DNA of 6,412 bases, taken from IMG/VR virus record IMGVR_UViG_2690316210_000006, one strand, 5' to 3'. The DNA is from a virus (Duplodnaviria > Heunggongvirae > Uroviricota > Caudoviricetes). This document shows, one piece after another, positions 1 through 6,412 of the stretch. How positions within the stretch are numbered: position 1 is the first letter of the stretch; each line of letters opens with the position of its first letter. The position numbers and the translations under genes were made by a program. The notes under the pieces were generated by a model. The model was not told where the DNA came from. It ran no database searches and saw only the letters and a program-made list of their open reading frames with translations.

Positions 1-31
1 GACAATCCAAATGGCGAATTACCGTCTTATA

Positions 32-358
32 TCACTGGCGCTGACACTTCATCACCTCCGGACGTAAATCACCATCCTTTGGTGCATTCAGAAACGCGTT
101 CAGTGTCCCCGGTGCATCAGTCGGTGCCACATCAATATCCCCGACACGGGTTGGCTGCCAGCCGTTACAGTGAAGCGCAACCTCGTAATACCCCGGCTCA
201 GCCTCAATCACATAAGCACCGTTATTGTCCGTCACGCAAGTGGCAACAACGTGTGCCACAACGGTCGGACTGGTTCTTCTGGCCCGCAGTTCAATCGCAC
301 AATTTACGACAGGTTTACCCGCCCCATCTTTCAGTACACCTGAAATCTTTACTGCCAT
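32..358 (-). CDS. Side-tail-fibre (Stf) N-terminal-domain-like protein, 108 aa, ending at a TGA 31 nt from the window edge; possibly a truncated stf remnant
   Basis: Minus-strand ORF; from the internal Met the product begins MAVKISGVLKDGAGKPV..., matching the recalled N-terminus of lambda Stf, with PGTLN.FL and RPEV motifs also conserved. ATG at 356-358 is preceded by GGGGTGAAT (SD-like, ~5 nt spacing). The longer ORF-track start at 400 would overlap a terminator-like hairpin. Position after lom matches lambda order J-lom-stf. Confidence 0.55.
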   Translation of the reverse strand: MAVKISGVLKDGAGKPVVNCAIELRARRTSPTVVAHVVATCVTDNNGAYVIEAEPGYYEVALHCNGWQPTRVGDIDVAPTDAPGTLNAFLNAPKDGDLRPEVMKCQRQ

Positions 359-369
359 ATTCACCCCAC

Positions 370-394
370 AAAAAGCCCGCCTGAACCAGCGGGC
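370..394 (-). terminator. Putative intrinsic terminator downstream of lom (hairpin plus U-tract)
   Basis: On the minus strand: GCCCGC-TGGTTCAG-GCGGGC (6-bp perfect stem, plus-strand 375-394) followed by TTTTT (plus-strand A-run 370-374). Lies between the lom stop (422) and the stf-like start (358). Confidence 0.4.
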
Positions 395-421
395 AGTCAT
401 AACACTGTGTTACCTGGCTAA

Positions 422-1021
422 TCAGAACTTATAACCGACACCCACGATGAAACCGTCAGTGCGCCAGTCACCACTGCCGGAACCTTCATAAGCAAGGTCA
501 ATGGCCACGGATTCGGTCGGGTTAAACTGCACGCCAGCCCCCCACGCCAGAGACGTGTTGCTGTGGCGACCGCCATCACTCCCGGTCAGCACATCGTGCG
601 TTTTCCCCTTGTTGTCAGTTACGCGGAGATAATCCCCGGAGAAGGTCGACACACGGCTGTAAGCCACGCCCGCCATCGCATACGCGCTGAACCATTCATT
701 CACGCGCACAGACGGCCCCGCCATCACGCTGAACCAGCGGTTACGCACGGAATCCTCATGCCAGCGGGTATCGCTGTAATGCGTTTTTTGCTCATCTTCA
801 GCGTTGGCATAACTGAATGACGTAATCAGCCCCAGCGTGTCCGTAAACTCATAACGGTATTTCACGTTAATGCCCTTCAGGTCATCGCTGCCTGGCATAT
901 CAGTATGGGTCTGAAGATACCCGGCGCTCAGCGTGGACTGATGTTCAGACGCCCATGCAGGCGCACCGGATACGGCCAGGCAAATGGCTGCGGACAAAAT
1001 GGCTGCACAAACTTTACGCAT
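422..1021 (-). CDS. lom: Lom outer-membrane beta-barrel protein (Ail/Lom/PagC family), 199 aa, intact
   Basis: Minus-strand ORF; protein MRKVCAAILSAAICLAVSGAPAWASEHQ... is near-identical to recalled lambda Lom. Sec signal peptide with an AWA cleavage motif; C-terminal ...GVGYKF with terminal Phe typical of OMP beta-barrels. SD GAGAGG about 5 nt upstream of the ATG. Sits directly downstream of the J stop as in lambda. Confidence 0.95.
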   Translation of the reverse strand: MRKVCAAILSAAICLAVSGAPAWASEHQSTLSAGYLQTHTDMPGSDDLKGINVKYRYEFTDTLGLITSFSYANAEDEQKTHYSDTRWHEDSVRNRWFSVMAGPSVRVNEWFSAYAMAGVAYSRVSTFSGDYLRVTDNKGKTHDVLTGSDGGRHSNTSLAWGAGVQFNPTESVAIDLAYEGSGSGDWRTDGFIVGVGYKF

Positions 1022-1042
1022 AATTACCTCTCGCTTTTCTGC

Positions 1043-1070
1043 AATAAAAAAGGCACCATTTCTGGTGCCC
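1043..1070 (-). terminator. Putative intrinsic terminator between J and lom (copy 1)
   Basis: Minus strand: GGCACC-AGAAAT-GGTGCC (plus-strand 1052-1069) followed by TTTTTTATT, starting 20 nt after the J stop codon. Confidence 0.6.
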
Positions 1071-1088
1071 GTATCTGGGTTATAAAAT

Positions 1089-2522
1089 TCAGCTAATCGT
1101 GATGCCTGCAGTGGCTTTCTTCATCACCACAACCAGCAAATCGCTGATACTTGCTGTGGGATACCAGCCATTTACCAGCCATGCCGATACAGAAAACTCC
1201 AGCGTCATGTGACCGTGACCGGCAGGCATATCAATAACACCCGTATATATCAGCGTATTATCCAGGGTCGTTCGGTTATAAATTTCAGCACCGTTTTTCT
1301 TCACTATCAGGCGGCATGACGAATAAATATTGTTATTCTTCCGCTCATGTTTAGCACCGCGAAACGCCACCGCGGGAATAACAATTTGCCGATCAAACGG
1401 CTGATCGTCATAAACCCTGACGGTAATGGTCCCTGATGGCCACCTCTCCGGTGCCCGGGAGTCCCGTGGGAAAGGTTTGCCCACTGTTTTAACGAGATCG
1501 CCTTCAATCTGGTTCGCGGACAATTTTCCCAGAACCCGACAGTTCTTATTAATCGTGACGTTGTTGAGCGTCCCGGAGTTCGCGTTCACGTTACCGCTGA
1601 TATCGGCATTTTTCGCCGTCAGCCGCCCGTCCGGTGTCAGGGAAAATGCCGGAGGATTACCGCCGCTGGTAATGGTCGGAGCCGTCAGGCATTTCAGGAA
1701 CACGTCGTTCATGAATATCTGATCGCCCTGACCAACAAACATCGGCTTTGTGTTGCCATTCGCAGGATTAATCATCGCAATCCTGTCTGCCGCCAGCAGC
1801 ACCTGACTCTGCATTCCTGCTGGCGTATTCTCAATACCGGCACCGATACCCGCAATATAAAGGCGTCCGTCCTTCATCTGTTGCAGCTTCACAGCCCACA
1901 TGCTGTTCAGGTTATTATTTGTATCAACCTGAACTTTCTGTATCTGCTGGATTGCAGCACTCTGATTTTCCAGTTTTTTATTGACGGTTTGCGTGATTTC
2001 ATTGCTGACATTCGTAATGGACGTCCTGATTTCAGTCAGGTCCGGCGCAAGCTGACCGTTATCAATCTGCGTCCACAACTCCTTGCCGAGATGCGTTTTA
2101 TTGATCAACCCTTTATAAAAATTCAGATAACCTTCTGCATCATCGCTCGCCCGACCGATGGCCTCCACAAATGCCGATTTGCCAACGGTGTTCACACTGC
2201 GAACGTAAAAATAATAATCATGGCCCGGCCTGATATTGATACTGGCGGCTATCCAGTACAGCGCCGTGCCAAGATAGCGTGCTGTGGTTTCAACCTGCCT
2301 GATATCCGCAATCCGCTTTTCCGAGAACCAGAACTCAAACTGTACCGTCGGATCATAAACCGCAAGATGCGGCGTGGCGGTTATCTGAAAATAGCCCGGC
2401 GTCAGCTCAATCCGCGACAGCGCTGCCGGTGCGGCAATCCGGAACGATACCGACGCCGGATCGCCCTGCTGCCCCCACGCATTTACTGCCCGGACTGTCA
2501 GCCTGTAGTTCCCCAGCGCCAG
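1089..2522 (-). CDS. J: Host-specificity / tail-tip protein J, C-terminal ~477 codons (allele 1), 5'-truncated at the ambiguous base 2523
   Basis: The minus-strand frame reads [32 protein letters not shown]...[12 protein letters not shown]...[25 protein letters not shown]... to ...[10 protein letters not shown] then TGA (1089-1091), collinear with the recalled lambda J C-terminal region. The ORF-track start at 2195 is an in-frame GTG (Val in J), not a real start. Confidence 0.85.
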
Positions 2523-2523
2523 N

Positions 2524-2919
2524 GGTCAGCACATCGTGCGTTTTCCCCTTGTTGTCAGTTACGCGGAGATAATCCCCGGAGAAAGTCGACACACGGCTGT
2601 AAGCCACACCCGCCATCGAATACGCGCTGAACCAGCGGTTACGCACGGAATCTTCATGCCAGCGGGTATCGCTGTAGTGCGTTTTTTGCTCATCCTCAGC
2701 ATTGGCATAACTGAAGGACGTAATCAGCCCCAGCGCGTCCGTAAACTCATAACGGTATTTCACGTTAATCCCGTTCAGATTATCGCTGCCGGGAGCGTTC
2801 GTACGGGCATGAAGATACCCCGCGCTCAGTGTGGACTGATGTTCAGACGCCCATGCAGGCGCACCGGATACGGACAGACAGATGGCTGCGGACAAAATGA
2901 CTGCACAAACTTTACGCAT
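2524..2919 (-). CDS. lom: Lom-family OMP, second allele, N-terminal fragment only (truncated at ambiguous base 2523), with a 42-bp in-frame deletion relative to copy 1
   Basis: ATG at 2917-2919 with the same SD context as copy 1; product MRKVCAVILSAAICLSVSGAPAWASEHQ...; aligns to copy 1 positions 584-1021 apart from a 14-codon deletion and scattered substitutions. The frame then runs across N2523 into out-of-frame J sequence. Confidence 0.75.
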
Positions 2920-2940
2920 AATTACCTCTCGCTTTTCTGC

Positions 2941-2968
2941 AATAAAAAAGGCGCCATTTCTGGCGCCC
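2941..2968 (-). terminator. Putative intrinsic terminator between J and lom (copy 2)
   Basis: Minus strand: GGCGCC-AGAAAT-GGCGCC (plus-strand 2950-2967) followed by TTTTTTATT. Same position as the copy-1 terminator, with a compensatory stem change. Confidence 0.6.
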
Positions 2969-2986
2969 GTATATGGGTTATAAAAT

Positions 2987-4249
2987 TCAGCTGATACTGA
3001 TGCCTGCGGTGGCTTTCTTCATCACCACAACCAGCAAATCGCTGATACTTGCTGTGGGATACCAGTTATTCACCAGCCATGCTGACACCGAAAACTCCAG
3101 CGTCATGTGGCCGCGACCAGCTGGCATATCAATAACACCACTGTAAATCAGCGTATTATCCAGCGCGGTACGGTTATAAATTTCAGCACCGTTTTTCCGT
3201 ACTATCAGGCGGCATGACGAATAAATATCGTTATTCTCCCGCTCATGTTTAGCGCCGCTGAATGCCACCGCCGGAATAACAATCTGCCGGTCAAACGGCT
3301 GATCGTCATAAACCCTGACGGTGATGGTCCCTGATGGCCACCGTTCCGGTGCACGGGAGTCCCGGGGGAAAGCTTTGCCCACTGTTTTAACGAGATCGCC
3401 TTCAATCTGGTTGGCGGACAATTTTCCCAGAACCCGACAGTTCTCGTTAATCGTGACGTTGTTGAGCGTCCCGGAGTTCGCATTCACGTTACCGCTGATA
3501 TCGGCATTTTTCGCCGTCAGCCGCCCGTCCGGTGTCAGGGAAAATGCCGGAGGATTACCGCCGCTGGTAATGGTCGGAGCCGTCAGGCATTTCAGGAACA
3601 CGTCGTTCATGAATATCTGATCGCCCTGACCAACAAACATCGGCTTTGTGTTGCCATTCGCAGGATTAATCATCGCAATCCGGTCAGCAGCCAGAAGCAC
3701 CTGACTCTGCATACCTGCTGGCGTATTCTCAATACCGGCTCCGATACCCGCAATATAAAGGCGTCCGTCCTTCATCTGCTGCAGTTTCACGGCCCACATG
3801 CTGTTCAGGTTATTATTTGTATCAACCTGAACTTTCTGTATCTGCTGGATTGCCGCACTCTGGTCTTCCAGTTTTTTATTGACGGTCTGCGTGATTTCAT
3901 TGCTGACATTCGTAATGGACGTCCTGATTTCAGCCAGGTCCGGCGCAAGCTGACCGTTATCAATCTGCGTCCACAACTCCTGGGCCAGATGTGTTTTCCC
4001 GATTTCTCCTTTGAAAAAATCCAGGTAACCTTCCGCATCATCGCTCGCCCGACCGACAGCCTCCACGAATGCCGATTTGCCAACGGTGTTCACACTGCGG
4101 ATATAAAAGTAATAATCATGGCCCGGTTTGATATTGATACTGGCGGCTATCCAGTACAGCGCCGTACCAAGATAGCGGGCTGTGGTTTCAACCTGCCTGA
4201 TATCGGTAATCCGCTTTTCCGAGAACCAGAACTCAAACTGTACCGTCGG
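2987..4249 (-). CDS. J: Host-specificity protein J, C-terminal 420 codons (allele 2), from PTVQFEFW... to stop; joined upstream to another J segment at ambiguous base 4250
   Basis: Continuous minus-strand frame [28 protein letters not shown]...[32 protein letters not shown]...[10 protein letters not shown] with TGA at 2987-2989. About 95% amino-acid identity to allele 1, with many synonymous nucleotide differences. Confidence 0.85.
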
Positions 4250-4250
4250 N

Positions 4251-4969
4251 GGTGTCAGGGAAAATGCCGGAGGATTACCGCCGCTGGTAATGGTCGGAGC
4301 CGTCAGGCATTTCAGGAACACGTCGTTCATGAATATCTGATCGCCCTGACCAACAAACATCGGCTTTGTGTTGCCATTCGCAGGATTAATCATCGCAATC
4401 CTGTCTGCCGCCAGCAGCACCTGACTCTGCATTCCTGCTGGCGTATTCTCAATACCGGCACCGATACCCGCAATATAAAGGCGTCCGTCCTTCATCTGTT
4501 GCAGCTTCACAGCCCACATGCTGTTCAGGTTATTATTTGTATCAACCTGAACTTTCTGTATCTGCTGGATTGCAGCACTCTGATTTTCCAGTTTTTTATT
4601 GACGGTTTGCGTGATTTCATTGCTGACATTCGTAATGGACGTCCTGATTTCAGTCAGGTCCGGCGCAAGCTGACCGTTATCAATCTGCGTCCACAACTCC
4701 TTGCCGAGATGCGTTTTATTGATCAACCCTTTATAAAAATTCAGATAACCTTCTGCATCATCGCTCGCCCGACCGATGGCCTCCACAAATGCCGATTTGC
4801 CAACGGTGTTCACACTGCGAACGTAAAAGTAATAATCATGGCCCGGTTTGATATTGATACTGGCGGCTATCCAGTACAGCGCCGTGCCAAGATAGCGTGC
4901 TGTGGTTTCAACCTGCCTGATATCCGCAATCCGCTTTTCCGAGAACCAGAACTCAAACTGTACCGTCGG
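4251..4969 (-). CDS. J: Host-specificity protein J internal segment (third copy, 719 bp, PTVQFEFW... to ...[10 protein letters not shown]), allele-1-like, bounded by N4250 and the N-run
   Basis: Same reading frame as the J copy downstream; the sequence matches 1633-2351 almost exactly and 3531-4249 at ~95%. Forms the N-terminal part of the 608-aa ORF-track entry 2987..4813. Confidence 0.8.
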
Positions 4970-5152
4970 NNNNNNNNNNNNNNNNNNNNNNNNNNNNNNN
5001 NNNNNNNNNNNNNNNNNNNNNNNNNNNNNNNNNNNNNNNNNNNNNNNNNNNNNNNNNNNNNNNNNNNNNNNNNNNNNNNNNNNNNNNNNNNNNNNNNNNN
5101 NNNNNNNNNNNNNNNNNNNNNNNNNNNNNNNNNNNNNNNNNNNNNNNNNNNN
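4970..5152. other. Run of 183 ambiguous bases (assembly gap or masked sequence) inside the J reading frame
   Basis: Directly visible as n characters. Its length is close to the ~185 nt of J coding sequence expected between the flanks (STARTTET upstream, PTVQFEFW downstream). Confidence 1.
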
Positions 5153-6412
5153 GTGGTTTCCGTCGTCCGGGCCGTGCTGACCAGTCGCTCACTGCCGTCG
5201 TCCGCTGTTACGGTCAGACGGAGCAGGAAGCTCACGCCCTTCACCACCTTCGGCGTGTCCCAGCGCGCCAGCACCTGATATTCCCCGCTGTCTGCAGTGA
5301 CTTCGGCGGTCAGGTGCTGCACTGCTGGCGGCGTGACACCATTCACCGTGCCGCTCTGGTCACCGTCAAAGTGCGCCCCGTTATCCACGATGGCTTCTTT
5401 CTCCGGTACATGCTGCACGGCGGTGATGGCATACGTGCCGTCATCGTTCTCACGGATACTCACGCAGCGGAACAGGCGCTGGCGCAGCGTCGGCAGCTTC
5501 AGCCCCCACACGCTGTATTCTGCAACGCCGTCAGGAACACGGCTCACTTTCACCTTCACGCCGTCGGTGACGGACTGGACCTCCACGCTGACCGGATTAC
5601 CCTGACCGTCAACCAGGCTTATCAGCGTGGTACCGGAGGATGGCAGCGTGATTTCACGGTCGAGCGTCAGCGTCCGGGTCTGGCTGTTCACCGCCAGCAC
5701 GCGCCCGCCGGTGCTGATACCCGCATAGTCATCATCGCAGATTTCAATGACATCCCCCGGTACATGGCGAAGCCCTTCCGCACCCACGCTGAAGTCCACG
5801 GTCTGCGTTTCCAGCAGTTCCGTTTTAATCAGCCACAGCCCGGCGCGGTGCGCCTGCCCCCGGCTGGTACAGCCAAAGGCATCCATCTTCGTGACGTTAC
5901 GACCGTAACGGNACAAGCTCTGTCGCCGTCTCCCAGCCGTTATCCGGGTCAATCCAGTTCACCTCAACGGCATTATGACGGTCCTTCAGGGCACTGAAGC
6001 TGTAGCGGAACGGCGCGCCATCATCCGGCATCACCACATTACTGCGGTTATAGGCCCACACCTTATCCGACTGTCGGTCCTGCACGAACGTCAGCGTCTG
6101 CCCGTTCCATACCGGCATACAGCGCATCGCCGAGCAGAAATCACTGAGAACATCCCACGCCTTGCGCTGTGTGGTCAGGTAGGCATTACAGGTGATGCGC
6201 GGCTCCGTGCCACCAAAGCCATCCGGCACCGACTGGTCGCAATTCTGGCCGATGACATACAGCGCCCATTTGTCCACATCCGCCGCACCGAGACGCTTCC
6301 CCATGCCGTAGCGCGGATGGGTCAGCATATCCCACAGACACCAGGCCATGTTGTTGCTGTATGCCGGTTTTAGCGTTCCGTCCCAGATACCGCTGTATTG
6401 CCGCGTCTGCGG
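5153..6412 (-). CDS. J: Host-specificity protein J, central region (5'-partial at window edge), with a frame break at ambiguous base 5912
   Basis: Minus-strand translation gives ...MAWCLWDMLTHPRYGMGKRLGAADVDKWALYVIGQNCDQSVPDGFGGTEPRITCNAYL...NAVEVNWIDPDNGWETATEL, then after N5912 in another frame RYGRNVTKMDAFGCTSRGQAHRAGLWLIKTELLETQTVDFSVGAEGLRHVPGDVIEICDDDYAG...LVSTARTTET, collinear with recalled lambda J. Confidence 0.9.

Follow-up and report, generated by a model that had tools for sequence, protein, structure and literature searches.

An stf-like reading frame of 108 codons in a lambdoid prophage, very probably a stump left by insertion of an IS21-family element

The short reading frame and its neighbours

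The window (the whole stretch of 6,412 nucleotides that was analysed) ends, on its low-numbered side, in a short tail fibre reading frame. Located on the minus strand, it comprises 108 codons plus a stop and runs from an ATG at 358-356 to a TGA at 34-32; the stop after 108 codons given in the preliminary description was confirmed by direct reading. The automated ORF listing starts further upstream, at an ATG at position 400, which gives 122 aa. This start was rejected since it falls within the hairpin of the lom terminator (375-394, see below), and the start was placed at 358 because MAVKISG begins every homologue.

Residues 1-104 of the product matched the Pfam family PF08400 ('Prophage tail fibre N-terminal') with an E-value of 9.8e-37 and a score of 126.4 bits (cut-off 26.6), over positions 1-104 of the 134 positions of the profile. 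Residues 5-83 also matched PF13620, a carboxypeptidase-regulatory-like beta-sandwich (profile positions 2-75 of 82). A tblastn comparison of the product with 50,697 phage records gave 311 matching records, 309 of which covered at least 80% of the query. Among the matches listed, alignments ended at residue 103-104, and one weak match (33% identity) reached residue 108. Identity to lambda-type Stf was about 50-54% in this search (51.9% for lambda imm434). Together with the PF08400 match, an identity of about 52% bears out the Stf-like N-terminus proposed earlier. The NCBIfam search of the same product retrieved no meaningful family, with one sub-threshold chance hit. The frame is not a full-length Stf: it is made of 104 stf codons followed by four codons of insertion sequence (IS) origin. 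The stf part (hereafter stf', 312 nt, containing the N-terminal PF08400 domain) occupies positions 47..358 of the minus strand.

All neighbouring features lie on the same strand. A Shine-Dalgarno-like GGGGTGA, read from the sequence, is found at 361..367, 2 nt upstream of the stf' ATG, and lambda imm434 has an annotated ribosome-binding site at the corresponding position before its stf gene. Between lom and stf', an intrinsic-terminator-like hairpin (375..394) displays a 7-bp stem with six GC pairs, followed by the T-run TTTTTGTGGG. The lom gene itself (422..1021) codes for an Ail/Lom outer-membrane beta-barrel protein of 199 aa (PF06316, E-value 4e-129, residues 1-199 of 199). It is preceded by the C-terminal part of the tail tip protein gene J (1089..2195, PF12421 and PF09327), whose ORF is cut by a scaffold join at the N of position 2523. 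This C-terminus maps onto the sole J gene (1159 aa) of the Shigella sonnei FORC_011 chromosome (locus L005, see below). Lambda imm434 and locus L001, one of two loci with an intact relative of the gene, share this order of J, lom and stf. A promoter scan of window positions 1-1100 did not detect any sigma-70-like site.

Beyond these genes, the window is a stitched draft scaffold. It contains Ns at 2523, 4250 and 5912 and a run of 183 Ns at 4970-5152; those at 2523, 4250 and 4970-5152 sit exactly at block borders, and position 5912 falls within the last block. The blocks so bordered all map to one and the same FORC_011 segment spanning the J C-terminus and lom (92.7-98.9% identity). They include a second lom (2407-2919), broken at an N, and repeated J C-termini (2987-4813) with an internal repeat. 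FORC_011 has a single J-lom-stf' arrangement, and the additional copies are most likely segments of different lambdoid prophages joined by the assembler, not a tandem duplication. Repeated J segments beside the same lom-stf' end were also observed in sister S. sonnei drafts, where very long ORFs (up to 1919 aa) without Pfam match were recorded (L006 33-5792, L007 33-2219 and L009 2630-3469). This suggests that several S. sonnei drafts went through one assembly pipeline, which stitched J repeats in a similar way in each. The repeated J and lom blocks of such a scaffold should not be taken as biology.

The junction between stf and an IS21-family left end

The point where stf stops was located by comparison with intact relatives. 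In a megablast search of window positions 1-1100 against 5,426 complete E. coli genomes, the best matches displayed 98.8% identity and all ended at position 47. Nucleotides 1-312 of the ORF are identical (312/312) to genes coding for proteins of 470 aa at loci L001 and L002 (8743-10155), and from nucleotide 313 onward 13 of 15 positions are unlike the intact gene. At the protein level, the intact product reads ...RPEVMK-RFEEMVAQAQ... and the product of the window ...RPEVMK-CQRQ, followed by the stop.

These 470-aa relatives (WP_046880233.1 from E. coli CFSAN029787 and WP_151334812.1 from E. coli O121 201805972) occupy the same place after J and lom, with 98.8% identity in the lom/J flank, and are the closest known counterparts of the stump. 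In these enteroinvasive (EIEC) and O121 strains the intact gene is followed by a DUF4376 gene and then by an ipaH effector gene. Compared with the 470-aa gene, the window has an IS end in place of codons 105-470. The preliminary description had also pointed to a middle part of the frame that diverges from lambda. The divergence is real, but it belongs to an ordinary allele, since the same 104 residues begin the full-length 470-aa genes.

The sequence on the other side of the break point was recognised as an IS terminus. Window positions 75..1 matched thousands of sites in E. coli chromosomes and plasmids. The two annotated matches (L003 at 2510 and L004 at 2511) lie about 100 nt upstream of an IS21-like istA, at points where other genes break off; there, PGAP names istA 'IS21-like element IS21 family transposase', with istB directly downstream. 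In the alignment, the sequence common to the IS21-like copies begins with TGTCAGCGCCAGTGATATAAGACGG..., that is, at window position 46 and downwards. The left terminal 46 nt of an IS21-family element thus occupy positions 1..46 of the minus strand, with istA co-directional with stf, and these are the only 46 nt of the IS inside the window. Identity over positions 46..1 was 45/46 to the E. coli copies at L003 and L004 and 46/46 to FORC_011 (L005 10313). The switch from stf to IS sequence takes place between window positions 47 and 46 (...GAGGTGATGAAG on the stf side, TGTCAGCGCC... on the IS side), where the IS21-family left end TGTCAGCGCCAGTGA... directly abuts stf. In view of these matches, the last four codons (TGT CAG CGC CAG, for Cys-Gln-Arg-Gln) and the TGA, at 32..46 of the minus strand, were attributed to the terminal repeat of the IS21-family element and not to stf.

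Immediately beyond the IS21-like left end, the 10 flanking nucleotides were purine-rich and partly alike at three independent sites: GGTGATGAAG (window 47-56), GGTGAAGAA (L003 2500-2509) and GGGGAGAAA (L004 2501-2510). Because the flanks are partly alike, BLAST ran the IS match 10 nt into stf. Their likeness could reflect either a target preference or chance.

By megablast, the stf-IS junction was absent from the 5,426 complete E. coli genomes. An exact search with the 57-nt junction likewise found no copy in a genome contig collection that appears to hold one genome per GTDB species, and where an E. coli genome would be the sole representative of Shigella.

The FORC_011 locus and the state of its prophage

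An exact look-up of the 108-aa protein retrieved one finished chromosome, CP010829.1, and seven draft contigs. CP010829.1 is the chromosome of S. sonnei FORC_011 (PMC5447701). The protein is deposited as ALZ55769.1, under the names 'hypothetical protein FORC11_1838' and 'prophage tail fiber N-terminal domain-containing protein [Shigella sonnei]'. All 327 nt of the ORF are identical in FORC_011 (327/327), where the truncated frame lies at L005 10001-10327. Draft contigs with the complete 108-aa protein terminate about 38 nt past its stop.

Beyond the junction, FORC_011 displays a composite of insertion sequences. IS21-like sequence is present as two pieces: the first (L005 10313-10740) consists of the left end and IstA residues 1-109, identical (109/109) to an E. 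coli IstA, and the second (12003-12677) contains more of istA. Only residues 1-109 and about 129-294 of the IS21 transposase profile NF033546 were recovered at this locus. Between the two pieces lies a first IS600 copy (10741-12002), on the opposite strand and 99.8% identical to elements named IS600 by PGAP; the istA sequences on either side of it overlap by 5 nt when aligned to an uninterrupted element. A second IS600 copy (12678-13854), inverted and lacking its first ~85 nt, follows the second piece and forms a perfect inverted repeat of 1177 nt with the first. Directly after the right end of the second IS600, at L005 13855, comes stf sequence again; this point is equivalent to L001 9488 and to nucleotide 746 of the intact gene, and from there the sequence matches L001 at 95% through the DUF4376 gene. 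FORC_011 has lost 433 nt of stf (codons ~105-248 of the 470-aa gene), along with istB, the 3' part of istA and the right end of the IS21-like element.

The remaining 3' part of stf (668 nt, the last 222 codons) thus survives 3.5 kb downstream and has no start codon of its own; an NCBIfam search of this fragment gave no meaningful family. No stf sequence was found within the 3.5 kb that follow the junction in FORC_011. This speaks against another suggestion of the preliminary description, namely that the gene continues in a different frame past the edge of the window: an IS adjoins there, and the 3' part of stf is not met until 3.5 kb later. An in-frame homologue of full length, by which the stop would have been an error, was found in other genomes (the 470-aa genes) and not in this one. 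The stop is hence considered real and not a sequencing error, because the full-length frame occurs only in those other genomes.

The prophage around this locus is itself severely reduced. In FORC_011, homology to the intact EIEC prophage starts only within the tape-measure gene, 340 nt from its end. The region L005 1-3406 carries genes for a Q antiterminator and YbcO, then IS3-family fragments, then the ~340-nt end of the tape-measure gene. No head, lysis or complete tape-measure genes were found between Q and the tail-tip genes. As the head genes, the lysis genes and most of the tape-measure gene are absent, the S. sonnei prophage cannot build a tail.

Downstream of the fibre gene, a DUF4376 gene (L001 10106-10729, L005 14476-15099) overlaps the 3' end of the 470-aa gene by 50 nt, in the position of lambda tfa, and is intact in S. 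sonnei despite the destruction of the fibre gene. An NCBIfam search of its product gave no meaningful family. The gene is followed in FORC_011 by a four-gene ABC metal-uptake cluster (L005 15300-18749; ABC-3, ABC-3, ABC_tran and ZnuA), which resembles sitDCBA, whereas the EIEC and O121 relatives have the ipaH effector gene there.

Origin of the short frame

The reading that best accounts for these results, and which we hold with high confidence, is that ORF 32-358 is the stump of an stf pseudogene of a lambdoid prophage, disrupted by an IS. An IS21-family element would have inserted between nucleotides 312 and 313 of stf; translation from the intact stf start would then proceed through 104 Stf codons and end with Cys-Gln-Arg-Gln and an in-frame TGA supplied by the IS terminal repeat. 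The break point with both its flanks and the FORC_011 architecture were observed directly, as was the repeated occurrence of the junction in S. sonnei assemblies. The DNA of the window comes from S. sonnei or a near-identical genome, and what lies past its position 1 is deduced from FORC_011 and the sister contigs. The likely order of events is an IS21-like insertion into an intact stf, followed later by IS600 insertions and a deletion. In FORC_011 the IS21-like element is split by one IS600 and truncated by a second, which abuts stf nucleotide 746, and an IS600-associated deletion would have removed the remainder of the IS21-like element together with 433 nt of stf. The stump is probably a non-functional pseudogene fragment, given that the prophage makes no tail and that the fibre is left with neither shaft nor receptor-binding part.

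A different reading, also raised in the preliminary description, takes the frame as a genuine small gene, its 108-aa N-terminal-domain protein being kept for a function such as tail-tip binding or decoy. The start codon, the Shine-Dalgarno-like sequence and the whole CarboxypepD_reg-like beta-sandwich (5-83) are intact, a stable product of 108 aa is possible, and the sequence is identical in many S. sonnei assemblies. Yet the final four codons and the stop come from the IS end, the PF08400 match breaks off at profile position 104 of 134, and the prophage that carries the stump is gutted. S. sonnei is a very recent clone, and identity among its isolates is for this reason no evidence of selection.

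The short homologues point in the same direction. A search with the 108-aa protein gave 71 proteins, 62-189 aa in length and mostly carrying the label 'partial'; it returned nothing above 189 aa and so missed the known 470-aa relatives, and these lengths are not a fair census. The 90% cluster holding the query has 208 members, of which the commonest are 'partial' Shigella proteins of 102, 99 and 104 aa, on at least 1000, 101 and 45 contigs, respectively. They represent the stump sequence, which a contig end has cut at K104 or slightly before it. Over 1000 draft contigs of S. sonnei terminate at or near the stf-IS junction, as expected from the fact that assemblers stop at repeated IS copies. 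Cluster members that read past residue 104 (S. boydii, S. flexneri and E. coli) continue with RFEEMV... as the long 470-aa gene and not with CQRQ and a stop, an ending encountered in S. sonnei records only among the sequences compared. No stand-alone family of Stf N-termini of ~110 aa with a conserved C-terminus of its own emerged among the 71 homologues and the cluster members; nearly all the short ones are fragments at contig ends. Neither the stand-alone domain protein nor the conserved family of ~110 aa envisaged earlier is upheld, and a small gene retained for function appears highly unlikely.

The join of stf and IS could also be a chimeric product of assembly at a messy scaffold end, the real gene being intact. 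The window is visibly stitched, with N joins at 2523, 4250 and 5912, the N-run at 4970-5152 and its repeated J and lom blocks, and the junction lies only 46 nt from the window edge. However, the finished chromosome CP010829.1 shows the same junction, as do seven independent draft contigs, all with the identical 108 aa, and window positions 1-2522 form one continuous block with that chromosome at 98.6% identity. We regard an artefact as very improbable.

Still more doubtful is the idea that S. sonnei expresses the stump formed by the IS insertion, by read-through of the weak lom terminator or with signals carried on the IS, and that the product acts as a free tail-tip-binding beta-sandwich. If so, superinfecting lambdoid phages could, for instance, have their side-fibre docking sites occupied by the free stump.

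A point mutation or frameshift within stf, with the remainder directly following in another frame as in lambda PaPa, has a precedent in the stf of laboratory lambda, found as two ORFs of 401 and 314 aa, but has next to no likelihood here, as an identity of 312/312 nt to the intact gene gives way to a complete change to an IS end and no stf sequence follows for 3.5 kb in a finished genome. Of the earlier proposal of an stf remnant inactivated by mutation, the remnant therefore stands and the kind of mutation does not, the lesion being an IS21-family insertion after codon 104.

As an IS-disrupted stump, the frame has two obvious parallels. With lambda Stf (orf401 and orf314) it shares the PF08400 family, the order J, lom, stf and the condition of a naturally broken gene, and it is ~52% identical over 104 residues, a comparison that covers the N-terminal part only. 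The lesions differ: a frameshift leaving 401 and 314 codons in lambda, an IS leaving 104 codons in the stump. The second parallel is with the Shigella pseudogenes caused by IS elements (IS21-family, IS600): a coding sequence likewise breaks off where an IS begins, next to a deletion and with IS600 copies nested in the element. From these the stump is no different in kind; its own junction was seen here in S. sonnei records only. Shigella has undergone extensive IS-driven gene decay, with IS expansion as the main route of gene loss. A named entry for the 108-aa protein already existed in GenBank, and the generation of such pseudogenes by IS elements is commonplace and already known in kind.

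For annotation, the label of an IS-disrupted stf pseudogene fragment is accordingly to be preferred to that of a small 'tail fiber N-terminal domain-containing protein'. Its apparent premature stop would be a routine footprint of IS activity in a decaying Shigella prophage.

Follow-up and report, generated by a model that had tools for sequence, protein, structure and literature searches.

The lambda-type tail-tip and lysogenic-conversion module of lambdoid (including Stx-converting) Escherichia coli and Shigella prophages carries J (tail tip, host specificity), lom and stf in a fixed order and orientation. E. coli O157:H7 has compound and tandem prophages with real tail-gene copies, two per chromosomal region, that recombine; these copies are whole prophages or multi-kb segments lying tens of kb apart, and were verified with long reads (PMC10925052). 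Where E. coli prophages are homologous, their content is beyond the resolution of short reads (PMC10925052). When a draft assembly falsely duplicates diverged alleles, assembly gaps typically divide the copies at points where the sequence passes from identical to divergent (Ko et al., 2022, PMC9516828).

The window analyzed here is the whole 6,412-nt stretch of the IMG/VR virus record IMGVR_UViG_2690316210_000006, which holds a head-to-tail repeat of J and lom sequence. It resembles the 'heterotype'-like false duplications of Ko et al. (PMC9516828) in that its copies differ by a few percent and sit next to each other on one scaffold with gaps between them. As in those cases, the sequence changes from identical to divergent at the breakpoints, and the result is false gene gains together with false truncated genes. 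It differs in that the copies would be paralogous prophage alleles of a haploid bacterium rather than two diploid haplotypes, and in that most gaps are single-N placeholders. Unlike the O157:H7 copies, its pieces are 0.7–1.7 kb long, truncated, and abut at N characters. The repeat is very probably a scaffolding artefact: contigs from several similar prophages, redundant with one another, would have been placed in a row with Ns between them. The genes of the window are almost certainly ordinary lambdoid J, lom and stf, with at least three alleles falsely joined in tandem.

Block layout and mapping onto an intact locus

The window falls into five blocks separated by N characters: A (1–2522), B (2524–4249), C (4251–4969), D (5153–5911) and E (5913–6412). 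The separators are single Ns at 2523, 4250 and 5912 and a run of 183 Ns at 4970–5152. An earlier note on this DNA had read 584–2351 and 2524–4249 as collinear copies and 4251–4969 as a third copy of a 719-bp J segment, with junctions exactly at N2523, N4250 and the N run at 4970. Alignment bears this out. A 584–694 matches B 2524–2634 at 97.3% (3 mismatches in 111 positions) and, beyond a 42-nt indel, A 727–2351 matches B 2625–4249 without gaps at 92.9% (116 mismatches in 1625), making block B overall a 93–97% identical copy of A 584–2351. Block C is 99.6% identical to A 1633–2351 and 94.4% identical to B 3531–4249; at all three of its mismatches to A (A 2211, 2229 and 2230) it shows the B state. 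By length and identity, the similarity of A, B and C is far beyond chance. The Ns coincide with the block ends: B and C end on the same homologous base (A-equivalent 2351) with an N directly after each, and an N directly precedes each of their starts. The note was also right that the second lom copy lacks its 3' end, since only positions 1–146 of the 199-position Ail_Lom profile are matched. Its statement that the first J allele lacks the 5' part holds locally, at the end of A, but not for the window, where D and E are the 5' continuation of A. The single N at 5912 is a fourth N site, missing from the note's list.

We mapped the blocks onto a single lambda-type J-lom locus, intact and from a complete genome (L001, NZ_CP065615.1), where A falls at 6001–8476, B at 6538–8305, C at 7587–8305, D at 8493–9251 and E at 9273–9772. 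Blocks A, D and E tile the single J gene of this locus with holes of 16 and 21 nt, and the ranges of B and C lie wholly within that of A. The order of the five blocks in the window is the order of their start coordinates on L001. Three N-free IMG/VR contigs (L128, L131 and L133) carry window 1–2522 at 98.4–98.6% identity and continue into D after 16 nt; L131 and L133 also contain all of E after another 21 nt. At the protein level, the Pfam domain Ig_J is split between D (profile positions 1–66) and A (73–104), and Phage-tail_3 between E (1–85) and D (94–162). The nucleotide mapping and the domains split between A and D both show that the true partner of A's end is D, 2.6 kb away.

The gaps are informative about how the record was built. 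In every intact copy examined, 187 nt separate the end of B and C from the start of D, composed of A 2352–2522 plus the 16-nt hole; the N run at this place (4970–5152), an estimated gap, has 183. The single N at 5912 stands for 21 nt of J (aa 417–424), and if it were one real base the J frame would shift (E in frame 1, D in frame 0), with an ORF stop at 5897. The 21 missing nucleotides and the broken frame indicate that the single Ns in this record are join placeholders, not ambiguous bases. Join 1 (2523) abuts J aa 683 of A and the equivalent of lom codon 146 in B, join 2 (4250) lies between the start of the block B J fragment and the end of C, and join 3 (5912) replaces the 21 nt.

The following events would produce this layout. 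At least three lambdoid prophages would be present in the source genome, with 93–99.6% identity among their J 3' end and lom regions. One allele would have assembled as a single long contig, block A, which begins at an IS21 end, passes through an stf remnant and lom, and finishes in the 3' part of J. Two other prophages would each have contributed a separate short contig, B or C, from their allele-specific stretches, and the more conserved J 5' part would have assembled as collapsed contigs, D and E. All five contigs would thus come from the same coordinate range of a J-lom locus, and a scaffolder, paired-end or reference-guided, may have ordered them by start position on one axis, writing one N for a zero or negative gap estimate and 183 for the positive one. 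The real prophage order would then be the ordinary lambda-type J, terminator, lom, stf, and the true structure of allele A would be E, 21 nt, D, 16 nt, A. We infer the joins themselves, the software's identity and the placement of the alleles as paralogues within one genome. Writing 1 N, and not about 21, for the hole between D and E fits a noisy paired-end estimate better than a gap inferred from a reference. The distances from block ends to the closest variant between A and B are 42, 60 and 151 nt, values that correspond to no single de Bruijn k-mer overhang, and the assembler therefore cannot be named. The block ends adjoin positions at which natural alleles vary (581, 1632 and 2352), a placement that fits breaks at points of divergence and is not diagnostic of them.

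Junctions in complete genomes and draft contigs

A genuine tandem would instead require inter-prophage recombination to have built head-to-tail partial J-lom copies in the order J 5', C, B, lomΔ, J fragment A, lom, stfΔ, with the Ns as low-quality bases. Homologous prophage tail regions are known to recombine in E. coli (PMC10925052), every block has an intact reading frame without internal stops, and the C-N-B junction is in frame, its 719 + 1 = 720 nt making 240 codons. Such a frame would arise by accident with a one-in-three chance. This origin is nonetheless highly improbable. All three junctions, and a fourth unrelated one, coincide with Ns where a real tandem should have uninterrupted sequence. 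The N at 5912 replaces 21 nt, the end of A runs into D at both the nucleotide and the domain level, and the run of 183 Ns corresponds in length to the 187 nt skipped. The copies are 5.6–7% diverged, which is not expected from a recent tandem duplication. Taken literally, the scaffold gives a frameshifted J and a truncated Lom: at junction 1 Lom would be cut at 146 of 199 profile positions, leaving a promoterless, 5'-less J fragment, out of frame, and only the C-B junction keeps a frame across it.

Searches for the junctions point the same way. Junction 1 was found in none of 5,426 complete E. coli genomes (25,055 places), in none of 50,697 phage records and in no IMG/VR contig. Junction 2, searched with a 70-nt query, was found in none of the 5,426 genomes (13,795 places), in no IMG/VR contig and in no GTDB representative. 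As a positive control, the normal continuation was recovered in at least 120 IMG/VR contigs. The same arrangement was thus found in no independent contiguous genome among the sets in which each junction was searched.

Two sets of apparent matches were rejected. Longer queries for junction 2 (401 and 100 nt) appeared to match 3,543 and 450 genomes at 80% coverage or more. Each match listed was made of two fragments covering 719 or 635 nt, the halves of a single-copy segment; the false matches arose because merging of places joined these permuted halves. A partial match to the junction-1 query in another genome (H16, NZ_CP076305.1) comes from a degenerate prophage whose J has an internal deletion and whose J-to-lom order is normal; it is not the window's junction.

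We also fetched 137 related loci. More than one copy of the J segments was found in none of the 129 N-free loci, and the segments are stacked in 4 of the 8 that contain Ns (L068, L098, L123 and L129). The confinement of stacking to N-containing loci argues further against a genuine tandem. In these four, all block boundaries lie at a single N or no more than two bases from one. Three features that a false duplication predicts were found: Ns at all boundaries, blocks that overlay one locus with the true neighbor of a block end elsewhere in the scaffold, and junctions absent from the gap-free assemblies searched. The earlier note had offered a chimeric join of paralogous prophage contigs and, alternatively, a host-range module that had truly been rearranged in tandem. 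The former is supported by the start-coordinate order, the partnership of A and D and the agreement of 183 with 187 nt, and further by the 21 nt missing at N5912 and by junctions that occur in no gap-free genome searched; the latter received no positive support.

A narrower possibility is that the C-N-B join alone is real, an in-frame 240-codon copy of A-type J 740–978 ahead of a B-type J C-terminus, and that the other joins are placeholders. It would mean a recombination-built, longer tail-tip protein with two diverged central segments. We give this account next to no chance of being correct.

Genes and alleles of the module

The genes match the lambda-type module in order and orientation: an Ail/Lom gene lies directly downstream of J, followed by stf on the same strand, the order also annotated in L001, in a second locus (L122) and in phages. 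Further shared features are the J domain series, a full-length Ail/Lom, the phage_tail_N start of stf and a terminator-like hairpin between J and lom. The domain series Phage-tail_3, Ig_J, Ig_J_second, Phage_Tail_Tip and Ig_GpJ_C scores above the Pfam gathering score throughout, and the J pieces have 94–98% amino acid identity to RefSeq gpJ. The differences are an stf of allele A cut after about 104 codons by an IS21-family element and a lom of allele B with a 14-codon deletion. There is no functional departure from the known module.

All genes and hairpins of the window lie on the minus strand. Block A begins with the terminal 46 nt of an IS21-family insertion sequence (1–46), identified by flank comparison and by istA/istB annotation. 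In 12 IMG/VR contigs the same 46 nt are followed by at least five different flanking sequences, and the adjoining 1.6 kb is annotated as istA/istB of the IS21 family at 100% identity; in several other assemblies, contigs stop at this IS end. The stf-like side-tail-fibre gene (35–358) is truncated by this insertion. It retains only the N-terminal domain (Pfam phage_tail_N 1–104 of 134, E = 1e-36), about 104 homologous codons followed by KCQRQ* read from the IS end. Homology to its RefSeq homologue, a 470-aa 'prophage tail fiber N-terminal domain-containing protein', ends at window position 47. A terminator-like hairpin (375–394) lies downstream of lom. The lom gene of allele A (422–1021) is complete and encodes a 199-aa Ail/Lom outer-membrane beta-barrel (Ail_Lom 1–199 of 199, E = 4e-129) with 97% amino acid identity to a RefSeq Ail/Lom protein. 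Between lom and J is an intrinsic-terminator-like hairpin (1051–1070), GGGCACCA-GAAA-TGGTGCCT plus TTTTTATT. J allele A (1089–2522) covers reference aa 683–1159 and the stop (97% by tblastn), with Ig_J (profile 73–104), Ig_J_second, Phage_Tail_Tip and Ig_GpJ_C, a stop at 1089 and no internal stops. The first 40 nt of the window had no hit among the GTDB representatives and 12 in IMG/VR, none of which matches the window identically; the closest relative of block A is L123, at 99.6% over 1–1873.

In block B, lom (2524–2919) lacks its last 162 nt at the contig end. The 42-nt in-frame indel, present in A and missing in B, is flanked by the direct repeat CGCTGAACCA. We rejected an assembly error as its cause, since three N-free IMG/VR contigs (L135–L137) have the same deletion junction; the 14-codon deletion is by this comparison natural. 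Apart from the 42 nt, this part of lom is 100% identical to ExPEC genomes. The J/lom terminator-like hairpin of allele B (2949–2968) reads GGGCGCCA-GAAA-TGGCGCCT and differs from that of allele A by a compensatory pair. J allele B (2987–4249) covers reference aa 740–1159 and the stop, a redundant overlay of A 1089–2351. Codon changes between A and B are 50 synonymous and 23 non-synonymous; mostly synonymous change with intact frames is expected of functional paralogues, not of decaying duplicates.

Block C (4251–4969) holds J aa 740–978 and is A-like with the B state at three sites. Residues 740–978 of J reach from the end of the second Ig-like domain across much of the tail-tip fibre region. 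Errors in reads of allele A were considered and rejected as an explanation of C, since the three differences match B and both three-site haplotypes are common among natural loci; C is a third natural allele. Blocks D (J aa 425–676, 5153–5911) and E (J aa 251–416, 5913–6412) carry the Phage-tail_3 and Ig_J parts given above, and D presumably represents sequence common to all alleles that was collapsed.

The alleles have their nearest relatives in different E. coli backgrounds. J allele B is 99.7% identical to the J-lom of many ExPEC/B2-type genomes, including ATCC 11775, and A and C are closest (98–98.9%) to a few genomes including O121 strain 201805972, CFSAN029787 and FDAARGOS_943/944. This could indicate a mixed or contaminated sample of two strains whose variant contigs were scaffolded together, again giving an artefactual tandem layout. 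Lambdoid prophages are mobile and mosaic, however, and 3–17 J-lom places per single genome are routine (median 3, up to 17). Phage genomes have one J-lom each (252 places in 246 records). In FDAARGOS_944, 2.7 Mb of one chromosome separates the best A-like copy from the best C-like copy, and the window has no other sign of mixture. A mixed sample is thus unlikely, and we favor paralogous prophages of one genome.

The layout carries no biological weight; its value is as a data-quality warning. Taken at face value, the scaffold would show a tandemly duplicated host-range module, a truncated lom, J fragments and a frameshift, all of them false. N-delimited stacking also occurs in at least four other draft-derived IMG/VR contigs, the four named above, and such records would inflate surveys of tail-fibre or J diversity, of 'gene gain' or of pseudogenes that draw on them. 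What remains of use is that the source genome probably has three or more distinct alleles of the J C-terminus, of which one is linked to a lom with the 14-codon deletion.

Ns, repeats and gene content

Ns occur at four sites in the window: single Ns at 2523, 4250 and 5912, and a run of 183 at 4970–5152. They divide it into five blocks: A (1–2522), B (2524–4249), C (4251–4969), D (5153–5911) and E (5913–6412). An earlier note had described collinear copies at 584–2351 and 2524–4249 and a third copy of a J segment (J, the tail tip/host specificity gene) at 4251–4969, with junctions at N2523, N4250 and the N run from 4970. K-mer diagonals and direct comparison uphold this layout, with an N at each block boundary. 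The lone N at 5912 is a fourth site absent from that note.

By direct comparison, A 584–694 is 97.3% identical to B 2524–2634, and A 727–2351 aligns ungapped to B 2625–4249 at 92.9% identity (116 mismatches in 1625). Between these stretches lies a 42-nt in-frame indel with the 10-nt direct repeat CGCTGAACCA on either side. Block C is 99.6% identical to A 1633–2351, carrying the base of B at all three mismatches, and 94.4% identical to B. Blocks B and C stop at one homologous position.

All genes in the window are on the minus strand. Pfam profiles place phage_tail_N (1–104/134) at 35–358, a complete Ail_Lom domain (199/199) at 425–1021, and Ig_J (profile 73–104), Ig_J_second, Phage_Tail_Tip and Ig_GpJ_C at 1092–2522. 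A second Ail_Lom match at 2524–2919 covers profile positions 1–146 only, so the second copy of lom (an outer-membrane protein gene) does lack its 3' end, as previously stated. Phage-tail_3 (94–162) and Ig_J (1–66) match 5155–5910, and Phage-tail_3 (1–85) matches 5915–6412. In the complete genomes that match best, RefSeq names these products gpJ (phage attachment tail tip protein J), an Ail/Lom family outer-membrane beta-barrel protein and a prophage tail fibre N-terminal domain protein. Such a J–lom–stf series is the usual end of the tail operon in lambdoid prophages. The closest GenBank phages are lambdoid and Stx-converting E. coli phages (91–93% identity).

Terminator-like hairpins followed by a T run lie on the minus strand in the J/lom interval of copy A (1070–1051) and copy B (2968–2949), and after lom (394–375). 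The two J/lom hairpins differ by a compensatory pair, GGGCACCA/TGGTGCCT versus GGGCGCCA/TGGCGCCT, that keeps the stem.

Mapping of the blocks to one intact locus

We aligned the five blocks by BLAST to a single intact J–lom locus of NZ_CP065615.1 (L001). Positions 47–2522 of A map to L001 6001–8476, B to 6538–8305, C to 7587–8305, D to 8493–9251 and E to 9273–9772. By these coordinates A, D and E follow one another along a single J gene, with just 16 and 21 nt missing between them, and B and C fall wholly inside the range of A. On the J protein, E covers residues 251–416, D 425–676, A 683–1159, B 740–1159 and C 740–978. Sorting the blocks by where they start on L001 gives precisely their order in the window, the expected outcome when mutually overlapping contigs are placed along a single axis. 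In all intact copies examined, 187 nt separate the end of B and C from the start of D, and the N run there is 183. Two Pfam domains are divided between blocks that a long distance or an N separates: Ig_J has one part in D and the other in A, Phage-tail_3 one part in E and the other in D. The only profile positions missing are the few matching the 16- and 21-nt holes. Three N-free IMG/VR contigs (L128, L131 and L133) carry window 1–2522 at 98.4–98.6% identity and then D after 16 nt; in L131 and L133 the whole of E follows after a further 21 nt. Judged by this mapping, the blocks are overlays of one locus and form no tandem array.

Since N5912 is unrelated to the repeats, it serves as an internal control for the meaning of a lone N in this record. 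One N there takes the place of 21 nt (J residues 417–424). The J frame (mod 3) is 1 in E and 0 in D, and a literal reading gives a frameshift with a stop at 5897. On the sequence evidence, the lone Ns are contig-join placeholders. Where an estimated gap is zero or negative and no overlap can be merged, several scaffolders insert one N or n. The 183-for-187 gap and the lone N written for 21 missing nt resemble paired-end estimates more closely than gaps taken from a reference, and the block overhangs fit no one k-mer size.

Read literally, junction 1 (A to B, at 2523) joins a Lom that ends 53 residues early to an internal part of J in a different reading frame, and a J fragment lacking its 5' part remains. 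Junction 2 (B to C, at 4250) is in frame (719 + 1 = 720 nt), which accident would produce one time in three. This is the sole point in favour of a genuine tandem rearrangement, the alternative raised in the earlier note, which we consider extremely improbable given the overlay on L001, the split Pfam domains, N5912 and the absence of the junctions from the collections searched. Every block was searched for internal stops and none was found. Codon differences between A and B are mostly synonymous (50 synonymous versus 23 non-synonymous), and together these results make the copies look like functional paralogues, unlike decaying duplicates.

The window almost certainly comprises one ordinary lambdoid J–lom–stf region to which scaffolding has joined pieces of two more alleles of that region. 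The overlay mapping, N5912 and the missing junctions support this reading, a chimeric join of paralogous prophage contigs, which the earlier note had preferred. Homologous prophage content of this kind is beyond the resolution of short reads (PMC10925052), and a known type of assembly error duplicates diverged alleles falsely, with gaps where identical sequence gives way to divergent sequence (PMC9516828).

Junctions and stacked blocks in other genomes

Junction 1 was absent from 5,426 complete E. coli genomes (401-nt query; 25,055 partial places), from 50,697 phage records (same query) and, as an exact pattern with a 0–12 nt spacer, from IMG/VR. Junction 2 was absent from 5,426 complete E. 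coli genomes (70-nt query; 13,795 places) and, as an exact pattern, from IMG/VR and 185,579 GTDB species representatives. As a control, the normal continuation of the same left flank was found in at least 120 IMG/VR contigs. The ‘full coverage’ of junction 2 by longer queries was spurious: the search had pieced together, in swapped order, both halves of a segment present once. In one complete genome (NZ_CP076305.1 2912361–2913632, L138), all that a degenerate prophage retains of J is two small pseudogene fragments, with an intact lom directly downstream of them; here J has a genuine internal deletion and the gene order is normal, unlike at the window junctions.

We fetched 137 related loci. 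None of the 129 N-free loci carries the diagnostic J segments more than once. Stacked partial J or J–lom blocks occur in L068 (IMGVR_UViG_2700989365_000006), L098 and L129 (IMGVR_UViG_2698536366_000004), and a doubled lom/J 3' block in L123 (IMGVR_UViG_2671180353_000009). All four contain Ns, with each block boundary at or at most 2 bases from a single N; in L129 the copy begins again at A-equivalent 582, two bases off the block B start. Because stacking among these loci is confined to those with Ns, it is a feature that recurs in one class of draft assemblies rather than a feature of genomes, and suggests a systematic pipeline artefact in public viral-contig collections. In practice, N-delimited false duplications in prophage tail genes call for caution in draft-derived databases.

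Alleles and their relatives

Complete E. coli genomes hold the J–lom segment at a median of 3 places (up to 17); phage genomes hold one (252 places across 246 records). The copies most like A and C in FDAARGOS_944 are 2.7 Mb apart. Apart from the missing 42 nt, allele B is 99.7% identical to the J–lom of many ExPEC/B2-type genomes, among them ATCC 11775, the E. coli type strain. Alleles A and C are closest (98–98.9%) to a small set of complete genomes including O121 strain 201805972, CFSAN029787 and FDAARGOS_943/944. In FDAARGOS_943 the matching prophage has an ipaH effector gene nearby. The differing nearest relatives fit prophage mobility or, with lower probability, a mixed sample. A mixed culture, instead of paralogous prophages, as the source of the alleles would account for these lineage affinities; we consider it very unlikely, and the tandem layout would still be an artefact. 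The three differences of C from A form a haplotype common in nature, which makes C a genuine third allele.

Block ends adjoin sites that are polymorphic among natural J–lom alleles (581–584, 1632–1633 and 2351–2352), with natural states T/C at 581, C/T/A at 1632 and A/G in the B-type reference at 2352. This is as expected if contigs break where the alleles of the genome diverge, and hints at a fourth allele elsewhere in the assembly.

Window 1–46 is the terminus of an IS21-family element (istA/istB) inserted in the stf-like tail-fibre gene (35–358), which in allele A is cut to about 104 N-terminal codons. In other contigs the 46-nt terminus adjoins at least five different flanks, and contigs of several assemblies end at it, so the window start is probably a contig end.

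The lom of allele B lacks 42 nt (14 codons) at 2624/2625, equivalent to A 695–736, between the two copies of the direct repeat. Among the matches listed, the closest complete genomes (99.7%) retain these 42 nt. The identical deletion junction occurs on an A-like background in three N-free IMG/VR contigs (L135–L137), which suggests a recurrent natural slipped-strand deletion in lom.

Follow-up and report, generated by a model that had tools for sequence, protein, structure and literature searches.

A predicted intrinsic terminator after the tail gene J of lambdoid prophages: stem alleles, covariation and the lom cassette behind it

The hairpin and U-tract located between the tail gene J and lom in the DNA analysed here (6,412 nucleotides; "the window" denotes this whole stretch) very probably constitute a canonical intrinsic terminator of J, at which unmodified RNA polymerase would stop and which Q-modified polymerase would read through, with the lom cassette inserted after it. 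The physiological role as a stop signal is counted weaker, as the late genes stf and tfa lie downstream and would have to be transcribed across it. Judged from its sequence, the hairpin is a real, functional-looking and ordinary element, and it was already known as a predicted terminator, since the site is annotated in the phages mEp460 and Ayreon. Added here are population-level covariation of the stem, the assignment of the hairpin to J instead of lom, and a caveat concerning the scaffold from which the window was taken.

Gene context and status of the two copies

All genes in the window were located on the minus strand, in the order 3' part of J, short spacer, lom, second short spacer and start of stf. 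Coordinates are listed in Table 1, and the homologue of the frame at 1089..2522 is named J in phage records.

Table 1. Features of the window, with the evidence used to place them.
Feature	Position	Strand	Description
Predicted terminator hairpin, copy 1	1051..1070	-	5'-GGGCACCA GAAA UGGUGCCU-3'; sequence, folding, terminator scan
U-tract, copy 1	1043..1051	-	UUUUUUAUU; first U (1051) pairs with G1070
Predicted terminator hairpin, copy 2	2949..2968	-	5'-GGGCGCCA GAAA UGGCGCCU-3'; variable pair G2964-C2953
U-tract, copy 2	2941..2949	-	UUUUUUAUU
J 3' part, copy 1 (tail-tip/host-specificity)	1089..2522	-	ORF; Pfam Ig_GpJ_C 6e-37, Phage_Tail_Tip 8e-32; cut by N at 2523
J 3' part, copy 2	2987..4249	-	Stop codon 2987-2989; cut by N at 4250
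lom leader	1022..1042	-	21 nt from U-tract to ATG; Shine-Dalgarno GAGAGG at 1032-1027
lom copy 1, 199 aa, Ail/Lom outer-membrane beta-barrel protein	422..1021	-	ORF; Pfam Ail_Lom 4e-129
lom copy 2, partial	2524..2919	-	Cut by N at 2523; 42-nt in-frame deletion relative to copy 1
Second terminator-like hairpin	370..394 (hairpin 375-394)	-	GCCCGCU GGUUCA GGCGGGC, then UUUUU; scan, folding, conservation
stf start (side tail fibre)	32..358	-	ORF; Pfam phage_tail_N 1e-36
Scaffold joins by N	2523 (single N), 4250 (single), 4970-5152 (run), 5912 (single)		Sequence

The sequence-only reading, made from the letters of the window and a list of open reading frames, had treated the two J-lom sequences as copies of one another. 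Two such sequences are indeed present, and their J parts are ~93% identical, but the best interpretation takes them as alleles that came from different lambdoid prophages (or collapsed contigs) within a single draft genome and were joined by scaffolding, and not as a duplication. The N at 2523 parts the contig bearing copy 1 from the contig bearing copy 2, the joined pieces each begin or end at repeat edges, and the piece at 4251-4969 is 99.6% identical to 1633-2351. A query across the N at 2523 was searched against 5,426 complete E. coli genomes. Its best matches covered 1,939 bases in three pieces, which is exactly the span of one J-lom locus hit in permuted order and is consistent with a single locus and not a tandem; the contiguous span of ~1,200 bases that would be expected from a real tandem was not what these complete genomes gave. 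An N-joined double arrangement of the same kind was seen in an IMG/VR draft contig. A real tandem duplication of lom and J was rejected on the basis of the single-N joins at repeat edges, the 99.6% identical piece and the match of complete genomes to a single locus only, and the seemingly tandem repeats of lom and J are an artefact of the assembly. The region itself is widespread, being found in 4,884 of the 5,426 complete E. coli genomes at a median of two places per genome and a maximum of 15. The A-U versus G-C difference between the two copies represents circulating allelic stem states of E. coli prophages and not an event in this genome.

Further observations were made on the genes of the window. 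Copy 2 of lom (2625-2634, compared with 685-736) is without 42 nt (14 codons) that lie between two 10-nt direct repeats, CGCTGAACCA, of copy 1; the apparent loss looks like a slippage deletion and would remove part of the beta-barrel. The stf frame ends after 108 codons in the lineage of the window, and the same form occurs in 6 related loci, while most relatives have 400-1,100 codons; stf is probably truncated or replaced in this lineage. Long ORFs on the plus strand antisense to J, at 1881-2630, 3989-5278 and 5314-5997, reach up to 429 codons and cross N characters, and they are unsupported by-products of J composition.

Hairpin structure and folding

The hairpin starts 18 nt past the J stop codon (1089-1091 in copy 1), in sense orientation. 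In copy 1 the 5' arm occupies 1070-1063, the loop 1062-1059 and the 3' arm 1058-1051, with the variable pair at A1066-U1055. A perfect 6-bp stem had been described from the sequence alone; its pairing was kept in the present analysis, but the predicted minus-strand stem is 8 bp long, with a GAAA loop, a G.U pair at its base (1070/1051 in copy 1) and an A-U pair closing the loop. In both copies the U-tract begins at the final stem position.

Both versions were folded, as had been proposed. Copy 1 gave a minimum free energy (MFE) of -14.2 kcal/mol with a z score of -3.06 against dinucleotide shuffles, and copy 2 gave -15.7 kcal/mol with a z score of -3.52, whereas the opposite strand folded worse (-12.1 and -13.6 kcal/mol, z ~-1.7). 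A simple terminator scan reported 8 pairs for each copy (5 GC in copy 1 and 6 GC in copy 2) with 4-nt loops, and the same scan also found a third hairpin 3' of lom, at 375-394. Under strict criteria (at least 7 pairs, at least 5 G-C pairs and at least 5 T in 8), strong terminator-like hairpins occurred in 5 registers in the window, compared with a mean of 0.45 in 200 dinucleotide shuffles, none of which reached 5; hairpins of such strength are therefore beyond chance.

The U-tract is present on the coding strand only, and the G.U pair at the base works on that strand alone. A bidirectional terminator was rejected, as the plus strand is without a T run after the stem. An Rfam scan of the whole window at E<=1 returned no match at the hairpin, its sole hit being a chance-level lncRNA elsewhere, and the MFE and centroid structures contained the terminator hairpin only, with no alternative (antiterminator) fold competing. 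Taken by sequence features, the element shows a G+C-rich stem, a short loop, a U run on one strand, sense placement after a stop codon and conserved pairing, all of which are expected of an intrinsic terminator. The earlier suggestion of a terminator or attenuator thus found agreement in its first part, through these features and the annotation of mEp460 and Ayreon, but neither an alternative structure nor an upstream promoter was found in favour of an attenuator.

Comparison of the two copies

On the plus strand, copy 1 reads ggcacc (1052-1057), atttct, ggtgcc (1064-1069), and copy 2 reads ggcgcc (2950-2955), atttct, ggcgcc (2962-2967). The copies differ at exactly one stem pair, a1055/t1066 in copy 1 and g2953/c2964 in copy 2, so that the stem bases, their positions and the paired A to G and T to C change were as the sequence-only reading had reported. 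Only 3 differences separate the copies over the 67-nt spacer that runs from the J stop codon to the lom ATG; two of these are the stem partners, and the third (1075/2973) is located upstream of the stem. No difference falls in the loop, the U-tract or the lom leader.

The weight of a single compensated pair was estimated using a two-copy simulation in which substitutions were introduced at the measured divergence of 7.1%, with 62% transitions. A doubly changed yet paired position without any broken pair was obtained with P ~0.009, and in 53% of comparisons at least one pair was expected to be broken. Taken alone, a single compensated pair in a two-sequence comparison is modest, mildly significant evidence. 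Covariation of this kind had been called good evidence of function; the pairing proved to be kept far beyond two copies, but the single pair carries only this modest weight and template switching offers an alternative origin for it.

Stem alleles and covariation across prophages

Further instances of the site were collected from IMG/VR viral contigs by means of the Lom protein, the lom leader and a J 3'-end stretch, the last of which is conserved and is independent of lom and of the hairpin; one genome per species and annotated phage records served as additional sources. Full context was available for 263 instances, of which 252 (~96%) had fully paired stems in six allelic forms. The most common form was GGCGCC/GGCGCC (144 instances in 91 distinct 446-nt contexts), followed by the copy 1 allele GGCACC/GGUGCC (47 in 33 contexts) and by GGCGUC/GACGCC, which occurred with a GAAA loop (36 in 27 contexts) and with a GGAA loop (15 in 10 contexts). 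The GGCGCC stem was also found with the loop reverse-complemented, AGAAAU to AUUUCU (9 in 4 contexts), and GGUGCC/GGCACC was found once, in a single context.

Homologues with disrupted stems, which had been named in advance as evidence that would speak against the hairpin, were rare. The half-changed forms were singletons or doubletons among the 263, namely the G.U intermediate GGCGCC/GGUGCC (1), the U.G intermediate GGUGCC/GGCGCC (2 copies) and the C.A mismatch GGCGCC/GACGCC (1). In addition, there was one GGCACC/GACGCC stem with two mismatches, an apparent recombinant, and a few instances carried single-base deletions in the hairpin. The common alleles folded at -14.4 to -15.7 kcal/mol and the rare broken forms at -8 to -10.6 kcal/mol. 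A mosaic breakpoint was observed within the 5' arm of the hairpin in one locus (L011), ~40 nt upstream of lom; upstream of the breakpoint this locus shows no relation to J, and the stem is reduced to CACC/GGUG, with a predicted energy of -8 kcal/mol.

Covariation was assessed on a MAFFT alignment of 36 distinct sequences using the eight-pair structure. Standard pairs were formed in 97.2% of the alignment cells, and two-sided changes were present in 4 of the 8 pairs (C-G/U-A once, G-C/A-U seven times, C-G/U-A eight times and A-U/U-A once), the varying pairs being three core stem pairs and the loop-closing pair. None of 500 column shuffles, which ignore relatedness, reached the observed covariation score or percentage paired, and when the 3' partners were slid by 1-3 columns the pairing fell to 35-61%. 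The G.U pair at the base was kept in 32 of the 36 sequences. Five T columns of the U-tract were invariant and the sixth was nearly so, and the segment just upstream of the stem was the most variable part of the spacer. Since the prophages are closely related and recombining, independent compensatory events are few, perhaps a single one for each pair; what is informative is that double stem changes are common, with single ones nearly absent.

The paired changes might instead have arisen through neutral DNA processes, the quasi-palindrome being kept perfect by replication template switching or by gene conversion between prophages, in which case a compensated change would carry no information on RNA function. 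Template switching is documented as a source of multibase compensatory changes and of stem repair (Monttinen and Loytynoja 2022, PMC8794818), and the site resembles the stems described there in its compensated changes and in its exact loop-inversion allele, although that work concerns structural RNA genes. The exact reverse complement of the loop, found in 9 loci, is a typical template-switch or inversion footprint, and the paired sites are 11 nt apart, so that linkage alone would preserve haplotypes. Neutral processes leave unexplained, however, why the conserved U-tract is present on one strand only, why the element directly follows a stop codon and why lambda and Citrobacter have unrelated hairpins with U-tracts at this position; moreover, the G.U pair at the base, which is a G.T mismatch in DNA, has been retained and not "corrected". 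A purely neutral origin is accordingly regarded as decidedly improbable. Template switching may well supply the variants while selection keeps the terminator. The loop-inversion allele itself (AGAAAT to ATTTCT within a palindromic GGCGCC stem) was noted upstream of lom in L015, L018, L033, L038, L039 and L041, and it is the footprint of a hairpin inversion or template-switch event, which shows that hairpin changes at the DNA level take place at this site.

Other stems at the same site and known systems

At the same place in lambda (NC_001416, ~18920-18944), a hairpin CGUCCG-GGAA-CGGGCG is followed by UUUUAUUAU, downstream of the J stop codon and ahead of the Shine-Dalgarno sequence of lom. As in the window, the loop is a purine-rich 4-nt loop and the gene order is J, hairpin, lom, hairpin, stf. 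Unlike that of the window, the lambda stem is unrelated in sequence, contains a U.G pair, is weaker (centroid -8.1 kcal/mol) and is unannotated in the lambda record. A Citrobacter prophage whose Lom is 71% identical carries another unrelated stem, GAGCGCUC-AUUC-GGGCGCUU, followed by U-rich sequence. In a Stx1 phage whose Lom is ~49% identical, the GGCACC/GGUGCC stem is kept with a CAGG loop and an inverted closing pair. A hairpin with a U-tract right after J is thus conserved as a feature even where the sequence differs.

The closest annotated counterparts are GenBank phage records. In mEp460 (JQ182728) a "rho-independent terminator" is annotated at 18380-18406, at the same J-lom position and with the same architecture, U-tract and lom leader; it differs in its allele, which is GGCGUC/GACGCC around a GGAA loop. 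The record of Escherichia phage Ayreon (MF807953) has a "terminator" at 18454-18494, again at the same position and with the same architecture, and it carries the copy 1 stem GGCACC/GGTGCC. Both annotations are predictions.

A scan for the lambda-type J-lom leader returned 34 copies without hairpin variation, so the lambda type provides no covariation information. A search of genome contigs with the Lom alignment gave few informative divergent loci (Citrobacter, E. albertii, E. ruysiae). The same search mostly returned lambda DNA, in loci (L214-L242) on short, very low-coverage contigs of unrelated organisms, the assemblies including Neobacillus, Kitasatospora, Pseudomonas, Shewanella, Bradyrhizobium, Enterococcus and others; a lambda-identical J-lom spacer was confirmed in a few of these loci. 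The lambda-type lom in this set is almost certainly laboratory lambda DNA that contaminated the assemblies.

Relation of the hairpin to lom

The sequence-only reading had proposed that the hairpin separates tail-gene transcription from lom. This specific role was not borne out. Phages without lom (Lambda_ev245, Tritos, several IMG/VR contigs and the GGUGCC/GGCACC contig) keep the hairpin and U-tract between J and stf, in the arrangement J, hairpin, UUUUUUAUU and then at once UGUGGAGUGAAUAUG, which is the start of stf. In phages with lom, the leader (GCAGAAAAGCGAGAGGUAAUU), lom, a conserved 3' flank and a second hairpin are located between the first U-tract and the stf start. As the hairpin is kept where lom is absent, it is assigned as a 3' element of J, behind which the lom cassette was inserted. 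In BLAST coverage, homology blocks between phages start or stop at the hairpin edges.

The lom leader was unchanged in 83 of 83 protein-anchored loci, and in the J-anchored sample it showed single-base variants only. The second hairpin, located between the lom stop codon and the stf start, is conserved across loci, including lambda, and forms the 3' end of the lom cassette. The ~60 nt past the lom stop codon (370-421, minus strand) are near-identical to lambda (locus L203, 1087-1150), in which the Lom protein is just 48% identical; the second hairpin lies within this stretch, as does a small inverted repeat, GUAACAC/GUGUUAU, and the near-identity suggests a conserved cassette boundary.

The cassette may be compared with a moron, an extra gene with its own transcription signals between lambdoid late genes (Juhala et al. 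2000, summarised in PMC3594210). Like a moron, lom is present or absent between the same conserved flanks, has its own downstream terminator and follows directly after the terminator of the preceding gene. Unlike in a moron, the J hairpin lies outside the lom insert, being retained in phages that lack lom, and no lom promoter was recognised by consensus scan.

That scan, applied to the minus strand of the whole window including 1.3 kb upstream of lom, found no promoter-like site, and it is blind to weak or non-sigma-70 promoters. The lom ATG follows the U-tract after just 21 nt, a gap that seems too short to hold a separate promoter. Expression of lom in lysogens has been reported, as has strong expression in the lytic cycle (PMC7067206, PMC9836094), and in the Stx phage phi24B lom expression is independent of induction (PMC3342100). 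No promoter or terminator is mapped at the J-lom site in these three papers, and literature searches for the mapping of a lom promoter, or of a terminator following J, returned nothing specific. Lysogenic expression, together with the lack of a consensus-like promoter between hairpin and lom, counts against the terminator reading.

These facts could be accommodated if the hairpin were a 5' leader attenuator or regulator of lom, with a promoter in the J 3' end and lysogenic lom expression set by regulated read-through; the short gap, the expression in lysogens and the induction-independent expression in one Stx phage speak for it. Such an arrangement is considered very unlikely: the scan gave no promoter-like site, no competing antiterminator fold and no Rfam match were obtained, the segment upstream of the stem is the most variable of the spacer, and the same hairpin is present where lom is absent.

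A further possibility is that the hairpin serves both as a terminator and as the 3' end, bound by Hfq, of a small RNA that originates from the 3' end of the J transcript. With its long U-tract and an A/U-rich stretch ahead of it, the hairpin has the general shape of such ends, and many sRNAs of this kind are encoded in the prophage regions of pathogenic E. coli. Pas, HnrS and 24B_1, the described prophage sRNAs that were examined, map elsewhere, however; the segment upstream of the stem lacks the conservation expected of a seed, and the consensus scan gave no promoter-like site on the minus strand. This reading is therefore held to be exceedingly improbable. As candidates for an sRNA of the site, 24B_1 RNA was rejected because it lies downstream of lom on the other strand, and the Pas sRNAs and HnrS were rejected because the former are near the Q/lysis region and the latter is elsewhere, neither being at the J-lom hairpin.

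Proposed working

Q-modified RNA polymerase reads through the terminators of lambdoid late operons. As stf and tfa are located downstream of the hairpin, late transcription must read through it. Under the preferred reading of the hairpin as the intrinsic terminator of J, RNA polymerase that is not modified by Q, as in the prophage state or in stray transcription of the tail genes, would stop at the hairpin; this stop would insulate lom and stf, and RNA containing J would receive a stable 3' end from the hairpin. In lytic growth, polymerase modified by Q would read through, so that lom, stf and tfa would be expressed. The lom cassette, consisting of leader, gene and its own downstream terminator, is inserted directly after the U-tract.

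The same placement could be taken to mean that the hairpin is not a termination site but a stabiliser or processing barrier at an RNA 3' end, which would block 3'-to-5' exonucleases after downstream cleavage of the Q-antiterminated late transcript and so set the stability of J mRNA relative to lom and stf. Consistent with this are the location of the hairpin between genes of one late operon that need co-transcription, its retention between J and stf even without lom, and the freedom of the loop to vary (GAAA, UUUC, GGAA, CAGG), which indicates that only the stem matters. The near-invariant run of six U after the stem, however, is a signature of intrinsic termination that an exonuclease block would not need, and a barrier in place of a terminator is judged unlikely. 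The two roles are not mutually exclusive and can coexist.

Significance

Term-seq and dRNA-seq data exist for E. coli O157:H7 Sakai (GSE143631; PMC7547250). Lysogenic lom expression, the 21-nt gap and the lack of a recognisable promoter together raise the idea that the hairpin might control lom; that it is a control point of lysogenic lom expression through regulated or leaky read-through from J, or else the 3' end of a J-derived Hfq-binding RNA, is thought improbable. If either were true, the allelic series with its loop inversion would represent template-switch mutation shaping a regulatory hairpin in recombining prophages. On the preferred reading as a terminator of J, the finding would have little import beyond good annotation, in that the J 3' hairpin evolves in sequence like a selected intrinsic terminator, and the lom virulence cassette is inserted right behind it, with a strong predicted terminator 21 nt upstream of the lom start codon.

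Follow-up and report, generated by a model that had tools for sequence, protein, structure and literature searches.

The question raised by this locus is whether a phage whose J protein ends in a receptor-binding domain (RBD) unlike that of lambda, and which seems to carry this domain in two differing copies, uses another receptor than lambda and is diversifying its host range. The window, that is the whole stretch of 6,412 nt analysed here, had been read in this way in a first-pass annotation. The account that we consider very probable as a whole is that the locus is the J tip module of a lambdoid prophage, which would bind a porin by homology with solved relatives, and that the two alleles come from separate prophages whose contigs were joined.

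Layout of the window

According to the ORF list, all genes of the window lie on the minus strand. It is split into five segments by single Ns at 2523, 4250 and 5912 and by 183 consecutive Ns at 4970-5152, and the following features were assigned:

1-2522 (S1), 2524-4249 (S2), 4251-4969 (S3), 5153-5911 (S4) and 5913-6412 (S5): the five segments, bounded by Ns
32..358, minus strand: N-terminal domain of stf (side tail fibre, MAVKISG...), ORF ending after 108 aa; Pfam PF08400 (phage_tail_N), 126 bits
422..1021, minus strand: lom (Ail/Lom outer-membrane beta-barrel protein), 199 aa; Pfam PF06316, about 428-429 bits, full length
1089..2522, minus strand: C-terminal 477 codons of J in S1, with the end of Ig_J, Ig_J_second, Phage_Tail_Tip and Ig_GpJ_C; cut by the N at 2523
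1089..1634, minus strand: last 181 codons and stop of J, allele 1 (the region under study), where the central straight fibre ends and the Ig-like RBD follows
about 1092-1481, minus strand: Ig_GpJ_C match in allele 1 (Pfam PF12421), residues 348-477 of the 477-aa fragment
2523, no strand: single N, contig join, where J of S1 meets the interior of a second lom
2524..2919, minus strand: partial second lom in S2, beginning inside the gene and 42 nt shorter than lom of S1 (blastn)
2987..4249, minus strand: C-terminal 420 codons and stop of J in S2, allele 2; RBD part at 2987-3530
4250, no strand: single N, contig join
4251..4969, minus strand: third copy of the J fibre segment (S3), equal to S1 1633-2351 with 3 mismatches and with no RBD attached
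4970..5152, no strand: run of 183 Ns (gap or masked stretch), close in length to the absent J segment (S1 2352-2522 plus about 16 nt)
5153..6412, minus strand: middle of J, with the Phage-tail_3 and Ig_J domains, on two contigs that meet at the N at 5912; Pfam and collinear mapping

In S1, lom lies directly downstream of J, as it does in lambda. The J part of this segment is 98% identical at the DNA level to gpJ in complete E. coli genomes. The matching genomes are annotated in the order gpJ, Ail/Lom and tail fibre N-terminal domain, and the counterpart of the stf ORF is labelled in them "prophage tail fiber N-terminal domain-containing protein". Pfam search of the five translated segments gave the order Ig_J - Ig_J_second - Phage_Tail_Tip - Ig_GpJ_C, then lom and stf, in which Phage_Tail_Tip (110 bits) and Ig_J_second (128 bits) stand in the same order as in lambda.

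The C-terminal region of J is a lambda-type receptor-binding domain

The first-pass annotation had put the last ~180 residues of J at 1089-1632, which is correct within 2 nt: on the minus strand, the stop codon of allele 1 occupies 1089-1091, the terminal residues ...AGITIS occupy 1092-1109, and the P of PDGRL occupies 1632-1634. The further description of a lambda-like initial part followed by divergence also holds, for the first 40 aligned residues are 85-87% identical to lambda J, while the remaining 148 are 40-43% identical. The alignment with lambda J is unbroken across all 188 residues and has a single 1-residue indel, so the divergence is a drop in identity between proteins that are homologous throughout, not a swap for an unrelated domain.

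Using phmmer against PDB sequences, all 188 residues were aligned with A8 gpJ713 (E = 2.6e-75) and lambda gpJ (E = 3.5e-52), and both matches are far above chance. The extreme C-terminus matches Ig_GpJ_C (PF12421) with 126.4 bits against a cut-off of 26.2 and covers profile positions 2-135 of 135, which bears out the earlier naming of the region as the J receptor-binding domain. An AF2 model, for which 37 natural sequences were the input, has a mean pLDDT of 78 (above 90 across most of residues 70-170) and eight main strands. Foldseek with this model returned 9wca, 9wcb, 8xck and 8xcj at E = 1e-17 to 1e-20 (TM 0.66-0.67), while the next-best match reached only E = 7.5e-5. These four entries are A8 gpJ713 in the closed state (9wca), A8 gpJ713 in the open state with EDL933 OmpC (9wcb), lambda gpJ713 in the closed state (8xck) and lambda gpJ713 with LamB (8xcj); three OmpC chains were found in 9wcb by phmmer with K-12 OmpC as query. 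In summary, the region is the standard Ig_GpJ_C receptor-binding domain of a lambda-type J, not a new domain.

The domain type is common and has been described before

About the distribution of this RBD, 3,350 of 5,426 complete E. coli genomes contain a match (megablast, match covering at least 80% of the 544-nt query), and the number of J copies per genome has a median of two and a maximum of 11. Allele 1 is the rarer one, with 99.6% identity in 8 genomes, one of which is an O121 strain. When genome contigs were scanned for exact matches to a 65-mer of allele 1, two related loci with 96-97% identity came up. The RBD of allele 2 (2987-3530) is 100% identical in phage 204576 and in prophages of many complete genomes, including the type strain ATCC 11775.

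In the phage collection, allele 1 has 90-93% DNA identity to J of vB_EcoS-640R1, PhiR47_1, PhiR46_1, PhiR55_1, PhiR5_1 and VT1-Sakai, as well as to J of PPompW phages, several long-tailed Stx2a phages and Lambda_2G7b. At the protein level, tblastn matched J of Stx2a_WGPS2 (91.5%) and PhiR49_2 (88%). With the last 153 residues as query, tblastn splits the lambdoid J tips into this type (88-94%), phage 21/A8 (about 60-63%), 434/WGPS6 (about 40%) and lambda (about 40%). Over the last 148 residues, the identity to the window is 93-97% for VT1-Sakai, 67-68% for phage 21, 64% for A8, 43% for 434 and 40-43% for lambda.

The same RBD type is present in VT1-Sakai (Sp15), PPompW, Stx2a_WGPS2, Lambda_2G7b, the PhiR46/47/49/55 phages and vB_EcoS-640R1, and in prophages of most E. 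coli genomes. For 2G7b and VT1-Sakai, the two phages for which it was computed, the amino acid identity to the window alleles is 94-97%, with the 2G7b RBD in this range for both alleles, and the two loci, when inspected, had the same lom and stf downstream. Phages of this type differ from the window by few substitutions, mostly in residues 105-110, 147-149 and 160-163. For Lambda_2G7b and lambda_2H10, J was reported to match lambda at more than 97% identity over 982 residues but at only 40-60% over the last ~150, and the host ranges are distinct (Andrews and Fields, bioRxiv 2020.06.25.171868). Thus the J-tip divergence has already been published for this very RBD type (2G7b), and the feature is a known and very common member of a known family.

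Proposed working of the tip

The region consists of the last beta-prism turns of the fibre and, after them, an Ig-like beta-sandwich of about 130-150 residues. How such a tip would work we infer from its homology with the solved complexes of lambda gpJ-LamB and A8 gpJ-OmpC, at an RBD identity of 64-67% or lower. Three copies of this RBD would form the fibre tip. Four "bottom" loops would enter a trimeric outer-membrane porin at its extracellular mouth, and the binding would push the three RBDs apart and so trigger tail opening. For lambda, an Ig-like RBD with bottom loops L1-L4 in the porin mouth has been reported, and the spreading of the RBDs starts the opening of the tail (PMC11101478).

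In the AF2 model, the loops alternate between both ends of the sandwich. The loops at 61-74, 104-109, 131-134 and 161-172 (188-residue numbering) align with lambda 1012, 1048/1049, 1077 and 1107. In a study of 1,207 natural J homologues, residues 960-1132 of J (the "specificity region") showed disproportionate variation and behaved as an exchangeable module, with hot spots of indels and variability at 1012, 1048/1049, 1077/1078 and 1107, and lambda 1012 and 1107 are the two residues needed for the laboratory switch to OmpF (Maddamsetti et al. 2018, PMC6646904). From this match to the hot spots of natural J proteins, we infer that the four loops of the window type are the "bottom" loops.

OmpC and LamB as candidate receptors

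The reading that this phage may use a receptor other than LamB is plausible from sequence. The comparison with J proteins of known receptor, as had been proposed, gave no near identity to a J of proven LamB specificity (40-43% to lambda and 67-68% to phage 21 in the RBD), and the closest solved relative is the OmpC-bound one (9wcb). In the searched literature, which included PhiR (ECOR), 2G7b, PPompW/WGPS2, EHEC (enterohaemorrhagic E. coli) phages, BASEL collections and a 2026 receptor-prediction preprint, a receptor was assigned to none of the phages with this RBD type. The two foremost candidates are OmpC, with a tentative preference, and LamB, as the less probable of the two, and the remainder falls to other or mixed receptors.

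Three groups of J proteins with defined receptors were compared with the window. The lambda gpJ RBD (8XCJ/8XCK; LamB) shares with it the Ig_GpJ_C family, the position at the end of J, the J-lom-stf context, an alignment from end to end, the preceding 40 fibre residues (about 85%) and an equal length in three of the four hot-spot loops. It differs in the low identity over the 148-residue RBD, and the window has a one-residue deletion in the loop aligned to D1107.

The A8 gpJ chimera (Brodel et al., Nature 2024; 9WCA/9WCB; OmpC) is the best PDB match by both sequence and fold, and its C-terminal strand is almost identical. Its RBD comes from natural E. coli prophage J proteins, with identical RBDs in P0053 and P0054. 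However, the RBD identity is 64%, and in A8 the loop L1 is 4 residues shorter and L2 is 5 residues longer than in the window. Phage 21 J (LamB; OmpC and OmpF after laboratory evolution) is the closest natural phage with a defined receptor and has the same C-terminal strand as the window, while its L1 and L2 differ in length from the window in the same way as those of A8. Finally, the 434/phi330-type J (OmpC) has the same family and architecture, but its RBD is 43% identical and its L1 and L2 loops are longer.

According to published experiments, A8 is a lambda gpJ chimera with a natural prophage C-terminus that delivers DNA into lamB deletion cells via OmpC (PMC11338833). Both chimeras made from natural prophage J C-termini, A8 and 1A2, use OmpC with different ranges of OmpC variants, and 1A2 functions with EDL933 OmpC but not with K-12 OmpC (PMC11338833). 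For phage 21, the native receptor is LamB, to which OmpC is added by one J mutation and OmpF by further ones (PMC11336670). The phage phi330, with a 434-type J, uses OmpC (PMC12502783).

In the RBD, A8 and phage 21 share 82% identity, and the window type is about equally far from both. The phage 21/A8 subfamily straddles the boundary between LamB and OmpC, phage 21 being a LamB user. As an OmpC binder and a LamB binder are about equally distant and phage 21 switches by one mutation, the receptor is not callable by homology. Moreover, two lines of homology point apart: the lengths of L1-L3 in the window type are those of lambda, with phage 21 and A8 both lacking 4 residues in L1 and having 5 extra residues in L2, while the overall identity is nearer to phage 21 and A8.

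That this RBD type binds OmpC, unlike lambda, with its polymorphic loop residues tracking the variable loops of E. coli OmpC, is the reading we put forward tentatively, at rather less than even confidence. It would fit with the closest solved structure being A8 gpJ713 with EDL933 OmpC, with the OmpC use of both reported lambda gpJ chimeras with natural prophage J C-termini and their differing variant ranges, with the ability of long-tailed EHEC phages to use OmpC (phi330) and with the placement of allele differences in putative contact loops. However, the RBD is no nearer to A8 (64%) than to the LamB-using phage 21 (67%), its L1 and L2 lengths are unlike those of A8 and equal to those of lambda, and phi330/434-type RBDs are just 43% identical.

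The type may still bind LamB like lambda and phage 21, in which case the divergence would reflect drift and arms-race turnover on the same receptor; we regard this as possible but unlikely. Phage 21 natively uses LamB although its RBD is 49% identical to that of lambda, so LamB use spans very divergent RBDs, and the window type keeps the lambda loop lengths at three of four hot spots as well as the WPSGT motif of L1. Against it stand the identities themselves (40% to lambda, 67% to phage 21) and the single mutation that moves phage 21 to OmpC, which indicates that a divergence of 33% could easily change the receptor.

Besides the two, the type might read OmpC in an allele-specific manner (like 1A2) or read another porin, with residues 105-110, 147-149 and 160-163 setting which porin variants can be reached and with co-resident prophages differing from each other; this idea is speculative, and we would not expect it to be right.

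Two other comparisons were dropped. The GenBank hosts of PhiR phages (ECOR13 or E. coli C) might be taken to mean that the type cannot infect K-12, but the SNIPE study used its laboratory test strain for plating PhiR47.1 and PhiR55.1. Gifsy-1 J (OmpC) was rejected as a comparator, its C-terminus being of an unrelated type that is 18% identical to the lambda C-terminal region.

Differences between the two alleles

The first-pass annotation counted about 11 differences between the two copies in this region, and there are exactly 11 amino acid changes in the 188 C-terminal residues (allele 1 to allele 2): K37E, P61A, R99S, K106E, N109D, K119R, T130A, T138S, H147R, G163N and T186S. In the 421 shared codons, 50 synonymous and 23 non-synonymous codon differences were found. 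The rates by the Nei-Gojobori method are as follows:

Last 181 codons: dS 0.28, dN 0.034, dN/dS 0.12
240 codons upstream (non-receptor J): dS 0.20, dN 0.027, dN/dS 0.13

By pairwise dN/dS, the receptor-binding part has no excess of amino acid change over the upstream J. The copies are old lineages under purifying selection, and their divergence is mostly synonymous.

In order to locate the variable sites of the type, 29 unique sequences were compared; they are cluster representatives with ragged N-terminal ends, not independent events. The most variable sites of the RBD are 105-110, 147-149 and 160-163, which align with lambda 1048-1053, 1090-1092 and 1103-1107. Four of the 11 allele differences (106, 109, 147 and 163) are on these sites and align with lambda 1049, 1052, 1090 and 1107, and the mean entropy is 1.03 bits at the 11 differing sites versus 0.34 bits at all sites. 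For lambda, hot spots of specificity have been published at 1048/1049 and 1107, the latter of which is needed for OmpF use (PMC6646904). It is therefore plausible that contact loops have diversified locally within the type, as has been published for the family, and the loop polymorphisms may tune the binding to porin variants.

The coincidence of these four differences with the most polymorphic sites and with published hot spots is also what speaks for the stronger claim, that positive selection for a host-range shift drove the 11 differences. We consider this claim improbable. The pairwise dN/dS of 0.12 is the same as in non-receptor J and was discarded as a sign of diversifying selection, since it carries no such signal; 7 of the 11 changes either are conservative or lie away from the putative contact loops, and selection is not localisable from one pair. 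Of the earlier reading of two alleles in host-range diversification, the part that stands is the placement of four differences on polymorphic hot-spot sites, while the dN/dS ratio and the N-joined contigs on which the two copies lie speak against the rest.

The two J copies lie on joined contigs

Copy 2 is in register with copy 1 at an offset of 1898 nt; the 42-nt shortfall of lom in S2 is seen as the spacing of the repeat families D3/D4, 1898 versus 1940. Compared with single-copy J-lom-stf loci of Shigella flexneri CP182556, E. coli CP178302 and ATCC 11775, S1 is collinear with all three, and in each of them (3 of 3) S4 starts 16 nt past the end of S1. Consistently, the Ig_J profile of Pfam has reached position 66 where S4 ends and is at position 73 where S1 begins. 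S2 begins within lom, its end and that of S3 both correspond to S1 2351, and the start of S3 corresponds to S1 1633, exactly where the RBD ends. Such shared boundaries are as expected of nodes of an assembly graph. In addition, the N at 5912 replaces about 21 nt, which indicates that the single Ns are contig joins, not ambiguous bases.

Both halves of the 2523 junction occur within about 1.3 kb in 8 of 5,426 complete genomes. The one of these 8 that was inspected did not contain the tandem arrangement; it has a J with an internal deletion and the normal order of lom then J, by which a real tandem was ruled out for that genome.

That the tandem is real, a duplicated cassette of lom and J C-terminus serving tip swapping by recombination, is suggested by the direct repeats within 4 kb (the 1633-2351 segment three times, the RBD twice) and by the known modular movement of the J specificity region (PMC6646904), but it is extremely improbable, as each junction is an N, the copy ends coincide at coordinates typical of assembly-graph nodes, S1 runs into S4 in three normal genomes, the inspected complete genome has a deleted J instead, and a recent duplication is excluded by the dS of 0.28 that separates the copies. 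The tandem of "alleles" is an artefact of scaffolding, in which contigs broken at repeats were concatenated with N spacers.

Several lambdoid prophages per strain are usual in E. coli. From the N joins and the collinearity, the two copies most likely belong to separate prophages within a single polylysogenic strain. In this strain, the lambdoid prophages with this J type evidently number at least two, and probably three.

Meaning of the finding

The finding itself matters little, for the divergence of the last ~150 residues of J, their modular exchange and the link to the receptor are textbook knowledge that was recently solved structurally, and thousands of genomes have this variant of the J tip annotated. 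The seeming tandem of J C-termini warns that the window is a chain of repeat-broken contigs and does not represent gene order. As to the family, no other J tip is as common in E. coli prophages, long-tailed Stx phages among them. In sequence it is intermediate between a binder of OmpC and a binder of LamB, and knowing its receptor would be useful for predicting the spread of Stx phages and for engineering delivery particles.

Composition of the window and its J, lom and stf sequences

Single Ns at 2523, 4250 and 5912 and a run of 183 Ns at 4970-5152 link the five contigs that make up the window, and its gene order across these N joins is not real. The last part (5153-6412), which covers the middle of the tip attachment protein gene J, is the continuation of the first contig, S1 (1-2522), while S2 (2524-4249) and S3 (4251-4969) are interposed between them. 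At 5912, about 21 nt are replaced by N, and the J reading frame is shifted. The interposed contigs include these copies:

2524-2919, second copy of lom, lacking 42 nt around 2625-2634
4251-4969, third copy of the J fibre segment, matching 1633-2351 of S1

Only 3 nt separate the third J copy from S1 1633-2351 (two neighbouring bases changed from GG to AA, plus a single T to C), and this copy is either the J of a third prophage or consensus noise. In the second lom copy, 42 nt (14 codons, in frame) are absent compared with the lom of S1 and that of the type strain ATCC 11775, and a 10-nt direct repeat (CGCTGAACCA) flanks the deletion. Since the best complete-genome matches listed (100% identical) all keep the 42 nt, the loss is either an assembly slip or a deletion that is rare.

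Near the window start, in the region 32-400, an stf-like ORF beginning with MAVKISG has only 108 residues and ends at position 32, so either stf is truncated or the sequence origin changes at that point. The best genome matches to S1 start at position 47, leaving 1-46 unaligned.

J receptor-binding domains in prophages

Most database matches come from draft assemblies and comprise just a short, incomplete C-terminus of J, showing that J genes routinely break contigs. In VT1-Sakai (L004, AP000400; 3001-6473), the J carrying the receptor-binding domain (RBD) type of the window is annotated as broken into two CDS by a mutation, and the tip of this prophage is therefore probably non-functional.

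The RBDs of two E. coli prophage fragments (P0053 and P0054) are 100% identical to that of A8, an engineered OmpC-binding chimera of lambda gpJ, and that of another E. coli prophage protein (P0047) is 100% identical to the RBD of LamB-binding phage 21. Natural E. coli prophage proteins carry the RBDs of both the A8 chimera and phage 21.

Follow-up and report, generated by a model that had tools for sequence, protein, structure and literature searches.

Divergent copies of a sequence can be assembled separately, and mate links can then place them next to each other (Kelley and Salzberg 2010, PMC2864568). In that study, a duplicate alignment reaching the contig ends within 10 bp was used as a criterion. 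In the false segmental duplications reported there and by Ko et al. (2022, PMC9516828), the whole of the duplicate piece aligns with the terminal part of the adjacent one, and the copies are the two haplotypes of diploid genomes. Concerning short-read assemblies of E. coli and Shigella, lambdoid prophages are a documented cause of fragmentation (PMC7175801), with many unlinked phage contigs as the usual outcome. Here we examined a stretch of viral DNA (Caudoviricetes; IMG/VR record IMGVR_UViG_2690316210_000006), the 6,412 nt of which are referred to below as the window. It carries genes of a lambda-type tail tip, and the host-specificity protein J appears to harbour an in-frame tandem duplication of 240 codons. 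We estimate the probability that this "tandem duplication" is a false duplication from assembly and scaffolding at about 93%.

The window consists of five pieces split by N at 2523, 4250, 4970-5152 and 5912, and its J, lom and stf genes all lie on the minus strand. The pieces were mapped by blastn, with the J gene (3480 nt, 1159 aa) of an E. coli ATCC 11775 prophage (locus L001) as the reference. Read on the minus strand, piece p5 (5913-6412; L001 7231-7730) covers J nt 751-1250 (codons 251-417) with a frame open from 6412, and p4 (5153-5911; L001 6451-7209) covers J nt 1272-2030 with a frame open from 5910; both resemble the allele designated B below. After a run of 183 N (4970-5152), a sized scaffold gap, comes p3 (4251-4969), a free-standing piece of 719 nt with N on either side, which corresponds to J nt 2218-2936 (residues 740-979) and represents an allele A'. 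Piece p2 (2524-4249) covers J nt 2218-3480 and then the first 132 codons of lom. Its terminal 719 nt (3531-4249, J nt 2218-2936) are a second copy of the segment, in allele B, and the rest of its J sequence (2987-3530) encodes the remainder of the tail-tip fibre domain, followed by the receptor-binding domain at the C-terminus, and finishes with the stop codon at 2987-2989. Piece p1 (1-2522) comprises J nt 2047-3480 (allele A, 1089-2522), a full lom gene and the first 122 codons of stf, and within its J the segment is present once and uninterrupted. The same 3' part of J is thus covered by three pieces (J nt 2218-2936, 2218-3480 and 2047-3480) in three different alleles.

We then compared the copies of the segment. 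Copy 2 (3531-4249, in p2) and copy 3 (4251-4969, equal to p3), both 719 nt in length, aligned without gaps with 40 mismatches (94.4% identity). Copy 1, the third copy of the 719-nt segment (1633-2351, in p1), also aligned without gaps and differed from copy 3 at 3 positions (99.6% identity) and from copy 2 at 43 (94.0%). As aligned, a 719-nt match at 94% cannot be due to chance. Translation of the minus strand over 2987-4969 gave 661 open codons, whose product consists of the unit beginning with PTVQFEFW, an X, the same 239 residues with 11 substitutions, the J C-terminus and the stop. Since 719 nt and one N add up to 720, the two units are in frame as written. The join between them, N4250, is flanked by ...CTGTACCGTCGG and then GGTGTCAGGG... 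in the window. The coordinates of the repeat, its 720-nt period and the in-frame reading, all put forward in a sequence-only reading of the window, were reproduced by alignment and translation. The same reading had counted about nine amino-acid differences between the two units, and the number found here is 11. Its proposal that J as written carries an in-frame tandem duplication is valid locally, at N4250, but not for the gene as a whole, as the frame of J is broken at N5912 and at the N run. Nor is its figure of "exactly 720 nt" informative, as N4250 is a join placeholder rather than a base.

This interpretation of N4250 derives from the other single N's. N5912, the join between p5 and p4 (flanks ...ACCGTAACGG and ACAAGCTC...), stands in the place of 21 nt, which read GCAATGGCCTGCGTGTCCTCC in the J of L001, and causes a frame shift in the window as written. 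N2523 leads from the interior of lom in p2 to the interior of J in p1, moving back by about 1.9 kb in reference coordinates. Both join non-contiguous sequence, indicating that a single N in this window is a placeholder and not one base, and the sum 719 + 1 = 720 is therefore physically meaningless. We had also considered N4250 as a low-quality base in contiguous sequence, a possibility rejected on the same grounds, the other two single N's joining non-adjacent sequence. This bears directly on the alternative that the duplication is real, in which recombination between J alleles of prophages would have duplicated residues 740-979 in frame, the J encoded by the source genome would comprise about 1399 aa, including two units of 240 residues that are not identical, its central fibre would be longer, and N4250 would be an uncalled base. 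We regard this as very improbable. The open, in-frame join of p3, N and p2 is what it predicts, and as a functional duplication would also need such a join, this is a point against an artefact. However, both boundaries of the unit coincide with N joins in a window whose other single N's are provably not bases, and the J gene as written is out of frame elsewhere. The coordinate of the first codon base of J, modulo 3, is 1 in 5913-6412, 0 in 5153-5911 and 1 in 4251-4969. The frame shifts at N5912 as well as over the N run. Of the three joins inside J, only that at N4250 preserves the frame, as expected by chance, and its doing so is a coincidence with odds of one in three. An uninterrupted J open reading frame of about 1130-1160 codons is absent from the window as written, the frame changing and the 3' part being present three times, and we attribute this to the scaffolding and not to the gene itself. 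An open reading frame of 170 aa (2407-2919, minus strand) starts at the lom ATG (2919), crosses N2523 and ends in the J sequence of p1; it is a chimeric lom-J product of the same scaffolding.

The distances between the pieces were then examined on the reference. The repeated unit begins 187 nt from p4, a distance that agrees with the 183 N and indicates that the gap size fits one unit after p4. The placement of p3 behind p4 is also what a real duplication would give. The end of p1 is only 16 nt from the end of p4, and p1 is therefore also a legitimate continuation of p4. At the other side, p3 aligned over its full length (100%, 1-719) to the last 719 nt of p2, and both pieces stop at one homologous base, which argues against a real duplication. 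The base beyond this common end is polymorphic, A in p1 and locus L002 and G in loci L001 and L004, as would fit a branch point in an assembly graph. A real duplication is further disfavoured by what follows, a third overlapping copy that comes next through an impossible join from lom to J. On the other hand, the start of p3 falls midway in a stretch of 199 nt (1585-1783) over which p1 and p2 are identical, so this boundary is not explained by a branch point between alleles A and B, and it counts against the artefact. We also attempted to derive the k-mer size of the assembler from the piece ends. Piece p2 extends 42 nt beyond the last position at which it differs from p3, a distance compatible with k=43. 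The difference nearest to the opposite end of p3 is 151 nt away, and 578 identical bases are common to p1 and p3. The latter two figures do not fit a simple de Bruijn graph, and the estimate was abandoned.

The protein encoded by the underlying genes is a lambda-type J. In the J pieces of the window, the Pfam domains Ig_J (its end), Ig_J_second, Phage_Tail_Tip and Ig_GpJ_C were detected above cut-offs, and a 1159-aa relative (L004, 4454-7933) displays the full gpJ set of FNIII-A_GpJ, Phage-tail_3, Ig_J, Ig_J_second, Phage_Tail_Tip and Ig_GpJ_C. The J fragment of p1 matched the solved structure of lambda gpJ (8IYK_J, Tip attachment protein J, 1132 aa) with an E value of 1.1e-184, and 9WCA_J with 9.7e-188. 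The neighbourhood is that of a tail tip, with lom and the N-terminus of stf downstream in the window and L, K and I upstream in loci L001, L002 and L004-L011. The gpJ Pfam domains and the gene order J-lom-stf are common to the window and lambda-like phages. We found no biological difference from lambda; the gene as written differs in being broken by N joins and in presenting its 3' part three times. The J alleles underlying the window are of the 1159-aa form, 27-28 residues longer than lambda gpJ, and the extra residues lie inside the repeated segment. J alleles in general occur in two lengths, 1131 aa (L003, 3457-6852) and 1159 aa (L001, 5001-8480), and the 84-nt difference between them is located inside the 719-nt segment (636 nt in the short form), between Ig_J_second and Phage_Tail_Tip. 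That natural alleles differ by 28 residues within the repeated segment is compatible with a real change in length. The positions of the unit boundaries, however, are not favourable to one. In the 1159-aa J, Ig_J_second extends over residues 716-818 and Phage_Tail_Tip over 872-1000, and the unit (740-979) starts 24 residues into the former and ends 21 residues before the end of the latter. As the breakpoints cut two folded domains, a real duplication would insert a tail-tip fibre domain without its last 21 residues and an Ig-like domain without its first 24, and a protein with the doubled unit would probably fold poorly.

We searched finished sequences for the junction. The 1983-nt stretch as written collapsed onto a place of 1263 nt in complete E. 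coli genomes, both units matching one target. Annotated J proteins with one unit are 1159 aa in length in complete genomes and in phage vB_EcoS-640R1, and 1131 aa in the shorter allele. With a 60-nt probe across the p2/p3 junction, no place with at least 80% coverage was found in 5,426 complete E. coli genomes (12,995 matching places), nor in the 146 matching phage records, and this absence speaks against a real duplication. The best matches of the probe ended at the junction after a short microhomology. Microhomology of this kind (CCGTC..GG), between the end of the unit and the sequence before its start, could on the other hand have served a recombination event. A probe of 120 nt had given 451 places with at least 80% coverage in complete E. 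coli genomes, but these were not junctions. In H31 (L003) its halves lie 636 nt apart in the normal order inside a single-copy 1131-aa J allele, and the two matches had been joined. The 60-nt probe was chosen for the reason that its halves cannot be joined into a false match of this kind. The exact junction pattern including N was not found in viral contigs, and an exact look-up of the 608-aa open reading frame at 2987-4813 gave no match.

The two-unit product was also searched against 1.84 billion representative proteins. No protein gave a doubled score, the best being 569 bits in comparison with about 500 bits per unit, which is a further point against a real duplication, although the search is a weak one, in that a duplicated J could sit behind a normal representative of its 50% cluster. 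Among the matches were assembly-derived J fragments with internal repeats. P0001 contains a perfect 50-aa repeat (...GMQSQV twice), P0017 contains two perfect 29-aa repeats, and in P0026 the end of the tail-tip region runs back into the Ig-like region, with about 100 residues repeated with one change. These may be artefacts of the same kind or real variation in the length of the central fibre. The presence of J fragments with internal tandem duplications in public protein sets favours a real duplication to some extent, and with these examples a change in length at this locus is not unthinkable.

In finished genomes each allele occurs once, inside a normal 1159-aa J. A single J gene of normal length with one copy of the segment, named by the sequence-only reading as the observation that would speak against its duplication, was what we found in every related finished assembly examined. 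Its expected length of about 1130 aa for a full J agrees with lambda gpJ (1132 aa) and with the shorter allele (1131 aa), but not with this lineage (1159 aa). Its view that the two units are different alleles, brought together by a join of prophage alleles and not by duplication in situ, is supported by the N-bounded copy 3, the non-contiguous joins at the other single N's, the three overlapping alleles and the absence of the junction.

We next consider where the alleles come from. Piece p2 is 99.7% identical to the J-lom region of ATCC 11775, UTI89, APEC O1 and many other prophages. Pieces p4 and p5 are closer to the ATCC 11775/UTI89 type represented by L001 (98.3 and 97.6%, respectively) than to the S. 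sonnei loci (95.1 and 94.4-94.6%). Over its full length, p1 is 98.6% identical to sequences in complete genomes whose Lom protein is the same as that of p1. The best complete-genome match of p3, at 98.9%, was to the loci nearest p1, which are from S. sonnei and a few E. coli. At three clustered sites p1 and p3 differ, p1 displaying the state of S. sonnei and p3 that of p2 and L002, which indicates that p3 is a third natural allele. A 45-mer specific to p3 (4811-4855) had no exact match in the viral, genome-representative and metagenome contig collections. From the sequences, the most economical arrangement would be that p5, p4, the missing 187 nt and p2 belong to one prophage, with p1 and p3 representing other copies.

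The same artefact could also have arisen from alleles of different strains in a mixed culture or a metagenome, and not from several prophages of one genome. The distribution of relatives is in line with this possibility, as the B allele (p2) matches UTI89, APEC O1 and ATCC 11775 at 99.7% while the A alleles (p1 and p3) are nearest to S. sonnei and a few E. coli, and no accession is common to the top-40 lists for p2 and p1. Nevertheless, we consider a mixture of strains unlikely. Several J copies in one complete E. coli genome are the rule (a median of 2-3 matching places, with up to 14-17), and in FDAARGOS_944 the best matches of p3 and of p1 are found at different chromosomal places. Prophages also move between lineages, so that the best host match says little about the source strain. 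It is normal that a genome contains several similar J copies, and a short-read assembler regularly meets copies that are 90-99% identical.

One of the genomes with a Lom identical to that of p1, CP019689, is that of Shigella sonnei 75/02 (PMC5447701). In this record (L009 and L010; 4619248-4645264) we observed two tail-tip modules in the same orientation, each extending from the minor-tail genes through J to lom. They are 9,417 nt apart with IS elements between them, and there were 0 mismatches over the 5,115 nt compared. Judging from the sequence, a prophage remnant is genuinely repeated in tandem in this relative of the p1 allele.

The genes downstream of J were also inspected. The lom gene of p1 (allele A, 422-1021, minus strand) is of full length, 199 aa, and belongs to the Pfam family Ail_Lom (E=4e-129); in complete genomes the identical protein adjoins a 1159-aa J. 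That of p2 (allele B, 2524-2919, minus strand) consists of the first 132 codons and is cut at the end of the piece. In comparison with the lom genes of L001 and p1, it displays an in-frame deletion of 42 nt (14 codons). The deletion (2624-2644; compare p1 684-745 and L001 4607-4638) lies between two 10-nt direct repeats, CGCTGAACCA, and L001 is otherwise 99.7-100% identical to p2 around it. Either slipped-strand loss in the genome or a further assembly error could account for it. The stf gene of p1 (32-400, minus strand) is an N-terminal fragment of 122 aa with the Pfam families phage_tail_N and CarboxypepD_reg. Locus L007 (8622-8990) contains a 122-aa gene with the same two families, and an IS transposase gene is present about 0.45 kb downstream. 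This short stf in both the window and L007, with an IS nearby, suggests that p1 may derive from a decayed prophage remnant and not from an active phage.

The piece structure, the overlapping mapping of the pieces, their allele assignment and the absence of the junction elsewhere were observed, and it is from this layout that we infer the artefact. How the assembler behaved, and that the alleles reside in one genome, is presumed in the course of events that we propose as follows. The sample would contain the 3' part of a lambda-type J, with the neighbouring lom, in three or more diverged copies, most likely from different lambdoid prophages or remnants in one E. coli or Shigella genome. Reads from copies that are 94-99.6% identical could not be merged into one path, and would have been assembled into the separate pieces p3 (A'), p2 (B) and p1 (A). 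Through the shared flanks, linking information would have set all three behind the single upstream piece p4. The scaffolder would then have written the pieces serially, with 183 N in place of approximately 187 nt of absent sequence, and with one N at each join for which a gap of zero or negative size had been estimated. The true genes would be ordinary single-unit J genes of about 1159 aa.

Such a layout resembles the cases described for haplotypes of diploid genomes and for prophages, with some differences. As in the false segmental duplications (PMC2864568, PMC9516828), one piece is matched over its entire length by the end of the adjacent piece; p3 spans the end of p2 with the same final base, well inside the 10-bp limit of Kelley and Salzberg, and p2 lies inside the range of p1. 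The copies likewise differ at the level of alleles (0.4-6%), are adjacent with only gap characters between them, and were probably placed by linking information via common flanks. What is typical of a false duplication was found here: the duplicate is bounded by N, the other joins are non-contiguous or overlapping, and the arrangement is absent from finished assemblies. A genuine duplication should display a sequenced junction from unit to unit; in this window an N placeholder occupies that position, and the databases searched contained no spanning sequence. While the published cases involve the two haplotypes of diploid genomes, three copies are stacked in the window, the most likely explanation being paralogous prophage genes in a haploid bacterium or alleles from strains that occurred together. 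As in the prophage-related fragmentation of E. coli and Shigella assemblies (PMC7175801), the breaks in the window are located within a phage gene of which a genome contains several highly identical copies. Unlike the many unlinked phage contigs that usually result, the pieces were here chained by the scaffolder, leading to an apparent in-frame repeat.

The value of the finding is a practical one. Automatic annotation of the window would yield a host-specificity protein that is too long or chimeric, together with an open reading frame in which lom and J are fused, and products of such scaffolds can enter protein databases as apparent domain duplications. The artefact can be recognized by its signature, in that the repeat units start and stop exactly at N and the pieces map onto one reference interval. 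Were the duplication real after all, it would represent a lengthening of the tail-tip fibre via recombination between prophages, with moderate relevance to the evolution of host range. As a false duplication, it leaves the biology of this family as known: the underlying genes are ordinary lambda-type J, lom and stf alleles, and no new kind of tail protein is involved.

Follow-up and report, generated by a model that had tools for sequence, protein, structure and literature searches.

The silent differences between copies of the tail gene J in this 6,412-nt stretch of DNA (the window) very probably separate ordinary lambda-type J genes of different prophages, which were set side by side when draft contigs were joined across gaps. 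The observation of almost exclusively silent differences at positions 3660–3790, from which this analysis started, is correct and far beyond chance. The initial annotation was partly right in what it drew from this observation: purifying selection holds, whereas it does not follow that the copies are alleles. Coordinates of all features are listed in Table 1.

Table 1. Features of the window, grouped by gene, and domains of the A/B alignment of J.
Feature	Position	Strand	Description
stf N-terminal-domain ORF	32..400	-	PF08400 phage_tail_N, E 1e-36; MAVKISG... start at 358; stop after 108–122 aa
Terminator-like hairpin + T-run downstream of lom copy A	375..394	-	consensus scan
lom copy A, complete, 199 aa	422..1021	-	Ail/Lom outer-membrane beta-barrel; PF06316 positions 1–199 of 199, E 4e-129
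Hairpin + T-run between J and lom, copy A	1051..1070	-	GGGCACC/GGTGCC
J 3' part, version A (477 codons + stop)	1089..2522	-	second Ig/FNIII domain, helical shaft, beta-prism fibre, receptor-binding domain; contig end 2522 cuts the gene
Single N	2523		contig join, J codon to mid-lom; no biological junction
lom copy B, 5' 396 nt only	2524..2919	-	in-frame deletion of 42 nt compared with copy A and ATCC 11775
Hairpin + T-run between J and lom, copy B	2949..2968	-	GGGCGCC/GGCGCC
J 3' part, version B (420 codons + stop)	2987..4249	-	Pfam Ig_J_second, Phage_Tail_Tip, Ig_GpJ_C; contig end 4249 cuts the gene
Block without A/B difference, 199 bases	3483..3681 (copy A 1585–1783)	-	inside the beta-prism, just upstream of the receptor-binding domain
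Stretch under study	3660..3790 (copy A 1762–1892)	-	Phage_Tail_Tip beta-prism, about lambda J residues 865–908; 8 differences, all silent
Single N	4250		contig join, mid-J to mid-J
J internal fragment, version C (719 bases, piece 3)	4251..4969	-	equals copy A 1633–2351 with 3 differences
183-N run	4970..5152		scaffold gap
J middle part (piece 4)	5153..5911	-	open frame; Pfam end of Phage-tail_3, start of Ig_J
Single N	5912		between pieces 4 and 5
J part further upstream (piece 5)	5913..6412	-	open frame; Pfam Phage-tail_3
Second Ig/FNIII domain (FNIII-2)	alignment codons 1–79		omega 0.125
Linker + helical shaft	alignment codons 80–132		omega 0.29
Phage_Tail_Tip beta-prism	alignment codons 133–261		10 silent, 0 replacement changes
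Short connector	alignment codons 262–290		omega 0.15
Receptor-binding domain	alignment codons 291–420		omega 0.117, highest dS (0.37)

We aligned the two longest copies of the J 3' part, version A and version B, over their shared length (1089–2351 against 2987–4249). The alignment is ungapped and free of indels, frameshifts and internal stops, and 87 of 1263 bases differ (93.1% identity). These differences are distributed over codon positions 1, 2 and 3 as 19/10/58 and change 23 of the 420 amino acids. Applied to the full alignment, the Nei-Gojobori method gave 58.8 synonymous (Sd) and 28.2 nonsynonymous differences (Nd), with a dS of 0.235, a dN of 0.030 and an omega of 0.126. Fifty-nine of the 87 differences are synonymous, compared with about 23% expected at random (binomial p = 1e-18). 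The claim of purifying selection is borne out by both the omega value and the codon-position split. Sequencing noise, which the initial annotation had also excluded, is ruled out by the third-position bias and by independent complete genomes that match the two versions at 97.8% and 99.7%. Differences scattered randomly over codon positions, together with frameshifts, had been named as the pattern that would speak against selection; we found a strong third-position bias and no frameshift.

Within the 3660–3790 stretch the translations of A and B are identical. The four differences that had been reported between 1780–1800 and 3679–3699 lie at copy A positions 1784, 1788, 1791 and 1797, and all are silent; three are third-position changes and one is a first-position change (AGG/CGG, both Arg). 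The further silent changes were all found as well, namely gga/ggt at 1815, ggt/gga at 1842, caa/cag at 1881, aag/aaa at 1887 and gct/gcc at 1893. The last of these corresponds to window position 3791 and thus falls one base past the 3660–3790 range. The chance probability of nine out of nine differences being silent is about 2e-6.

All genes in the window lie on the minus strand, and the window is composed of five pieces (1–2522, 2524–4249, 4251–4969, 5153–5911 and 5913–6412). Piece 1 contains an stf N-terminal-domain ORF, a complete lom and the last 477 J codons, while piece 2 begins in the middle of a second lom, followed by the last 420 codons of a second J. When the five pieces are placed on complete reference loci, their coordinates overlap within one J-lom unit. 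Piece 2 is equivalent to positions 584–2351 of piece 1, and piece 3 to positions 1633–2351 of piece 1. Piece 4 begins 16 nt past the end of piece 1 on the reference J genes, and piece 5 lies 21 nt beyond piece 4, where the window has a single N (5912). The order of the pieces in the window follows the order of their leftmost coordinates on the reference J-lom locus. Pieces 2 and 3 share the same end, GTACCGTCGG, and piece 3 begins within the 199-base block that is identical in A and B. Mid-gene joins, the shared GTACCGTCGG ends and overlapping coordinates are typical of the output of an assembler or scaffolder for repeated gene copies. On the reference, piece 3 ends 187 bases before piece 4 begins, which is near the 183 Ns written between them in the window, yet the 21-base gap is represented by a single N, so gap sizes were inconsistently estimated in the scaffold.

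A reading frame that crosses an N join has no meaning. Across the window the J frame is interrupted by these joins and by the 16-nt and 21-nt gaps seen against the references, and the first ~460 codons are absent; all J pieces, ~3.9 kb of sequence, are nevertheless open, without a stop codon or frameshift. Pieces 4 and 5 are 98.3% and 97.6% identical to the version B reference and 95.3% and 94.0% identical to the version A reference. No uninterrupted sequence, as expected of a tandem duplication, runs between the copies, since the joins at 2523 and 4250 are Ns, the first between mid-J and mid-lom and the second between mid-J and mid-J. With joins that are Ns in the middle of genes, the side-by-side “alleles” therefore show how the assembly was laid out and not how the genome is arranged. 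The copies sit on separate contig pieces, and in complete genomes each type is the single J-lom unit of a separate lambda-like tail module, which argues against the term used in the initial annotation. Most likely, A and B are paralogues that belong to different prophages and not alleles of one locus. A practical lesson for the reading of raw sequence is that the single N characters in the window are contig joins.

We then compared the versions with complete genomes. The nearest relative of version A was found in FDAARGOS_943, with 97.8% DNA identity, and version B matched ATCC 11775 and many ExPEC genomes at 99.7%. FDAARGOS_943 and ATCC 11775 each carry a single J, in the order tape measure-M-L-K-I-J-lom-stf. 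The J-lom-stf part of this order is present on piece 1, and the full M-L-K-I-J-lom-stf order occurs in the related loci L001, L002 and L007–L012 and in lambda; the I, K, L and M genes are absent from the window. Among 5426 complete E. coli genomes, the version A query had a match in 5018 (median 3 places, maximum 17) and the version B query in 4888 (median 2 places, maximum 14). The two J types have different prophage neighbours in complete genomes, ipaH/IS1 for one and yciE/ompW for the other. Among representative genomes, an exact 42-base word of version A occurs at two loci, one of Shigella flexneri SFBU1023 and one of E. coli ECMA0423, which match piece 1 at 96–97%, and IS-rich genomes with the exact Lom protein match it at 98.6%; at these identities they are relatives of the source and not the source itself. 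The J genes of VT1-Sakai and PPompW resemble the window versions with 93.6% protein identity over 420 residues. Overall, the window shares an identical J-lom-stf context with lambdoid prophages of pathogenic E. coli and Shigella and 97.8–99.7% DNA identity with prophages in complete genomes; nothing substantial sets it apart from their J genes, save that it consists of artificially joined fragments.

One relative, L012 (CP019689.1), carries two lambda-like tail modules, at 4454–7933 and 13871–16600, which are 9.4 kb apart with an IS3-family transposase gene between them. Their J genes are 100% identical, with 0 differences in 2730 nt, and the locus is a genuine recent segmental duplication. 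Set against this, the dS of 0.235 between A and B rules out a recent duplication in the window, as the initial annotation had stated. We also calculated the ratio for pairs among A, B, FDAARGOS_943, ATCC 11775 and VT1-Sakai J, and obtained omega values of 0.10–0.22 with dS up to 0.25. Because unrelated reference J pairs give an equal omega, the low ratio is generic for lambda-type J genes.

The initial annotation had further described the copies as functional, which goes beyond the data: the window holds fragments only, any two reference J genes give the same ratio, and the lom next to version B lacks 14 codons. What a low dN/dS reflects is selection that acted in the past within the phage gene pool, and it does not prove that these copies work at present. 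That the copies belong to defective prophages in decay, with a low dN/dS that is purely historical, is a possibility we take seriously without favouring it. The lom deletion, the stf ORF that ends after 108–122 aa, the abundance of IS elements in related loci, the VT1-Sakai J annotated as truncated through mutation and the equal omega between any two reference J genes all point in this direction, but the J pieces, about 3.9 kb in all, contain no stop codon or frameshift. Decay is moreover compatible with the explanation by different prophages; it qualifies the word “functional” and replaces nothing.

We consider it quite unlikely that A, B and C are alleles or strain variants of one prophage locus in a mixed sample, such as a metagenome or a non-clonal culture. 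Short alternative contigs with ends in shared sequence (piece 3 in the 199-base block, pieces 2 and 3 at GTACCGTCGG) are indeed the pattern of variant bubbles, and version C is only 3 bases away from A. However, repeated prophage genes in one clonal genome, with a median of 2–3 and up to 14–17 J/lom places, give the same contig pattern, and A and B are 7% apart and represent sequence types from different prophage contexts. A real tandem array J'-lom-J'-lom-J', arisen by an old duplication and retained by selection, would agree with the order as written in the window and has some precedent in the closely spaced tail modules of L012 (9.4 kb apart, with an IS element between), but it is hardly credible, as every junction is an N in mid-gene without sequence continuity, the truncations of the copies coincide with repeat boundaries, in the gene maps of the eight related loci that we inspected J-lom is never followed directly by a partial J, and the real L012 duplication is identical (0 differences in 2730 nt) where dS here is 0.235.

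We thus favour silent divergence between J genes of different prophages. The window is best read as a scaffold from the draft assembly of an E. coli or Shigella genome, in which N placeholders connect contigs of one locus type, the J-lom-stf end of the tail module of a lambda-like prophage. Pieces 1, 2 and 3 represent overlapping versions A, B and C of the J 3' part, most likely derived from different lambdoid prophages of one genome. Co-residence of the versions in one chromosome is what we infer from the commonness of multi-prophage genomes; several lambdoid prophages per genome have been documented (PMC2669165; PMC3945230). A and B belong to two widespread sequence types, which at a dS of about 0.23 must have split within the phage gene pool a long time ago. 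The J protein is probably constrained by its FNIII domains, its helical shaft, its interlocked trimeric beta-prism, its Ig-like receptor-binding domain and the receptor signal that has to pass upward. Because folding and signalling are constrained in this way, most amino-acid changes would have been purged, so that the surviving differences are mainly silent. This selection presumably acted mainly while the J genes were in active phages. Lambdoid J genes are mosaic, with a conserved fibre and hub and a variable receptor-binding end, and a genome of E. coli or Shigella carries several of them. Nothing in the window departs from this known biology, and the finding carries little biological weight. 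Where copies of this kind show a low dN/dS, the ratio mirrors the history of the phage gene pool and not what these copies do now.

The assignment of the fragments to J is based on domain and structure matches. The product of J is the trimeric tail-tip, central-fibre and host-specificity protein of the phage. Version A matched the Pfam families Ig_J, Ig_J_second, Phage_Tail_Tip and Ig_GpJ_C, and in versions A and B PF24421, PF24489, PF09327 and PF12421 all exceed the curated cut-offs and occur in the lambda order. The J fragments also matched the solved structures of lambda gpJ, with E-values of 1e-184 for 8iyk and 1e-187 for 9wca, and over 477 aa they are 61% identical to lambda J residues 683–1131. 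As far as sequence comparison goes, the fragments are those of a lambda-type tail-tip gpJ, with a predicted role in receptor binding and host range. The domain architecture and signalling mechanism of gpJ have been described (PMC11101478). Compared with lambda gpJ (8iyk, 8xcg, 8xcj/8xck), the order of the Phage-tail_3 hub, Ig_J, Ig_J_second, the Phage_Tail_Tip beta-prism and the Ig_GpJ_C receptor-binding domain is the same, and as in lambda lom and stf follow downstream of J. The helical shaft of the window versions is, in contrast, 28 residues longer than that of lambda, and related full-length J genes encode 1159 aa compared with 1132 aa in lambda. The ~28 extra shaft residues are present in both versions, at 2041–2117 in A and 3939–4015 in B (codons about 79–104), where no lambda alignment was obtained. 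The shaft appears to be an exchangeable module. The receptor-binding domain has also clearly diverged from that of lambda, and the receptor of the window versions may therefore differ from LamB.

Next, we examined how the A/B differences are distributed along the gene. The initial annotation had predicted a low ratio in the centre and a higher one at the C-terminus. The direction of this contrast was found (0.045 compared with 0.12–0.15), but it is not significant, with a Fisher p of 0.31 for the centre against the C-terminal part and of 0.21 against both flanks. Nor is the ratio highest at the C-terminus; the maximum lies instead in the helical-shaft linker (codons 80–132). The densest A/B cluster, 19 differences in a 90-base window, was also located there, at the start of the extra-shaft segment. 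The receptor-binding domain accounts for 10 of the amino-acid differences between A and B. The only domain that stands out is the beta-prism, in which the split of 10 silent to 0 replacement changes differs from that in all the remaining alignment with p = 0.027. In gpJ, the beta-prism forms an interlocked trimer that twists to relay the receptor signal from the receptor-binding domain to the hub (PMC11101478), and the silent-only pattern fits this known relay.

The beta-prism also contains the 199-base block in which A and B are identical. This is the longest identical run in the alignment, followed by one of 62 bases, and a permutation that held the number of differences per codon position fixed gave a probability of 5e-5 for a longest run of at least 199 bases. 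Among the reference J genes, the same block shows 1–10 differences, so this region is conserved anyway. The version A block has 4 differences from its own closest relative, out of 13 in the whole alignment, and 1 from the B-type reference. The identical block points to either exchange between J genes or assembler collapse of the two copies. That it is a real gene-conversion tract between co-resident prophages, and a preferred crossover for the swapping of receptor-binding modules, seems rather doubtful to us; if true, prophages within one cell could trade receptor-binding modules. Version C is A-like but carries B-type bases at 2211, 2229 and 2230 (copy A equivalents), with an R to K change at one codon. 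Either a third prophage copy that contains a small B-type patch or a chimeric contig would account for it.

Recombination among co-resident lambdoid prophages is known to generate mosaic temperate phages (PMC3945230; PMC2669165). The window resembles these cases in its patchy divergence, with 199 bases of identity amid ~7% difference and with an A-like version C that carries three B-type bases. Unlike in those cases, the identical block here could stem from read collapse during draft assembly, and recombination is a possible cause. A literature search on recombination of the host specificity protein J in lambdoid prophages returned no paper.

The lom copies that accompany J were compared in the same way. 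Copy A extends over the full length of the PF06316 family (~199 aa) and its exact protein occurs in 1874 blocks of the assembly collection, whereas copy B falls short of full length owing to the contig end and to 14 missing internal codons. Piece 2 accordingly matches the reference genomes in two parts, with 1768 reference against 1726 query bases. The 42 bases missing from lom B correspond to the 14 codons VMAGPSVRVNEWFS, which are present at 687–728 in copy A and in the ATCC 11775 locus. This stretch sits between two copies of CGCTGAACCA, which indicates either a slippage deletion or an assembly collapse; if it arose by slippage, the deletion probably damages the beta-barrel. Between lom A and lom B we obtained a dS of 0.21 and an omega of 0.20. 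The replacements are gathered in a short N-terminal stretch, QTHTDMPG against HARTNAPG. Downstream of lom, the side tail fibre is likely truncated in this lineage, judging from the short stf ORF; a similar 122-aa stf gene is called in L010, and FDAARGOS_943 has a 470-aa version.

A scan for promoter-like sequences yielded 4 matches in the window, compared with 4.7 expected in shuffled sequence. Terminator-like hairpins followed by T-runs were detected downstream of lom copy A and in both copies of the J-lom spacer. In the J-lom hairpin both arms have changed between the copies, which replaces an A-U pair by a G-C pair and keeps the stem. The 67-base spacer has 3 differences in total, 2 of which form this compensating pair. 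A compensating pair among so few differences suggests that the terminator-like structure itself is under selection.
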